NCBI GenBank assembly: GCA_965652295.1
Contig: CBFGTS010000002.1
Location: forward strand, 64,001 to 128,000
Length of the DNA stretch: 64,000 nt
Direction: 5' to 3'
Source of the DNA: an uncultured Haloferula sp.
Lineage (GTDB): Bacteria; Verrucomicrobiota; Verrucomicrobiia; Verrucomicrobiales; Akkermansiaceae
Below are positions 1-64,000 of this stretch, one piece after another (position 1 is the first letter of the stretch; each line of letters begins with the position of its first letter). Below the pieces are notes generated by a model. The model was given only the letters and a program-made list of their open reading frames with translations, was not told where the DNA came from and made no database searches. Position numbers and translations under genes: made by a program.

Positions 1-713
1 TGGGATCGGGATTCCTGACAGCCGGAGAACTCACGGTTTTCGCGGCAGCAAGCCTGACGAATGCCTTGGACGAGGTGGGGGAACGATACGAGGCGGAGTC
101 CGGGGATGAGATCCGGTTCAACTTCGCAGGTTCCAACCAACTCGCGCGACAGATCGAGGCGGGGGCGCCGGCGGATGTGTTCGTTTCCGCGGACGAGATC
201 CAGATGGATGCACTGGAAGCGAAGGGGCGGATCGTGAAGGCAACCCGGTGCGACCTGTTGGGGAATTCGCTGGTGGTGATCGTGGCTCCCGGAGGGCCGA
301 AGATTTCGCGGCTTGAGGATCTGGCTGGCGCGGGGGTGCGACGACTTTCGCTGGGGCATCCGGAGGCGGTGCCGGCCGGGGTTTACGCGAAGGCTCATCT
401 GGAAAAAACGGGGCTTTGGAAATCGGTGACGGCCAAGGTGGTTCCCGCCGAGAACGTACGCGCGGCGCTGGCTTTCGTGGAATCGGGCAATGCCGAGGCG
501 GGGATCGTTTACAAGACGGATGCGGCGACCTCCGGCAAGGTCGAGGTGGTATGGGAAATCCCCACTGAGGAAGGACCGAGGATCCTCTATCCCGTGGCGC
601 GGGTGGCCGATAGTCGACACGCCGCTGCGGCGGGCCGGTTTTTGACCTATCTGCGGGGGGACGTGGCGGCAGGGATCTTCATGAGGCACGGGTTCACCGT
701 GCTGGAGAAATGA
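1..713 (+). CDS. modA: Molybdate ABC transporter substrate-binding protein (5' end outside window)
   Basis: Frame is open from position 3 (…ELTVFAAASLTNAL…). Motifs FAGSNQLARQI, GAPADVFVSAD, VPAGVYA and GIVYKTDA. Overlaps modB (ATGA). Confidence 0.93.
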   Translation, partial: GSGFLTAGELTVFAAASLTNALDEVGERYEAESGDEIRFNFAGSNQLARQIEAGAPADVFVSADEIQMDALEAKGRIVKATRCDLLGNSLVVIVAPGGPKISRLEDLAGAGVRRLSLGHPEAVPAGVYAKAHLEKTGLWKSVTAKVVPAENVRAALAFVESGNAEAGIVYKTDAATSGKVEVVWEIPTEEGPRILYPVARVADSRHAAAAGRFLTYLRGDVAAGIFMRHGFTVLEK

Positions 714-1372
714 GCGCGGAAGATTGGCGGCTGGTGGGCTTTTCCGCGGCCATGGCGCTGTTGGCCACCTTGCTGGTGCTGCCGTCGGGCGTGGCGATCG
801 CCTGGCTGCTGGCAAAGCGCCGCTGGCCGGGCAAGGCGCTGGTTGAGACCCTGGTTTCGCTGCCACTGGTGCTACCGCCGGTAGTCACCGGGTTGGTGCT
901 GCTGAAGCTTTTCGGACGCCGCGGCCCGCTGGGCGGGTGGCTGTGGGAGACCTTCGGCTACGAGGTCGTGTTCACTTGGAAAGCGGTGGTTCTGGCGTTG
1001 GCGGTGATGTCGATGCCGCTGCTGGTCCGCGCGGCGAGGGCGGGGATGGAGGCGGTGGATGAGACCATGGAGCAACAAGCCCGGACACTGGGAGCCGGGG
1101 AGTGGCGGGTGTTCTTCAAAATCACGCTGCCGCTGGCCTGGCGTGGCATTCTCGCCGGGTTGCTGCTTTCCTTCGCGCGGGCCTTGGGAGAGTTCGGAGC
1201 GACGGTGATGGTGGCTGGAAACATCCCGGGGGAGACGACCACCCTTTCGGTGGCGATCTACCACCTCGTGCAGTTGGGCAAGGACGCGCAGGCTTGGAAA
1301 TTCGCGGCGCTCGCGGCGGGCATCGCGTTCGTCTCGGTGGCGCTGAGCGAGTGGCTGTCGCGGCGGAGGTAG
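710..1372 (+). CDS. modB: Molybdate ABC transporter permease
   Basis: LPLVLPPVVTG, FARALGEFGAT and GNIPGETTTL motifs; hydrophobic; follows modA. Confidence 0.95.
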   Translation: MSAEDWRLVGFSAAMALLATLLVLPSGVAIAWLLAKRRWPGKALVETLVSLPLVLPPVVTGLVLLKLFGRRGPLGGWLWETFGYEVVFTWKAVVLALAVMSMPLLVRAARAGMEAVDETMEQQARTLGAGEWRVFFKITLPLAWRGILAGLLLSFARALGEFGATVMVAGNIPGETTTLSVAIYHLVQLGKDAQAWKFAALAAGIAFVSVALSEWLSRRR

Positions 1373-1383
1373 GGGAACGCCTC

Positions 1384-2838
1384 CTACGGCGCGAGCGTCG
1401 CATCGAGCCGGATGAAGCCTTGGTCGCCGGACCATGGCAGCAAGGCATGAGCGTAGCCGTCTGCGGCAAGCGGCGGACGCGGGGAAAGCGGAGTGAAGGC
1501 GTCGAGTGTGAGCGACGTTTGGGCGTCGACGACGACTTTCGTGGTCGAGGGCAGGCGGAGCGGATAGCTGAGCTCAAGCCCGGCAGCCGTGAGGCCGGTG
1601 GTGACGAAACCGGAGTCCGCGTAGGTGGGATCGAGACCCAGTCCGAATTCGACTCCGGCGGGGATGCCGTCGCTATCGCTGTCGTCGATTTCTCCGAGTC
1701 CGGTGAGGCCGAAGCCGGTCATCCAGGTGGAGAAGGTCATGTCGATCTGCGCCGCGGACTTCTTCAGCGCGCCGCCGAGCATTTCCGTGGCGGTGAGCAG
1801 CGGAATCTCATCGCCGTAGGTGGTGTTGAAAGCGTGGACGATGGCGTTGGCGATCACCACCTGCGCGTTGGTGTTCGGATGGAAGTTCGCGCTGAACTCG
1901 CCGTTGAGCCAGACGTAGTTGAGATTCCCGGTGGTGCTGCCGTCGTTGATGAAGGGAATTCCGTGGATCGTGAGCGGGGTGGCACCGTTGAGGAGCCGCA
2001 GCGTGGGGGCGAACACATCGGCGAATCCGAGTCCGCGGGAATCGGCGAGCGCCTTCAGACGCTGGTTGAGATCGCGCACGACCTCGGTCACGCGGCGGGT
2101 CTTCACCGGATCGGTCGGGTATTTTCCACGGATCTCCGGCGTGATCCCTATGTGAGGGACGGCGACAATGACGATCGGGAGGTCCGGATTCCAGGTTTGG
2201 ACCTGGTTGATGACCACGGTGGAATCGGCCACGAAGCCAGCGACGAAAGCCTCGATCTCTTCGGGTGTGAGGCTGGAGTTGTAGATGCCGCCGTAAACAC
2301 CGCGAAGATCATTGCCGCCAACGAAGTAGGTCAGGCGCTCGGCTTGGTTTTCGATCTGTGACTGCAAGTCGGTGACCGAGAAATCGCTGTCGCTGATGCC
2401 GGCAAGCACCAAGGCGTCTCCGATGGAAAAGCCCGGGCCATCCGCATCCTCGGCCACGATCTCGGTGAAGGTTTTACTGCCAGTGACGAAGTCGTGGATC
2501 TGCTTGGCGGTCGCTCCCGGGATGGCCCAGTTGAACTCGTGGCGGAAAAGATACTCCTTACCGAGCAGGGCAAAGTTGTCCCGGGCACCGATGTCGAACC
2601 ATTCGTGGCGGTAAGCGGGATTGTTCAGCGTCTCAACCCAGTTTCGAACGGTGGCATCAAAGCCGTCGCCGTAGGTCTCGAAGCGAAGGGTGGACGGATT
2701 GAAAATCGTGACCTGAAACCCGAATTCCGCCTCGTAGGCGAAGGTCAACGAATCGCCGAGAGTGACGATCTGCTCCGCCGCGCGGGCGGGTGCCAACATG
2801 GGCAGGGCGAGTCCGGCGGCAAGGAGAGCGCGGGTCAT
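1384..2838 (-). CDS. Secreted SGNH/GDSL-family hydrolase with C-terminal DSDSDG-type domain
   Basis: Signal peptide, LGDSLT (block I), GGND (block III), FHPN (block V), C-terminal DSDSDGIPAGVEFGLGLDP…FIRL. Confidence 0.8.
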   Translation of the reverse strand: MTRALLAAGLALPMLAPARAAEQIVTLGDSLTFAYEAEFGFQVTIFNPSTLRFETYGDGFDATVRNWVETLNNPAYRHEWFDIGARDNFALLGKEYLFRHEFNWAIPGATAKQIHDFVTGSKTFTEIVAEDADGPGFSIGDALVLAGISDSDFSVTDLQSQIENQAERLTYFVGGNDLRGVYGGIYNSSLTPEEIEAFVAGFVADSTVVINQVQTWNPDLPIVIVAVPHIGITPEIRGKYPTDPVKTRRVTEVVRDLNQRLKALADSRGLGFADVFAPTLRLLNGATPLTIHGIPFINDGSTTGNLNYVWLNGEFSANFHPNTNAQVVIANAIVHAFNTTYGDEIPLLTATEMLGGALKKSAAQIDMTFSTWMTGFGLTGLGEIDDSDSDGIPAGVEFGLGLDPTYADSGFVTTGLTAAGLELSYPLRLPSTTKVVVDAQTSLTLDAFTPLSPRPPLAADGYAHALLPWSGDQGFIRLDATLAP

Positions 2839-2887
2839 GGGCGGAGCCTACGCAGGGTCAGCGGCGGGGAAAGGGGTTTTGATGTTT

Positions 2888-5215
2888 TCAGGGATCTAAA
2901 CGGACCAGCGGAACCAGTCTCGCCGGACCCAGCAGACCGGCGTCGGTGCCATCGGGCAGGGCGGAAACCTCGACCTCCAGACGATGGCGGCCGGGAGGAA
3001 GTTCGGGTAGCCCGACGAGCGCGGGATGACCGAAGACGGCGGCAATCTCGGTGCCATCGATCGAAATGCGCGCGACGTGGGCCAAGCTGCCGAGATCGAG
3101 CAACCAGGATTCCGGACTTTCGGGGAGATCAAACTCCAGTGCGTAAACCACGGGCCCCGAGCCGGACGCCAAAGCCGGGTCGGCCAGCGTGCGCCAGGAT
3201 CCGAGCAGAGGAAGTTCGATCACGTCGCCGCCGGAAAAACCTGCTTCCCAGGAGCCACGGAGATCGAGGCCTTCGGACGGATCAGGCCAGGCGGCGACAT
3301 CCGCGGGAGCCTCGCGAAACGTCCGGACGAGGCGGGATTCGTGAGGTGCGAGATGGAGATGCACGGTCAGGCTTCCGTGGTCCGAGGAACCGGCGAGGCC
3401 GATCCTTTCCGGCACGGCGGGATCGAACATCACGGCGGCGGCCGCCGGGCGGCTGAGCTCGAAAGTGGCGTCGATCGCTTCGCCGGTGGGATTGATGATC
3501 CAGTAGTGGTGGCCTTCCGCGTGGTGCCTGCGGACACCACGCAGGCCGAACCGGGCGAAGGCCTCACCCTTGATGTCGAGGGTGGCGGCGAGCTTCAGCG
3601 GGTCGTCGGCCTCCGCGACGCGTCGGATATCCTCGAGTGCCTGGACCAACGTGCCGCGGCGGATATCGGGCGAGGGGAAACCTGGGACATCCGTCGGCCA
3701 ATCGCCGAGGATTCCCACCTTTCCGCTGCGGCGGGAAAGATCGCGCAGCACGGCCGCAGTGGTCTCCGGCAAACGTCGTACTTCGGGCAGGATGACGGCT
3801 TGGTAGGTGAGGCCACCGAGGATGATCTCGCCATTCGCGGCGGTGGCGGTGGCGAGCAACTTGTCGCTCACGATGTCGCACTCAATCCCCGCCTTTTCGA
3901 AGGCCCGCAACGCGTGGCCGAAACCGCTGGAGGCAATCCAGTCGAGCCGCTCGTCGGGATCGTCCGGCAGCCCGCCGCGGCTGGCCAGAAAATCGTGGTA
4001 AGGGAAATAGAGCAGCACGTCGGGATCCGGCGCACCGGATTGGAGGATGGTCTGAATCCGCGTGATCCACGCCGTCAACGCCGGCACTCCGGGCTGGAGT
4101 GCCTCGTGGACGGGGCCAAGCACAATCTGGTTCGCCCCCCTGATCCACAGGGCCTCGCATTTCCGCCGGATGTCATCGGGCGTGGCGGCGAGGCCTCCGG
4201 AGACGATTCCGCTGACCAGCGGCTTGAGCGCGAAATGGGCGGCGGAGGCGGCGAAGGGAGGGTCATCGGGCGAGAGCACCGCGGGGATGTCGGCCACGGC
4301 GTGGAGATCGACGGGGTGCCCGGGGTTTCCCCTCAACACCGAGCGGCTGAGCGAGCCCTCGCCGCGGGTCCGCTCGTGCCAGGCGCTCAGCGCGTTCAGG
4401 TGGAGGTCCCCGAGAGTTTCGCGGTAGTCGCTGGTGACGCGCAAAGCGGTGCCGGCATCGCCTTCTCCGAACAGGGCAGGCAACTCTTCGCGAAGGTCGT
4501 AGCCGCGCAGTCGCTGGAAGGTTTCGTGGAACTCGGGCGTCCAGTCACCCGAGGTGGTGGCACTGCGTTCGAACACCTTTGCCCGTGCCTCCGGCAGCCC
4601 TTCCTCCTCCAGCGGCTTTTCGTGAAAATCCAGCCACAGGGCCATCGAGTAGTCGGAGAAGGGGTCGAGCTCCTTGTCCGCCTTATGCATCGCGAGACCG
4701 AAGATCCGCCATGTTCCGGGCGGGGAGTCCCAGACCAGCGTGCCGTCCTTTTGCACCATCCGGGCGAGGTCGGTGGGCGGGCCTTGCAGCGGCCATGCGC
4801 CGATGGTGTCGATCTCCGGCGAGGGGAGCTGGAGTTGCAGCTCCGCGCCGCCGGTGACGGCGTGTTGGAAAGGTTCCAGAGTGCGGGCGCGGAGTTCGTC
4901 GAGAATCGTGTCCGGGCGCGGGAAGTCGTTGAGGCGCAGGTCGAAGCCCAACCCGGCGAAATCGGCCTCAGCGGCGATTTCACGGGCTTGGAGCGTCCAG
5001 AGGTCGGTTTTCTCATGCCACGCCGGAAAAACCACGCCGCCAAAGCCATCCGCAGCGAGCCTCCGGAGGTCCGGCAGTTTTCCCGCGGCGAGGGCGACGG
5101 CATCGAGCTGTTGCCACGGACGTGCCTCCGCCGGGGCCTCCGGCCAGTCCGCAGGCGCGGCCACGGCGGAAGAAAGCACGGCCATCAGGCCAAGCCCCGC
5201 TTGCATCCTCCGCAT
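2888..5215 (-). CDS. Glycoside hydrolase family 106 (alpha-L-rhamnosidase)-like protein, divergent
   Basis: Signal peptide, then EARPW, WTPEFHETFQRLRGYDLREELPALF, DYRETLGDL, DVLLYFP and C-terminal LDLG…GLLGP, matching GH106 architecture. Start codon uncertain (5206, 5215 or 5230). Confidence 0.65.
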   Translation of the reverse strand: MRRMQAGLGLMAVLSSAVAAPADWPEAPAEARPWQQLDAVALAAGKLPDLRRLAADGFGGVVFPAWHEKTDLWTLQAREIAAEADFAGLGFDLRLNDFPRPDTILDELRARTLEPFQHAVTGGAELQLQLPSPEIDTIGAWPLQGPPTDLARMVQKDGTLVWDSPPGTWRIFGLAMHKADKELDPFSDYSMALWLDFHEKPLEEEGLPEARAKVFERSATTSGDWTPEFHETFQRLRGYDLREELPALFGEGDAGTALRVTSDYRETLGDLHLNALSAWHERTRGEGSLSRSVLRGNPGHPVDLHAVADIPAVLSPDDPPFAASAAHFALKPLVSGIVSGGLAATPDDIRRKCEALWIRGANQIVLGPVHEALQPGVPALTAWITRIQTILQSGAPDPDVLLYFPYHDFLASRGGLPDDPDERLDWIASSGFGHALRAFEKAGIECDIVSDKLLATATAANGEIILGGLTYQAVILPEVRRLPETTAAVLRDLSRRSGKVGILGDWPTDVPGFPSPDIRRGTLVQALEDIRRVAEADDPLKLAATLDIKGEAFARFGLRGVRRHHAEGHHYWIINPTGEAIDATFELSRPAAAAVMFDPAVPERIGLAGSSDHGSLTVHLHLAPHESRLVRTFREAPADVAAWPDPSEGLDLRGSWEAGFSGGDVIELPLLGSWRTLADPALASGSGPVVYALEFDLPESPESWLLDLGSLAHVARISIDGTEIAAVFGHPALVGLPELPPGRHRLEVEVSALPDGTDAGLLGPARLVPLVRLDP

Positions 5216-5325
5216 CCCGCACGCCATCATCCGCGCCCACGACCTAAGCCACCCGCACCCGCCCGGCAAGCCGTCCCGGGACTTCCCCCTTGCCGGGTGC
5301 TTAGGAAAGCTTAAGCATCCGCCGC

Positions 5326-7305
5326 ATGAGTCACGACCCCGATCAACACGTCTCGCTGGGCGAGATGTATTCGGACTACTTTTTGGACTACGCATCGTAC
5401 GTGATTCTCGAGCGGGCGGTTCCCCACCTCCTTGATGGTCTAAAACCCGTCCAGCGCCGGATTCTTCACTCGATGAAGGAATTGGACGACGGCCGCTACA
5501 ACAAGGTCGCCAATCTCATCGGCAACACGATGAAATACCACCCGCACGGTGACGCGGCGATCGGCGATGCGACGGTGAACATGGGCCAGAAGGATCTGCT
5601 CATCGACACCCAGGGAAACTGGGGCAACACGCTCACCGGTGACGGTGCGGCGGCCCCGCGCTACATCGAGGCACGGCTCACGAAATTCGCGCTGGACGTC
5701 ATTTTTAATCCCAAGACAACCCGCTGGACGCCGAGCTACGATGGCCGGAACAGGGAGCCGGTCACGCTGCCATCGAAGTTCCCCGTGTTGCTCGTCCAGG
5801 GCGTCGAGGGCATTGCCGTGGGCCTCGCCTGCAAGATGCTGCCCCACAATTTCCTGGAAGTGGCTGATGCCTGCGTGGCGGCGCTGCGGAATCAGGAGTT
5901 CGAGCTGCTGCCGGATTTCCCGACCGGCGGCATCATGGACGCCAGCGACTACCGCGACGGCTTGCGTGGTGGAAAGGTGCGCGTCCGGGCGCGGATCGAA
6001 GTCGAGAAAAAGAACCTACTGCGGATCACGGAGATCCCCTTCGGCACGACCACCGGGGCCTTGATGGAGTCGATCGTCAACGCCGGCGAAAAGGGCAAGA
6101 TCAAGGTTTCAAAGATCGAGGACAACACCGCCGCCCACGCCGATATCCTCGTCCACCTGCCGTCCGGCGTGGAGGCGGAAACGACCCGCGATGCTCTGTT
6201 CGCCTTCACCGACTGCGAGCTGAGCATCTCGCCGAATGCCTGCGTGATCGTCGAGGGCAAGCCGGTGTTCATGGCCATTTCCGAGATCCTCCGACGCAGC
6301 GCCGCACAAACGCGCGAGCTGCTGGGCGTCGAGTTGGAGATCAAGCTCGGCGAACTCAACGAGAAGTGGCATTTCAGCTCGCTGGAGAAGATTTTCATCG
6401 AAAACCGCATCTACCGCGACATCGAGGAGTGCGAGACTTGGGAAGCGGTGCTGAAGGCGATCGATGATGGCCTGAAGCCGTTCAGGAAGCTGCTCAAGCG
6501 CGAGGTCACCGAAGACGACCTGGTGCGGCTGACGGAGATCAAGATCAAGCGCATCTCGAAGTTCGACAGCTTCAAGGCCGACGAGGAAATCCGCTCTCTG
6601 GAGGACGCCATCGCCGAGACGGAGAAAAACCTGCGCAATCTGACGAAGTTCACGATCCGGTGGTTCGAGGACATCAAGAAAAAGCACGGTGCCGGGCGCG
6701 AGCGGAAGACGGAGATCTCGTCGTTCGAGCGGGTCGACCGCACCCAGGTGATCCTGGCGACCGAGACGCTCTACCTGGATGAGAAGAACGGTTTCGCCGG
6801 GTACGGGCTGAAAAAAGAGAAGCCGCTGGAGAGATGCTCGACGCTCGACGACATCATCATTTTCACCGCCGACGGCACGATGAAGGTCACCAAGGTGGCG
6901 GACAAGGTCTTCGTCGGCCAGCGGCCGTTGCGGGTCGCGGTGTACCGGAAGGACGAGGATCTCATTTACTCCATGATCTACCGCGATGGCCGCGACGGGC
7001 CCTTGATGGCGAAGCGGTTCCGGGTGGGTGGCACGACCCGCGACAAGGAATACGATCTGACCGGCGGCAAGAAGGGCAGCCGGGTGTTCTACTTCGCGGT
7101 CCACAAGAGCGAGGAGGAGAGCGCGGATCAGTTGCTGATCGTCCATCTCAAGCCGGCGCTGCGTCTGCGCAACGTTTCGCGTCCATTCAACTTCGGCGAA
7201 ATCGGGGTCAAAAGCCGGGGGAGCCGCGGCAACATCGTCACCAAACTCAACGCCGACCGCGTGGTCCGGGCGCCGAAGGACTTCGATCCCGAGGTGGGGG
7301 CGTGA
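5326..7305 (+). CDS. parC: DNA topoisomerase IV subunit A (short ParC type)
   Basis: DGLKPVQRRIL, KYHPHGDAAI and AAAPRYIEARL (catalytic Tyr). Short C-terminal domain; no GyrA box seen. Confidence 0.85.
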   Translation: MSHDPDQHVSLGEMYSDYFLDYASYVILERAVPHLLDGLKPVQRRILHSMKELDDGRYNKVANLIGNTMKYHPHGDAAIGDATVNMGQKDLLIDTQGNWGNTLTGDGAAAPRYIEARLTKFALDVIFNPKTTRWTPSYDGRNREPVTLPSKFPVLLVQGVEGIAVGLACKMLPHNFLEVADACVAALRNQEFELLPDFPTGGIMDASDYRDGLRGGKVRVRARIEVEKKNLLRITEIPFGTTTGALMESIVNAGEKGKIKVSKIEDNTAAHADILVHLPSGVEAETTRDALFAFTDCELSISPNACVIVEGKPVFMAISEILRRSAAQTRELLGVELEIKLGELNEKWHFSSLEKIFIENRIYRDIEECETWEAVLKAIDDGLKPFRKLLKREVTEDDLVRLTEIKIKRISKFDSFKADEEIRSLEDAIAETEKNLRNLTKFTIRWFEDIKKKHGAGRERKTEISSFERVDRTQVILATETLYLDEKNGFAGYGLKKEKPLERCSTLDDIIIFTADGTMKVTKVADKVFVGQRPLRVAVYRKDEDLIYSMIYRDGRDGPLMAKRFRVGGTTRDKEYDLTGGKKGSRVFYFAVHKSEEESADQLLIVHLKPALRLRNVSRPFNFGEIGVKSRGSRGNIVTKLNADRVVRAPKDFDPEVGA

Positions 7306-7395
7306 GCTTGAATCGCCGCAGTCTGAAATCTTCTACGCGGGAGCCATGACAGCTTCTTGCTTTGCACGAACGGCGTCCCTCGCGAGGCTGTTAGC

Positions 7396-8805
7396 ATGAA
7401 GCTCAAGTTCTGTGGCGCGGCGGGCACAACGACGGGATCCCAGCACCTGCTGGAGGTGAACGGAAAGAAGATCCTGCTCGATTGCGGGCTCTATCAAGGG
7501 CGGCGGAGCGACGCTTATGAGATCAATTGCTGCTTTCCACACTTCGAGCCCCAGGAGATCGATATGGTGGTGCTTTCCCACGCCCACATCGACCACAGCG
7601 GCAACCTCCCCAACCTCAGCCGCAGGGGCTTCACGGGAAACATCTACGCCACCTTCGCCACCCGCGATCTGTGCACGATCATGTTGGCGGACAGCGCACA
7701 CATCCAAGAGCAGGACGTCGAGTGGCTCAACAAACACCGCCTGCGCGACCGGCTTCCGCCCGCGGAGCCGCTGTATCGCAAAGCCGATGCCGAGCGCTGC
7801 CTGCGGCAGTTCGTGACGGTCGGTTACGAGCGACCGATGCCGATCGCCGACGGCGTGACGCTGACCTTTCTCGACGCGGGCCACATCCTCGGCGCGGCCC
7901 AGGTGCTGCTGGAGGTCTCCGACCACGAGGACGGTGGGAAACGGAAGCGCTTTCTTTTTTCAGGCGACATCGGGCGCGGGGAGAATGAGATTCTCAACCA
8001 TCCCGTGGCGGTGGAGAACGTCGATTTCCTCCTGATTGAATCGACCTATGGCGGCCGCGAGCACGATCTGCCGCCGACCGGGGCCGACGAGGCCGTGGCG
8101 GAAGTTCTGGAGCGCTCCCTCCAACGCGGCGGCAAGGTGATGATCCCGGCCTTCGCCGTCGAGAGGACGCAGCAGGTGCTCTACGTGCTCAACCGGTTGT
8201 TTCACAGCGGACGGCTGCCACGCGTGCCGGTTTACGTTGATAGCCCGCTGGCAGTGGGGGCCACGGAGATCTTCCGCCTGCACCCGGAGTGCTTCAACGA
8301 GGAGGTGTATGAGTTCCTGTTCGAGGATGGGATCGATCCCTTTATCTTCGAGGGCCTGCATCTGGTGCGCGCGGTGAACGAGTCGAAAAAACTCAATCAG
8401 CTGAAGGGCCCACGCATCATCATCGCGGCCTCCGGCATGTGTGAGGCCGGCCGGATCCGCCATCACTTGAAAAACGGCATCGGCGACTCGAAGAACACCG
8501 TGTTTTTCGTCGGTTTCTGTGCGGAGAACACCTTGGGACGTTTCATCCGCGATGGCCGGCACGAGGTGAACATTTTCGGGAAACGACACCGGGTCCATGC
8601 GGCGGTCGAGGCGATCGACTCTTTTTCCGGTCATGCCGATCATTCAGAGCTGATGGAGTATTTCCGCGCGATGAGCGGAAAAAAGGCCAAGGTCTGGTTG
8701 GTTCACGGCGAGGAAGAGAAATCGACGGCTCTCCGGGATGCGCTGAGGAAAGAGCACGCCGGAGACGTGGAAGTGGCCGTGCTGGGAGAAACGGTGGAAT
8801 TTTGA
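7396..8805 (+). CDS. MBL-fold beta-CASP metallo-hydrolase (RNA-processing exonuclease family)
   Basis: LSHAHIDHSG, AGHILG, FSGDIG, ESTYG and FSGHAD motifs. Confidence 0.9.
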   Translation: MKLKFCGAAGTTTGSQHLLEVNGKKILLDCGLYQGRRSDAYEINCCFPHFEPQEIDMVVLSHAHIDHSGNLPNLSRRGFTGNIYATFATRDLCTIMLADSAHIQEQDVEWLNKHRLRDRLPPAEPLYRKADAERCLRQFVTVGYERPMPIADGVTLTFLDAGHILGAAQVLLEVSDHEDGGKRKRFLFSGDIGRGENEILNHPVAVENVDFLLIESTYGGREHDLPPTGADEAVAEVLERSLQRGGKVMIPAFAVERTQQVLYVLNRLFHSGRLPRVPVYVDSPLAVGATEIFRLHPECFNEEVYEFLFEDGIDPFIFEGLHLVRAVNESKKLNQLKGPRIIIAASGMCEAGRIRHHLKNGIGDSKNTVFFVGFCAENTLGRFIRDGRHEVNIFGKRHRVHAAVEAIDSFSGHADHSELMEYFRAMSGKKAKVWLVHGEEEKSTALRDALRKEHAGDVEVAVLGETVEF

Positions 8806-8841
8806 GAGAGGGGGCGCGCTTCCATCCATCACTTGCCCGGC

Positions 8842-9948
8842 ATGGGGGAGACTGCTACGACCCGGGGCGTGGCAGTGCAAAGCGACGTCAGGGCAGTCCT
8901 TCAATACGTGCCGCAGTTCCGTGGCCGGATCTTCGTGGTGCTCATCGAGGCCGGACTGCTGCCGGAGCCCGCGGTGGCGGAAACCCTTCTCGACCTGGCC
9001 GCGCTTGAGGATGTCGGCGTGAAGCTGGTGCTCGGGGTGCTCGGGGGCGACGTGGCCGATCTCTACGACTGGACCCTGGAGTGCGAAATCATGGCAGCCC
9101 GCTGCCCGAAGAAACTGGGAGAGCCCGGCGCGGTGGAGGAAGCCAAGGCCATTCTCGGCCGCGGGCAGACGGTGATCGTCGATGCCTCTTCCCAGGATCC
9201 GCTCGACGAGAAAGTTGTGGATTTCACCCTCGGCATCGGTGCCCTGAAGCTGATCGCACTGCTGGAGCAGGCGATCCTGATCGATGGCGAACCCGTCCCA
9301 GCGGTCCGCGCGGCGGACGCGGTGGAGCTTTCCGGGCGGTCAAACGTCACCGGTGGTGGCTTGCTCAAGGCGGCGGCCGCGGCCTGTAAGCGGGGAGTGC
9401 CGCGGGTCCACGTGCTCAACGGCCGCCGCCAGGGCGTGCTGGTGGACGAGCTTTTCTCGAACGAAGGCGTCGGGACGATGATCCACGCCGACGCCTACCG
9501 CGAAATCCGGCCGCTGCGGGAGGAAGACATCCCGGAGCTGCTCGGCATGATCGGTCGCTCGGTGCGGCGCACGAAGCTGGTCCCGCGGAACTACGAGGAC
9601 ATTGCCGGGAAGCTCGACGACTACCGCGTGATGACCATCGACGACAACGTGGTGGGCTGCGTCGCACTCCACGAATACCCGGCCGAAGGTCTCGCGGAGG
9701 TTGCCTGCCTCTATGTGAAAATGTCGCACGAGAGCCGCGGCTACGGGGTGGATCTGGTCAAGCACGCCGAGCACCTGGCGATCAGCCGCGGCGTGCCGCG
9801 GGTCTATGCGCTGACCAACCGCGCGGCGGATTTTTTCGAACACCGCATGGGCTACACACCGGCGGAGAAGAGCGTGCTGCCCGCCTCACGGCGTGAGCAG
9901 CTCAAGGCCAGCGGCCGCGACTCGCAGGTGTTCGTGAAAACCCTCTGA
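8842..9948 (+). CDS. argA: Amino-acid N-acetyltransferase (N-acetylglutamate synthase)
   Basis: N-terminal AAK-like part (YVPQFRGRIFV; GVPRVHVLNG…ELFSNEGVGTM) plus GNAT domain (EVACLYV…RGYG). Confidence 0.85.
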   Translation: MGETATTRGVAVQSDVRAVLQYVPQFRGRIFVVLIEAGLLPEPAVAETLLDLAALEDVGVKLVLGVLGGDVADLYDWTLECEIMAARCPKKLGEPGAVEEAKAILGRGQTVIVDASSQDPLDEKVVDFTLGIGALKLIALLEQAILIDGEPVPAVRAADAVELSGRSNVTGGGLLKAAAAACKRGVPRVHVLNGRRQGVLVDELFSNEGVGTMIHADAYREIRPLREEDIPELLGMIGRSVRRTKLVPRNYEDIAGKLDDYRVMTIDDNVVGCVALHEYPAEGLAEVACLYVKMSHESRGYGVDLVKHAEHLAISRGVPRVYALTNRAADFFEHRMGYTPAEKSVLPASRREQLKASGRDSQVFVKTL

Positions 9949-9958
9949 CGGAGCGCCG

Positions 9959-10669
9959 ATGATGAAATCCTGGATCCTCGAAGGCGGGCCGACTCCCAAT
10001 GACCGCGGCTTCACGCACGGTCTCGGTGTTTTTGAAACCCTGCTCGCCCTTGATGGCGAACTCGTGCGCCCCGAATGGCACTTCGAACGCATGGAGACCG
10101 GCTGCGGGGTGCTGGACATCGTTCCGCCCGATCGCGAGGCGGTCCGTGCCGCACTCCAAGCCGAATTGGGATCAGGCAGGCAGCGGGTCCGGATCGCCCG
10201 TACCGCCGGCTCCGGAGTGCTCAACCAGCTCCGCGGCGAAGATCCGCGGACCGTCCTCACCATCGCTCCATGTCCGGAGCCGCCCTCCTCGCTGCGGGTC
10301 ATCACGGCACCCTGGCCACGAAATGAGGCCAACCCCTTGACCGCGGTGAAGTGCCTCAGCTATGCCGAAAACCTGATGGCTCTGGATGTCGCACGCCACG
10401 CGGGGGCCGATGAGGCGGTGTTTTTCAATACCCAGGGGGAGCTTTGCGAAGGAGCCTGCTCGAACGTTTTCGTGGAGCGCGATGGTGAACTCTTCACGCC
10501 GCCGCTGTCCTCGGGCTGTCTGCCGGGCACCTTCCGCCGCGGGCTCATTGAGAGCGGACAAGCCGTCGAAAAGGTCCTTTCCGTCGAAGATGTGCGGGGT
10601 GCCCAGGCGATCTACCTGAGCTCGGCCACACGAGGACTGGTAAGGGTGGGGGAGTGGATCGGGCTCTGA
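9959..10669 (+). CDS. Aminotransferase class IV (4-amino-4-deoxychorismate lyase-like)
   Basis: DRGFTHGLGVFET, KCLSYAEN, EGACSNVF and GCLPG motifs. Confidence 0.85.
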   Translation: MMKSWILEGGPTPNDRGFTHGLGVFETLLALDGELVRPEWHFERMETGCGVLDIVPPDREAVRAALQAELGSGRQRVRIARTAGSGVLNQLRGEDPRTVLTIAPCPEPPSSLRVITAPWPRNEANPLTAVKCLSYAENLMALDVARHAGADEAVFFNTQGELCEGACSNVFVERDGELFTPPLSSGCLPGTFRRGLIESGQAVEKVLSVEDVRGAQAIYLSSATRGLVRVGEWIGL

Positions 10670-10672
10670 GTG

Positions 10673-10688
10673 AATTACCCGATTAATT
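10673..10688. promoter_or_regulatory. Candidate LacI-family operator upstream of sugar-catabolic operon
   Basis: AT-rich imperfect palindrome AATTACC-CG-ATTAATT with central CG, about 70 bp upstream of 10759. Confidence 0.35.
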
Positions 10689-10758
10689 TCGAGTGGGCAT
10701 TTTTGGCTGTCAGTCATGAAAGGATGCGTCCTAGTTTCACGCACTGTCTTTACCGATC

Positions 10759-11811
10759 ATGCCTAGACCCGTTACTCTCTTCACCGGCCAGTGGGCCGAC
10801 CTGCCCGCCGAGGAACTCTTTCCGAAAGTCAAAGCCATGGGCTTCGATGGCGTCGAACTCGCCTGTTGGGGCGATCATTTCGACGTCCAGGCGGCGCTCC
10901 AGGACGATGGCTACATCGCCCGCCACTGGGAACTGCTGAAAAAGCACGACCTCGGCTGTTACTCAATCTCCGCCCACCTCGTCGGCCAGGCGATCTGCGA
11001 TCCCATCGATGCCCGCCACCAAGCCATCCTGCCCGGCCACGTCTGGGGCGATGGCGATCCGGAAGGCGTCCGCCAGCGCGCGGCGCAGGAGCTCATCGAC
11101 ACGGCCAAGGCCTGCCGCAAATTCCTCGATGCCGGCAAGGACTACATGGCCGGTCGCGCCGCCGGCTCGGGCAAAGCGGTGGTGAACGGCTTCACCGGTT
11201 CCTCGATCTGGCACGCGCTCTATGCGTTTCCGCCCACCAGCCAGGCCTACCTCCAGGCGGGTTTCGACGATTTCGCGAAGCGCTTTCTTCCCATCCTCGA
11301 GGCCTTCGAGAAAGAAGACGTCTATTTCGCGCTGGAAGTCCACCCGACGGAGATCGCCTTCGACATCGCCAGCGCCGACCGCGCGGTCGAAGCGGTGAAA
11401 GGCCACCCGCGGTTCGGTTTCAACTACGACCCCAGTCACCTCGGCTATCAGGGTGTGGACTACGTGAAATTCATCCGGCACTTCGCCGACCGCATCCACC
11501 ACGCCCACATGAAGGACGCCTGGTGGGGCCACGGAAATGGCGATGCCGGCGTGTTCGGCGGGCACACCGACTTCGGCGACGCCCGGAGGTACTGGGACTT
11601 CCGTAGCGTCGGACGCGGCGACATCAATTTCGAGGAGGTCATCGTGGCGCTCAATGACATCGGCTACACCGGTCCGCTTTCCATCGAATGGGAAGACGGC
11701 CGCATGGACCGTTTCCACGGCGCGACCGAGAGCTGCGCCTATGTGAAGGACCTCGATTTCCCCGTGAACCAAGCGGCCTTCGACGCTGCCTTCGATCGCA
11801 AGAACCAGTGA
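10759..11811 (+). CDS. Sugar phosphate isomerase/epimerase (xylose isomerase-like TIM barrel)
   Basis: [27 protein letters not shown] and SIEWED metal-ligand motifs. Confidence 0.9.
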
Positions 11812-11822
11812 TTTCCAGCAAG

Positions 11823-12989
11823 ATGAGCGCATTCAAACGAAAAATCCGATACGGCATGGTGGGCGGAGGCCAGGGGGCCTTCATTGGGGCGGTGCATCGC
11901 ATCGCCGCGGCGATGGATGGCCAGATCGAACTGGTTTGCGGGGCGTTCTCGTCCGATCCGCAACGTTCGAAAGACTCGGGCGCGGACCTGTTTCTCGCAC
12001 CAGACCGCTGCTACGCGACCTACGAGGAGATGATCGAAAGGGAGGCCGCACTGCCGGCCGACCAGCGGATGGAGTTCGTCTCGATCGTGACTCCCAACCA
12101 CGTCCATTTCCCCGCCGCAAAAGCCGCACTGGAGGCGGGGTTCCACGTGATGTCGGACAAACCCGCCACTCTCGACCTCGCGGAGGCGAAAGCCCTGCAG
12201 AAGATCGTCGAGGAGACCGGCCTGCTCTACGGACTGACCCACAACTACACCGGCTATCCCATGGTCAAGCAGGCGCGTGACATGGTGGCCGCCGGGGACC
12301 TTGGTCAGATCCGCAAGATCGTTGTCGAGTATCCGCAAGGCTGGCTCGCCACCAAACTGGAAGACACCGGCCAGAAGCAGGCCGCCTGGCGGTCCGATCC
12401 GAAGAAATCCGGTGCCGCCGGGGCTTTCGGCGACATCGGCAGCCACGCGGAGAACCTGGCCGAGTTCATTTCCGGACTGCCCATCGCCGAGCTGGCGGCG
12501 GACATCACGACCTTCGTCGATGGCCGCTTGCTTGATGACGATGGCAACGTGCTGCTGCGCTTCGAGGGCGGAGCGAAAGGAATCCTGCACTGCTCGCAGA
12601 TCAGTGTGGGCGAGGAAAACAACCTCAACATCCGCGTCTGGGGCGAGAAGGGTGGACTGGAGTGGCACCAGACCGAGCCGAACACGCTGCTCGTGAAATG
12701 GAACGATCAGCCGGATCAGATCTACCGGACCGGCACCGGCTACCTCGGTGGCAACGCCGCCTCCGCGACACGCACCCCACCGGGGCATCCCGAGGGCTAC
12801 CTCGAAGCTTTCGCCAACCTCTACCGCAATTTCGCCAATCACGTCCGGGCGGTCGCTGATGGAGTGGAGCCCGATGCGGTGGCATTGGATTACCCGAAAA
12901 TCTCGGACGGACTGCGGGGCATGGCCTTCATCAAGGCTGTCGTCGCCTCGTCAAAGGCAAACGCGGCGTGGACGAAACTCGATCTCTAA
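11823..12989 (+). CDS. Gfo/Idh/MocA family oxidoreductase
   Basis: GMVGGGQGAFIG, VTPNHVH, SDKP and GDIGSH motifs. Confidence 0.92.
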   Translation: MSAFKRKIRYGMVGGGQGAFIGAVHRIAAAMDGQIELVCGAFSSDPQRSKDSGADLFLAPDRCYATYEEMIEREAALPADQRMEFVSIVTPNHVHFPAAKAALEAGFHVMSDKPATLDLAEAKALQKIVEETGLLYGLTHNYTGYPMVKQARDMVAAGDLGQIRKIVVEYPQGWLATKLEDTGQKQAAWRSDPKKSGAAGAFGDIGSHAENLAEFISGLPIAELAADITTFVDGRLLDDDGNVLLRFEGGAKGILHCSQISVGEENNLNIRVWGEKGGLEWHQTEPNTLLVKWNDQPDQIYRTGTGYLGGNAASATRTPPGHPEGYLEAFANLYRNFANHVRAVADGVEPDAVALDYPKISDGLRGMAFIKAVVASSKANAAWTKLDL

Positions 12990-12996
12990 CACAACC

Positions 12997-13863
12997 ATGA
13001 AACCCGGATTGATCATGTCGATGGGAGCCTGTGGGGCGGTGCTGTTGATGGCCGCGGCACCGGAAAACGAGCAGCCTCCTGCAGGGGCTGCGGAGAAAAT
13101 CGCCGAGGCGCTGCCCGCGGAGCCCTTCGTCAAGCCCGCCAAGGCGAGGAAGGTGCTGGTGTTTTCGAAAACGGGCGGGTTCCGCCACGAATCGATCGCC
13201 ACCGGCAAGGTCGCGCTGGCGGAGCTGGGCGAGAAGACCGGAGCCTTCGAAGCGGTGATCAGCGATGACGTGGCGAATTTCGAGAAGGGGAAGATCGACG
13301 CCTTCGACGCGATCGTTTTCCTCAGCACGACCCAGAACCCTTTCCAGGGTGCCGGGAACGAGAAGGACCTGAAGGACAACCTGATGGCTTTCGTGAAGGG
13401 CGGAAAGGGTTTCGTCGGGATTCATGCCGCGACGGACACCTTCTACGAGTGGCCGGAGTATGGTGAAATGATGAACGGCTACTTCGATGGCCATCCTTGG
13501 ACCGCCGACAAAAAGGTGCACATCGACGTCGAACCGGGCCAGGAGAAGCATCCGCTGGCAGCGATGTTCGAGGGCGAGCCGATGGAGTTCGAGGAGGAGA
13601 TCTATCAGTTCAAGGATCCCTACGATTCGTCCAAGGTCACGATGCTGCTGCGCCTGGACCCGAAGAAGAGCGATCCGGTGGGTGGTATGAAGCGCGAGGA
13701 CAACGACTACGGCGTGGCCTGGGCGCGCAACTGGGGCGAGGGCCGCGTCTTCTACTGTTCGCTGGGCCACAACCACCACATCTACTGGAATCCCAAGGTG
13801 CTGAGGCACTACCTCGCCGGCATCCAGTGGGCGATGGGGGATCTTGAGGCGGAGGTGGAGTAG
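12997..13863 (+). CDS. ThuA-like domain protein, exported
   Basis: Signal peptide, KVLVFSKTGGFRHESI, GFVGIHAA and GRVFYCSLGH motifs. Confidence 0.88.
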   Translation: MKPGLIMSMGACGAVLLMAAAPENEQPPAGAAEKIAEALPAEPFVKPAKARKVLVFSKTGGFRHESIATGKVALAELGEKTGAFEAVISDDVANFEKGKIDAFDAIVFLSTTQNPFQGAGNEKDLKDNLMAFVKGGKGFVGIHAATDTFYEWPEYGEMMNGYFDGHPWTADKKVHIDVEPGQEKHPLAAMFEGEPMEFEEEIYQFKDPYDSSKVTMLLRLDPKKSDPVGGMKREDNDYGVAWARNWGEGRVFYCSLGHNHHIYWNPKVLRHYLAGIQWAMGDLEAEVE

Positions 13864-13878
13864 GAGACGGCGGCGATC

Positions 13879-13914
13879 TTTCGGAGTGCTCCGACATGTC
13901 GGAGCAGTCCGAAA
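13879..13914. repeat. 36-bp near-perfect palindrome (REP-like) between convergent genes
   Basis: TTTCGGAGTGCTCCGACATGTCGGAGCAGTCCGAAA has one mismatched pair; core TGCTCCGACATGTCGGAGCA is perfect. Confidence 0.75.
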
Positions 13915-13929
13915 ACACCAACAGAAGCC

Positions 13930-16900
13930 CTACGCGAACCAGCGGACGCCGGCTTCGAAGATGGGCTGGAATTTCTCGCCGGGGACGTTCTTCGCAACGT
14001 TCATGCCGCGGCGCTCGGAGTGGCCCATTTTGCCCAGAACCCGGCCGCAGGGGCTGGTGATGGCCTCGATGGCGGCAACGGAGCCGTTCGGATTGGTGGC
14101 GACGTCCATCGCGGGATTTCCGTCGATGTCGCAATACTGGGTGGCGATCTGACCGCCTTCGATGAGGGAGGCGAGCACTTCGGGTGAAGCAACGAATTTG
14201 CCCTCACCATGGGAAAGGGGGATGCGGTGGAGGTCTCCGGGGTGGTTCAGCGCGAACCACGGTGAGCGGTTGTCGACGATGCGGGTGGTCGCGTAGCACG
14301 AGAGGTGGCGGCCGATGTCGTTGTGGAAGAGCGTGGGGCTCTGCTCGTCGAGCTCGCGGATCTCGCCGTAGGGAACGAGGCCGGTCTTGATGAGGGCCTG
14401 GAAGCCGTTGCAGATCCCGAGAATGAGACCGTCGCGGTTCTTGAGCAGATCCATCACGGCGTCGGCCACGCGTGGGTTGCGCAGGACGGTAGCGATGAAC
14501 TTTGCGGAGCCATCGGGCTCGTCACCCGCGCTGAAGCCGCCGGGAATGAAGAGGATCTGCGATTGGCGGATCTCCTCGGCGAGGCGTTCGAGGGATTGTT
14601 CGATGTGCCCGGCGGTGAGATTGCGAAAGACTTCGATGTGAGTGATCGCGCCCGCTTCCAGGAAGGCTTTGGCGGAATCGTATTCCGAATTGGTTCCGGG
14701 GAAAGCGGGGATGATCACCCGCGGTTGGGGGAGCGGAGATGCGGCACGGATCGGTCCGGGAATCTTGGACGGAGCGATCGTCACTGCGTCGCCCAAGGGG
14801 GCGTCATCGGGTTGCGTGGGATAGACGTGCTCAAGCGTTCCCGTCCATGCGTCGAGGAGGGCGGAAAGGTGATGCGTTTCCCCGCCCAGCGTCAGCACCG
14901 GCTCGGAGGTGGTGGTGCCAAGAGTGATGGCGCCGAATGAGGCGTGCAGGGGATCGGCGTGCTCGATGAGGAAGGCGGCGGGGCGGGGGGTGAAGAGGTC
15001 CTGGGCCTGGCGGATGGAATCCGCCGCCACGAAGCCGAGCCCGTTGCCGAAGCAGCAAAGGGCGAGGGCGTGGGCGATGCCGCCAATGCCGACGTGCTTC
15101 ATGGAAAGGATGGCACCGGACTTGTTGAGGCCGTGAAGCTTGGCGGCCAAACTACGGAGAGCGTCGTAGTCGGGGAGTCCGTCGTCGGTGGCGGGAACTT
15201 CGACGAGGCTGACGGTCGACCTGGCTTCCTTGAACTCGGGCGAAAGGGCGAGCGAGGCTTGGCCCGGTGCGAGGGCAAAGGACACGAGGGTCGGAGGGAC
15301 GTCGAGCTCGTTGAAGGATCCGGACATCGAATCCTTGCCGCCGATCGCGGCGAGGCGGAGTCCGTGCTGTGCATCGAAGGCACCGAGCAGGGCAGCGAAA
15401 GGAAGACCCCAGCGGGCGGGATCGTCGCCGAGCTTGGGAAAGTATTCCTGAAGCGTGAGGCGGGTGTCTTCAAGGCGGGCACCGGCGGACACCAGCTTGA
15501 GGACGGACTCGGTGACGGCCCAGGCCGCACCGTGAAAGGGAGAGGCGGAACTACGGTGCGGGTCGTAGGCCCAGCTCATGAAGGAGGCGGTGTCGGTGTC
15601 ACCTTCGAGCAGCGGGAGCTTGGCGACCATCGCGTCCGGCGGAGTGAGCTGTCGGTCGCCTCCGAAGGGCCAGAGGACGGTGGAGGCACCGACGGAGCCG
15701 TCGAACATTTCGCCGAGACCTTTTTGGGAGGCGAGGTGGAGACTGGCGAGGTGCTCGGGAAGACTGCGATCAGCGGTCGCTTCTACGGCCTGTGGCCAGC
15801 GGCCGCAGCCACGGACGTGAATCGTGGCCGATTGTTGGACGCCGTTGGTATCGAGGAAAGCGCGGGAGAGATCGACGATGATCTTGCCGCGCCAGGTCAT
15901 GCGAAGGCGGCCGTGGTCGCGGACGTCGGCGACGTGGACGCACTCAAGGTTTTCCGCGTCGGAGGCGGCGACGAAGAAGTCCACGTCGGCGGGGTCGACA
16001 CACACGGCCATCCGTTCCTGGGACTCGGAAATGGCAAGCTCGGTGCCGTCGAGGCCGTCGTATTTCTTCGGCACGGCATCGAGGTCGATATCGAGCGAGG
16101 GAGCGATTTCGCCAATGGCGACGGACACCCCTCCGGCTCCGAAGTCGTTGCAGATCTTGATCCGTTGGGAGAGGTCGGGATTGCGGAAGAGTCGCTGGAT
16201 CTTCCGCTCGGTCGGGGCGTCACCCTTCTGGACCTCGGCGGAGTTCTCGAGAGCGGTATCGGTGTGTTCTTTGGAGGAGCCGGTGGCTCCGCCGACGCCA
16301 TCGCGACCGGTGCGGCCGCCGATGAGCAGAATCACGTCGCCGGGGGCGGGAGTGCCGCGGAACACGTTGGAGCGGGGAGCGGCGGCGACCACGGCACCGA
16401 TTTCGAGGCGCTTGGCGACGTAGCCGGGATGATAAATCTCCGCGACCTGGCCGGTGGCGAGGCCGATCTGATTGCCATAGGACGAGTAGCCCTTGGCGGC
16501 GACCTGGCAGATTTTCCGCTGCGGCAGCTTGCCGGGGAGGGTTTCGGAAACAGGAACGGTGGGATCGGCCGCGCCGGTGACCCGCATCGCCTGATAGACA
16601 TACGAGCGACCGGAAAGCGGGTCACGGATGCAGCCGCCGAGGCAGGTGGCCGCGCCGCCGAAGGGCTCGATCTCGGTCGGGTGATTGTGGGTCTCGTTCT
16701 TGAACTGGATCAGCCATTCCTCGGGACGGACAGTCCCGTCGGGTTTGGAAATATCGGCCGTGACGACGATCGATGCGGCATTGATTTCCTCGGACTCCTC
16801 AAGGTTGTCGAGTTCGCCGGAGGCGCGCAGTTCGCGCATGCCGATCAGGGCGATGTCCATCAGGGTGACGTCGCGGTCCTGCCGACCGAGCTGCTCGCGG

Positions 16901-17649
16901 ACCGACTGATAGGTTTTCCACGCGCGCTGCACCGGCTCGGCGTCCTTATCGAAACTGACGTCGGCGATGCGGGTGAGGAAAGTGGTGTGGCGGCAGTGGT
17001 CGGACCAGTAGGTGTCGAGCATCCGGATCTCGGTGATGCTCGGCGCGCGCCCCTCTTCGTCGCGGAAGTATTTTTGGCAAAACGCGACGTCCTCCGGAGA
17101 CATCGCAAGTCCGAGGTCGGCCCGGAGCTCGGCGGGATCCGCGGCCATGAAGCCGTCAAGGATGGCCACGTCCGCCGGCATGCCGGGACGGGTCTGGAAC
17201 GAAGGCGCTTCCAGCGGCACCTCGTGGGAATCGACCGTGTTGATGAGGTAGTTCTTGATCGCGGCGATCTCGGAATCGTCGAGCGGCCCGCACGGGATGA
17301 TCACGCGGGCGGAAGCGACGCGCGGGCGTTCGCCACTGGTCAGGATCTGGATGCACTGCGCGGCGGAGTCGGCGCGCTGATCGAACTGCCCGGGAAGGTA
17401 CTCGATGACGAAGGGATGCTCGTTTTCCACTACTTCCAGCTCGTGCGAGGTGCGGTCGATCTGGGGCTCGCTGAGGATGCCGCGAACGGCGGCGGCGAAC
17501 TGTTCGTCATCGAGTCCGTCGAGATCGTAGCGCTGGACGAGGCGCAGACCCTGGAGATGGGGGACTTCGAGGGATTCCCGGAGTTCGTGGAGGAGGTGGC
17601 GCGCTTCGTTGGAGAATGCCGGCGTTTTTTCGACGAAAAGACGATGCAT
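13930..17649 (-). CDS. purL: Phosphoribosylformylglycinamidine synthase (large fused PurL)
   Basis: DTYWSDHCRH, KNETHNHPTEIEPFGGA and DFGAGG motifs; C-terminal glutaminase GICNGFQ…MGHSER. Confidence 0.96.
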   Translation of the reverse strand: MHRLFVEKTPAFSNEARHLLHELRESLEVPHLQGLRLVQRYDLDGLDDEQFAAAVRGILSEPQIDRTSHELEVVENEHPFVIEYLPGQFDQRADSAAQCIQILTSGERPRVASARVIIPCGPLDDSEIAAIKNYLINTVDSHEVPLEAPSFQTRPGMPADVAILDGFMAADPAELRADLGLAMSPEDVAFCQKYFRDEEGRAPSITEIRMLDTYWSDHCRHTTFLTRIADVSFDKDAEPVQRAWKTYQSVREQLGRQDRDVTLMDIALIGMRELRASGELDNLEESEEINAASIVVTADISKPDGTVRPEEWLIQFKNETHNHPTEIEPFGGAATCLGGCIRDPLSGRSYVYQAMRVTGAADPTVPVSETLPGKLPQRKICQVAAKGYSSYGNQIGLATGQVAEIYHPGYVAKRLEIGAVVAAAPRSNVFRGTPAPGDVILLIGGRTGRDGVGGATGSSKEHTDTALENSAEVQKGDAPTERKIQRLFRNPDLSQRIKICNDFGAGGVSVAIGEIAPSLDIDLDAVPKKYDGLDGTELAISESQERMAVCVDPADVDFFVAASDAENLECVHVADVRDHGRLRMTWRGKIIVDLSRAFLDTNGVQQSATIHVRGCGRWPQAVEATADRSLPEHLASLHLASQKGLGEMFDGSVGASTVLWPFGGDRQLTPPDAMVAKLPLLEGDTDTASFMSWAYDPHRSSASPFHGAAWAVTESVLKLVSAGARLEDTRLTLQEYFPKLGDDPARWGLPFAALLGAFDAQHGLRLAAIGGKDSMSGSFNELDVPPTLVSFALAPGQASLALSPEFKEARSTVSLVEVPATDDGLPDYDALRSLAAKLHGLNKSGAILSMKHVGIGGIAHALALCCFGNGLGFVAADSIRQAQDLFTPRPAAFLIEHADPLHASFGAITLGTTTSEPVLTLGGETHHLSALLDAWTGTLEHVYPTQPDDAPLGDAVTIAPSKIPGPIRAASPLPQPRVIIPAFPGTNSEYDSAKAFLEAGAITHIEVFRNLTAGHIEQSLERLAEEIRQSQILFIPGGFSAGDEPDGSAKFIATVLRNPRVADAVMDLLKNRDGLILGICNGFQALIKTGLVPYGEIRELDEQSPTLFHNDIGRHLSCYATTRIVDNRSPWFALNHPGDLHRIPLSHGEGKFVASPEVLASLIEGGQIATQYCDIDGNPAMDVATNPNGSVAAIEAITSPCGRVLGKMGHSERRGMNVAKNVPGEKFQPIFEAGVRWFA

Positions 17650-17733
17650 GAGGGTGTGGTGCGAAACCGCGGAGGGTAGCGGCGGATCGGGTGAGGGCAA
17701 GGCGCGGTTGATCCGGATGTCAGACGCCGGGAA

Positions 17734-18723
17734 TCACTCGCCTTGGAAAGGACGGGCGCGGCCGTGGTCGATACAATCGCAGAGCCAGTCGATGAGACCG
17801 GCAGTTTCCGTGCTTTCGCGGCGCAGAGTCTCGAAGGCACCCCAGTCGATGTGCTGACGGTGGCGCGGGGCGGCAATGCGCTCGAACTGGATTCGCTCGA
17901 CCAGCGCCTCGGTTTCCTTTGGGTGCGCGTTGAGGATGTGGGCGGCGCGCGGGAGATCGTCGAGTGTTTCGATATCGATCCCGAACGAGCTGACCCCGAC
18001 GCCGAAAGCGGCATTCAGAGCGCGGAGGCCGTCGGCGAGCGCCTCATCGACGATCGGGGCGGCGTACACCAGCTCGCCCCCCTGGGTCCAGGTCGAGGCG
18101 GAAAGGGTTTGGAAAAAGTCTTCGCGGAAGCCATGGAGCGAGGCTTGGATCCGCAGTCGCGTGCTGGTGAGCCGAAAGGGGGGAAGCCCGAGGCGCTGTT
18201 TGAGCGAGAGCATGCGCGATTCAAGCGTCATGGCCTCGTCGTGGTCCTCACCGGTCTGCCAATCGACCAGGATCATTTCGGGGTACTTCCAGAGATTTCC
18301 GAGAGGGGATCCGGCGGTGAACACACTGCGGAATTCAAAGGGAAACCGGCTGCTGAGTTCGTTGTAACGGCGGACGATGGCGCGGAATTTTTTCACCCGC
18401 TCCAAAGCGTGATCGATCGCTTTGGAATCGCTGCCGAGGTCGTCGAGGCGGCCCTGGCTGAGCGAAAGGAGCTCCTGCGCTCCGGAGAGGGCGGGGACCG
18501 GAGCGGAGCGGCGGTAGTAGCCCTGGCCTTTTTCCACCTTGGCGATCGGCGACGCCGGATCGCAGGACATGATGGAGAAATGATAGCGCAGCGATGCGTC
18601 GGAGTAATTGCCGGTGAGCTGGAGACGGACGAGGCGGATGAGCTCGGTCCCCTTGATGGCTTCGGCGGGATTACTGGGAAGCAGGGAGGGAAGGAGGTCC
18701 GTTAACTGGCTGCGGAGGCTCAT
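17734..18723 (-). CDS. HrgA/COG2958-like protein (N-terminal winged HTH plus degenerate PD-(D/E)XK fold)
   Basis: GNLWKYPEMILV and FREDFFQTLSASTWTQGGELV resemble the recalled COG2958 motifs W.HPD.V and FFQAVSNSSWA..GYLV. Confidence 0.55.
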   Translation of the reverse strand: MSLRSQLTDLLPSLLPSNPAEAIKGTELIRLVRLQLTGNYSDASLRYHFSIMSCDPASPIAKVEKGQGYYRRSAPVPALSGAQELLSLSQGRLDDLGSDSKAIDHALERVKKFRAIVRRYNELSSRFPFEFRSVFTAGSPLGNLWKYPEMILVDWQTGEDHDEAMTLESRMLSLKQRLGLPPFRLTSTRLRIQASLHGFREDFFQTLSASTWTQGGELVYAAPIVDEALADGLRALNAAFGVGVSSFGIDIETLDDLPRAAHILNAHPKETEALVERIQFERIAAPRHRQHIDWGAFETLRRESTETAGLIDWLCDCIDHGRARPFQGE

Positions 18724-18892
18724 GGCAAGAAGTGCGCGGTCCGGGGGGGACTGCTGCGCAGTATCCAACGGGAGCGCCCGGCTGGCAGACAAGCTCCAAA
18801 GGTGGCTTTTTTGCAGAATGCCCGACGAAGGCGGCGAAATTTTTGGCGATGATCCGGCTTGCTTGCTGGCGTGGTCGGGAGCTGGGTCGGGC

Positions 18893-19501
18893 ATGCGCGA
18901 TTGGCATGCCTGCTGGATGGAGGGGGAAACGCCGTGGGATCGTGGATCGGCGGCACCACCCCTGATCGAATTACTGGAGAGTGAAGCCGGAAGCTTTTTG
19001 AAAGATGCGACGGTGCTGGTGCCCGGCTGCGGCTCCGGCCATGACGTGCGGGCGTTGGCCGATCACGGAGCAAGACCGGTGGGGCTGGACCTTTCGCCGA
19101 AGGCGATCGATGTGGCCCGCGGGATGTCGGATGGGAACGCGAGCTACGAGAGCGGGGATTTCCTCGATGGATCACGGACCGGCTACGATGCCCTATGGGA
19201 GCACACGTGCTTTTGCGCAATCGAGCCGCACCAGCGCCGCGCCTACATTGCGGCGGCAGCGCGGGCGGTGAAGCCGGGCGGCAGGCTGTGCGCGGTGTTT
19301 TACCTCGATCCGGACAACGATGAGGAAGGTCCGCCCTATGCGGTGGACGAGGCGGAGATCCGTGAACGCTTCGGGCCGTATTTCCGGATGCTGGAAGCCT
19401 GGGTGCCCTCGATGAGCTACCCCGGCCGGGAGGGTCGCGAATGGCTGGTGGTGGCTGAGCGAAATTCCGAAGAAGTTGCGCCGGAGCGCGTGCCGGAGTA
19501 A
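18893..19501 (+). CDS. Thiopurine S-methyltransferase (TPMT)-family SAM methyltransferase
   Basis: TPWDRG, VLVPGCGSGHD, EHTCFCAI and GPPY motifs. Confidence 0.9.
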   Translation: MRDWHACWMEGETPWDRGSAAPPLIELLESEAGSFLKDATVLVPGCGSGHDVRALADHGARPVGLDLSPKAIDVARGMSDGNASYESGDFLDGSRTGYDALWEHTCFCAIEPHQRRAYIAAAARAVKPGGRLCAVFYLDPDNDEEGPPYAVDEAEIRERFGPYFRMLEAWVPSMSYPGREGREWLVVAERNSEEVAPERVPE

Positions 19502-19516
19502 GGGAATCCGCAGCAA

Positions 19517-20500
19517 ATGACGGTCACGCCGCGCATCATTCTGGCCATCGTCCTCACCGCGGGTTCCGCGGTGGCGGAACGTTCGTGGATCAACGATAAA
19601 CGCGTGCCGGAAGGACGGAAGGACCTCAAGGAGATCCAGCGCTTGATGCAGGAAGCGCTGCCGAAAGCGCGGGCGGCGACGGTCTGTATCCAGCTCGGTC
19701 AGGGCTCCGGCAGCGGCGTGGTGGTTAGTGAGGACGGACTGATCATGACTGCGGCGCACGTGACCGGCGGGATCGGGCGAACGTTCTCGGTGATTTTCGA
19801 AGACGGACGTGAAGTGAAGGCGGAGTCGCTGGGACTGAACTCGGAGACCGATTCGGCGCTGGCCCGGATCGTCGAGCCGGGCAGCTATCCCTTTGTGGAA
19901 CTCGATCGAAGCGAAGGCGTTCAGCTGGGCGATTGGGTTTTCGCGCTAGGGCACGCAGGCGGGTTTGACAAAGACCGCGGAGTCGTTTTCCGGCCAGGGC
20001 GGATCGTCCGCATGACCGGGACGACGCTCCAGTCCGACTGTAGTCTGATCGGGGGGGATTCCGGCGGTCCACTCTTCGATCTCGAAGGAAATCTGGTGGG
20101 GATCCATTCGCGGGTCGGTGCCAAGCTGCCGGAAAACATGCACGTGCCCACCTCCGAGTTTCTCGGGAAATGGGATCAGCTCAAGGGGGCCGAGTTTCTC
20201 GGTACCGGTCCGTTCGCCGAAAAACCTGAGATCGGAAGCGCGTTTCTCGGCGTGCTCGTCGAGGCTCGTTCGGCCGGCGGCGTGGTTGTGGAAAAGGTGG
20301 GTCGCGAGTCCCCTGCGGAGAAAGCCGGCATGAAGGCCGGAGACGTCATCCTCAGCGTCGACGGAGTGCCGCTGACCGATCGGGAATCGCTGAAGCGCTG
20401 GCTCGACACCAAGGCTCCGGACGAGCAGGTGGCTTTTGAGATGTTACGCAGCGGCGAGACGGAAACCTTGACCATGAGATTGGGGGATCGCGATGCGTGA
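19517..20500 (+). CDS. S1C trypsin-like serine protease with PDZ domain
   Basis: GSGVVVS, TAAHV (His), TDSAL (Asp), GDSGGP (Ser); C-terminal PDZ (SPAEKAGMKAGD). Confidence 0.9.
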   Translation: MTVTPRIILAIVLTAGSAVAERSWINDKRVPEGRKDLKEIQRLMQEALPKARAATVCIQLGQGSGSGVVVSEDGLIMTAAHVTGGIGRTFSVIFEDGREVKAESLGLNSETDSALARIVEPGSYPFVELDRSEGVQLGDWVFALGHAGGFDKDRGVVFRPGRIVRMTGTTLQSDCSLIGGDSGGPLFDLEGNLVGIHSRVGAKLPENMHVPTSEFLGKWDQLKGAEFLGTGPFAEKPEIGSAFLGVLVEARSAGGVVVEKVGRESPAEKAGMKAGDVILSVDGVPLTDRESLKRWLDTKAPDEQVAFEMLRSGETETLTMRLGDRDA

Positions 20501-21521
20501 CCGGATCATTCCATGGCTTCTCGCCGGCTTGCTTGTGGCGGAGGCACCCGCCGCGAGAACCTTGGAGAGCGCCTACCGCATGGGAGGGCGGGAAATGCAT
20601 GCGGCCTTCGAGGAGGTCCAGCCCTACCTCCAGTCCGGGAGTGCGGTCTTCAAGCGCGGCACCCGCGAGGTGATTTTCGGAGTGGTCGTTTCCCGGGAGG
20701 GCCACGTTTTGACCAAAGCCAGCGAACTGGGGAAGATCGATGATCTGACCGTGACCATCGGAGACAAGACCTACGAGCTGCCGGTCCTGCTGGCCGTGGA
20801 TCCGGAGTGGGACGTGGCGCTGGTCAAGGTGTCGGCGACCGGAGTGACTCCCGTGGACCTCGGACGCATCGAGGACCTCAAGCGGGGCGAGTGGTTGGTG
20901 GCGAACGGAGCGACCAGCCGACGGTTTCGTCGGGTTCAAGTCGGCATGGTGGCCGCCAACACACGCGAAGTCCGGCCGAGCGGAGGTGCCGTGCTTGGGG
21001 TGGTTTTCGAGGAGAAGGAAGGTGGGGAAGGGGATGAAGGCTTGGTGATTTCGGCAGTGAGTGAAGGCAGCGGCGCGGAAAAGGCCGGCCTGAAGGAAGG
21101 CGATCGGATCCTGGAGATCGGAGGAGAGCCGATGCACTCGCGTGAGGAGATCATCGAGTTTCTGGAAAACCAGCGGGTCGGGCAAACGATCGAGGTGACG
21201 ATCGGCCGGGACGGGGTGGAAACCACGGTGGACGTCGTACTGGCCGGGCGGACGGAGGTTTTCGGCGAAGAGGAGACGCGCAACGATCACATGAGCGGGG
21301 ACTATTCGCTGCGCCGGACCGGTTTTCCGCGGGTGCTGCAGCATGACATCATCGGCAACAGCCGCTTCATGGGCGGCCCGGTGTTCGACCTCGAAGGCCG
21401 CTGTGTCGGAATGAACATCGCGCGTTTCAGCCGTTGCGAGACCTATGCGATCCCGACGAAGGAGCTGCGCGGGATCATCGGATCACTCATGGCGCAGGCC
21501 GAGCGGAAGGCGAGCGACTGA
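20493..21521 (+). CDS. Trypsin-like/PDZ protein, probably catalytically inactive
   Basis: VLTKASEL lacks His and RFMGGP lacks Ser; internal PDZ domain; overlaps upstream protease by 8 bp. Confidence 0.8.
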   Translation: MRDRIIPWLLAGLLVAEAPAARTLESAYRMGGREMHAAFEEVQPYLQSGSAVFKRGTREVIFGVVVSREGHVLTKASELGKIDDLTVTIGDKTYELPVLLAVDPEWDVALVKVSATGVTPVDLGRIEDLKRGEWLVANGATSRRFRRVQVGMVAANTREVRPSGGAVLGVVFEEKEGGEGDEGLVISAVSEGSGAEKAGLKEGDRILEIGGEPMHSREEIIEFLENQRVGQTIEVTIGRDGVETTVDVVLAGRTEVFGEEETRNDHMSGDYSLRRTGFPRVLQHDIIGNSRFMGGPVFDLEGRCVGMNIARFSRCETYAIPTKELRGIIGSLMAQAERKASD

Positions 21522-22620
21522 GCCAGGCGTCGATGCCGCCTGCGACATTGACGGCATCGAGCCCGAGATCGCGCAGCAGCTTCACGGCATGGGCGGAGCG
21601 GCCGCCGGATTTGCAATGGACGTAGATCCGACCTCGGTGGGGGACTTCGGCGAGACGCTTTTCAAGCTCGTGGAGAGGGATCAGCCGGCTGCCAGGGATG
21701 GAGGAAACGGCGTGCTCTTCCGGCCGGCGGACGTCGATCAAAGCGATGTCCGACTCAGTGAGGAGCGAGTCGAGTTCCTCCACGCAAATCGAGGGCATGT
21801 CCGGATCCGCCACCGCGCAGGAGGTGGGAGCAAGCGTCTCGGCGTTGTGAAGGGAGGTCACCGAGGGCGATTCTCCGCAAAGACGGCAGGCCGGGTCGGC
21901 CGCGAGACGGAGCGTGCGGAATGAAGTACGAAGTGCGTCGTAGCAAAGAAGCTTGCCGAGCGGCGGCTCGCCGAGCCCGAGCAGAAGCTTGATCGCTTCC
22001 ATGGCTTGCAGGCTGCCGATGATTCCCGGAAGCACGCCGAGCACCCCGGCTTCCTCGCAGCTCGGAGCCGCGCCGGGCGGGGGAACGGAAGGAAGCATGC
22101 AACGGTAACATGGGCCGCCGAGGTGCGGCGCGAAAACCGTGACCTGACCCTCGAAGCGGAAGATCGACCCATAAACGCAGGGTTTCCGCTGCATGAAGCA
22201 GACGTCGTTGGTGAGGAAGCGGGTCGGGAAATTGTCGCAGCCGTCGAGCACGAGGTCGTAGTCGCCCACAATCTCGCCGGCATTATCCGGAGTCAGCCGG
22301 CAGGCATGGGTCTCCACCTCGATGTGCGGGTTCACTTCGGCCAACCGCGCCGCGGCGCTGGCGAGCTTACGTTTGCCCACCCACGACTCGCCATGGAGAA
22401 TCTGGCGTTGGAGGTTCGAGCGATCGACGTGGTCGTCATCGACCAAGCCGATCCGTCCGACGCCGGCGGCGGCCAGATAGAGGGCGGCCGGCGAGCCGAG
22501 TCCGCCAGTGCCGACAAGCAGAACGGACGACGCCTTCAGCCGCTTTTGTCCGTCCAGCCCGATCCCGGGCACCGAAAGGTGGCGGGCGTAGCGTTCGAGT
22601 TCGGCGGTGGTCAGGTCCAT
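21487..22620 (-). CDS. moeB: Molybdopterin-synthase adenylyltransferase MoeB/MoeZ with rhodanese domain
   Basis: RYARHL, GTGGLGS, SNLQRQ, CYRC, and rhodanese CKSGGRS. Confidence 0.92.
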   Translation of the reverse strand: MDLTTAELERYARHLSVPGIGLDGQKRLKASSVLLVGTGGLGSPAALYLAAAGVGRIGLVDDDHVDRSNLQRQILHGESWVGKRKLASAAARLAEVNPHIEVETHACRLTPDNAGEIVGDYDLVLDGCDNFPTRFLTNDVCFMQRKPCVYGSIFRFEGQVTVFAPHLGGPCYRCMLPSVPPPGAAPSCEEAGVLGVLPGIIGSLQAMEAIKLLLGLGEPPLGKLLCYDALRTSFRTLRLAADPACRLCGESPSVTSLHNAETLAPTSCAVADPDMPSICVEELDSLLTESDIALIDVRRPEEHAVSSIPGSRLIPLHELEKRLAEVPHRGRIYVHCKSGGRSAHAVKLLRDLGLDAVNVAGGIDAWLSRSPSARPAP

Positions 22621-22712
22621 GGGCGAGGGAAGCTATCCGTCGTTTCCGCCGTTTGGCAACTGCGGCGGATTCACCGCTTGACGCGGAGGCGGGCGGGTTG
22701 GAGGGAAGGGGC

Positions 22713-23294
22713 ATGGCAGAAACTCCGTCCACCTTCATGCTCCGCCCGGGCGACCCGGCACCTTCCTTCGAGCTGCCGGATCCGGCGGGCGGATTTCACC
22801 GTTTTGATTCGGTCGCCGGTCCGCGCGGCACGCTGGTGGTTTTCGCCTGCAATCACTGCCCCTACGTGATCCTTCTCGCCGACGTTCTGGGGAAACTCGC
22901 GGCGGAGTGGAAAACCAAGGGCATCGGCGTCGTCGCCATTTCCGCGAACGACGTTGCGAACTACCCGCAGGACGGGCCCGAGCACATGGCCGGCTTCGCC
23001 GAGACGCATGGGTGGAGTTTCCCCTACCTGCATGATGAGTCGCAGGAAACCGCCAAGGCCTATGGCGCGGCCTGTACGCCGGACTTTTTCCTCTTCGATG
23101 CCGACGGTCGCCTCTACTACGCCGGGCAGTTCGATGACTCGCGGCCGAAGAACGAAATCGAGCCGACCGGCAAGGACCTCGCCGCAGCGGTGAACGCGCT
23201 GCTTTCCGGAGACGAGTCGGCTCCGGCGGCCATGCCGAGCACCGGTTGCAACATCAAATGGAAGTCGGGGAACGAGCCTGTCTATTTCGGTTGA
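22713..23294 (+). CDS. Thioredoxin-family (AhpC/TSA-like) protein
   Basis: CNHCPYV, AACTPDFF and GCNIKW motifs. Confidence 0.9.
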   Translation: MAETPSTFMLRPGDPAPSFELPDPAGGFHRFDSVAGPRGTLVVFACNHCPYVILLADVLGKLAAEWKTKGIGVVAISANDVANYPQDGPEHMAGFAETHGWSFPYLHDESQETAKAYGAACTPDFFLFDADGRLYYAGQFDDSRPKNEIEPTGKDLAAAVNALLSGDESAPAAMPSTGCNIKWKSGNEPVYFG

Positions 23295-23366
23295 AATCAA
23301 GCGGTGGCGGGAATCGATGGCCTCGATGGTTGCGCCCGCCGTCCCGCAGGAGCTAGCATGATTCCA

Positions 23367-24410
23367 ATGGACGCCATCATCAACCAACTCGAAGCAGGGG
23401 ACGAACTGGGCCCGCGTCAGATCGAAGTCGCGGCCAACCTGCTCCTCGACGGTTCGGCGGATGAAGCGAAGAAACTGCGGTTGCTCCAAGCTCTTTCCGC
23501 CAAAGGCGAAACGCCTGCGGAGATCGCCGGTTTCGTGGAAGCTTTCCTGGAGCACGCGGTGAATCCCCACGTCGGGCTGGCGGATATCGAGGGCCCCACG
23601 ATCGACGTCTGCGGCACCGGCGGCGACAAGCTGAACCTCTTCAACGTCTCCACCACGGCGATGTTCGTCGTGGCCGCGGCCGGGGCGGTGGTGGTGAAGC
23701 ATGGCAACCGCGGCATCACCTCGAAGAGCGGTGGCGCCGACGTTCTGGAAGCATTGGGAGTCAAGATCGACCTGCCCGCCGACGGCTTCCGCAGATGTTT
23801 GGAAGAGGCGGGCGTCGGCTTTCTTTTCGCACCGTCATATCATCCCGCCTTCAAGGCCGTCGCGGGTGTTCGCAAAACCCTCGCCGAACAGGGGGTGAGA
23901 ACGATTTTTAATCTGATCGGACCACTCCTCAACCCGGCCAGGCCGCAGTGCCAGCTGGTCGGCGTATTCGATCGGGCTCTCTGCCCCGCCTTCGCGGAGA
24001 TCCTCCAGAGGCTCGGACGCGAAAGCGCATGGGTCGTCCACGGAACCACCAGTGATGGACGCTCGGTCGATGAAGTCAGCCTGCTGGGCTCCACCCGCAT
24101 CTGCAAGGCGGGCACCATGCAGGACCTTCTGGACGAGGAAATCCGACCGCGCGATCTCGGCATGGCGCACGCGGAGCTGAAAGACCTGCAGGGAGGCGAC
24201 GCGACGGTCAACGCTGCCATCCTCGAATCAATCCTCGCCGGCAAGGACACCGGCCCGAAGGCCGAAATGGTGGTGCTCAACGCAGGGGTTGCGATTGCCT
24301 GCTGCGGCTTGGCCGATGACATAGGCGGCGGCATCGAGCTGGCGCGCACTGTGATCGATGATGGCAGCGCGCTCGACCGGCTGCGACGGCTCCAGGCAGC
24401 GGCGCGGTGA
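23367..24410 (+). CDS. trpD: Anthranilate phosphoribosyltransferase
   Basis: DVCGTGGD, FNVST, KHGNRGITSKSGGAD and RTIFNLIGPL motifs. Confidence 0.96.
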   Translation: MDAIINQLEAGDELGPRQIEVAANLLLDGSADEAKKLRLLQALSAKGETPAEIAGFVEAFLEHAVNPHVGLADIEGPTIDVCGTGGDKLNLFNVSTTAMFVVAAAGAVVVKHGNRGITSKSGGADVLEALGVKIDLPADGFRRCLEEAGVGFLFAPSYHPAFKAVAGVRKTLAEQGVRTIFNLIGPLLNPARPQCQLVGVFDRALCPAFAEILQRLGRESAWVVHGTTSDGRSVDEVSLLGSTRICKAGTMQDLLDEEIRPRDLGMAHAELKDLQGGDATVNAAILESILAGKDTGPKAEMVVLNAGVAIACCGLADDIGGGIELARTVIDDGSALDRLRRLQAAAR

Positions 24411-24411
24411 T

Positions 24412-25683
24412 TCAGTTCACCGTGGGGGTGATCGTGAACGCGCCTGTGGTCGCGCGGAAGGCGTCGCGCATCTTCATCTTCTTGCGCTCGTGACCCGCAC
24501 CCCAGGAGTCGGTGAAAATGATTTTCCCCTCCTTCTGGTTGTAGCCGATGATCATCCGCATGTGGCCACCCCGAAGCTGCGGGGCGATCGCCGGTTCCTC
24601 AGGATAGCGACCGAGTTCCAGTGACCAGAGGATGGGAATTCCGGCATCGATATGACGGATGAGCTGGCGTTCGAAGTCACCTTCATCGAATTCCGAGCCC
24701 GCTTCGAATCGGTCGCCCGAGCGGATCTTCACGCTGTACAGCCGACCGCTGGTGAAACGGGCACCGAGGACGTCGAAGCGCGTCTTGAAGCGATAGTCGA
24801 TCTTGCCGAGCAGGCCCATGATCGCGATGGACGAGGTGCCCTGTTCGGCGTCGGATTCGGCCATTTCCGCGAGCTGGTGCTGATCGCAGGGAATCCCGTA
24901 GTGCTCGAAAAGACGCTGCACGGAGGCGACCACGCAATAGCCCTTGGGTCCCTGATCGACCATGGGGATGTCCTTGATCCAAACATCGCCGCCTTGGCGG
25001 GTCACGAAATCGGAGAGATCCGACTTGCGGACGCGGCTGCCGTTTCCGGAGCGGACCGAGTTGGCGATCGGGCCGGTGGCGCGTGTGGGTGCCACCCGTA
25101 GACGTAGGAACTCCAGTGTGCCCTGATCCGCCTCCGGATTGCGTTCGAGTACGGCCATGCTTTGGCGGTCGCTCCAGCTCCAGCCCTCGGTCAGCAGCCC
25201 TTGGCGGGCATCCGGCTCGCGGGCCATCGGCCGACCTTCGATCAGCGAGCCCATGTGTTGACCGGTGCTGATGAAGCGGTCTTCGAACTCCGAAGCGGTG
25301 ACGTCCTTGCTATCGGCCCGGTTGTAAATGCTGATGCTGACCCCGCTGATCGCGCCATCGGCGAAATCCACGGTGACTTCCTCACACGCCACCTTGCCAT
25401 CGAAGAGGTCGAACACGACGGGGGTTTCGCCGAAGGCGGGCTTCATGAACACCGCGCGATCCCGGTTCTTCGTCAGCCAGGCGAAACAGAAAGGATTGCC
25501 GTTTTTGTCGCCACTCTTCGCTCCGGGACGGGCGAAGGTTTTTTCAAACTGATCCTGATTGATCGAGAACGCGGCGGGAATTTCCAGCAGGGGGTCGAAG
25601 TGAACCCGGACACCGCTATCATCCGATTCGACTTGGGAAAAACCGAGTGTGGTTCCGAGGGTGAGGACGAGCAGGCATCGCAT
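24412..25683 (-). CDS. Exported C39-like (papain-fold) peptidase domain protein
   Basis: Signal peptide; VDQGPKGYCVVAS (Cys), GGHMRMIIGYN (His), DSWG. Confidence 0.7.
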   Translation of the reverse strand: MRCLLVLTLGTTLGFSQVESDDSGVRVHFDPLLEIPAAFSINQDQFEKTFARPGAKSGDKNGNPFCFAWLTKNRDRAVFMKPAFGETPVVFDLFDGKVACEEVTVDFADGAISGVSISIYNRADSKDVTASEFEDRFISTGQHMGSLIEGRPMAREPDARQGLLTEGWSWSDRQSMAVLERNPEADQGTLEFLRLRVAPTRATGPIANSVRSGNGSRVRKSDLSDFVTRQGGDVWIKDIPMVDQGPKGYCVVASVQRLFEHYGIPCDQHQLAEMAESDAEQGTSSIAIMGLLGKIDYRFKTRFDVLGARFTSGRLYSVKIRSGDRFEAGSEFDEGDFERQLIRHIDAGIPILWSLELGRYPEEPAIAPQLRGGHMRMIIGYNQKEGKIIFTDSWGAGHERKKMKMRDAFRATTGAFTITPTVN

Positions 25684-25751
25684 GACGGCACGAGCTTGGC
25701 ACGATCGCGTCCGGTCTCCAAGGATCGATCACCTTGGGGATTTTCGCGGAA

Positions 25752-27323
25752 TCAGCCCAGAAGCCAGAGGAGCGGCTTCGGGAAAACCCCGAAAACCAGG
25801 ATGGCGACGCCGAGCGTGATCACGACCGTGCGGCTGATGACCGGCAGTGCGATGGCAGCGGATTTCTCCGGAGCGTCCACCCACCAGATCGCGCGGATGA
25901 GCTTGAAATAGTAATAGAAACCGGCCGCGGCGCCGATCGTGGCGGCGGCGACGCACCACCAGAGCCCCTGATTCACGGCGAGGGAGAAGACGAAGAACTT
26001 GCCCCAGAAGCCAACGGTGAGCGGCACGCCCGCCATGGCGGCCATGATGATCGTCAGCGTGTGCGCGAGCAGCGGTGAACGCTGGCCGAGACCATTGAAG
26101 GCGTCGATTTCCTCGGATCCGCTCTGAATCCGAACCTGCGCGAGGATGAAGAACGCCGCCAGCGTCATGATGAGGTAAGTGGCGAGGTAGAAACCGACCG
26201 TTTTGATCGAACCGGGATCGGTCGCGGATTCGCCGCCCCAAGCGGCGAGCGCGAGGACCAGGAAGCCGGCATGGGCGATCGATGAATAGGCCAGCAGGCG
26301 CTTGAAATTCGATTGGGCGATGGCGGCAAGATTGCCGACCAGCAAGGTGGCGCCCGCAATGAGGGCGAGCATCAGAAGAACCTGGGCGGCGACCGGTGAG
26401 CCGGGTTGCAGGAAGGGTTCGAGGAAACGGATGAGCAGCACGAAGCCGGCGGCCTTCGAGCCAACGGAAAGGAAGGCGGTGGTGGGGGTTGGCGCGCCTT
26501 GGTAGACGTCGGGGATCCAGACCTGCATCGGCACGGCGCCGATCTTGAAGGCGAGGGCGACGAGAACGAGTCCGATGCCCAGAAGGAGGGCGGGGCTCGC
26601 GGTGGTCATGCCGACAAGGGTTTCCCGGGTTTCTGGCGTGGTTGAGGTGATCGCGGCAGGGGTGCCAATGGCTCCCTCAATCGGGGCGAGCTGGGCGTTG
26701 TCCACCAGTGCGCGGCCGATTTCATTGAGATTCATCGTGCCTGTGGCTCCGTAGATCCAGGCGATGCCGTAAACGAGGAAGCCGGTGCTGAGCGCGCCGA
26801 GGATGAGGTATTTCACGCCGGCCTCAAGCGAACCGGAGTTGCGGCGGAGATAGGCGACCAGAACATAGAAAGTGACGGTGACCAGTTCAAGGGCGACGAA
26901 CGCTCCGGCGAGGTCCTTGGCGGACGCCATCCACATCATGCCGGCACAGGCGAAGACGGGCAGGACGTAGTATTCCCCGGTGGCCGCTTCACTTTCCGGA
27001 TGGTCGGTGAAACGAGCGAGGATCGAGCGGTAATCGAGCGCGAGCAGGACGACCAGCGCAGTGGTGACGAGCGCGAAACCCTTGTAAAAGCGGGCGGTGG
27101 CGTCGAATTCATAGAGATTCCAGAGCTGCCAGGTATCCCAGGTGGCATCGGGCGAAGCCTTGTCGGGACCGATGGCGAACAGGTTGAGGATGAAGATGAA
27201 TCCCAGTCCAAATACGGCAAAGATGCCGATGTGGCGCTTGGTGTGCGCGGGGCCGAACGCTTCGAGCATCAGGAGCACGATACCGAGCGTGACGGTGAGG
27301 GCTTCGAGGTAGTAGGCGGGCAT
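25752..27323 (-). CDS. nuoN: NADH-quinone oxidoreductase subunit N
   Basis: EAGVKYLILGA, FKIGAVP…WIPDVYQGAP and KRLLAYSSIAH motifs. Confidence 0.95.
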   Translation of the reverse strand: MPAYYLEALTVTLGIVLLMLEAFGPAHTKRHIGIFAVFGLGFIFILNLFAIGPDKASPDATWDTWQLWNLYEFDATARFYKGFALVTTALVVLLALDYRSILARFTDHPESEAATGEYYVLPVFACAGMMWMASAKDLAGAFVALELVTVTFYVLVAYLRRNSGSLEAGVKYLILGALSTGFLVYGIAWIYGATGTMNLNEIGRALVDNAQLAPIEGAIGTPAAITSTTPETRETLVGMTTASPALLLGIGLVLVALAFKIGAVPMQVWIPDVYQGAPTPTTAFLSVGSKAAGFVLLIRFLEPFLQPGSPVAAQVLLMLALIAGATLLVGNLAAIAQSNFKRLLAYSSIAHAGFLVLALAAWGGESATDPGSIKTVGFYLATYLIMTLAAFFILAQVRIQSGSEEIDAFNGLGQRSPLLAHTLTIIMAAMAGVPLTVGFWGKFFVFSLAVNQGLWWCVAAATIGAAAGFYYYFKLIRAIWWVDAPEKSAAIALPVISRTVVITLGVAILVFGVFPKPLLWLLG

Positions 27324-27354
27324 GGGAAAATAAGTCTTACTGGTCCTATGGGTC

Positions 27355-28788
27355 CTATTTCAGGAGGCTCAGAAGCAGATTGGGGAAAATACCGACGGCG
27401 AGCAGCACGGCGGCGAGTAGCAGAGCGGGCGCGCGCTCGGCGAGCGTGAGGTCGCTGGCTCCTTCGGTGGTCGACCGGGTGGGCCCTTGGAAGGTGTTGC
27501 GGAAGGCGCGGAGGCCGTAAACGGCGCTGATGACCACGCCCCAGATGGCCAGGATGCAGGTGATCTGTACCGGACCGAGCCCGACGGCCGCGTCATAGTT
27601 GCGGAAGGAGGAAATGAAGACCATGACCTCGCCAGCGAAGTTGGCGAGGCCGGGCAGGCCGATGCTGGCCATGGTGACCAGCCCGAAGAGGAACGCGAGG
27701 CCGGGAGCCGGCTTGGCGAGACCGCCGAGGTCGGCGAGGTCGAGCGAACCGGTGCGGCGCTCGATGCGGTCGGCGAGGCCGAAGCTCATGGCGATCGAGA
27801 TGCCGTGCGCGAACATCAGGAGCACGGCCGCGGGCAGGGCGAGATCATTTTCCGGCGAAGCCGCGAGTGCTGCGATGGCCAGGAAGATGTAGCCCATGTG
27901 CATCACCGAGGAGTTGCCAAGCAGGGTGTCGAGGCGCTTCTGGTTGATGGTCACGAAGCCGACCCAGAGGATGTTGCCGAGGAGCAGCACGCAGAGCGGG
28001 GTGAGCCAGGCGTTCATGCCCTCGGGCACCAGCGGGATGGCGAGGCGCAGGAGACCGTAGAGGCCGAACTTTTTCAGCACGCCGGCGTGGAGCATGGCGG
28101 TGGGTGCCGGGGCGCTGGCGTAGGCGGGCGCGGCCCAGGAGTGGAAAGGGAAGAGCGAGACGAGGACGCCGAAGCCGACGATCAGCAGAGCGGCGATGCC
28201 CTTCTGTGCGGCGGGATCGACAGGGCCGTTTTCGAGCATCTGGGGAATACTGAAAGTGCCGGCGAGATTGGCGAGCCAGAGGAGACCGGCGAGCAGGACG
28301 AGGGATCCGAAGCCGAGATAGACGGTGATTTTCCAGGCGATCGTCCGGCGGTCGCCGCGACCCATCATGCCAATCATGAGGAAGGTCGGGATCAGGGCGA
28401 GCTCGTGAAAAGCGTAGAAGAAGAACAGGTCGGTGGCGACGAATGCTCCGATCGCGCCGGCAGCGATGAGCAGCGATGAAACGTAGTAGAGCTTTTCACG
28501 CCCCTCAGGGGCCTTGCCGGAAAGCACGGCGGCCATCGTCACGATAACCGCGAGCAGCAGCATCACGACGCTCATGCCGTCATCGTAGAGGCCGAGCGAA
28601 AGGTGGATCGCCGGGGTTTCGACGACCGCCAGCGAAAAGTTCCAGAATCCGGCATCGGCCGTGAACGCGGCGGCGATGCCGAGGGCGAGGTTGATGCCGG
28701 CGGCGGTGAGGGCGGCGAGCCGGGGCTGCGTGCCGCCAAGGATCGCGAAGGCCGCGAGGATCGGGATGAGGACGAGGGCGAGAAGCAT
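27355..28788 (-). CDS. nuoM: NADH-quinone oxidoreductase subunit M
   Basis: FFFYAFHELALIP, FPFHSWA and SSVMHMG motifs; operon position. Confidence 0.93.
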   Translation of the reverse strand: MLLALVLIPILAAFAILGGTQPRLAALTAAGINLALGIAAAFTADAGFWNFSLAVVETPAIHLSLGLYDDGMSVVMLLLAVIVTMAAVLSGKAPEGREKLYYVSSLLIAAGAIGAFVATDLFFFYAFHELALIPTFLMIGMMGRGDRRTIAWKITVYLGFGSLVLLAGLLWLANLAGTFSIPQMLENGPVDPAAQKGIAALLIVGFGVLVSLFPFHSWAAPAYASAPAPTAMLHAGVLKKFGLYGLLRLAIPLVPEGMNAWLTPLCVLLLGNILWVGFVTINQKRLDTLLGNSSVMHMGYIFLAIAALAASPENDLALPAAVLLMFAHGISIAMSFGLADRIERRTGSLDLADLGGLAKPAPGLAFLFGLVTMASIGLPGLANFAGEVMVFISSFRNYDAAVGLGPVQITCILAIWGVVISAVYGLRAFRNTFQGPTRSTTEGASDLTLAERAPALLLAAVLLAVGIFPNLLLSLLK

Positions 28789-28803
28789 GGGAAAACCGGG
28801 CGC

Positions 28804-30630
28804 TTAGTTCCAGAAAGCGGTGAAATAAATGACGAGCACCACACCGATTCCGAGCAGGAAGGCGTAGCCTTGGAGGTTGCCGCCCTGGGCGCGGCGGAAC
28901 AGGTTGCCGAACGATTGCGAGAGGCGGGTGGAGCCACCAACCAGCAGGCCGCTGATCACCCATTCGTCGAAAAAGTGGACCACGGCGGCGAGTCCGTCCT
29001 GCAGCACGCGGACGATGCCTTTCTCGTAGAAGGCGTCGATGTAGAAGCGGTTCTTGAGCAAAGGAAGGCTGATCGGGTCCCTGTCCTTTCCGGAGTAGAG
29101 GATGAAGCCGAGGACGAGACCCGCGACGAGGGCGGCGATCGAGGCTCCGAGGATGATCATGTGGCCCTCGGCGTGCTCGCCGTGATGGAGTGCGCGGGGA
29201 TCGATGGCGTTGAGCGGTCCGGTCAGCCAAGCCGAACCGAGGGCCATGGCGGCGAGGACCACCAGCGGGACCCACATCAGCAGACCCACCTCCTTGGCGT
29301 GATCGGCTCCGTGCTCCCGCGGTTTTCCAAGGAAGGCGACCACGAAGGCGCGGGTCATGTAGAAGGTGGTGAGGAAGGCGACGAAAACCGCGATGCCGAA
29401 CAGGATCTTGTTGTTCTGATAGGCGGCGGCGAGGATCTCCTCCTTGGAGTAGAAGCCGGAGGTCACGAAGGGCACGGCGATGAGCGCCGCGGTGCCGATG
29501 GCGAAGGTGATGCCGGTGATGGGCATCTTCTTCAGCAGGCCGCCCATTTTCCAAATGTCCTGCTCGTGGTGGCAGGCGTAGATGACCGCACCGGAGCCGA
29601 GGAAAAGGAGCGCCTTGAACCAGGCGTGAGTGAAGAGGTGAAACATTCCGGCGTCGCCGCCACCAAGGCCCACGGCCATGACCATGTAACCGAGCTGCGA
29701 GAGGGTGGAGTAAGCCAACACGCGCTTTATGTCGTTCTGCTGCGTGGCCATCAGCGCGGCGCAAAGCGAGGTGAAGCCGCCGACCCAGGCGATGGTGGTC
29801 CCGGCGATGCCGGCGAAGGCTTCGGGGCCGAGCTCCACCTGCACGCGGAAGAGCATGTAAACGCCGGCGGCGACCATGGTTGCGGCGTGGATAAGCGCGG
29901 AGACCGGCGTCGGGCCTTCCATCGCGTCGGGCAGCCAGACGTGGAGCGGCATTTGGGCGGACTTCCCGACCGCGCCGCAGAAGACACAGAGGACCGCGGT
30001 GGCGACCAGGCCGCCGACGGTGCCGGGATGGGCGGCGGCAAAGGTCGCGAGGCCGGACTCCATTTCGTCGAAGACAAAAGTGCCGGTGAGCCCGAAGATC
30101 AGCAGGATGCCGACAATGAAGCCGAAGTCACCGATGCGGTTCACCATGAAGGCTTTGTTGGCGGCGTCAGCGGCGGAGTCCTTCTGATACCAGTGACCGA
30201 TCAGGAGGTAGGAGGAAAGACCGACCAGCTCCCAAAAAATGAAGGTCATGATGAAATTTCCGGCGAGGACGATGCCGGTCATCGAGAACATGAAGAGCGA
30301 AAGGCCGGTGAAATAACGGGCCTTGGCGGCGTCGTCGGCCATGTAGGCCAGGGAGAAGATGTGGACCAGAGTGCCGATACCGGTGACCACGATCATCATG
30401 CCGGTGGAAAGCGGATCGAGCTTCAGGTGGATCGGCAGGGAGAAGTCGCCGATGTTGATCCAGTTGAAAGCGGCCGTGGTTTCGTCCTTTTCGAGAAGGA
30501 GGAAGGAAATGATCAGCGTCGCGGCCACCGATGCCACGGAAAGCATCGAAGCCAGGAAGGCGTTTCGCTTCAGGTAAAGCTGGTTCACCGCTGCGGCGCA
30601 GAGGGGAAGGAGAAGGAGAAGCCAGGGCAT
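28804..30630 (-). CDS. nuoL: NADH-quinone oxidoreductase subunit L
   Basis: GKSAQMPLHVWLPDAMEGPTPVSALIHAATMV motif. Confidence 0.96.
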   Translation of the reverse strand: MPWLLLLLPLCAAAVNQLYLKRNAFLASMLSVASVAATLIISFLLLEKDETTAAFNWINIGDFSLPIHLKLDPLSTGMMIVVTGIGTLVHIFSLAYMADDAAKARYFTGLSLFMFSMTGIVLAGNFIMTFIFWELVGLSSYLLIGHWYQKDSAADAANKAFMVNRIGDFGFIVGILLIFGLTGTFVFDEMESGLATFAAAHPGTVGGLVATAVLCVFCGAVGKSAQMPLHVWLPDAMEGPTPVSALIHAATMVAAGVYMLFRVQVELGPEAFAGIAGTTIAWVGGFTSLCAALMATQQNDIKRVLAYSTLSQLGYMVMAVGLGGGDAGMFHLFTHAWFKALLFLGSGAVIYACHHEQDIWKMGGLLKKMPITGITFAIGTAALIAVPFVTSGFYSKEEILAAAYQNNKILFGIAVFVAFLTTFYMTRAFVVAFLGKPREHGADHAKEVGLLMWVPLVVLAAMALGSAWLTGPLNAIDPRALHHGEHAEGHMIILGASIAALVAGLVLGFILYSGKDRDPISLPLLKNRFYIDAFYEKGIVRVLQDGLAAVVHFFDEWVISGLLVGGSTRLSQSFGNLFRRAQGGNLQGYAFLLGIGVVLVIYFTAFWN

Positions 30631-30680
30631 GGAAGACGGATGTTAGGTCGGAAATGGAGAGATCTCTTCGAGGGCGAGAT

Positions 30681-30998
30681 TCAGTCCCTGAGGGTCGTCA
30701 GATCGTCGGTGTGGATCGTCTGCCGGGCGCGATAGAGGGCGACGATGATGGCGAGGCCGACGGCCACCTCGGCGGCGGCGACGGTGATGACGAAGAACAC
30801 GAGCATTTGGCCGTGGTAGTCAGGGAGGCCGTTGGACCCGTTGAAACGCGAGAAGGCAACCAGCGTCAGGTTCGCGGCGCTGAGCATCAGCTCAAGGCAC
30901 ATGAAGACGACGATGATGTTTCGGCGGAGCACCACTCCGGCCAGGCCGATGGCGAAAAGGAGGCCGGAGACGAGAAGATAGGAATGCAGACTGGCCAT
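30681..30998 (-). CDS. nuoK: NADH-quinone oxidoreductase subunit K
   Basis: [15 protein letters not shown] and [10 protein letters not shown] motifs. Confidence 0.96.
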
Positions 30999-31001
30999 GG
31001 C

Positions 31002-31559
31002 TCAGGTGGACTGGCGTTTGGAAAGGACGACCACGCCGACGGTGGCGACGAGGAGCAGGACGCCGATGATCTGCAGCGGCAGGTTGTACTGCGTGAACGC
31101 GATCTGGCCAACGAGGTTGACGTCGGGCAGATGCCCGGCGGCGAGTTTCTCGGAAAGTCCGGGGCTTGAGGTCTCGAAATGCTCCGCGGCCGCCACGAGA
31201 TCAAGCGGCTGGGAGGCCTTGTCCTCCGAACTCCCGAGGATTCCGAGGAGCTGGATGGTGAAAGCGAGCACGATGCCCAGCCCGCCGATCGCCGGAATGA
31301 GTTTGGGTGTTCGCTTCTGCTCCGTTTTCAAATCCAGGAGCATGATGATGAAGATGAACAGCACCATGATCGCGCCGGCATAGACGAGGATCTGGATGAT
31401 CCCCACGAAGAAGGCGTTCAAGCCGATGAAGAGCCCGGCAAGGCCGACGAAGGAAACGACCATCGACAGCGCCGAAGCGACCGGATTCGGCAGGGCGATC
31501 ACCGCGAGTCCGCCAAGCAGCATCAGAATCGCAAAGATCCAGAAAAGAGTTAGAGGCAT
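31002..31559 (-). CDS. nuoJ: NADH-quinone oxidoreductase subunit J
   Basis: NPVASAL and QILVYAGAIMVLF motifs. Confidence 0.95.
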   Translation of the reverse strand: MPLTLFWIFAILMLLGGLAVIALPNPVASALSMVVSFVGLAGLFIGLNAFFVGIIQILVYAGAIMVLFIFIIMLLDLKTEQKRTPKLIPAIGGLGIVLAFTIQLLGILGSSEDKASQPLDLVAAAEHFETSSPGLSEKLAAGHLPDVNLVGQIAFTQYNLPLQIIGVLLLVATVGVVVLSKRQST

Positions 31560-31580
31560 CGGAAAGTTTGCTGGTGTCTA

Positions 31581-31654
31581 GTTTTCGGTTTCAGCGGTAG
31601 CCGGAGAATCTCCAGTGCCGGTCGCAGGTGCCCCTGAAACCGAACACTGAAAAC
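31581..31654. repeat. Intergenic inverted repeat built from about 7-nt units
   Basis: GTTTTCGGTTTCAG (31581-31594) matches CTGAAACCGAACAC (31634-31647) at 13/14, followed by TGAAAAC. Confidence 0.6.
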
Positions 31655-31662
31655 GAATCAAC

Positions 31663-32229
31663 TCATTTCAACTCGTTCCACTTGTTGACGAGCCCGACGC
31701 GGACGCCGCCGATCTCGTAGAGTTTCTTCTTGTCGTGAACCATTTCCGCACGGCTGCCGCCGGTAATGAGGTAGTCCTTGCGGAGGAAGATCGCCTGCTC
31801 GGGACAGACTTCCTCGCACATGCCGCAGTAGATGCAGCGGATCATGTCGATATCGAACTCCTTGGGGCGCTTCTCAACCTTGGCCCAGGGGTCGTCGTTG
31901 GGGATCTCGCCGGGTTCGATGCGGATCGCCTTCGGCGGGCAGATGAACTCGCAGAGCTGGCAGGAAACGCAGCGCTCGCGGCCTTGCTCGTCGGTCACCA
32001 GAGCGGGCGCGCCGCGGTAGTATTCCGGCATCTGGTCGTCCCAACGCTGCTCGGGAAACTGCATCGTCGCACCGAGACCGGAGGACTTCAGCGTGTCGGC
32101 CCCGCGGGTTTTTCCGCGAAGCGAGTCGAAGGCGTGCTTCATCGTGATGAAGAAGCCTTTGACGATGGCTCCGAGGTAGAGCTTTTCGCCTGTGGCGAGG
32201 TCGGGGCGTTTGACTTTGATGACTGCCAT
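31663..32229 (-). CDS. nuoI: NADH-quinone oxidoreductase subunit I
   Basis: Two 4Fe-4S motifs, CVSCQLCEFICP and CIYCGMCEEVCP. Confidence 0.95.
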   Translation of the reverse strand: MAVIKVKRPDLATGEKLYLGAIVKGFFITMKHAFDSLRGKTRGADTLKSSGLGATMQFPEQRWDDQMPEYYRGAPALVTDEQGRERCVSCQLCEFICPPKAIRIEPGEIPNDDPWAKVEKRPKEFDIDMIRCIYCGMCEEVCPEQAIFLRKDYLITGGSRAEMVHDKKKLYEIGGVRVGLVNKWNELK

Positions 32230-32244
32230 CGGGTGGGAAGGGGA

Positions 32245-33513
32245 TCAATTGGAGCCGAGCAGGCCGTAGTTCGGCTTCGACTTGAATTCGGACGAGCGCA
32301 GGGCCCAGATAAGGCCAGCGGTAACCGCGGCGAGCACCACCAGGCCGACGACGGTGATCACGGAGCCTAGTTGCGGCGCGGCGATCACGAGGGCGGCGAG
32401 GAAGACGTTGATCAGTGCGGCTTCGAAGAAAATCACCCACCCGAGGCGCATCAGCTGATCGTAGCGGAAACGCGGCACGGTCCAGCGGACGAGAATGAAG
32501 AACAGGATGAAGGCCACCAGTTTCGTCATGAAGACACCGAGGTGGATCAGACCGCCGATCTTGAAACCACCGATGGCGAAGTTCGAGATGTTGTCATCGA
32601 ACCCGAATCCGAGCGACCAGCCGCCGAGGAAAAGCGTCACGATGAGTGCCGAGCCGATCACCATGGCAGCGTATTCGCCCATGAAAAACATGGCGAACTT
32701 CATCGAGGAATACTCGGTGTGATAGCCACCCACGAGTTCGGTTTCGCACTCCGGCAGGTCGAAGGGCATCCGGTTGGTTTCGGCGAAGATCGAGACGGTG
32801 AAGATCACAAAGGCGATGAACGCCGGGATCCAGAAAAGCAGCTTTGAGCTGAGAGTGTGCTCCGCGTCGTTCCCCCAGAATGGCAGCAGCAGCCAGCCGT
32901 GCTCGGCTTGTTGCTGGACGATATTCGAGAGGTTGAGGTCGCCGTAGTAGAGCAGCACCGGAATGATCGAGAGGCCGAGCGCGATTTCGTAAGAGATCAT
33001 TTGGGCCGTCGCGCGGACGCCACCGACGAAGGGATACTTCGAGTTCGACGACCACCCGGCGAGGGTGATGCCGTAAACGGAGAGCGAGGCGATCGCGAAA
33101 ACGAACAGCGGACCGACGTCGAGATCGGCGATGACCAGCTTCACCTCTTCGCCCGAGAAGCCGATCGGCGAGCCGAAGGGAATCACGCACACGGTGATCA
33201 ATGAGGGCACGACGACCAGTGCGGGAGCCAGCCAGTAGAAAGCCTTGCGGACGTTCGAGGGGGTGAAGTCCTCCTTGAGAAAGAGCTTCAAGCCATCGGC
33301 CATCGGCTGGACGAGACCGAAGAGGTGGAAATCCTTCTTCGCGCCGAAGAGCGTCAGTGGAATACCGACGCGGTTCGGGCCGACGCGGTCCTGGATGATG
33401 GCGGAAAAGCGGCGCTCGAAATAAACCGAGACCGGCACCAGCGGCAGGACGACCATGAAGGTGAGCCCGATGACCTTGGCGGCGATGATCGCGAGTTGGA
33501 TGAGGAAATCCAT
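32245..33513 (-). CDS. nuoH: NADH-quinone oxidoreductase subunit H
   Basis: QDRVGPNRVG, AQMISYE and AETNRMPFDLPECETELVGGY motifs. Confidence 0.96.
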   Translation of the reverse strand: MDFLIQLAIIAAKVIGLTFMVVLPLVPVSVYFERRFSAIIQDRVGPNRVGIPLTLFGAKKDFHLFGLVQPMADGLKLFLKEDFTPSNVRKAFYWLAPALVVVPSLITVCVIPFGSPIGFSGEEVKLVIADLDVGPLFVFAIASLSVYGITLAGWSSNSKYPFVGGVRATAQMISYEIALGLSIIPVLLYYGDLNLSNIVQQQAEHGWLLLPFWGNDAEHTLSSKLLFWIPAFIAFVIFTVSIFAETNRMPFDLPECETELVGGYHTEYSSMKFAMFFMGEYAAMVIGSALIVTLFLGGWSLGFGFDDNISNFAIGGFKIGGLIHLGVFMTKLVAFILFFILVRWTVPRFRYDQLMRLGWVIFFEAALINVFLAALVIAAPQLGSVITVVGLVVLAAVTAGLIWALRSSEFKSKPNYGLLGSN

Positions 33514-33539
33514 GGAATCAGAGAAGCAGAGAGAAGGAA

Positions 33540-35279
33540 TCAGCCGACGATTTCACCCGCGGCCTTGCGGGCCTTTTCGTTTTCGAGCAGCGGAATGGTG
33601 ACGCCGGTTTCGGTGACGGGGACACCGAGATCGCCGATCTTGGAGAGGGTCATTTCGGCGAATTCGGGCACGCCGGCGGCCATGTCCTTGAACACGTCCT
33701 CGATGAGGAAGGGACCGGTCGCGCTGGAGAGGTCGCGGAGGATCTCCCAGTCGTCGCGTGCTTCGGCCGGCGGTTCGACCGCGCGGTTGAGGCGTTGGAG
33801 GCGACCCGTGACGTTGACCATCGAGCCGCGCTTTTCGGCGAAAGCCGCGCCCGGCAGGACGACGTGGCTGGCCTCGGCGGTCGGGCCGGCAAGGAGCTGG
33901 ACGGAAGCGAGAAACTCCACCTTGCCGAGATCCTCCTTGGTGAAGCCGGCCTCCGCGGTAAGGTCTTCGCCAAATACGAGCAAGGCTTTGATCGAGCCGC
34001 TGCGGACGCCATGGACGATCGATGCGAGGCGGAAAGCGGTGTCCTCGCGCCGCCAAACGAGCTTGGCACCGGTGCTGTTCGGATTGCGGTCGGCGGAGAT
34101 CAGTTTGCCGTCGCTTTCGCCCATGCGGGGCACCGTGGTGACCTGCTCGATGCCGTGCTGGTGGGCCAGCTTCATCGCCATGTGCAGCTCTTCGTTGGTC
34201 ATTCGCGCGGAGGCGACGATCGCCACCTGCTCGGCGGGGTAGCTGGCGAGGCCTTCGCGGACGACCGCCAGCGCCTGATCCCACTCGGCGGGCTGGTGTT
34301 TTCCATCGAGCTTGATGAGCGGCTGGGTGAGCCGCTCCGGCGAATCGATGTAGTGGAAATTCAGGCGGTGGGAATCCGGCAGCCAGCAGGAGTTGACGTC
34401 GTCGTTCTGACGTGGGGTGATGCGATAGACCGTGTTGCCGCGGGTCCAGACGATGATGTTCGCGCCGGTGCCGCAATTGACGTCGATGGTCTTGGTCTCC
34501 TTGAGGAACCAGACCCGCATCTCGAAACGGAAATCGTTGCTGGTCAGAGCTCCGACCGGGCAGATGTCGGCGGTGTTCAGCGAGTAGTTCGAGTCGAGCT
34601 TGCGACCCGGGTGGACCGTCAGCGTGGTGTAGGTGCCACGCTGGGTGAAGCCGAGGACCGGATCGTCCGCGACCTCGTCCATGAAGCGGATGCAGCGGCT
34701 GCACATGATGCAGCGCTCGTCGTCGAGCCGGATGCGCGGGCCGATATCGACGTTCTTCGGCTTCTTGACCTTCATGTCGACGAAGCGCGAAACGCCGCGT
34801 CCGTAGCCGACGGAGTGTTCCTGCAAGCGGCATTCGCCGGCCTGGTCGCAGATCGGGCAATCCAGCGGGTGATTGATGAGCAGGAACTCCATCACGCCCT
34901 CGCGGACTTTTTCCACCAGCTCGCCGTGGGTGCGGATGCCCATGTTTTCCCCGACGGTGTTGGCACAGGCGATGACCGGACGGGGCATCCAGCCGATTTC
35001 CTGGTAGCCTTCCTCGTTGTAAACGGGGTCCTGACCGGGAGCGGGTCGCGGCGGCATCCCCATCTGGACGAGGCACATGCGGCAGTTGCCCGGCGAGGAA
35101 AGCTTCGGGTGGTAGCAGTAGTGCGGGACATCGACGCCGAACTGCCGGCAGGCCTCGATCATCCGCGTGCCCTTCGGGACCTGGCGCCAGATGCCGTCGA
35201 TCTGCACGTTGACCATGCCCTTTTCGGCGGCAAGATCCTTGGGAAGGCGGGCTTCTGCGGTGGATGCGGAATCGCTCAT
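33540..35279 (-). CDS. nuoG: NADH-quinone oxidoreductase subunit G (short form)
   Basis: CYHPKL…GNCRMC, NHPLDCPICDQAGEC, CIMCSRC and ICPVGAL motifs. Confidence 0.93.
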   Translation of the reverse strand: MSDSASTAEARLPKDLAAEKGMVNVQIDGIWRQVPKGTRMIEACRQFGVDVPHYCYHPKLSSPGNCRMCLVQMGMPPRPAPGQDPVYNEEGYQEIGWMPRPVIACANTVGENMGIRTHGELVEKVREGVMEFLLINHPLDCPICDQAGECRLQEHSVGYGRGVSRFVDMKVKKPKNVDIGPRIRLDDERCIMCSRCIRFMDEVADDPVLGFTQRGTYTTLTVHPGRKLDSNYSLNTADICPVGALTSNDFRFEMRVWFLKETKTIDVNCGTGANIIVWTRGNTVYRITPRQNDDVNSCWLPDSHRLNFHYIDSPERLTQPLIKLDGKHQPAEWDQALAVVREGLASYPAEQVAIVASARMTNEELHMAMKLAHQHGIEQVTTVPRMGESDGKLISADRNPNSTGAKLVWRREDTAFRLASIVHGVRSGSIKALLVFGEDLTAEAGFTKEDLGKVEFLASVQLLAGPTAEASHVVLPGAAFAEKRGSMVNVTGRLQRLNRAVEPPAEARDDWEILRDLSSATGPFLIEDVFKDMAAGVPEFAEMTLSKIGDLGVPVTETGVTIPLLENEKARKAAGEIVG

Positions 35280-35330
35280 GTCTATGCGAGGAAACGTGCG
35301 TTCAGCACGGCCGGGAGGCGGCGCGGCGGG

Positions 35331-35359
35331 AATATGGAAACCGCCCCTGCCAGCGGCAA
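35331..35359 (-). promoter_or_regulatory. Putative sigma70 promoter of nuoG-N
   Basis: Minus strand TTGCCG-17 bp-CATATT, 52 bp upstream of the nuoG ATG. Confidence 0.5.
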
Positions 35360-35365
35360 GCGCAC

Positions 35366-35385
35366 TTTGTGAAAAGTTTCACAAA
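35366..35385. promoter_or_regulatory. Rex-box / CRP-type operator upstream of nuoG
   Basis: TTTGTGAAAAGTTTCACAAA is an exact match to TTGTGAA-N4-TTCACAA and also to TGTGA-N6-TCACA. Confidence 0.75.
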
Positions 35386-35456
35386 CTCGGGCCGCAGGCG
35401 AGGACGCAGGGCCGGGACACGCACAAATATGCGGAACCCAGCCGATTTCCCGAGAT

Positions 35457-36020
35457 TCAGGCCCGGCTCATGTAGGAGCCGTCGTCGGTCTTGATGAGGA
35501 GGCGCTCACCGGGGTTGATGAAAAGCGGCGCTTGCACGACGAGGCCGGTCTCCATGGTGACGGTCTTGTTCGAATTGTTGGCGGAGTCGCCCTTGATGCC
35601 CTCGGGCGCCTCGGCGACGATCATTTCCATGGAAGGCGGAAGCTCGATGTCCGCCACCACGCCATCCGCGAAAAGCAGGGTGTAGATCTGACCCTCGATG
35701 AGGTAATCCTTCACCAGATCGATGATCTCCTCCGGGACCACGACGTCATCGTAGGTTTCATTGTGGAGGAAGTGATGGCCGGCCGAGTCCTTGTAGGAAT
35801 ACTCGTGAGCGATGCGCTCGAGCATCACGCCTTCCAGCGAGTCGTTCGAGGTCAGGCGCAGGTTGGAAACCTTCTTGGTGGCCACACTGCGGATCGACAT
35901 CTGCACGTAGGACGCCATGCGTGGCGGGGTCTTGAGCTCGTGGGAGATCACGACGCAAACGTCGCCATTGTGACGGACCGCGTGACCGCGGCGGAGATTG
36001 ATGACAGGAGTGCTGGCCAT
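35457..36020 (-). CDS. efp: Elongation factor P (atypical loop TPPRMA)
   Basis: 187 aa; IELPPSM, PEGIKGDS, METGLVVQAPLFI and T..GSYMSR are EF-P C-terminal motifs. Confidence 0.92.
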   Translation of the reverse strand: MASTPVINLRRGHAVRHNGDVCVVISHELKTPPRMASYVQMSIRSVATKKVSNLRLTSNDSLEGVMLERIAHEYSYKDSAGHHFLHNETYDDVVVPEEIIDLVKDYLIEGQIYTLLFADGVVADIELPPSMEMIVAEAPEGIKGDSANNSNKTVTMETGLVVQAPLFINPGERLLIKTDDGSYMSRA

Positions 36021-36146
36021 GTTGCGGAGCGGGATAGGCGGCGACCCGGCCGATGGCAAGGATGGAGTAGGGGCATGAAACGGGAACACGCACCTCCGCT
36101 CGCTCGTGGACTACCGCCGGAGCGTGCCGCGGACGCAGACCGGTGA

Positions 36147-36929
36147 TCAGGCAGCCGCCGGGGTGCCGTGACGAACGAGAAACTCGTCGGCCAGTGAAAG
36201 GTAACTGGTCGCACCGGCGCCGGATGGGTCGTGCTCAAGGATGGTCCGGGCGTGGCTCGGAGCCTCGCTGATGCGGACCGTGCGCGGGATGACGGTGCGG
36301 TAGAGCTCCTCGGGGAAATAGTTCTTCACCTCCTCAATGACCTGGCGGGAAAGATTCGTCCGGTTGTCGAACATCGTCATCACGATGCCTTCGATCCGCA
36401 GATCAGGACTGGCACCGCTCTGGCGGATTTCGTCGATGACCCGGACGATTTTTGCGAGCCCCTCAAGGCCGTACCATTCGCATTGCAAGGGCACCATCAC
36501 TTCATCGGCCGCAGCCAGGGCGGAGGTCATCAGCACGCCGAGCGAGGGCGGAGTGTCGAGGATACAGTAGTCAAAAAGGTCGTTCGGTTTCAGCCCCTGC
36601 AGGATGCCGCGCAGGCGGGTGAGGTGGTCATCGCTGCGGGCGAGCTCGATTTCCACCCCGGCGAGATCCATGTGCGATGGGATCATCCACAGCCGCTCGC
36701 GGCCGGTCTCGCGGATGGTCTGCCGCACGTCGTGATCACCGATCAGCGAAGGATACACCGTGTCCTCGCCCTCGCATTCGATGCCGAGTCCGCTGGTGGT
36801 GTTCGCCTGCGGGTCGAGGTCGATGAGCAGCACGCGCTGGCCGCGGGCGGCGAGTGCGGCGGAGAGGTTCAGCGCGGTGGTGGTTTTACCCACGCCACCT
36901 TTTTGGTTTCCGACGGCAACGACCTTCAT
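36147..36929 (-). CDS. parA: ParA/Soj family ATPase
   Basis: NQKGGVGKTTT, DLDPQAN, DTPPSLG and PLQCEWYGLEGL motifs; no adjacent parB. Confidence 0.9.
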   Translation of the reverse strand: MKVVAVGNQKGGVGKTTTALNLSAALAARGQRVLLIDLDPQANTTSGLGIECEGEDTVYPSLIGDHDVRQTIRETGRERLWMIPSHMDLAGVEIELARSDDHLTRLRGILQGLKPNDLFDYCILDTPPSLGVLMTSALAAADEVMVPLQCEWYGLEGLAKIVRVIDEIRQSGASPDLRIEGIVMTMFDNRTNLSRQVIEEVKNYFPEELYRTVIPRTVRISEAPSHARTILEHDPSGAGATSYLSLADEFLVRHGTPAAA

Positions 36930-37054
36930 TTCTTCAGCGGGCGGCAGCATTCCGATCCGCGGGCGGGGTGGCAAACAAAACCGGGACCGATCTCCAAATC
37001 ATGCCGCGGTGGTTTTGCTGGCCACCGCCTCCCGGGCATGGCGAAACAACCGGC

Positions 37055-39919
37055 GTGCGCGAGTGGACGAAAGACCGGATCCGCAAGGAGGCGGCGTGGC
37101 AGATCTTCAAGGAAGGCGAGCGGCTGGTGGAAAGCGGCGCGGTGCCCGAGGTGAGCTGCCGCAACGGCATCGTCTCCGGCCTCTTCGTTCAGGGCAAACA
37201 ACGCATCCGGACGGTTGTCCGGACCGCGGGGGTGTTGGAGGTGGACTGCCAGTGCGCCGAGAATCGCTCCACCGGTGCGGTCTGCCGACACGCGGTGGCT
37301 CTGATGCTTTCCCTGCTGAAGGAGAACGATCGGCCGACCGCGCGGACACTACAGCCGGCACCCGCTCCGATTCCGGTTCGTGCCTCCGAGGTCCAGTTCC
37401 CACCGAGCTGGCAGAAGGCGCTCGCTACCGGAAGTCTCGCCGTCCGCATCCGCTGGATCGATGGCGAGCCCGACGATGGCGATGTCGCGCTCTGCCGTTG
37501 GTGGGGCGCAGCCGGGCAGGGGGATCGCGAGCCGGGCCAGCTCCACCTCAACGGGGAAACCCTCGGCACACTTCTGACCGCCCTGGAGTTCCACACGCGG
37601 CTTCATGGACCGGATGGAGAAATCGAAGGCGGAAATATTTTACCGGTGACGCTCACCGAAAGCCGACGCTCCGAGGGTGGGCTTGAGTTGGCGTGGAAAC
37701 CCGACGGACGCCGATGGATCTCCCTTCCCGGATTCACCGGATGGGTGGTCGGTCGCGGATTTGCACGGATCTCGGCAGACGAAATCGAACCGGAAACCAA
37801 GTCGCGGATTCGCGAGCTGCTGGAGACAGGCCGGACGCGGATCCCAGACGAAGCTTTATCCAGCGAACTCCAGCTGTGGCTCGATCTTACCGCCGAGCCG
37901 CGTCCGGGATGGCTCGGCACCATCCGGATCGAAGCCCGACCGCCTGCGGTCCGCATCGAGCTGGAAGGATCTCTGAACGCCCTTGATGCCACGGTGCGGG
38001 TCGATTCCCCATCAGGGAGCGATTTCTCCAAGCTGATCGTCGAGGAACCAGGCCACCGGGAGAGCTTGCTTCGCGAGCTGCGGGATCCCGGCTTCCAAGA
38101 ACGGGAAGGGGGCCGCTGGGTCATCCGCGACCCGGCTGCGGCCACCGATTTCCTCGCCAATCGGTTGGAGTCATGGAAGGCGCGCTGGGCCGTGACGATC
38201 GGGCCCAAGCTCTGCCACGTCCTGAAGTCGCTCCACGTCATCCGTCCCGTCATCGAGCCAGTGCAGGGCGGGGGGCTTGCCGTCGAGATCTCATACCAAA
38301 CCGGTGCCGGAAAGCCGGTGCCGCGGGCGAAAGTGCTGGAGCTCATCCGCTCGGGTCGGACCTCGACGAAAACCTCGTCCGGAGCCCAAGTCGTGGTAGC
38401 CCGAGAGGTCTACGAGGATTTCGAGCCCCTCGCCGCCGACCTCGGAATCGCAGGCCCGGAGGGCCGAATTCAACTCGATCCGGCGCGACTTCATTGTTTA
38501 CGTGAATTTCGTGGAAAAAATCACTCTTCCCTCATTTCGAGCGATCTAAGAATTACTCGGCCCGAGCTGAATGGATTCACCCTCCGCGACTACCAGTCGG
38601 AAGGCGTCGCTTGGCTGGTGGATCGCTTGAGCATGCTTGGGGGGGCTCTTTTAGCCGATGAAATGGGCCTCGGAAAAACCGTCCAGACCATCGGCGCCAT
38701 GGCAGCCCTCCGGAAAGCGTCGCCCGGTTGGAAGTCGCTGATCGTGGTGCCCAGCTCCTTGCTCGCGAACTGGGAAGCGGAGCTCGAACGGTTCGCACCG
38801 GAGCTGCGGGTGGTGCGCCTCCACGGAGCCGATCGCGACGAGCGGCGCGACCAGGAAGCCGACGTGGTAATCACCAGCTACGGCACTGTTGTGCGCGACC
38901 TCGCGTTTCACATCCGCGCCGGCTACTCGTTGATGGTCATGGATGAAGCCGGAGCCATCCGAAACCCTTCCAGTCAGACCTCGAAATCCGTCGCCAAGAT
39001 CCCCGCAAAGAGCCGGCTCGCCCTCAGCGGAACGCCGGTGGAGAACCGCCTGCTCGACCTCTGGTCCATTTTCCGGGTCGTCGCCCCGGGATATCTTGGC
39101 TCAAAAGACGATTTTGCCGCCCGCTACACCGATGGCGGCGCGGAAGCCAGAAGGCTTTCGGCGCGGGTGGCTCCGTTCGTTTTGCGGCGAACCAAGTCCG
39201 AGGTCGCCAAGGATTTGCCCGAAAAGTCGGTTTCGGACGTCGTCCTTGAACTCGGACCCGACGAGCGGCGGATCTACCAGGAGATTGCCCAAGCCGGACT
39301 GGCACGCATGGAAGCGATGAAGAGCGAGTCCGCCGCCCGGCTGCATCTCCTAACGGTGCTCCTGCGACTCCGGCAACTCTGCCTCAGTCCGAGCCTCCTC
39401 AATCCCGACTGGAGCCGCGGACCCAAATCCGAATGGCTCTCGGATTTTCTCCGTGAGCGCGCCGAACAAGGCAAAAAGACGCTCGTTTTCAGTCAATTCG
39501 CCGGGTTTTTACGAGAAGCACAAAAAAATATAACCGACGATCACGGAGCAGTATTTCGGCTCGATGGTTCGACCGTGGACCGGGGCGAGCGGGTGAAACG
39601 GTTCCAGCAGCAACCTGGGCCGGCGGTGTTTCTGATCAGCCTCAAAGCGGGTGGATACGGACTCAACCTGACCGCCGCCGACGCCGTGGTGCACATGGAC
39701 CCGTGGTGGAATCCCGCCGCCGAAAGCCAGGCCAACGACCGGGCCCACCGTATCGGCCAAACCTTACCGGTGATGGTTTACCGACTCTTGATCCGTGATT
39801 CCGTCGAACAGCGCGTGCGCCGCCTCCAAGACGCCAAACGCGCCCTTATCGAGGGCATCAATGGTGGCGACGCCGGCCAAGGCTGGTTGCAGGAGGACCT
39901 GGCGGGCTTGTTGCGGTGA
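37055..39919 (+). CDS. SNF2/SWI2-family helicase with SWIM zinc finger
   Basis: CQC…C.H SWIM motif; LADEMGLGKT, DEAG, SGTPVEN, SLKAGGYGLNL and QANDRAHRIGQ. GTG start inferred. Confidence 0.92.
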   Translation: MREWTKDRIRKEAAWQIFKEGERLVESGAVPEVSCRNGIVSGLFVQGKQRIRTVVRTAGVLEVDCQCAENRSTGAVCRHAVALMLSLLKENDRPTARTLQPAPAPIPVRASEVQFPPSWQKALATGSLAVRIRWIDGEPDDGDVALCRWWGAAGQGDREPGQLHLNGETLGTLLTALEFHTRLHGPDGEIEGGNILPVTLTESRRSEGGLELAWKPDGRRWISLPGFTGWVVGRGFARISADEIEPETKSRIRELLETGRTRIPDEALSSELQLWLDLTAEPRPGWLGTIRIEARPPAVRIELEGSLNALDATVRVDSPSGSDFSKLIVEEPGHRESLLRELRDPGFQEREGGRWVIRDPAAATDFLANRLESWKARWAVTIGPKLCHVLKSLHVIRPVIEPVQGGGLAVEISYQTGAGKPVPRAKVLELIRSGRTSTKTSSGAQVVVAREVYEDFEPLAADLGIAGPEGRIQLDPARLHCLREFRGKNHSSLISSDLRITRPELNGFTLRDYQSEGVAWLVDRLSMLGGALLADEMGLGKTVQTIGAMAALRKASPGWKSLIVVPSSLLANWEAELERFAPELRVVRLHGADRDERRDQEADVVITSYGTVVRDLAFHIRAGYSLMVMDEAGAIRNPSSQTSKSVAKIPAKSRLALSGTPVENRLLDLWSIFRVVAPGYLGSKDDFAARYTDGGAEARRLSARVAPFVLRRTKSEVAKDLPEKSVSDVVLELGPDERRIYQEIAQAGLARMEAMKSESAARLHLLTVLLRLRQLCLSPSLLNPDWSRGPKSEWLSDFLRERAEQGKKTLVFSQFAGFLREAQKNITDDHGAVFRLDGSTVDRGERVKRFQQQPGPAVFLISLKAGGYGLNLTAADAVVHMDPWWNPAAESQANDRAHRIGQTLPVMVYRLLIRDSVEQRVRRLQDAKRALIEGINGGDAGQGWLQEDLAGLLR

Positions 39920-40301
39920 AGCCTTGCCTCGGAAGGTTCGAGGGCGGTTCTCGTAGAGCGTACCCTCCGGCGAAATCGCGACAGGGTTTCTCAGAGACGG
40001 CATACGGATGCGCTTCACGGGCGATCAGGGCGCCTTTCTCCCGCGCGGCTCTCATCATCTCGTAGTCCAGCTGCAGCCGCAGCCAGAATCCTTGAGAGGT
40101 CCCGAAATAACGACTCAGGCGCAGATCGTGTTCCGGCGTGCACCGACGACGGCCCTTCTTCATGTCGGTCAGGTGAGGGGAGGGGATGCCGGTTTGGCGA
40201 GCGACTTCCGCCTGAGAAACCGCCCACTCCTCAAGAGTCTCCCGCAACGTCTCCGCGAAGAAGTTCACCAACGGCAGGAGTTCAGAGTCTTCTTTCTTCA
40301 T
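39858..40301 (-). CDS. HigA-like Xre-family antitoxin/regulator
   Basis: SQAEVARQTGI…KGRRRCTPEHDLRLSRYFGTSQGFWLRLQLDYE matches the HigA signature (RL.RYFGTS..FWL.LQ..Y). Confidence 0.85.
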   Translation of the reverse strand: MKKEDSELLPLVNFFAETLRETLEEWAVSQAEVARQTGIPSPHLTDMKKGRRRCTPEHDLRLSRYFGTSQGFWLRLQLDYEMMRAAREKGALIAREAHPYAVSEKPCRDFAGGYALREPPSNLPRQGFTATSPPGPPATSLGRRRHH

Positions 40302-40990
40302 TCGCCCAGCCTTTCCCGCGCCCGGGCGTCCATTCGAACCGGGATCGTGTCGATGGGAGCCATCACGCCTTCAGGCGTGCGCACCACATTCGCAGGCCGA
40401 AGGTCGAAGACCGCTACATCATCCCGGGCGAATGCCAGCGAATCCTCATACCCGATCGAAAAACGGTCCGGCAGCTGCCGAAAGCCAAGCCTATCCACCA
40501 TCATGGTCACGATTTCCTCCCGAGTGGCAGCTTCTCCTGCAAGGTGCGGCTGACGGGTCAAAATTCGCGGGCGTGTGCGCTCACCGGCAACTCCGACGAA
40601 TGAAACCAAGTCCGCGAATAGCTCGTTGTGAAGCTCCATCCGTTCCAGGTATTCAAGAGGAAGTGCCGGCACAAGGGAGGGTGAGCCAAGCTCGAACGAA
40701 ACCGCATACCCGGCAGCCGCGGGCTTGGTGAATTTGAGCCAAGACGCCTCGTCCTCGATGAAAATCAAATCGTGCTCCCTGCCGCCTTCTTTCAGCGGTT
40801 GGAGGCCTTCGAAGAAGCATCCTGCTTCTTCCGCCCAGCGAACGAGCCGGCGGAAACTTTCATCGTAAATGGACCATCCGTCGATTTCGCCATGCGGTCC
40901 ACCTGGGCGTAGGCGTTCGCCGAGGTTGTGACGGGCCTCGACGAGCGAACGGTCGCGATTCGGGTCAGGTAGGCGCTCTCCTTCATTCAA
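40298..40990 (-). CDS. Polyvalent-protein-type Ser/Thr/Tyr kinase (Kinase-PolyVal-like)
   Basis: GGREH (P-loop), WLKFTK, PLEYLERMELHNELFAD, ILTRQP, DLRPANV (catalytic loop), PID. Start uncertain (TTG 40990 or ATG 41056). Confidence 0.7.
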   Translation of the reverse strand: MNEGERLPDPNRDRSLVEARHNLGERLRPGGPHGEIDGWSIYDESFRRLVRWAEEAGCFFEGLQPLKEGGREHDLIFIEDEASWLKFTKPAAAGYAVSFELGSPSLVPALPLEYLERMELHNELFADLVSFVGVAGERTRPRILTRQPHLAGEAATREEIVTMMVDRLGFRQLPDRFSIGYEDSLAFARDDVAVFDLRPANVVRTPEGVMAPIDTIPVRMDARARERLGE

Positions 40991-41206
40991 CTGCCGAGAA
41001 AATAGGGCAGGCCCAGCGCGTGCGCCAGCAATAATCCGCCCTGCGCAAAATGTCATCCACGACTCGCCCCTAAAAGAACGACCTGTCGACGCGGACAACC
41101 ACGTAGGCGTTGCTGAAGGTTCGTGGATCTGAAGAAGATGTCCACGAGAGGCGAGAAGCTTTCTGAGCTGATTGCAGTTCTGCCTGAAAGAACGAAGGAA
41201 TTTTAG

Positions 41207-41234
41207 ATTCCGCATTACATACATTGTAACAAGT
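41207..41234 (-). other. Candidate chromosomal dif (XerCD) site
   Basis: Minus strand ACTTGTTACAA-TGTATG-TAATGCGGAAT (11-6-11) lies in an AT-rich intergenic gap where skew and KOPS polarity invert. Confidence 0.6.
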
Positions 41235-41274
41235 ATTCCAACGGCTGCGGAAGAAACGCGGATGCCCGGCCTTC

Positions 41275-42174
41275 TTACCGCGGCACCAGCTTCGCGGCGG
41301 TTTGCGGATCCAGATTGAAGCCGCCGGTTTCGAAGTCCTTCACGGGCTCTCCTTCCTGAGCGATGCGCTCGAACGCGATGACCGGTTTGGTGCCCTCGAT
41401 CTCCGACATCAGGTAAACGCGCAGCGCAAACGCCTCCTTGCCGGTCGAGCCCTCCATTGGCTTCACCGTGTAAACGATTTCATTCCGTCCATCGACGGCA
41501 CCGCCGAGCACCACCTCGGCCTCCTTGGTGTTGGCGAAGCGATGGCGGCTGACTCGGTTGATCTGGACGTTCACCTCGCGCCCCGGACAGAAGGCATAGA
41601 CCTTGGCGATGTATTTCGCCGCATTCACGGCCATCGGCACTGGCGGCACGGTGCCCGGGGCGCGGGCTTCGGGGATGTCGTTGAGGTAGCTGTAATCGCC
41701 CGCCTCCAGCTCTTTCCGCACGGCGGGCAGCTCGGCGAGGTTCACGAAATCCGCCCGGTCGTAGAGCCAGCGGCCACCGCTATTTACGAAGGACAATGCG
41801 AGGAGGTTGTTCGTCGGGTTTCCATCGATGCCGAAATTCACAGGGCCGAACCAGACGCCTTTGGCGGTCGCTCCGGCTTGGGAAAGATGGATCAGCTTCA
41901 ATTTCTCAAGGCTCGGCGGCGGCACCGGCACCTCGAAAATGGCGGTTGGAAACGGTCGCTTCTCGGAAACGATGCGGTTTTTCACCTCCATCTGCCGGTG
42001 CGGTGCGGTGAGCGCCTGCCACTGGCGCGCATCCTTGCGGACAAAGGCATTGCGCCAGCCGTGGTAGACCTTGGCCAGCTTAGCACCCAGTTCAGCGTCA
42101 GGCGCTTGCGCCTGCGCCACGCCGGAGCTGAGAGCGAGGAACGCGCCGACGATGAGAGTTTTGCAGCGATTCAT
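41275..42174 (-). CDS. Exported hypothetical protein
   Basis: 299-aa ORF with signal peptide (…GVAQAQA) and host-like codon usage. Confidence 0.8.
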   Translation of the reverse strand: MNRCKTLIVGAFLALSSGVAQAQAPDAELGAKLAKVYHGWRNAFVRKDARQWQALTAPHRQMEVKNRIVSEKRPFPTAIFEVPVPPPSLEKLKLIHLSQAGATAKGVWFGPVNFGIDGNPTNNLLALSFVNSGGRWLYDRADFVNLAELPAVRKELEAGDYSYLNDIPEARAPGTVPPVPMAVNAAKYIAKVYAFCPGREVNVQINRVSRHRFANTKEAEVVLGGAVDGRNEIVYTVKPMEGSTGKEAFALRVYLMSEIEGTKPVIAFERIAQEGEPVKDFETGGFNLDPQTAAKLVPR

Positions 42175-42232
42175 TGGTGAAAACAGTTGGATAAGTGCCT
42201 ACGGGAAACAACACTCCTTTTTCTGCACCTGC

Positions 42233-43072
42233 ATGAGCGTTTTATTCCGAGTCCCCCCGATCGGCCAGGCACGACAAAAGGAGATGATGAAGTCCGCGGT
42301 GGAATTTGCCTACCGCGAGACCGACCAAGGCCCCCTGAGTGTTCACTTTTTCCTCCCCGAGGACTACCAGGAAGGCGACGACCGGACGGTGGTGGTATTT
42401 TTCCACGGTGGTTTCTGGGATTCCCCGATGATCACCCAGTTCGTGCCCCAGTGCCTGCATTTTGCCTCCCGCGGCGCGGTGGCGGTGGTGGTGGAAACGC
42501 GGCTGCAATCGGTCCACGGAAGCGGCCCGCTGGAGGCGATCGAGGATGTGGACGCGTTCTTCGGCTGGTTGCGTGAAAAGGCGGCAGAGGTTCGGATGCA
42601 GCTCGATCGCGTGGTCATTGGCGGGACCGCCGGTGGTGCTTTCCTGGCCCTCGACCAAGCCCTGCGGCCCATCGGCAAGGAACCCGATCCGGTCCGGATT
42701 GATTTCAAGGCGCTGTTGCTGTTCAGCGCGTTGGTCAACACCACCGCTCCTGAAATCGCCGCCCGTTTCCCCGACGCCTCTTCGGCGAAAAAAGTCAGTC
42801 CGCTGAAGCGTCCGCGGCGTCACGCGCCGCCGATGATGTTCTTCCACGGCCGGCGCGACCGCCTGACGCCGGTGACGGACGTGCAGAAGTTCTGCCGGAA
42901 AATGAGATGGCGGAAGAACCGGGTGGAGCTCGTGGACTACGACAAGGCCGAGCATTCGTTCTTCAATTTCAACGTCTCCGAGTTCTATTACGAGCTCACG
43001 ATCAAGGCCGCCGACCATTTCCTGGTCGACCTCGGCCTGCTTGAGCCGGATCCTTTCGACGACGTGGCTTGA
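42233..43072 (+). CDS. Alpha/beta hydrolase (esterase-like), Thr at nucleophile position
   Basis: FFHGGFW, GGTAGG, HGRRD and EHSFFN motifs. Start at 42233 or 42284. Confidence 0.82.
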   Translation: MSVLFRVPPIGQARQKEMMKSAVEFAYRETDQGPLSVHFFLPEDYQEGDDRTVVVFFHGGFWDSPMITQFVPQCLHFASRGAVAVVVETRLQSVHGSGPLEAIEDVDAFFGWLREKAAEVRMQLDRVVIGGTAGGAFLALDQALRPIGKEPDPVRIDFKALLLFSALVNTTAPEIAARFPDASSAKKVSPLKRPRRHAPPMMFFHGRRDRLTPVTDVQKFCRKMRWRKNRVELVDYDKAEHSFFNFNVSEFYYELTIKAADHFLVDLGLLEPDPFDDVA

Positions 43073-43236
43073 AGCCGCGGGCCGGGCTGGGTTTCGCGTC
43101 CGCTCCGGGGTACAATTCCTGCTTGGCAGGCATCCCGCCCTGCCGTTTATTCCCCGCCCCGCTCCGGTCAGGAAAAACCCGTCGGTTTCCGCCCGTCCGG
43201 CCCGGTATTCCGAGGGCTTATCCCGAGATTTTTGAA

Positions 43237-46200
43237 ATGAACCGCTTCTATCACTCGTCCACCCCGTCCGTTCCCGGTTCCCTCCACACGTTGCGCGAAG
43301 AGCACGACAACTGCGGCATGGGGGCCATCGCGAACCTCAACGGCGAGCGCAGCTACAAGGTCCTCGACTACGCCCTCACCTCGGTCAGCTGCATGACCCA
43401 CCGCGGCGCGGTCGACGCCGACATGAAGACGGGCGATGGCTCGGGCATCTTGTCGCAGATCCCCTACCCGATTTTCGAAAAGGCGGCCAAGGCGCTCGGA
43501 GCGGAAGTGCCCGGCGAGGAGATCGCCGTGGGTGTGTTCTTTTTCCCGGCCGATAAGACCGTGACGGACGCACTCCGCACGAAGGCGGAGACCGCGGTGA
43601 AGGATCGCGGCATCGAGATCATCGGCTGGCGCGTGGTGCCGGTGAACCCCGACGCACTCGGCGAACTCGCGCGTGCCACCCAGCCTTACATCGAGCACCT
43701 GCTGCTGCGCCGCCCGGCGGACACCGATCCCGAGACTTTCGAGCGCCAGCTTTTCCTCGTTCGTCGCCGGATCGAGCTGGCAACCCGTGAGGTGAAGGAC
43801 TTCTACATCCCCACCCTCTCCTGCCGGCTTATTTCCTACAAGGGTCTCGCGATGCCGGAAGCGCTCAAGGGCTTCTACGATGACCTTCGTAGTCCGGATT
43901 TCCAAACGGCGATCGCGCTCTACCACCAGCGTTTCTCGACCAACACCTTCCCGGCCTGGCCGCTCGGTCAGCCGTTCCGGATGCTCGCCCACAATGGCGA
44001 GATCAACACGGTCGAGGGCAACCGCAACTGGCTGTCCAGCCGCGAGGACTACTTCGAATCCGAGGTCTGGGGCGAGGACATCGAGCTGCTGAAGAATCTC
44101 ATCCGCGAGGGCGAATCGGACTCGTCCTCACTCGACCACGCGCTGGAGGTGCTGGTGCTTTCCGGCCGCTCGCTGGAGCACGCGATGTGCATGCTGGTGC
44201 CGCCGGCCTATCGCAACGACGAGGACATTTCCGACGACCTGCGGGCTTTCTACCAATACATCCGCTCGTTCTCCGAGCCCTGGGACGGCCCGGCGGGTCT
44301 CGTTTACACCGATGGCGTGAAGCTCTGCGCCTCGCTCGACCGCAACGGCCTTCGTCCCTCGCGCTTCAAGCTGACCGAGGACGGCCTGCTTTACATCGGT
44401 TCGGAAGCCGGCGCGGTGGTCATTGATGACAGCATCGTGGTCCGCAAGGGTCGTCTCGGGCCCGGTCAAATGCTTTCGGCAAATACCGCCACGGGTGAGT
44501 TCAAGAACGACCGCGAGATCAAGGAGGAGCTCGCCCAGCAGAAGCCGTATCGCCGCTGGATCGATGAGAACCGCCTTGAGCTGCGTCGCTTCGTTTCACC
44601 GGAGGCCCATGCGCCGGATGAAGAACCGGACGCGCTTGAGCTTTCCCGCCAACAAGTCGCCCACGGCATCTCGATGGAGGAGCTGGACATGGTGTTTCCT
44701 CCGATGATCAAGGGAGCTCAGGAAGCCGTGTATTCGATGGGTGACGACATCCCGCTCGCCGCTCTCTCGACCTACCCGCGGCTGCTCTACACCTACTTCA
44801 AGCAGCGTTTCGCCCAGGTCACGAACCCGCCGATCGATCCGATCCGCGAATGGGCCGTGATGACGATTTCGGCCGGCCTCGGCCCCGAGCGCAACTGGCT
44901 CGCCGAGACGCCGGAGCACTGCCGCATCGTCAACATCGATGCCGCGATCGTCTTCGAGCACCAGGTCGAGCGCATGAAACACCTCGGCTCGGAAGGTTTC
45001 CCCGCGACCGTGCTGGACATCACCTGGGATGCCGCCAGCGGCGTTGCCGGAATGAAGACGCGCCTCGACGAGCTTTGCGGCGAGGCGGAAAAGGCGATCG
45101 ACGAGGGTTCCAACATCCTGATCCTCTCCGATCGTGGGATTTCCGCGGAGCGGGTGGCGATTCCGTCGATGCTCGCCACCGGCACCATCCACCACCATCT
45201 CATCCGCGCCCGCAAGCGTCTCCAGGCTTCGCTGGTTCTGGAGTCCGGCGAAGTGCGCGATACCCATCAAGTCGCCTGCGTGTTCAGCGTCGGTGCCACG
45301 GTCGTCTGCCCGTATCTCGGCTTCGCGACGGTGCGTCAGCTGGTGGCGACCAAGAAGATGGGCGAGGACATGACGGCCGAGAAGGCGATGGAGAACTACC
45401 GCAAGGCGCTTGAGAAAGGCCTGCTCAAGATCATGTCGAAGATGGGCATTTCCGTGCTCAACTCCTACCAGGGCGCGCAGATTCTCGAAGCCATCGGCAT
45501 CGGCAAGGACGTCATCGAGGCGTCCTTCAGCGGCATGCACTCGAAGATCGGAGGCATCGGCTTTGCCGAAATCGCCGAGGAATCTCTGATCCGTCACCGT
45601 GCGGGCTATACCACCGAGGTGCCGGTCGGTGAGACGCTCGATCTCGGAGACCCCGGCTACAATCGTTTCCGCAAGAGCGGCGAGCGCCACGTGCTGACGA
45701 CCGAGGTCATCAAGAATTTCCACACCTATGTGAAAAGCGGCAAGCCCGAGGATTACGAGGGCTATGTGAAGGCCAGCCTGGAGAACCAACCGGCCGCCAT
45801 CAAGGACCTGTTCGAGTTCGTTCCGTCGTCCAGCGGCCCGGTGCCGCTCGACGAGGTTGAGCCGATCGAGGATATCCGCCGTCGTTTCACCACCGCGGCC
45901 ATGTCACTCGGCGCGCTGTCGCCGGAGGCCCACGAAACGTTGGCCATCGCGATGAACCGCATCGGTGCCAAGTCCGATTCGGGCGAAGGCGGCGAGGACA
46001 CCAAGCGCTTCGGTCCGTATCCGAACGGCGATCTTGCCCGCTCTTACATCAAGCAGATCGCATCCGGTCGCTTCGGCGTCTCGGCTCACTACCTGGTGAA
46101 CGCCGACGAGCTGGAAATCAAGATGGCCCAGGGCGCGAAGCCCGGTGAAGGCGGCCAACTCCCCGGCCACAAGGTCAACGCGCTGATCGCCCGCCTGCGC

Positions 46201-47904
46201 AACACGCAGCCCGGCGTTCAGCTTATTTCACCGCCGCCGCACCACGATATCTATAGTATCGAGGACCTCGCGCAGCTCATCCACGACCTCAAGGAAGTCA
46301 ATCCCCGCGCCCGCGTGACCGTCAAGCTGGTCGCGGAAACCGGCGTCGGCACCGTTGCCGCCGGGGTCGCCAAGGCCAGCGCCGACAACATCCTCATCTC
46401 CGGTCACGATGGTGGCACGGCGGCATCTCCGCTTTCCTCCACCAAGCACGCCGGTGCGCCGTGGGAACTCGGGGTGGCCGAAGCGCAGCAGACGCTGATC
46501 ATCAACAACCTCCGCAACCGTGTGGTGCTCCGCACCGACGGCGGACTGCGCAACGGCCGCGACATCGTCACCGCGGCGATTCTCGGCGCCGAGCAGTACA
46601 ACTTCGGCACCATCGCCATGATCGCCATGGGCTGCGTCTACGTGCGCAAGTGCCACCTCAACAACTGCCCGGTCGGCGTCGCCACCACCGATCCGAAGTG
46701 GCGCGCAAAATTCAAAGGCACGCCGGAAATGGTCATCAACTTCCTCAACGGCGTCGCCCAGGAGGCCCGCGAAATCATGGCCAAACTCGGCGTGCGCACG
46801 CTCGATGAGCTGATCGGCCGCCCTGATTTCCTGCGTCAGCGGGAGATCCCGAATCACCCGAAGGCGAACACACTCGACCTTTCGCCGATTCTCAAGGACG
46901 TCGTCCCTCACCTCGCCGAGCAACGCGGCATCGACCCGGCGACCATTTCCCGGATCTGCACGCAGGACCGCAACGATGGCATCTCGAAAACCTCCTTGGA
47001 TCTTCTGGTTCTCGCCGACCTCAAGCGCGAGCTGGGCGTCGATCCCGACGCCCGGCCGGCTGCGATCGAATACGGCGCGGAGGCCATCGATCAGGCGACC
47101 TACGATGCCATCAAAATCCTGCCCGACCGCGAACCGGTCACCCTCAGCTACGGCGTGGTGAATACCGACCGCAACATCGGCACCCGCCTGGCGGGTCGCA
47201 TTGCCGAGGTGCATGGAAACCACGGTTTCAACGGCCATACCGCGGTGACGCTGAATCTCTCCGGCTCCGCCGGCCAATCGCTCGGCTGTTTCATGGTTTC
47301 CGGCATGCGCATCGTTCTCACCGGCGAGGCCAACGACTACGTCGGCAAAGGCATGGCCGGCGGCGAGATTGTCGTCCACCCGCCCGCCAACGCGAAGTTC
47401 GAGTTCCACAAGAACTCGATCGCCGGCAATACCTGTCTCTACGGTGCGACCGGCGGCCGAGTCTTCCTCAACGGCCGCGCCGGCGAACGCTTCGGCGTGC
47501 GGAACTCCGGTGCGGTGGCGGTCGTCGAAGGCGTGGGTGACCACGGCTGCGAATACATGACCAATGGCACCATCGCCATCCTTGGCCGCACCGGGAAAAA
47601 CTTCGGTGCCGGCATGTCCGGTGGCACCGCCTACGTTTACGACGTGGACGGCCGGTTCTACTCCCGCGTGAACAACGAGATGGTCGTGGCCCTGCCGATC
47701 AAGCGCGAGGCCGATGCGGTGATGATCAAGGCGCTCATCGAGGCTCACGTCGAGGCCACCGGAAGTCCGCACGGCAAGGACCTGCTCGGAAACTGGGACG
47801 AAGAGGTCCGCCGTTTCGTCCGCGTCATTCCCAAGGAGCGCGCCGCCCTCGAAGCCGCTGAAGAGCAGCACGAATCGGCTTCCGAGCCGGTTGCCGTCCG
47901 TTGA
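43237..47904 (+). CDS. gltB: Glutamate synthase large subunit
   Basis: EHDNCGMG, HQRFSTNT, FAQVTNPPID, EIKMAQGAKPGEGGQLP and CHLNNCPVG motifs. Confidence 0.97.
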   Translation: MNRFYHSSTPSVPGSLHTLREEHDNCGMGAIANLNGERSYKVLDYALTSVSCMTHRGAVDADMKTGDGSGILSQIPYPIFEKAAKALGAEVPGEEIAVGVFFFPADKTVTDALRTKAETAVKDRGIEIIGWRVVPVNPDALGELARATQPYIEHLLLRRPADTDPETFERQLFLVRRRIELATREVKDFYIPTLSCRLISYKGLAMPEALKGFYDDLRSPDFQTAIALYHQRFSTNTFPAWPLGQPFRMLAHNGEINTVEGNRNWLSSREDYFESEVWGEDIELLKNLIREGESDSSSLDHALEVLVLSGRSLEHAMCMLVPPAYRNDEDISDDLRAFYQYIRSFSEPWDGPAGLVYTDGVKLCASLDRNGLRPSRFKLTEDGLLYIGSEAGAVVIDDSIVVRKGRLGPGQMLSANTATGEFKNDREIKEELAQQKPYRRWIDENRLELRRFVSPEAHAPDEEPDALELSRQQVAHGISMEELDMVFPPMIKGAQEAVYSMGDDIPLAALSTYPRLLYTYFKQRFAQVTNPPIDPIREWAVMTISAGLGPERNWLAETPEHCRIVNIDAAIVFEHQVERMKHLGSEGFPATVLDITWDAASGVAGMKTRLDELCGEAEKAIDEGSNILILSDRGISAERVAIPSMLATGTIHHHLIRARKRLQASLVLESGEVRDTHQVACVFSVGATVVCPYLGFATVRQLVATKKMGEDMTAEKAMENYRKALEKGLLKIMSKMGISVLNSYQGAQILEAIGIGKDVIEASFSGMHSKIGGIGFAEIAEESLIRHRAGYTTEVPVGETLDLGDPGYNRFRKSGERHVLTTEVIKNFHTYVKSGKPEDYEGYVKASLENQPAAIKDLFEFVPSSSGPVPLDEVEPIEDIRRRFTTAAMSLGALSPEAHETLAIAMNRIGAKSDSGEGGEDTKRFGPYPNGDLARSYIKQIASGRFGVSAHYLVNADELEIKMAQGAKPGEGGQLPGHKVNALIARLRNTQPGVQLISPPPHHDIYSIEDLAQLIHDLKEVNPRARVTVKLVAETGVGTVAAGVAKASADNILISGHDGGTAASPLSSTKHAGAPWELGVAEAQQTLIINNLRNRVVLRTDGGLRNGRDIVTAAILGAEQYNFGTIAMIAMGCVYVRKCHLNNCPVGVATTDPKWRAKFKGTPEMVINFLNGVAQEAREIMAKLGVRTLDELIGRPDFLRQREIPNHPKANTLDLSPILKDVVPHLAEQRGIDPATISRICTQDRNDGISKTSLDLLVLADLKRELGVDPDARPAAIEYGAEAIDQATYDAIKILPDREPVTLSYGVVNTDRNIGTRLAGRIAEVHGNHGFNGHTAVTLNLSGSAGQSLGCFMVSGMRIVLTGEANDYVGKGMAGGEIVVHPPANAKFEFHKNSIAGNTCLYGATGGRVFLNGRAGERFGVRNSGAVAVVEGVGDHGCEYMTNGTIAILGRTGKNFGAGMSGGTAYVYDVDGRFYSRVNNEMVVALPIKREADAVMIKALIEAHVEATGSPHGKDLLGNWDEEVRRFVRVIPKERAALEAAEEQHESASEPVAVR

Positions 47905-47920
47905 TCCGATTCACTCCCCG

Positions 47921-47947
47921 GGCTTCCGCCGCATTCCGGCGGAAGCC
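47921..47947. terminator. GC-rich hairpin between convergent genes
   Basis: GGCTTCCGCCG-CATTC-CGGCGGAAGCC, perfect 11-bp stem; no clear U-tract. Confidence 0.5.
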
Positions 47948-48026
47948 AAAAGGAGCGGCGGGCATCGACCGCCGGACAGGCCGAGATCCGCTCGACCGGC
48001 CTCTTCGAGGTTCCCCGACTCCGTCC

Positions 48027-48851
48027 TCAGGGTTCCACCGCGAGGAACTCCAGCAGCTCTGCCAGCGCCCCGGCCGTGGCGAGCAGGTCCGTGTGTCCGG
48101 CCGGGCTACTGCTGATAACGTAGTCGGCAGCGTCCGGCGCGCCGTCCTTCTGGGCGGTCGTCGCAAAACGGAAGCGATCTTCCTTTCCCCGCCATCGCTC
48201 CAGATGGCGCGCGGTTTCCGAGCCGGCGACCTCCAACGGCAGCCCGCTCGCATCCTCAAGCCAGACGAGCGTCTCCCCGTCCTTCATTCGGCGCTCCAGG
48301 CGGGCGAAGGTCTCGGCGGCCGCATCCGACTTCTGACGCGCATGCGGCAGGAAACAAAACTTCACGGGGCGGGCCGGCTCTTCGCCTGACATCGCCCCAG
48401 CGACCGAGAGCAGCATCAGAACCCCCGAGTAATCCCCGGAGTCCTCCTTGAGATCGTAACCGGTCGCCACCCACAGCGCGGGCACTTTCCCAGATCCCAG
48501 AGTGAAGATGAGAATCGGCCACCCCCCTTCCCCGGCGCCCGGCAGGCGTTCGACTTCATATCCCGCATTGGCCGGCCCCAGAGTGCCTTCGATCATCGCC
48601 GCCATCCGCGTCAGACCGCGTTCTCCTTCCGGGGAGCCCAGATGACGCGGGGTGGCAAAGGTCCGGATCTTTTCGAGATCCGCCGAGAGCGTTTCGCGGG
48701 AAACCTCCAGAGCGAACCGATGCCTCTCTTCCGGTTGCTGGGACCGCCCATGCCACTGCCACCAAGCGACCGCGGTGGTGACTACCAGCCCGACCGGAAA
48801 GCCCACCAGTAACACCGCCATCCAGCGCTTCGAACGATTCTCCTCCGTCAC
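48027..48851 (-). CDS. Membrane-anchored hypothetical protein, degenerate M28 peptidase-like fold
   Basis: N-terminal TM helix; LWVATGYD…SGVLMLLSVA…PVKFCFLP resembles an M28 core without Zn ligands. Confidence 0.5.
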   Translation of the reverse strand: MTEENRSKRWMAVLLVGFPVGLVVTTAVAWWQWHGRSQQPEERHRFALEVSRETLSADLEKIRTFATPRHLGSPEGERGLTRMAAMIEGTLGPANAGYEVERLPGAGEGGWPILIFTLGSGKVPALWVATGYDLKEDSGDYSGVLMLLSVAGAMSGEEPARPVKFCFLPHARQKSDAAAETFARLERRMKDGETLVWLEDASGLPLEVAGSETARHLERWRGKEDRFRFATTAQKDGAPDAADYVISSSPAGHTDLLATAGALAELLEFLAVEP

Positions 48852-48984
48852 GCCCCTCCCATCGGTCCGGCACTCCGAAGTGTCCACTGAGAAAACACCA
48901 TCCCATCCATCGGTAGAATGTCACCCGTCACTCCCGCGAGCCGGCGTCACTGAGGCCTGCAGTGTTCCGCTCATCGATTCAAAA

Positions 48985-49057
<73 letters not shown>

Positions 49058-49119
49058 TGGAAAAAACCGACGGCTTTCTGGCGCTTTGTCGGAGAGGCAG
49101 CAAGAGGAATACGGGACAG

Positions 49120-49161
49120 AAAAAAGCGGACGAGAACACCCGAAGGCATCCACCATCCGCT
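49120..49161 (-). terminator. Rho-independent terminator downstream of the 74-aa gene
   Basis: Minus strand AGCGGATGG-TG-GATGCC-TTCG-GGTGTT-CT-CGTCCGC followed by TTTTTT. Confidence 0.7.
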
Positions 49162-49206
49162 CGCACCCCGGTCGTTCTGATTGAACGAGACCCCGGAGGA
49201 CACTCC

Positions 49207-49431
49207 TCAAGCCGCGATCTCGTAGTGCTCCGCGATCTGGCGGAAGATACGGTCGCGGCGCTCGCGGGCCTGATCGACGTCGCGGGTTTTCAAGGAAAAA
49301 CGCAGGCGTTCAGCGGTCGCATCGGGCTTGTGGACGGTGAGGTGGCACCACCAGACGCCGCGATTGTTCCAAAGGTGATGATTGGGGTTATCATGATTCA
49401 CTCTGAGGGCGAGCTTCGCTTTGCGTTTCAT
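49207..49431 (-). CDS. Small basic protein resembling an integrase N-terminal arm-binding (DUF6538-like) domain
   Basis: HLWNNRGVWWCHLTV…RLRFSLKTRDVDQARERRD; has its own terminator. Confidence 0.7.
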   Translation of the reverse strand: MKRKAKLALRVNHDNPNHHLWNNRGVWWCHLTVHKPDATAERLRFSLKTRDVDQARERRDRIFRQIAEHYEIAA

Positions 49432-49591
49432 GAGGAGGTCAAGAGCTTCGGGTTTGTTTCCGCATCCTGACCAAACGTCAAAGGGCGCGGCGACTTAGGG
49501 ATTGGATTCGATCCCCCACAGCCGAACAAGGAAAATCCCGTCTTCGGATGTGCAGCCCTTGACCAATGCCGCGCACCAATTCCGATAGCGG

Positions 49592-51061
49592 TCAGATCGT
49601 CGCCAACGCCGTGACGAATGCCCGCTCGAGTTCCTCGGGATCCTCCTGCCCACAGGAAACCCGGATCAACGATTCAGGCACGCCACAACCCTCCGCCCAA
49701 TCGCGCTCATGGTAGTGCGCCAGCATCACGTAGGGGGAAACGAGCGTGAAGGCGGTTCCGAAGCTCGGTCCCTTGCAAAGAGGCAGTGCATCGAAAAAGC
49801 GCGGGGTCTTCTTAGCCGCCTTGAGTTTGAAGGAGAACATGCCACCGAAGCCGCCCTGCGGCGCTTTCGCCTGGAGGTAGCGCTCCCGCGTGGTGATGCT
49901 CGGATGCCACACCGTTTCGACCGCGGGATGCTCATCGAGCAGCGCGACGAGTCGCAGCGCGGATTCGTTGGGCCGCGCCATGCGCTCCTTGAAGTCCTTC
50001 ATGTTCGCCAGCAACACCTGGGTGTCCCCCACATACAGCGGGGTGCCCGCCGATGCCTCGCGCGCGAGCGACTCGATCAGGTCGGTGGCGAAGGGCGAAT
50101 CCTCCCGGACCACGGTGGCTCCGCCCATCACATCGCCTGCTCCGGAGATCCATTTCGTCAGACTGGCGGTAACCACATCCGCCCAGGGCAGGACGTTGAC
50201 GTTGTAAGGTCCGACCGAAGAGTCATCGACGATCAGAGGCGTCCCCCCTTCGCGGCAGGCCTCGGCCACCGCTGGCAGGTCCGGGCAACGCAGCAGCGGA
50301 TTGCTCGGGAATTCGGTGAACACTCCGGCGAACTCGCCGCTGCGAATGCGGCGCAGCGCTTCGTCGAACGATTCCCCCTCGGTCTGGCCGAGGAACACGA
50401 CGCCCGTGCCGAACAACTCCTGCACCTTGAGGGAATCGACGTACGGGAACTCCAGTTGCAGAGTCTTTTTTCCCTCCGCCACGCCGGGCAGCGAGCGCAC
50501 GACCGCCATCACCGCCGACATGCCGTTGGCGAACACCGAGATCCGTTCGGGGGCGCTGCCGTAGAAGGTGGCAAGCCGCCGCTTCACCAGATAATTCTTA
50601 TTTCCGGTCTTGATGCCGCCATTGAAAAAATCCTCTGCCGCGCGGCTGCTGACCAGTTCGCCCGAGAACCGCTGATAGTCGCGGGCGATCTTGGCGGAGG
50701 ACTCCGGCACGACGATCGCCTGGAACGGGTCGTAGCCCGCGGCGCGCACGGCGCTGCCCGACTGGCGTTCGATCCACCTTTGAGCCCGCTGTGCCGCGCC
50801 TTTCGTCGGAAATAGAAACACCACCTCGCCGGAGCCCGCGATGTCCTGCCCTGCCTGGGCCGAAAGACGGGCCACGAGCGGGTGGGAGAAAAACCGCGGA
50901 TAGCCGGACCGCAGACGCCGCATCACCTTGTCGCGCAGTTCCTCGTACCCGATCACCGAGTTCCAAGTCGGCAGCGAAACGGAGCATGCATGCACCGAAT
51001 CCGGCAACGGAACACCGAGATCGGCTTCCGTCCACGCCGGGTTGTTGAGAAGATCGCGCAT
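49592..51061 (-). CDS. Cys/Met metabolism PLP-dependent enzyme (cystathionine gamma-synthase-like)
   Basis: GYPRFF, NGMSA, EFPSNPLL, SLTKWISG (PLP Lys), GPSFG and LIRVSCG motifs. Confidence 0.85.
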   Translation of the reverse strand: MRDLLNNPAWTEADLGVPLPDSVHACSVSLPTWNSVIGYEELRDKVMRRLRSGYPRFFSHPLVARLSAQAGQDIAGSGEVVFLFPTKGAAQRAQRWIERQSGSAVRAAGYDPFQAIVVPESSAKIARDYQRFSGELVSSRAAEDFFNGGIKTGNKNYLVKRRLATFYGSAPERISVFANGMSAVMAVVRSLPGVAEGKKTLQLEFPYVDSLKVQELFGTGVVFLGQTEGESFDEALRRIRSGEFAGVFTEFPSNPLLRCPDLPAVAEACREGGTPLIVDDSSVGPYNVNVLPWADVVTASLTKWISGAGDVMGGATVVREDSPFATDLIESLAREASAGTPLYVGDTQVLLANMKDFKERMARPNESALRLVALLDEHPAVETVWHPSITTRERYLQAKAPQGGFGGMFSFKLKAAKKTPRFFDALPLCKGPSFGTAFTLVSPYVMLAHYHERDWAEGCGVPESLIRVSCGQEDPEELERAFVTALATI

Positions 51062-51334
51062 GTCCGCTCCTGCTTGGAGCGGCTCCGGCCCGCGCGCAAG
51101 ACGTATTTGGAGATGCCCGGCGCTCCACGTGCGTAGCTAGCCCGCCCTTCACGGTCAGGGGCTCTCACAACGAGCCATTCCTGAAAAACCCCCACCCTTT
51201 TGGGGGACTTCCCTTGTCACGGATATCGGGCTTATATTGGTAATAACGTAGTAAATACCCAGTGGCTGCCATTGCTTTCCACGTAAACTGAAATTCTCCT
51301 ACCCAGACCGGCCTACCACTTAGATTTTACAAGC

Positions 51335-54300
51335 ATGAAAACCCCAGCTGTAGCGTCCATCACCCGAACCGGGCTCCGCCGTGAGAAAGGATTCGCCTTA
51401 ATTATTACGATCAGCCTGATGGTGCTCTTGACCCTGTTGGCGCTCGGTCTGCTCACGCTTTCCACGGTTTCGCTCCGCAGTTCCGGAACTGGAGAGGCGA
51501 TGCGGGAAGCGCGCGCAAATGCCCGTTTGGCCCTGGAGTTGGCCATCGGGCAGTTGCAGAAGGCCGCGGGCCCTGACCAACGCATCACCGCACCAGCGAA
51601 TCTTGAGCGGGAAAGCGCCCCACTCGGGGTCACCGGCGTCTGGCAAGCGAGCACTGCCGGAGATCTCGTCCAGCCTCAAGGCGACAAGGAGGACGACTTT
51701 CTCACTTGGCTCATCTCCGATTCGCTACGCTCGGCCACGAGTTCTGGCAGTCAGTTGGACCTAACCGAACCCACGATGGAGGGAGCGGTTCCCCTCTTCG
51801 GTGAGACCTCTTTCGGCGGAGAGGACTCGGCCAGCGACACCTCCCGGCAGTTCATTTACACCCGCCCTCTGCAGCTCGGCACCGACAACTCCCACGGACG
51901 CCTCGGCTGGGCCGTGGTCGATGAAAGCACGAAGGCTCGCTTCGACCTCGAAGAGCCCGAGGAACTTCGCGACTCGGCTTCGCTGGCACGGAAAATAAGC
52001 CGATCAGCATCTCCCGCCCGTCTCGGGGTGTTCGCCCTCGATCGATTGGACTCGCTTCGCCCGGACGAGGCCCTTGTGAAAAAACTCGCCAGCTTCGACA
52101 CGGCGGTTCTGGGCACCCAGACACGCGCGCTCAAGGAGTACCGTGCGGACGTCACCCCATGGTCGCTTTCGCTCATGACCAACCCGGTTGACGGCGGGTT
52201 CAAACGCGATCTGAGCACCGCCATTTCCAGCTCTCCCCAGTCCTTCGAATCCGAAGGCAACCTCTACGAGCACGTCGGCCTGCCGACCGATTCCGATTCG
52301 GATCCCTCGCTTGCCACTCTCGTCGAATACCACGACCTCTATAAGTCGATCGGCAAACGCACCTCCTACACCAACAACGTGAGGACCGATGCGATCGGCG
52401 CGAACCTTCCTAGAGGCCTCCGCCCCTACACCGGCCAAGGATCACGCATCAACCCGAATCCGGATGTCCCCGAGGGAATGGTTCTTCTCCCGAGCTTGGT
52501 GCGGGTGGACATGATCTTCTCGCTGGTCGCCCGCGACCCCCACGGTCCTTGGGTGAATCCGCACAAGGGCCTGAACAACAACTACATGATCCACCTGATG
52601 TTCCTGCCGGTGGTCACCGTGCATAATCCCTACGACACTCCCTTGTCGTTCGAGACGATGAAGATCAGCTTCCGCAACATTCCCGTCGGTTTCAGATTCT
52701 TCAACAACAACCGGCCGGCCAGCCGACAGCTGATCCCTCTCGCTGATCTCGTGCTTTCCGGCTTCACCGGCATCGACAAAGAATTCGGTATCACCCTTAA
52801 ACAATCGCTCTCAGGAGGTGGTAGCAACTCCGTGACGCTGGAGCCCGGGCAAACCCGTCTCTTCGGAACGATCGGCATCTCGCCAAGCTGGTCGTGGCAA
52901 AGCGAGCTGAACGCCGGGAACAACCGGGTCCTCTTTGACTGGGAGAACAACAAAACCGGCGGGTTTGATATGCTTCCAGGGCTGATGACCGACAAACACA
53001 GCGGCTCGGGTTTCGACGTCGACTACATCGCTCCCGAGACCTACCACACGAGCTACGCATCGCAGTTCTGTGCCAGCGGCACCTTCGGAGCGAAGCGGAC
53101 GGATATGATCTCCGTCGAGTGGGGGCCAGCGCTTCAATCCGGTGCCGGCTCGACCCCAGATTTCACGATCACCATGGATCTGAACGGTCGGCCCGCCGGG
53201 GTATACAAAATGGCCTACGGTAACGAGAAGAACCTTGAGGAGGTCGTCTCCGAAGGAACGTCGGACCGATACCCGGAGCCACGTGATTTCCCGGAAAGAT
53301 GGCCCGACAGGGACAGCCGTCCGGTCCGTGCGCAGGAAATTTATGAAAGCCCCAGCACCCCCTTCAGCAGATATGTGAAGGCGAAGCCGTTCGGCGTTCT
53401 CAGCTTCTCCGGAAAGACCACCCGCGATTCCTTCGTTCCGGCCCGTCCCTACGCCGACTCTTCGACAAACCTTTTCGTTGCCGATATGGACGTCTCCAGC
53501 GGCAAGGGCGCTCCGGGAGATCAACCCTACGAGCTGGCGATGGTGCCTGTGAATCCGGGCGCACCCACGATCGGTGTCAACGTGGACACCAACGAAGGCT
53601 ATTTCTTCGGAGGCCACGACGAGAATCGCGGCACGCCCCGCGCGACTTTCTACGAGATTCCCCGTGCACCGCTCCAGTCGCTGGCTCAATTCCGCCACGC
53701 GAACCTCGCCAATTCCGGGGTCCCTCCCTTTCTCACCTACACGGTGGGAGAATCGTGGGCCCATCCACTACTGCCAAGCAACGAGGTCTCGGGAGCCGAT
53801 CCGGCTGGAGCCGGTCAGATCTACGACCACACCTACCTGTCCAACGCGGCGCTCTGGGATCGATACTTCCTTTCCACCATGGCTGACTACGAAGGAACGG
53901 CCTTCAGTGGCGAATCCAAAAGCGCGGCCGAGGTGCGGCAGGAGTTCTTCTCGAATGAGGGCGAACTGCTCAATTCCCGCTTCACTTCCCTCGTCAGCAC
54001 GGCCGAGGCCGAGGACGCCGCGGACGAGATCGGAGGTTCTGAAGGCGATCGCTCCGCCGGGAAGTTCCTCGCCTTGAAAGGCGGCTTCAATGTCAATTCG
54101 ACTTCGGAGGACGCTTGGGTCGCCTTCCTCTCGTCCATGAGGGAAACCCAGATCGCCAGCCAAGAGGACGGGCTCACCGACTCCGGTAACAGCTCCCCTT
54201 TCCCCCGCGTGCGGTATCCCGCCGGGGGGGCGATCGAGGGCGGAGACTTCTTTGCCGAACGCCTTCCCCGGTGGCAGGGCTATCGCCAGCTGGACGAAGG

Positions 54301-54844
54301 CCAGATCCGCACCTTGGCGGAGAATATCGTCAGCGAAATACGCCAGCGCGGACCATTCCTCTCGCTCGCCGAGTTTGTGAACCGTCGCCTCGGCAGCGCG
54401 AGCGATGACGCCTCGCTTCGAGGAGTCATCGCCTCCGCCCTCCTGAAATCCGAGCTCAACTCGACGATCGAGGGCGACGGCATCGAGATTTCCCAAGCCA
54501 ACATGGGTAGCCACAACTGGGCCAACCCGGCGGCAGCCCTGGGCAACAACACCGAGGGTGCTCCCGGATCTCTCACCCAAGGCGACATCCTCACCGCTCT
54601 AGGTAGCCAGATCACGGTCCGTGGAGACACCTTTGTGATCCGGGCCTATGGTGAATCGGACAGCAAGCAAGGCAGAATCCAAGCACGGGCGTGGTGTGAG
54701 GCCGTCGTTCAGCGCATGCCTGATTTCGTCGATCCGGCCGACGAACCGGAAGCCGACATCGAGCAAATCACCCAAATGAACGAGACCTTCGGTCGCCGGT
54801 TCGAAGTGCTGTCTTTCCGTTGGCTTGTGGCCGATGAGATCTGA
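51335..54844 (+). CDS. Verru_Chthon cassette protein A-like / PilX-like large surface protein
   Basis: Prepilin-like KGFALIITISLMVLL; ARANARLAL…LQKAAGPDQRITA; C-terminal RGDTFVIRAYG…FGRRFEVLSFRWL. Confidence 0.75.
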   Translation: MKTPAVASITRTGLRREKGFALIITISLMVLLTLLALGLLTLSTVSLRSSGTGEAMREARANARLALELAIGQLQKAAGPDQRITAPANLERESAPLGVTGVWQASTAGDLVQPQGDKEDDFLTWLISDSLRSATSSGSQLDLTEPTMEGAVPLFGETSFGGEDSASDTSRQFIYTRPLQLGTDNSHGRLGWAVVDESTKARFDLEEPEELRDSASLARKISRSASPARLGVFALDRLDSLRPDEALVKKLASFDTAVLGTQTRALKEYRADVTPWSLSLMTNPVDGGFKRDLSTAISSSPQSFESEGNLYEHVGLPTDSDSDPSLATLVEYHDLYKSIGKRTSYTNNVRTDAIGANLPRGLRPYTGQGSRINPNPDVPEGMVLLPSLVRVDMIFSLVARDPHGPWVNPHKGLNNNYMIHLMFLPVVTVHNPYDTPLSFETMKISFRNIPVGFRFFNNNRPASRQLIPLADLVLSGFTGIDKEFGITLKQSLSGGGSNSVTLEPGQTRLFGTIGISPSWSWQSELNAGNNRVLFDWENNKTGGFDMLPGLMTDKHSGSGFDVDYIAPETYHTSYASQFCASGTFGAKRTDMISVEWGPALQSGAGSTPDFTITMDLNGRPAGVYKMAYGNEKNLEEVVSEGTSDRYPEPRDFPERWPDRDSRPVRAQEIYESPSTPFSRYVKAKPFGVLSFSGKTTRDSFVPARPYADSSTNLFVADMDVSSGKGAPGDQPYELAMVPVNPGAPTIGVNVDTNEGYFFGGHDENRGTPRATFYEIPRAPLQSLAQFRHANLANSGVPPFLTYTVGESWAHPLLPSNEVSGADPAGAGQIYDHTYLSNAALWDRYFLSTMADYEGTAFSGESKSAAEVRQEFFSNEGELLNSRFTSLVSTAEAEDAADEIGGSEGDRSAGKFLALKGGFNVNSTSEDAWVAFLSSMRETQIASQEDGLTDSGNSSPFPRVRYPAGGAIEGGDFFAERLPRWQGYRQLDEGQIRTLAENIVSEIRQRGPFLSLAEFVNRRLGSASDDASLRGVIASALLKSELNSTIEGDGIEISQANMGSHNWANPAAALGNNTEGAPGSLTQGDILTALGSQITVRGDTFVIRAYGESDSKQGRIQARAWCEAVVQRMPDFVDPADEPEADIEQITQMNETFGRRFEVLSFRWLVADEI

Positions 54845-54856
54845 TATTACCCACCC

Positions 54857-55570
54857 ATGAGAACCTTCCCCATCTTAGGATCCCTGGTCGCTCTCTGCGC
54901 GCTCTTTCTGCCGATCGTCCAGGCTCAATCGGCTTCGCCGGTCAGCTTCCGCACACTCTGCGTCAAATACCAGGACGACATCCGCAGCGCCTACGCTCTT
55001 TCGGGAAAAGGAGGCAGCATCGAAGTCGCCCTCTACACAGGAAGTTTGAGCGAGGTGTACCAAGGGTCTTTCAACGACGGCATCGCGACCCTTTACGTCG
55101 AGGACTCCTCGGCTCCTGGTGGCAAACGGATCGTCGCCGCAGGCAAGCTCGCTTCCGCACCTCGTCAATTGTTCCTTCTGGTTCCGGATCCCGACAAAAA
55201 GCATCCGTACCGCATCCAGTGCCTACCAGATGACGTCCGCTCGTTTCCCATGGGCGGCGTCCGCTTCGTCAATCTCACCCCCTACAACTCCCGTCTCCGC
55301 CTCGCTGGTGCCACGCTTCCACCCGTCAAACCCGGTTCCAGCCAAACCTACCCAAAAGTGGTGAAGGTCAATGAGTGGAACATGTACCAAGCCAAGATCG
55401 AGCTTCAGGCTCCTAGTGGCAAATGGGCACCCATCGCCAGCCCGGCGTGGAAGGCTCTCGACGCCAAGCGCGACGTCGTCATCGCCACCATCGACCCTCG
55501 CAACCGCCAGCCCCGAATCCTGAGCTACCAGGACATCCCGCCGTGGCTGGAGCAGCCGCCTACCGAGTGA
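54857..55570 (+). CDS. Exported hypothetical protein
   Basis: Signal peptide; FPMGGVRFVNLT motif; starts 12 bp after the previous gene. Confidence 0.75.
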   Translation: MRTFPILGSLVALCALFLPIVQAQSASPVSFRTLCVKYQDDIRSAYALSGKGGSIEVALYTGSLSEVYQGSFNDGIATLYVEDSSAPGGKRIVAAGKLASAPRQLFLLVPDPDKKHPYRIQCLPDDVRSFPMGGVRFVNLTPYNSRLRLAGATLPPVKPGSSQTYPKVVKVNEWNMYQAKIELQAPSGKWAPIASPAWKALDAKRDVVIATIDPRNRQPRILSYQDIPPWLEQPPTE

Positions 55571-55638
55571 TCGCGCACGCTCGGTGAACTTTCGGTTTGC
55601 CCGCGACCGCCGGAGGCCCGAGGGGTTTACCGGATCGC

Positions 55639-57225
55639 ATGAAACGCTCGCGCACCTGGCTCCTGATTCTGGCGGTCGTCCTCGGTGGAGGATTGGCGGG
55701 GCATTGGATCGCGCGCCAGGCGGCAGGTCCCGAAACCGCGGGCACGATCGAGGAATCCAGCACGAAGCCTGTCCAACGGCCGTTGCGCGACAGCATGGTG
55801 CACGACCCCAAGTCGGAACGCGGCCCGGGTGCCAGGTTCTCCGAGGACAGCGCAGCCCTAGATGCCGGAGCCATCGCCAACCAACGGACCGTCACCTTCT
55901 CTTCCGCCGAGGCGTTGGCGGCGTTTCTGAAAAAAATCGAAGGCAAGGGCATCGCGGTACTCGGCCGCATCGATGCCCTCAACACGCTGCGTTTGGGCTT
56001 TCTCAGCCTTGATGAGCTGAGGGCGCTACTAGAGGGCGACGAGGAGCTCGGCATGATTTTCCCGGCCTACATCCCCGGCCAAGGGAGCGTGCAGGCTGGC
56101 GCGGTGGGCTTTGGCGATCTGTTTCTGGAGTGGCTCGGCATCCAGGGTGATCGCTCCCAGTTCGGCGCGAACATCCGCATCGCGGTGTTGGATACCGGCA
56201 TCTTTGCCGTCGATGCCTTTGGCAACACCATCGCCCGCGTCGATTATGTCGAGCGTCCGGGCGATCTCGCCCAAGCCAACGGCCACGGCAGCTCGGTGGC
56301 GGCACTCATCGCCGGTCAGCTCGGACTGTCGCCAGGCGCCACCCTGCTCGACTTCCGGGTCGCCAATGACAACGGCGTTTCCAACACCTTCACCCTCGCC
56401 CAAGCGGTGCTCGATGCCGTCAGTGCCGGTGCCAATGTGATCAACATCTCGCTGGGTTCCCGAGGCTTCAGCCAGATCCTCGAGAACGCCCTCCAGATCG
56501 CCTACGAAGCTGGCGTGATGGTGGTGACATCTACCGGCAACGAGGGGCTGGGGACCGTCTCCTACCCCGCCTCCTCCCAATACACCATTGCCGTCGGTGC
56601 CATCGAAGCACGCGGCGACCACCTCGATTTCTCGAATAGCGGCGAAGTCTCCATGGTGGCCCCCGGGCTGGCCTTGGGCAGCATCGACCAAAATGGCAAT
56701 CCCATCTATTTCACCGGCACCTCAGCCTCCACCCCGGTCGTCGCCGGTGCCATCACGCTGGTGATGTCCGCCTTCGACATCACGGCGGGCCAGGCGTGGC
56801 AAATCCTTCTGGACAACGCCAACGAGGCCGGTGCCCCCGGCTACGACGCTCAGTATGGCGAGGGCATTCTCGATGTCGGACGCGCGCTCGACTCAAAAAC
56901 TCCGGGCATCGTCGATGCTGCCGTGGCTTCGAACTACATCACCACCGATTCCCAAGGAAACGCGATCGTCCAGGTCACCGTGGAGAATCGTGGCACGGAG
57001 ACGATCACCAACGCTCCTCTCCACGTGACCACCCCCGCCGGGAGCCGCCAGGCCAGCGTCTCCCACCTCGCGCCCGGCGAAATCAAAACCTTCACCTTTC
57101 CGCTCGGTGCCACGACCGGCGACTACACCGTCGACTCGTCCGTGACAGTTTCTCGTGGTGCCGCCGACCGGAATCAGCAAAACAACCAGCGTGTCGATTC
57201 GTTCACCGCTTCCGATTCTCCTTAG
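55639..57225 (+). CDS. S8 (subtilisin-like) serine peptidase with C-terminal Ig/CARDB-like domain
   Basis: VLDTG (Asp), NGHGS (His), INISLG, TGN and GTSAS (Ser) motifs. Confidence 0.9.
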   Translation: MKRSRTWLLILAVVLGGGLAGHWIARQAAGPETAGTIEESSTKPVQRPLRDSMVHDPKSERGPGARFSEDSAALDAGAIANQRTVTFSSAEALAAFLKKIEGKGIAVLGRIDALNTLRLGFLSLDELRALLEGDEELGMIFPAYIPGQGSVQAGAVGFGDLFLEWLGIQGDRSQFGANIRIAVLDTGIFAVDAFGNTIARVDYVERPGDLAQANGHGSSVAALIAGQLGLSPGATLLDFRVANDNGVSNTFTLAQAVLDAVSAGANVINISLGSRGFSQILENALQIAYEAGVMVVTSTGNEGLGTVSYPASSQYTIAVGAIEARGDHLDFSNSGEVSMVAPGLALGSIDQNGNPIYFTGTSASTPVVAGAITLVMSAFDITAGQAWQILLDNANEAGAPGYDAQYGEGILDVGRALDSKTPGIVDAAVASNYITTDSQGNAIVQVTVENRGTETITNAPLHVTTPAGSRQASVSHLAPGEIKTFTFPLGATTGDYTVDSSVTVSRGAADRNQQNNQRVDSFTASDSP

Positions 57226-57979
57226 CGCGCTGGTTTTCCTGAGTGCCGCCCGCGCCGACGACCGCTGGGCGCCTCACGCCGTCGCAGGACCGGTCAACCA
57301 GCTCGTGGTTTCCGGAAACGCCTGTGGCCCCTCCGCCCTGCTCGCCTCAATCCGTTGCGGCAGCGAGGACTGGCGGACCATCGCGGAGAAAATCCCGGGA
57401 AGCTCGGACCGCTCGAAGCTGCTGTACATCATCAAGGCCCACGGTTTGCAGCCGTCGGAATCGCTCCGCGGTCGCAACCGCTGGAGCCGCCACGGGGTCA
57501 ACGCCGAAGACCTCACCGCGATCGCCTCCGAACTCGCCGGGATCGGAGGGCTGCGCGCCCCTCGTACGGAGAATCTGCTCCTCGCCCGTCGTGAGTCGCC
57601 GGCCAAGGCCCTGCGGCGCACTCATCGACTCTTCCGGCAATCGTTGATCCATGGCCTGCCGCCCGTCCTCAGCCTCCGTCGATATGTTTCCCGCAACGGA
57701 GCTTGGGTCTCGCTCGACTCGCACTTTGTCACCGTCGTCCGCGTGCCGGAGCGCCTCGGCCGCGGCGAAAGCAGCCTCACCTTGACCTACTTCGATCCGT
57801 GGGGAGGAAAGAAACGCACCGCCACCCTGCGCGAGCCGGTGGTTCCCATTCTCAGCACCGATGGGAAAGGGACCGAAGCTCTGGAATTCGCCGCCCCCGA
57901 GGCCGATGTCGGAAAGGCCAAGGTTCGCTCCGGCGAGCGCACCTTCCTCGTTCCCGCCGTGGCTATCGGCAGGTGGTGA
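57191..57979 (+). CDS. Exported C39-like cysteine peptidase domain protein
   Basis: Signal peptide; NACGPSALL (Cys), SHFVTV (His), YFDPW (Asp). GTG start inferred. Confidence 0.55.
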   Translation: MSIRSPLPILLSALVFLSAARADDRWAPHAVAGPVNQLVVSGNACGPSALLASIRCGSEDWRTIAEKIPGSSDRSKLLYIIKAHGLQPSESLRGRNRWSRHGVNAEDLTAIASELAGIGGLRAPRTENLLLARRESPAKALRRTHRLFRQSLIHGLPPVLSLRRYVSRNGAWVSLDSHFVTVVRVPERLGRGESSLTLTYFDPWGGKKRTATLREPVVPILSTDGKGTEALEFAAPEADVGKAKVRSGERTFLVPAVAIGRW

Positions 57980-57990
57980 CCCCAACGTCC

Positions 57991-59067
57991 ATGCTCCTCT
58001 ACCTTCACATCCCGTTCTGCCACCGGGTCTGCCCCTACTGCTCGTTTCACAAGCACACCCCGGGCGGCACTTCGATCCCGCGCTTCATCGACGCTCTGCT
58101 CGACGAAGCGCGCCAAAGGGTCACCCGCCAGCCGCGGACGATCTACTTCGGCGGCGGCACGCCCTCCATGCTCTCACCTTCCCATCTGCGGCGCCTCTTC
58201 GATGGGTTGAGGGAGATCATCGACTTCGACAAACTGGACGAAGTCACCTTCGAGGCCAATCCCGCCACCTTCGATGCCGCCAAAGCGCGGCTCTTCCGCG
58301 ACCTCGGCGTGCGCCGGGTTTCCCTCGGCATCCAATCGTTCTCACCGCAAGCGCTGCAAACGCTCGGTCGCGAGCACAATCCCGCCGAAGCGGCGGAGTC
58401 CGTTCGCATCCTTCGCGAAGTCGGCATGCCCTCCATCAACATCGACCTGATGTTCTCCCTGCCCGGGCTTTCGCTCACCGACTGGCGACACACTCTCGAA
58501 ACCGCGGCCTCCCTGAATCCCGACCACATCTCCGCCTACAACCTCACCTACGAGGAAGACACCGCCTTTTTCGACAGCCTCCGCCGCGGCGAAATGGACA
58601 TGGACGAGGACCGCGACGCCGAGCAGTTCCACCTCGCCCACGAGATCCTCACCGCCGCCGGCTTCGAGCACTACGAAACCAGTAATTACGCCCGCCCCGG
58701 CCATCGCTCCAGTCACAACCACGGCTACTGGAACGGCGAGGACTACCTCGGCCTCGGACCCTCCGCCGTTTCCACCCTCGACGGCATCCGCCACAGCAAC
58801 ATCGCCGATACCGACCGCTACCTGCGCATGATTCAAACGGTCGGAAACGCCATCGTTGAAAGCGAGGCCCTCACTTCCGAGCAACTCCGGCTCGAGCGGC
58901 TCGCCCTGCTGCTGCGCACCGCCGAGGGCGTACCGATGGAGATCGTCGCCCCCGCCGATCCCGCACCACTCGTCGAGCAAGGCCTGGCCCGGGTGGCAGG
59001 CGGCAGGCTCATGCTCACCGGCGAAGGCGCGGCCCTAGTCGATCCTATCGCCGCCCAGCTTGCTTGA
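57991..59067 (+). CDS. hemW: Radical SAM heme chaperone HemW
   Basis: LYLHIPFCHRVCPYCSF, YFGGGTPS and YETSNYA motifs. Confidence 0.92.
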   Translation: MLLYLHIPFCHRVCPYCSFHKHTPGGTSIPRFIDALLDEARQRVTRQPRTIYFGGGTPSMLSPSHLRRLFDGLREIIDFDKLDEVTFEANPATFDAAKARLFRDLGVRRVSLGIQSFSPQALQTLGREHNPAEAAESVRILREVGMPSINIDLMFSLPGLSLTDWRHTLETAASLNPDHISAYNLTYEEDTAFFDSLRRGEMDMDEDRDAEQFHLAHEILTAAGFEHYETSNYARPGHRSSHNHGYWNGEDYLGLGPSAVSTLDGIRHSNIADTDRYLRMIQTVGNAIVESEALTSEQLRLERLALLLRTAEGVPMEIVAPADPAPLVEQGLARVAGGRLMLTGEGAALVDPIAAQLA

Positions 59068-59070
59068 ACA

Positions 59071-59640
59071 CTACTCCATCGGATCACGAGCGATCCTCAT
59101 CATCCGGCGAACACCCGCTGGCAGCGGTTCGTCATCCACCACGCTGTAGGTCCGCTACCCGTCCGTCTCCGTGATGATTCCGGGCTCGGCGTCAAGCAGT
59201 GCCCAGGCATCGACGTTCGAGGAACCAAGGCGCTGAAAACTCAGGCTGTCCACATCAGCCAGCGAGATCTCGAACTCGTAAGCCATATGGATTTGCCCAT
59301 CCTACTCAACCGGCACGAAGCGGAGCGGGCGCGGTGCGTCATTGTCATCGGCGTCGCTGCCGAAGAAGACTTCGAAGCGTTGGCCAGCCCGTCGGCTTCG
59401 GGATCGCTGGCAGAACTCGGTCAATGTAGGATTTTCATGGCCTTCAAAGGTGCCGTCGACACCAGTCAGAACCAGTCGCACAGCTTCCTCGTTGGTCTCA
59501 ATGCATCAAATCGCCCGCCGTGGAAAAATGGTGCATCTCCGCGAACTCGTCGAAGTAATCGGGCTGAGACATGGAGTGATAGCGTGACGGTTCATTGTAC
59601 GAGTCAAAGACCTCCGCCGGATCGGTCAAATCACCGACGG
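59071..59640 (-). pseudogene. Decayed 3' end of a surface-protein gene carrying the DxDxDG C-terminal domain
   Basis: Manual translation: …AVRLVLTGVDG…NPTLTEF / SDPEADGLAN / FEVFFGSD…VE*DG…SSNVDAW…DG*RTYSV…RMMRI. Contains frameshifts and TAG stops at 59302-59304 and 59155-59157. Confidence 0.7.
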
Positions 59641-59788
59641 GCCCTCGGGACCCATTGACACCGCGCCGCAGACAGCGAGCAAGGCATCAGCCTTGAGACC
59701 ACCGGGACGCAGTGCCAACGGGCACTTCGGACGACCGTAGGGAACCCATGGCAACGGCGGCTTTTCTCAAGCAAATCGAGAAATATGA

Positions 59789-60538
59789 TTAGACCCGAGA
59801 CTGTCGACCACGGCGGACGAAACAAGCTCCCATGCCAAGAACAGCGAGAACCGCAGAGCCAGGCTCAGGGACAGCGGTGATTACGAGTGCCGCTAGTGAA
59901 CCGCGAGTGTCTGGGCTGTCACCCGACCACGCGGGGAGCGTGATCGTAGCGATGTCGCTACTGAAGACCGCGCTGGTTGCCTGCCCTCTGACGCCAGCGG
60001 AGTCATTACCCATCGGATCGTTCGCAACTCCATCCCAGGTGCCGTTTCCAAGGACGGGAATCGGCACCGCCGTGAGGTTGATCGTCGCGTCATAGAATGT
60101 GGCGCTACCGTTATCCGAGCTGGCATATACGGTGACCTTGTATCCGGTCATTCCTTCGTTCGCGAGCCAAGCAGAGAGGCCGACGATGGAAATATTGATC
60201 CCGTTGTCATTCAGATAGTTGCGGAACACGCTGATTCCCGCATTGGCACCGTTCGTCCCGGTCCAGGAACCGCCGTTCCAAACCTGAGGCGTGCCGGTGA
60301 AACCGTAGTCAATGGTCGCGGATGTGCCGTTCAAGGCCACTCCTGTTCCCGTGAGGTCGATCAGGTCGGTCCACGTCGCCCCGAAGGTACTGGTTCCTAC
60401 CTGAGCACCTCCGCCATCAGGGACGCCGCTAGGATGGCGGGCGAAATTCACACCAATCACGGTGGCACCGGATGCTGACATGATGACGGCAAAGCAGGCT
60501 GCCATCAAGGGCATTGAATTCATGGTTTTGGTTTTCAT
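59789..60538 (-). CDS. PEP-CTERM sorting domain protein
   Basis: Signal peptide; C-terminal VPEPGSAVLAVLGMGACFVRRGR. Confidence 0.92.
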   Translation of the reverse strand: MKTKTMNSMPLMAACFAVIMSASGATVIGVNFARHPSGVPDGGGAQVGTSTFGATWTDLIDLTGTGVALNGTSATIDYGFTGTPQVWNGGSWTGTNGANAGISVFRNYLNDNGINISIVGLSAWLANEGMTGYKVTVYASSDNGSATFYDATINLTAVPIPVLGNGTWDGVANDPMGNDSAGVRGQATSAVFSSDIATITLPAWSGDSPDTRGSLAALVITAVPEPGSAVLAVLGMGACFVRRGRQSRV

Positions 60539-60575
60539 GGTTTTTTGTTTCTCGTTGATGCGGGGGGTGTGGGGA

Positions 60576-63077
60576 TCAATTCTCGGCGACGATACGGATG
60601 AACATTCGCTCCAGCGGAACACTGGACGTGGCAACGACGGCAGCAGCGCCTGCTATCGGCGAAACGATTGGGATCGTGACCGTCGGCCCTTCGCTGGGGC
60701 CGTCCGCTCCGTCTCCGGCATACCAGACGGCAAGATTGGTCGACCACTCGTAGGACGCTGTGACATCTCCCAACGCCGGGCTCGCCTGCGGATGAGTGAA
60801 GATCGTGGCCGTGCCGTCCGTGGAAATCTGAGTGATGGCAGCGCCATCGGCCACGCTCGGATTCGTGCCGAGAAATGCCTCCACTCCGTTGTCGAGACCA
60901 TCGCCATCAGAATCGTCGTCAAAGCCATCCAACTCTCCCACCGAAAAGCCGGCGATCCATTCGGCGAAACTCTGAGTTTCAGGAAGGATCAGGAAATCCG
61001 TCGCCGGATCAAATACCTCGGTGCCGCTCTGAAAAGAGATGGCATCCAGCGTGCCATCGATGCCGCGGCCTTCAAACCCGGACCGTCCGAAGTAACCGAA
61101 GCTTAGATTGCTCGGATCCGGCGCGGCAAAGGCACCGCCACTGAGAGAACCGAAGGCCACCCCGTTGATATAGCCGGTCAAGGTGGTGGTGCTTGCATCC
61201 CAAGCCAAGGCCAGGTGCACCCTTACCCCGGTCGGGGGCAACATCGTGAGTTCCTGCTGAACACTACTGCCATTCCAGTAAAACATTTGAAGAACGTCAT
61301 CGTTCTCATCCGTCCGCAGACGCAGGTTGCAATCGCCTTGGACGTCGATCACCACCGGCGTGTAGCCGCTTCCGGTCGACTGATAGGTCACCACGGTTTC
61401 CGCAACCCAGTTCTGGGTGGTGAGATCACCGAAGTAGCTGCCATCAATTCTGAATCCGTCCACACCGTTCTCGTCGCCGGGATTGAGCTCCGCCGTCCCG
61501 CCTTCCACCACCGGGTCTCCACTGACCTGAAGCGTCCCACTCATATCGATCTCAGCAGGATCCAGCGCGTAGGCCGCTTCCGAGATCGAGCCGTTGAAGT
61601 ACACGAGTAGTTGCGTCTCCAACGGCGTGCCAGCGTCGGTCTCCCCGCTTGCCACATTCGAAGGATCCGACTCACCGGCCGCGTTGGTGGCGATGACCCG
61701 GTAGTCATATGACGTGCCGGGCATGAGTCCCGAGTGTTTGTCGATGTGGTAGCTCGAATCGGCCGCCACGGTGGCGATCGTCGCCCATTCGCCCTGACCG
61801 GCAGGAGAACGCTGGATGATGTATCCAGTTTCCGTGTTGAAGACATCCGTCCACATCAAGTCGACCTCGTAGGACGAATAGGCCGAAACGCTCAGATCAT
61901 CCACCGCGAGTCCCGCGGGCGACGTGGCGAAGGAAAGGCCGGGCTCGCTCCATGCTTCAAGATCTGGATCGGGGACGGCATTCACCGCCTGAAATCGATA
62001 GAAATAAACCGTGTCCGGCATGAGTCCTGTCATGGGCCCGCTGACCGGACCGGCCTCCTGATTCCCAAGCGAATTCGAGCTTGCCCACGCGCCGGTGCCT
62101 TGATCCGTGGTGTCCCAGTGCAATGTAATGTCCGCGGGGCTGTTGAAAAGATTGGAAGCCCCATGGGCACTGGTTCCAGTGATGTCGGATACACTGGATC
62201 CCGACATCGCGGGTTGCCCCTCTCCTGCCAGTTCGACGCCGGTGACATCGGTCCATGTATCGCCGAACCGGATGGCATCCAGCTCACCTATATCGGCTCC
62301 ATTGATCCACAACACGAGGTGGGTGGCCACCATTGACGTATCCACCGCACTGGATGTGCTCCAGATCACTGCATTCAGATCGCTGTCGATCGCCGCATTT
62401 TCGGCGTAACGTTTGATGTGGATCTCATCCTGACCGGTGGCATTGATGGTGATGCGGCCGACGAGAAGGCCGTAGGTATTCACGGTGTTCTGCCCGTCGT
62501 AGGCGCGGATCCCGTAAACACCGGAATCCACCGTGCCATCCAGCACCCCGTGTGCAATGTAGGAAGCGTTGCCGGCGATGTTGCTGGTCGGCGCGCTGAG
62601 CGGCTGGGCGTTGTTCCAGGTGAAGCCCGCACCGATGAATGAATCGGTCGGACTGCTGCCGGACGCCAGCCCGATCCCCATGCCTGTATCCCCCGGATTG
62701 TTAAGCCGGACGCTGAAATAGATAACTCGATCCACGCCGAAGTCGATGGAAGCGTTCAGCGGGCGGGTCGCGTAAATGTTCCTATCCCAGTTGTTCGTGA
62801 CATTTCCCCAGAAAACACGGCCGCTCGCGCCGCCGTTGGAAGGCAGGCCAGGGAGGCTCGCGCCATCCACATCGGAGTCGTTTCCTGTGAGAATATCGAG
62901 GCTGCCATTGGTAGACCAGCTGCCGGTCAGGCCGATCGTGGTAGCCGTGGTTCCCGCGCCGTTCAGCGAGGCGTCACCAACGGAGATATCATCAAACAAC
63001 TCCTGAATGATGAGGTTTGCATTCACCACGGAGATCGCAGCCGTCAATGCCACGAAAGATACGAATTTTGGATTCAT
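60576..63077 (-). CDS. Secreted multidomain protein: fibronectin III, LamG-like and DSDGDG C-terminal domains
   Basis: Signal peptide; WTD…YIIQRS…YDYRVIATNAAGES; HLALAWD…GYING; DSDGDGLDNGVEAFLGTNP…WSTNL..W…FIRI. Confidence 0.82.
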   Translation of the reverse strand: MNPKFVSFVALTAAISVVNANLIIQELFDDISVGDASLNGAGTTATTIGLTGSWSTNGSLDILTGNDSDVDGASLPGLPSNGGASGRVFWGNVTNNWDRNIYATRPLNASIDFGVDRVIYFSVRLNNPGDTGMGIGLASGSSPTDSFIGAGFTWNNAQPLSAPTSNIAGNASYIAHGVLDGTVDSGVYGIRAYDGQNTVNTYGLLVGRITINATGQDEIHIKRYAENAAIDSDLNAVIWSTSSAVDTSMVATHLVLWINGADIGELDAIRFGDTWTDVTGVELAGEGQPAMSGSSVSDITGTSAHGASNLFNSPADITLHWDTTDQGTGAWASSNSLGNQEAGPVSGPMTGLMPDTVYFYRFQAVNAVPDPDLEAWSEPGLSFATSPAGLAVDDLSVSAYSSYEVDLMWTDVFNTETGYIIQRSPAGQGEWATIATVAADSSYHIDKHSGLMPGTSYDYRVIATNAAGESDPSNVASGETDAGTPLETQLLVYFNGSISEAAYALDPAEIDMSGTLQVSGDPVVEGGTAELNPGDENGVDGFRIDGSYFGDLTTQNWVAETVVTYQSTGSGYTPVVIDVQGDCNLRLRTDENDDVLQMFYWNGSSVQQELTMLPPTGVRVHLALAWDASTTTLTGYINGVAFGSLSGGAFAAPDPSNLSFGYFGRSGFEGRGIDGTLDAISFQSGTEVFDPATDFLILPETQSFAEWIAGFSVGELDGFDDDSDGDGLDNGVEAFLGTNPSVADGAAITQISTDGTATIFTHPQASPALGDVTASYEWSTNLAVWYAGDGADGPSEGPTVTIPIVSPIAGAAAVVATSSVPLERMFIRIVAEN

Positions 63078-63110
63078 GGATCTGGGTTTGGTGGAATTGA
63101 AAAAGTTCGA

Positions 63111-64000
63111 TCATTTGCGATGCGCCGGCGACGTGGGGAGGCCCAGCCCCTGAGGAGAATCGGAACTCTTGGATTCGAACCGGAGGATCATGGGGCCTCC
63201 CGTTTTCTTGATCCGGATCACGTTCTTTCCGGGAACACGGGAGACCTCGCCGTTGCCGCAAGAAAGCGCATAGCCGAAACCATGGTGACGGAAGCGGATC
63301 GAGTTGGTGGTTACGCTGTCGAGCGGGATGTCGCGACCCTCCGCCCACCTAAGATCAAGCATCCAGTCCTCGGGCGAAGAAGGCCCGGTCATTCCGATGG
63401 CAAGTTGCTGCGGATCACACCGCATCTGAAATTTGCCACCAGAAGCGAGATCGCAGCTGACGAGCAGGGAGTCAGGGACGATCTCCTTCACCTCTGGCAC
63501 ACCCTTGGTCAGCAGCGGCTGGATGCCCCCCGCGGAGGAAATCATCCCGCGGATACCAGCGAGGTCACCCGGCTTACTCCAGTGGAAACCATCCATCACC
63601 GGAAGGGTGTCGTAGGTCGCCACCGCCGTGGTCTCATGCTGATCGAGATAACGCTCAGGGTAATCCTGATTGAAGACGTGAAGATCACGTATCTTCCACT
63701 CGTCCGCTTTCCAATGGAGGTTCAACCGGTAGAACCGGCTCTGATACCAGATACTGCGTTCAGGTTCCCCGTTCGAGTCCTCCAACGCGACCACCGCAGT
63801 CGCGGGGGTGGTCGGGAATTCCTTGCGAAACCACCTTGCCGATTCGCGCAGTGTTTCCACGCGGATCTTCCCCTGGTTCCTCAATGCGGCGAGCTTGGCA
63901 TACTGATCCTTCAGACCGGTTGACATTGCGTCCCACCCGAACGAATTCTCCTGGCCCGCCTGCATGTAGGAGAAGGCGAGACTCGGCTGGTTAAAGTTCG
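63111..64000 (-). CDS. Hypothetical protein, 3' part (5' end outside window)
   Basis: Frame is open to the window edge (…NFNQPSLAFSYMQAGQENSFGW…). Function not recognised. Confidence 0.75.
   Translation of the reverse strand, partial: NFNQPSLAFSYMQAGQENSFGWDAMSTGLKDQYAKLAALRNQGKIRVETLRESARWFRKEFPTTPATAVVALEDSNGEPERSIWYQSRFYRLNLHWKADEWKIRDLHVFNQDYPERYLDQHETTAVATYDTLPVMDGFHWSKPGDLAGIRGMISSAGGIQPLLTKGVPEVKEIVPDSLLVSCDLASGGKFQMRCDPQQLAIGMTGPSSPEDWMLDLRWAEGRDIPLDSVTTNSIRFRHHGFGYALSCGNGEVSRVPGKNVIRIKKTGGPMILRFESKSSDSPQGLGLPTSPAHRK

Follow-up and report, generated by a model that had tools for sequence, protein, structure and literature searches.

A conserved out-of-frame gene nested in a Kinase-PolyVal mini-kinase gene next to a predicted dif site: a candidate antitoxin

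The window analyzed here is a 64,000-nucleotide stretch of contig CBFGTS010000002.1 from an uncultured Haloferula sp. (Verrucomicrobiota). Between a helicase gene and a gene for a conserved hypothetical protein, it contains a predicted dif site and a short block with a small kinase gene, an ORF nested within that gene in another frame, and a HigA-family gene. The features are as follows.

36854..39919, (+) strand: SNF2/SWIM helicase, left flank; directly after dif in 6 relatives
39858..40301, (-) strand: HigA-family Xre protein without HigB, likely an orphan (TIGR02607; DNA alignment to relatives G022 and G012)
40298..40990, (-) strand: Kinase-PolyVal mini-kinase, 230 aa, TTG start likely (PF18762 match, invariant residues, AlphaFold2 model)
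40777, 40735, 40405, 40390 and 40351, (-) strand: key kinase residues E72, K86, D196, N201 and D214, respectively
40792..40986, (-) strand: nested +1-frame ORF, 64 aa, candidate antitoxin or regulatory subunit (conservation, constraint, complex model)
40999..41004, (-) strand: -10-like hexamer, 8 nt upstream of the TTG
41207..41234, (+) strand: predicted chromosomal dif site (GC skew, KOPS-like motifs, genus conservation)
41275..42174, (-) strand: conserved hypothetical gene, 299 aa, right flank; synteny anchor present in 33/35 genus genomes

The kinase profile assignment was confirmed with a 252-aa version of the protein as the query (PF18762, 30.9 bits; cut-off, 27), and its Atlas neighbors fall in PF18762 clusters (0.97). 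A preliminary description of this DNA had reported a kinase ORF with an intact GGREH loop and catalytic residues. As claimed, E72, H73, K86, D196, N201, and D214 are invariant, along with Q147, in an alignment with 69 homologs. These residues appear to match the published PF18762 description (a Glu before strand 2, a conserved Gln, and ATP-binding and phosphotransfer residues), and kinase activity is predicted for the member here. The start had been placed at ATG 41056; TTG 40990, giving 230 aa, is the likeliest start because close homologs align from there. AlphaFold2 modeled the kinase alone with a pLDDT of 92. The chain stops 16 residues past D214, a region modeled as one strand and one short helix, and the C-terminal kinase subdomain is absent, as expected for PF18762. 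Fold searches gave weak, generic matches (best Z, 6.4, with an rmsd of 4.0 over 128 aligned residues; Foldseek E, 0.004) and singled out no particular kinase family. Neither the kinase nor the nested protein matched PADLOC 2.0 profiles at E values up to 1 or had a solved relative in a PDB sequence search with both chains. At least one PF18762 domain occurs in 118/401 family genomes; copies stand alone, commonly so in Verrucomicrobiota, or are found inserted in NAD-dependent DNA ligase and in polyvalent proteins. The PF18762 profile matched 2310 clusters at 50% identity, and named Luteolibacter records include the gene. No kinase relatives were found in phage records, plasmid records, or viral contigs.

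The dif candidate had been placed within about 220 bp of the block, and it lies 217 nt from the kinase start. It is backed by a cumulative GC-skew maximum at 38866, by KOPS-like motifs, whose ratio on the contig switches from 19:5 on the left of the site to 5:51 on the right, and by conservation at 21/28 or more positions in 11/29 genus loci. The interval between dif and the SNF2 gene is a variable insertion slot within the genus, which supports the earlier suggestion of acquisition at a terminus hotspot. In genome G041, the slot is occupied by an inovirus-like prophage flanked by dif-like copies, and in G021, by a 1.8-kb insert accompanied by a dif-like copy. The window block itself does not qualify as a dif module, since a second dif-like site is absent from it (best match, 14/27 in 39850-41200). 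The block had also been called less GC-rich than its neighbors. Its GC content of 0.600 is lowish, but the drop is weak: 9.4% of 4353 1-kb genome windows have an equal or lower value.

The HigA signature of the downstream gene (TIGR02607, 56.9 bits; cut-off, 47.7) and the ATGA overlap at 40298-40301, in which the kinase TGA shares letters with the HigA ATG, were found as previously reported. Contigs of three studies bridge the junction with 0 to 2 differences, which rules out an assembly artifact. The two genes had been proposed to form a toxin-antitoxin pair, and this pairing is not supported by the linkage counts; lack of linkage is an outcome that the preliminary description had itself named as refuting it. 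A same-strand downstream HigA-profile match accompanied 2/104 kinase domains: 2/64 in the first set (8 of the 64 had <300 nt of downstream sequence) and 0/40 further loci. None of 29 other HigA matches in the genus had a kinase within 1.5 kb (0/29). In genomes of the genus, family, and phylum and in contigs from metagenomes, the arrangement recurred only at locus L013 (genome G018), where a gap of about 245 nt separates a broken kinase from an orphan HigA gene behind it.

The closest relatives of the window HigA follow a canonical HigB (G022, G048, G024, and G011) or have lost it. Upstream of the window HigA, a RelE-fold HigB is absent and the kinase occupies its slot. A palindrome upstream of the closest higBA operon, in G022, is kept at 20/20 positions in G012 and 16/20 in G048, compared with at most 12/20 in window positions 39850-41300, and no operator-like palindrome was found upstream of the kinase. 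DNA alignment to G022 and G012 indicates a HigA core of about 102 aa ending near 39991. The native stop is displaced from the frame by 2 nt, and the ORF therefore runs on into the SNF2 gene, entering it at its 3′ end on the opposite strand. This read-through adds about 45 residues overlapping the SNF2 gene end, and the letters are identical in an independent contig. In one soil run, there is a higA of 92% identity, and the 752 nt preceding it do not align to the kinase. The window HigA is likely an orphan unrelated to the kinase. That it is instead the kinase antitoxin, or a HipB-like third component repressing the operon in this lineage, seems very unlikely to us: the clean overlap of a native kinase stop with a native HigA start, the recovery of the junction in three studies, the second orphan in G018, and the precedent of hipBST for a kinase with a small inhibitor and an HTH protein (PMC10627512) are set against the rare linkage, the membership of the HigA relatives in higBA, the lost stop codon, the missing operator, and the soil higA without the kinase. 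A gene sitting neatly in the toxin slot next to an antitoxin can be there by chance alone. As a separate observation, the 3′ ends of the kinase gene and of higB show a faint DNA likeness.

A kinase-toxin module is still the best reading of the locus, as the preliminary description held, but the conserved partner is not HigA; it is an overlooked ORF nested in the kinase gene. The nested ATG sits 4 nt past the kinase TTG, and the nested stop overlaps kinase codon 66, so that the ORF covers kinase codons 2 to 66 in the +1 frame. Among kinase loci from a single phylum (Verrucomicrobiota), the +1 frame was free of stops in 103/104 kinase domains and had the ATG in 98/104, ligase-inserted copies included. 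In the first set, from which 23 kinase matches without an anchor were left out, the nested frame was stop free in 63/64 domains with an ATG in 59/64, while downstream stretches of the +1 frame were stop free in 29/64 and 13/64 and the +2 frame was stop free in 23/64 with 1 ATG. The out-of-sample set gave 40/40 and 39/40 for the nested frame versus 11/40 and no ATG for the +2 frame. Exceptions include L029, which lacks the +1 ORF, and L165 and L166, which lack the ATG.

For any one sequence, it is not unusual for the +1 frame to be free of stops (null of 0.41 for close genes and 0.12 to 0.96 in the cluster test). When sequences were clustered at <45% identity, the nested ORF was present in 20/23 clusters versus 6.9 expected under synonymous recoding (0/200,000 simulations). 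In 19 close genes, third-position diversity was 0.316 over the overlap versus 0.622 beyond it, with first and second positions unchanged, and diversity at fourfold sites was 0.30 (n = 14) versus 0.67 (n = 37; p = 1.3e-5). These results show that the kinase frame and the nested frame are both constrained and that they travel jointly in stand-alone, ligase-inserted, and polyvalent copies. RNA structure or an Rfam element was rejected as the source of this constraint, as the RNA fold over the overlap was not unusual (z = -1.3) and no Rfam family matched. A programmed -1 frameshift joining the nested ORF to the kinase core was also considered and set aside; there was a canonical slippery heptamer in 0/38 loci and the stop position varies, although noncanonical sites could be used.

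The spacing of 4 nt between TTG and ATG is the commonest layout (22/51 loci tallied), and the two starts are 4 to 10 nt apart in many stand-alone copies. The sequence TAnnnT occurs 5 to 10 nt before the TTG in 20/26 close loci versus 11/520 background positions; a full sigma-70 consensus was not found. The -10-like hexamer suggests that the kinase may have its own, nearly leaderless transcript. The nested protein of the window is basic (pI 10.7) and Ser/Thr rich, and 59 members contain 23% Ser/Thr and 19% Lys/Arg, with a low-complexity second half. In distant members, a pattern of two helices is preserved, along with a near-invariant Gln. The nested protein had no match in Pfam, PADLOC, PHROGs, or PDB sequences; its best Atlas value, 0.81, is below the useful range of the Atlas, and a Pfam search of 36 members returned only scattered chance matches, with none for the window protein. 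As no DNA-binding domain was matched, the usual TA autoregulation is not evident.

Structure modeling predicted that the nested protein binds the kinase directly. The complex scored 0.88, compared with 0.02 for the best of 3 controls. The mark for this score was reached by 116/157 solved pairs and 2/215 mismatched pairs, counts that apply only roughly to the alignments made here. Runs agreed in at least 88% of contacts, with a partner pLDDT of at least 79. In the model, the first 43 residues of the nested protein wrap both kinase lobes through 117 to 121 contacts, avoiding kinase residues 1 to 66, whose DNA is shared with the nested ORF. The predicted interface takes in the Gly loop (69-71), residues 198 to 200, and C-lobe residues 125 to 128, 148 to 154, 178 to 183, and 205 to 211. 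It does not include K86, D196, N201, or D214, so inhibition and activation fit it alike.

Patterns of loss were also compared. Among 106 distinct nested-ORF matches, 24 belong to a broken kinase and another 3 lack any core, with 2 in-frame core deletions counted as intact, while the nested frame was lacking in 0/40 out-of-sample kinases. The count includes 20 loci fetched for having no listed kinase, and L126 was counted twice. Loss of TA systems through toxin pseudogenization is on record (PMC13617665). The asymmetry here is weak, because the kinase is a far larger mutational target and deletions of the nested ORF also take the start.

We lean modestly toward the view that the kinase gene encodes both a kinase toxin and, nested out of frame, its antitoxin, forming a self-contained unit, the downstream higA being probably a chance-joined orphan. 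The 64-residue product would bind the kinase core, likely inhibiting it. A single, nearly leaderless mRNA would carry the weak TTG of the kinase and, 4 nt on, the ATG of the small protein, so that the small protein would be made in excess. If it were lost or outcompeted, the kinase might phosphorylate some host or phage protein. Because the antidote would be encoded within the kinase's own DNA, insertion boundaries could not part the module from it, and the module could be inserted anywhere, even in frame inside other proteins. The broader proposal is that Kinase-PolyVal is a dual-coding conflict module, in which the region encoding the N terminus of a toxic mini-kinase is overprinted with an antitoxin in another frame and every copy brings its cognate antidote; we regard this as evenly poised between right and wrong. 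If true, this would be a natural TA system whose antitoxin is nested in an alternative frame. It would account for the insertion of a toxic domain into essential genes and offer a reason why NAD-dependent DNA ligase tolerates it. In the literature searched, mostly without subscription papers, we found no description of a natural out-of-frame antitoxin nested in its toxin or of a nested gene in PF18762.

The main rival to a nested antitoxin is a nested obligate subunit that activates the kinase or recruits its substrates, replacing the missing C-terminal subdomain in a two-chain effector. We consider this unlikely. The whole C-terminal kinase subdomain is lost in the PF18762 family as described in PMC5512222, the large modeled interface reaches the C-lobe, and near-universal co-occurrence fits just as well; however, the kinase folds confidently alone, the ATG and TTG starts suggest an excess of the small protein and not a 1:1 ratio, and nested ORFs outlast loss of the kinase core. 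It is distinctly improbable that the nested ORF acts chiefly in cis, keeping kinase output low through start competition or translational coupling, or that its product is a kinase substrate or decoy. Closely spaced starts would suit the former, and the Ser/Thr and Lys/Arg content and low-complexity second half would suit this rival too. Distant members nevertheless keep their two helices and near-invariant Gln, the binding model passes, and the ORF persists within ligase and polyvalent genes, where start competition is inapplicable.

Enzymatic antitoxin systems are a precedent for a toxin neutralized by phosphorylation, and the Ser/Thr-rich partner is bound near the cleft in the model, as would suit reversed roles, with toxicity residing in the small basic protein and the kinase neutralizing it. 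We give this very little credence, since at least 27/106 nested-ORF matches are without an intact kinase and the stronger start codon belongs to the small protein. Just as hard to credit is that the +1 ORF is an untranslated by-product of the kinase sequence or of an RNA or DNA element. GC-rich genes often have +1 frames without stops, but the cluster test, the conservation of the ATG, the site constraint, the unremarkable RNA fold, the lack of an Rfam match, and the complex model all argue against it.

More broadly, an overlapping gene appears to have gone unnoticed throughout an entire Pfam domain family. In bacteria, it is rare to find conserved nested genes that lie on the same strand and have a plausible molecular partner. 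The nested ORF opens a direct route to testing an uncharacterized kinase family, and other "solo" conflict enzymes and polyvalent-protein domains are worth screening for out-of-frame partners.

PF18762 was described as a C-terminally reduced kinase of Verrucomicrobia polyvalent proteins with a proposed role in phage/host conflict, and stand-alone versions were assigned to Bacteroidetes (Iyer et al. 2017, PMC5512222); the words "overlapping," "frameshift," and "HigA" do not occur in the main text of that paper. In contrast with that account, stand-alone copies are common here in Verrucomicrobiota and carry a nested +1 gene. Rpn systems, which are mobile and anti-phage, likewise make an antitoxin from its own start inside the toxin gene, but as they are described, it is the toxin's own C-terminal domain, with the same sequence in both products (10.1101/2023.05.02.539157). 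In the present gene, the enzyme is a kinase, and its partner is read from another frame at the 5′ end and is unrelated to it in sequence. The HipBST system resembles the present case in that a small protein dedicated to the task inhibits a kinase toxin and an HTH gene lies next to them (PMC10627512, PMC8262856). It differs in that HipT is a HipA-family kinase and HipS is encoded by a separate upstream gene and is homologous to the HipA N-terminal subdomain, as reported there, whereas no HipA or HipS match was found here in Pfam, NCBIfam, or PDB sequences and an HTH protein is not a conserved part. The window HigA belongs to the higBA family, and its nearest relatives follow HigB, but the window has no higB, the stop codon is lost, and the operator match is absent. 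IMEX and dif modules include CTX-type elements. The window block shares with them its position, at a dif slot that holds dif-flanked inserts in relatives, but lacks a second dif-like site as well as genes for replication or morphogenesis. Nested out-of-frame gene pairs with interacting products are represented by the lambda Rz/Rz1 spanins. XLalphas and ALEX are two interacting proteins encoded by one DNA stretch in different frames (PMC1186735). Unlike the module proposed here, neither pair, as described, combines an enzyme and its inhibitor in a mobile conflict module of bacteria.

On the minus strand, a kinase-like ORF ends in a TGA that shares 40298-40301 with the start ATG of an Xre gene, as the preliminary description had it, and contigs of three separate studies span the junction with 0 to 2 differences. 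The kinase fold and HigA signature claimed for the two genes were both borne out by profile searches: the first ORF matched Kinase-PolyVal (PF18762) at 30.9 bits (cut-off, 27), and the Xre gene matched HigA (TIGR02607) at 56.9 bits (cut-off, 47.7). The kinase most likely comprises 230 aa from a TTG at 40990, where close homologues begin to align. Its residues E72, H73, K86, Q147, D196, N201, and D214 were invariant in 69 aligned sequences, and AlphaFold2 folded it with a pLDDT of 92. Fold searches gave weak, generic kinase matches only; named homologues come from Luteolibacter and Akkermansiaceae, which places the host in that family of Verrucomicrobiota. The GC content of the two-gene block (0.600) is indeed low, among the bottom 9.4% of 1-kb windows, but the drop is slight.

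All close kinase homologues have a +1-frame ATG 4 nt past the kinase TTG, opening an ORF whose end falls shortly ahead of the GGREH loop. Its position in the window is as follows:

40792-40986, minus strand: nested ORF of 64 codons in the +1 frame of the kinase gene

Of 38 loci with a match extending to the kinase N-terminus, 37 have the nested ORF. Among 19 intact close genes, third-position diversity was 0.316 over kinase codons 2 to 66 versus 0.622 over codons 67 to 228, while first- and second-position diversity was unchanged (0.295 and 0.210 versus 0.309 and 0.246), and therefore both frames are constrained. Fourfold-site diversity was 0.30 (n = 14) over the overlap versus 0.67 (n = 37) beyond it (p = 1.3e-5), and the +1 frame was stop-free over the overlap in 19/19 close genes (control windows, 0, 0, and 1 of 19). 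Down to about 25% identity, 63 of 64 kinase domains were stop-free in this frame and 59 had the ATG; as controls, the +1 frame downstream was stop-free in 29 and 13 domains and the +2 frame in 23, with one ATG. The five domains lacking the ATG were two Val-started copies, two copies with a frameshift, whose ORF is found in the shifted frame, and one locus, L029, without the ORF. When domains were clustered at <45% identity, 20 of 23 clusters had the nested ORF versus 6.9 expected by synonymous recoding (0 of 200,000 simulations). At 40 loci outside every nested-ORF profile, many from one clade, the +1 frame was stop-free in 40 and had the ATG in 39 (+2 frame, 11 and 0). RNA structure or frameshifting at canonical sites does not explain this conservation. 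The encoded proteins have in common a basic helix, a second helix capped by Ser/Thr, and a Gln that hardly varies. Across loci that all belong to one phylum, these data make it very probable that the nested gene is real.

Profile matches to the nested ORF occurred in 84 of 401 family genomes and to the kinase in 118. Among the called proteins of public sets, the nested-ORF profile matched 59, one of them carrying the annotation "hypothetical"; the nested protein had no match in Pfam, PHROGs, PADLOC, or the PDB. A third PolyVal kinase of the window's genome (G000:C8:102477-102998; L174) has a frameshift between N-terminus and core, and its nested ORF starts with Val.

Modelled as a complex with residues 1 to 45 of the nested protein, the kinase scored 0.88 in three runs, and the best of three controls scored 0.02. 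Against the mark for such models, roughly applicable here with our own alignments used, 116 of 157 solved complexes pass, as do 2 of 215 mismatched pairs. The runs shared at least 88% of contacts, with partner pLDDT of at least 79, and sequence searches found no solved relative of either protein. On the kinase, the modelled interface covers residues 67-84, 105-107, 125-128, 148-154, 163-168, 178-183, and 198-211. It avoids residues 1-66, which share DNA with the nested ORF; the overlap therefore does not trivially account for it. These predictions support binding of the nested protein to the kinase. The interface includes the Gly loop and residues after D196, but no catalytic residue is listed; the model therefore supports binding and not its sign, whether inhibiting or activating.

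We lean toward the nested protein being an antitoxin of the kinase. Three pointers, from which we infer the sign, point to inhibition rather than activation. The kinase TTG is at −4 relative to the nested ATG in 22 of 51 loci, and a −10-like hexamer lies upstream in 20 of 26 close loci versus 11 of 520 background positions. AUG is the preferred start on leaderless mRNA. This arrangement suggests a nearly leaderless mRNA, TTG (kinase) and then ATG (nested protein), that would favor the small protein over the kinase. Among 106 distinct nested-ORF matches, 24 lie on broken kinases, 3 lack the core, and 1 is at a contig end, and 2 of the 78 kinases called intact have in-frame core deletions; kinase loss with the nested ORF kept, a weak pointer, resembles the toxin pseudogenization described for chromosomal TA loci (PMC13617665). 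Finally, a stand-alone conflict kinase moving between unrelated sites would need self-protection. The predicted binding would also suit an activating subunit in place of the missing C-terminal subdomain; we consider this unlikely. A role of the nested ORF in cis regulation, or of its product as a kinase substrate, is less probable still.

The preliminary description had instead made HigA the antitoxin. For this, the overlap joins a native kinase stop to a native HigA start, and L013 is a second instance. When the homologues in the genus were made into a HigA profile, it matched downstream on the same strand for 2 of 64 kinase domains: the window's and that of L013, whose kinase is interrupted by a stop codon, with HigA beginning about 245 nt further on. 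That count includes 8 domains with less than 300 nt downstream; 23 further kinase matches without an anchor were dropped. The pairing did not recur in 40 further loci that were picked by kinase score and each had 500 nt or more downstream, and none of 29 other genus HigA matches had a kinase within 1.5 kb. The kinases closest to the window's (63-79%) are solitary genes scattered over many unrelated sites: ahead of dnaE, behind NAD synthetase or superoxide dismutase, behind rolling-circle Rep genes, and in prophage-like elements. Of the eight closest HigA relatives (59-79%), four lie behind an intact HigB, one behind a broken higBA, and three are orphans. Genome G012 has lost higB by internal deletion, while G022 retains it at the matching place. 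Moreover, window higA has two extra bases ahead of the stop used by G022, losing that stop and gaining about 45 residues into the end of the SNF2 gene (identical letters in an independent contig), and the palindrome upstream of G022 higBA is absent from the window block. We read the window HigA as an orphan; pairing with the kinase is not supported by these comparisons, and a role for HigA with the kinase is highly improbable.

The G012 and G022 loci (L134, G012:C232; L133, G022:C151) are one locus with the operator palindrome kept. A 92%-identical higA (run X4, record 22) begins to match exactly at the ATG (40301), its upstream 752 nt not aligning to the window. A prophage-like element (L130-L131, G023:C35:24000-58000) carries an integrase, higB then two higA genes, large virion-like proteins, and a small-terminase-like gene; its stand-alone kinase is about 18 kb from its higBA.

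The nested ORF also occurs in kinases that interrupt NAD-dependent DNA ligase in frame, one of them in the window's own genome (C14), and in three kinase domains of polyvalent proteins. At these places translation has to continue through the kinase frame, and therefore the DNA is dual-coding. Every ligase-inserted copy examined (G000:C14:14350-14966 [L025, L170], L016, L023, L024, L026, L223, L226, L227, and L229-L234) has its own +1 nested ORF; the ligase of L224 has lost the kinase core in frame and retained the nested ORF. A polyvalent locus (G038:C47; L010, L161, L173, L176) has several kinase domains and a MuF-C domain, with a different +1 nested ORF in each of three kinase domains tested. 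Kinase cassettes at L005, L148 (G283:C1), and L149 (G236:C1) lie between copies of the 3′ end of the host gene upstream, a gene that in two cases is pyruvate carboxylase-like; this duplication suggests insertion by one-sided homologous recombination. Closest kinases (69-79%) lie directly behind rolling-circle Rep-like genes at L069, L075, and L147, the last within a small element with an excisionase-like ORF downstream.

The proposed dif site near the block found support. The 28-mer candidate (41207-41234) is 2.3 kb from the GC-skew maximum, and dif sites are described as correlating with the skew shift (PMC3025954). The candidate has one other match in the genome (19/27); among 29 genus loci located with the right-flank gene as anchor, 11 keep it at no fewer than 21 of 28 positions. 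Counts of KOPS-like motifs switch at the candidate, from 19:5 on the left to 5:51 on the right. SNF2 directly follows dif in 6 of the 11 dif-conserving loci. The slot holds a 79-aa ORF between dif and SNF2 in G004, a 1.8-kb insert with a dif-like copy at its end in G021, in G041 an inovirus-like prophage (Rep, pI/Zot-like, pIV) with dif on one side and two dif-like copies on the other, and other neighbours in G008 and G003. The slot is therefore an insertion hotspot used by Xer-exploiting elements. Neither kinase nor HigA was found there in the 11 dif-conserving loci; the block itself has no second dif-like site (best, 14/27) and is at most a remnant of such an element.

The G041 prophage (L136, G041:C1, about 104450-117640) has REP_ORF2-G2P, coat-like, M13 pI/Zot-like, and pIV genes, and in the two dif-like copies beside it the left arm is intact and the right arm changed; it is an Xer-integrating filamentous phage in the window's verrucomicrobial genus. 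The low-GC G021 insert (L135, G021:C15, about 81400-83200) has a short stretch in common with it. A ParA/Soj-family ATPase gene (window 36147-36974) is oriented divergently to SNF2 and lies roughly 4 kb from dif, an order shared with G021 and G004 and unusual close to the terminus.

Analysis of this locus uncovered an undescribed, dual-coding kinase module. By the definition of Iyer et al. (PMC5512222), the window kinase is a Kinase-PolyVal member. These authors proposed a role in conflict resembling that of T7 kinase; the main-text account of the family there does not mention an overlap, whereas here a nested ORF lies in the kinase. In the literature searched, partly abstracts and excerpts, we found no natural out-of-frame nested antitoxin or nested-ORF family, only synthetic entanglement and unrelated nested genes. 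By sequence the module is not a Hip system, and the HipA survey (PMC8262856), in its accessible portion, mentions neither HigA nor polyvalent kinases. The nested protein would nevertheless act on the kinase as HipS does on HipT (PMC10627512). A gene-within-gene logic is shared with Rpn, whose antitoxin is the C-terminal domain of the toxin itself (10.1101/2023.05.02.539157).
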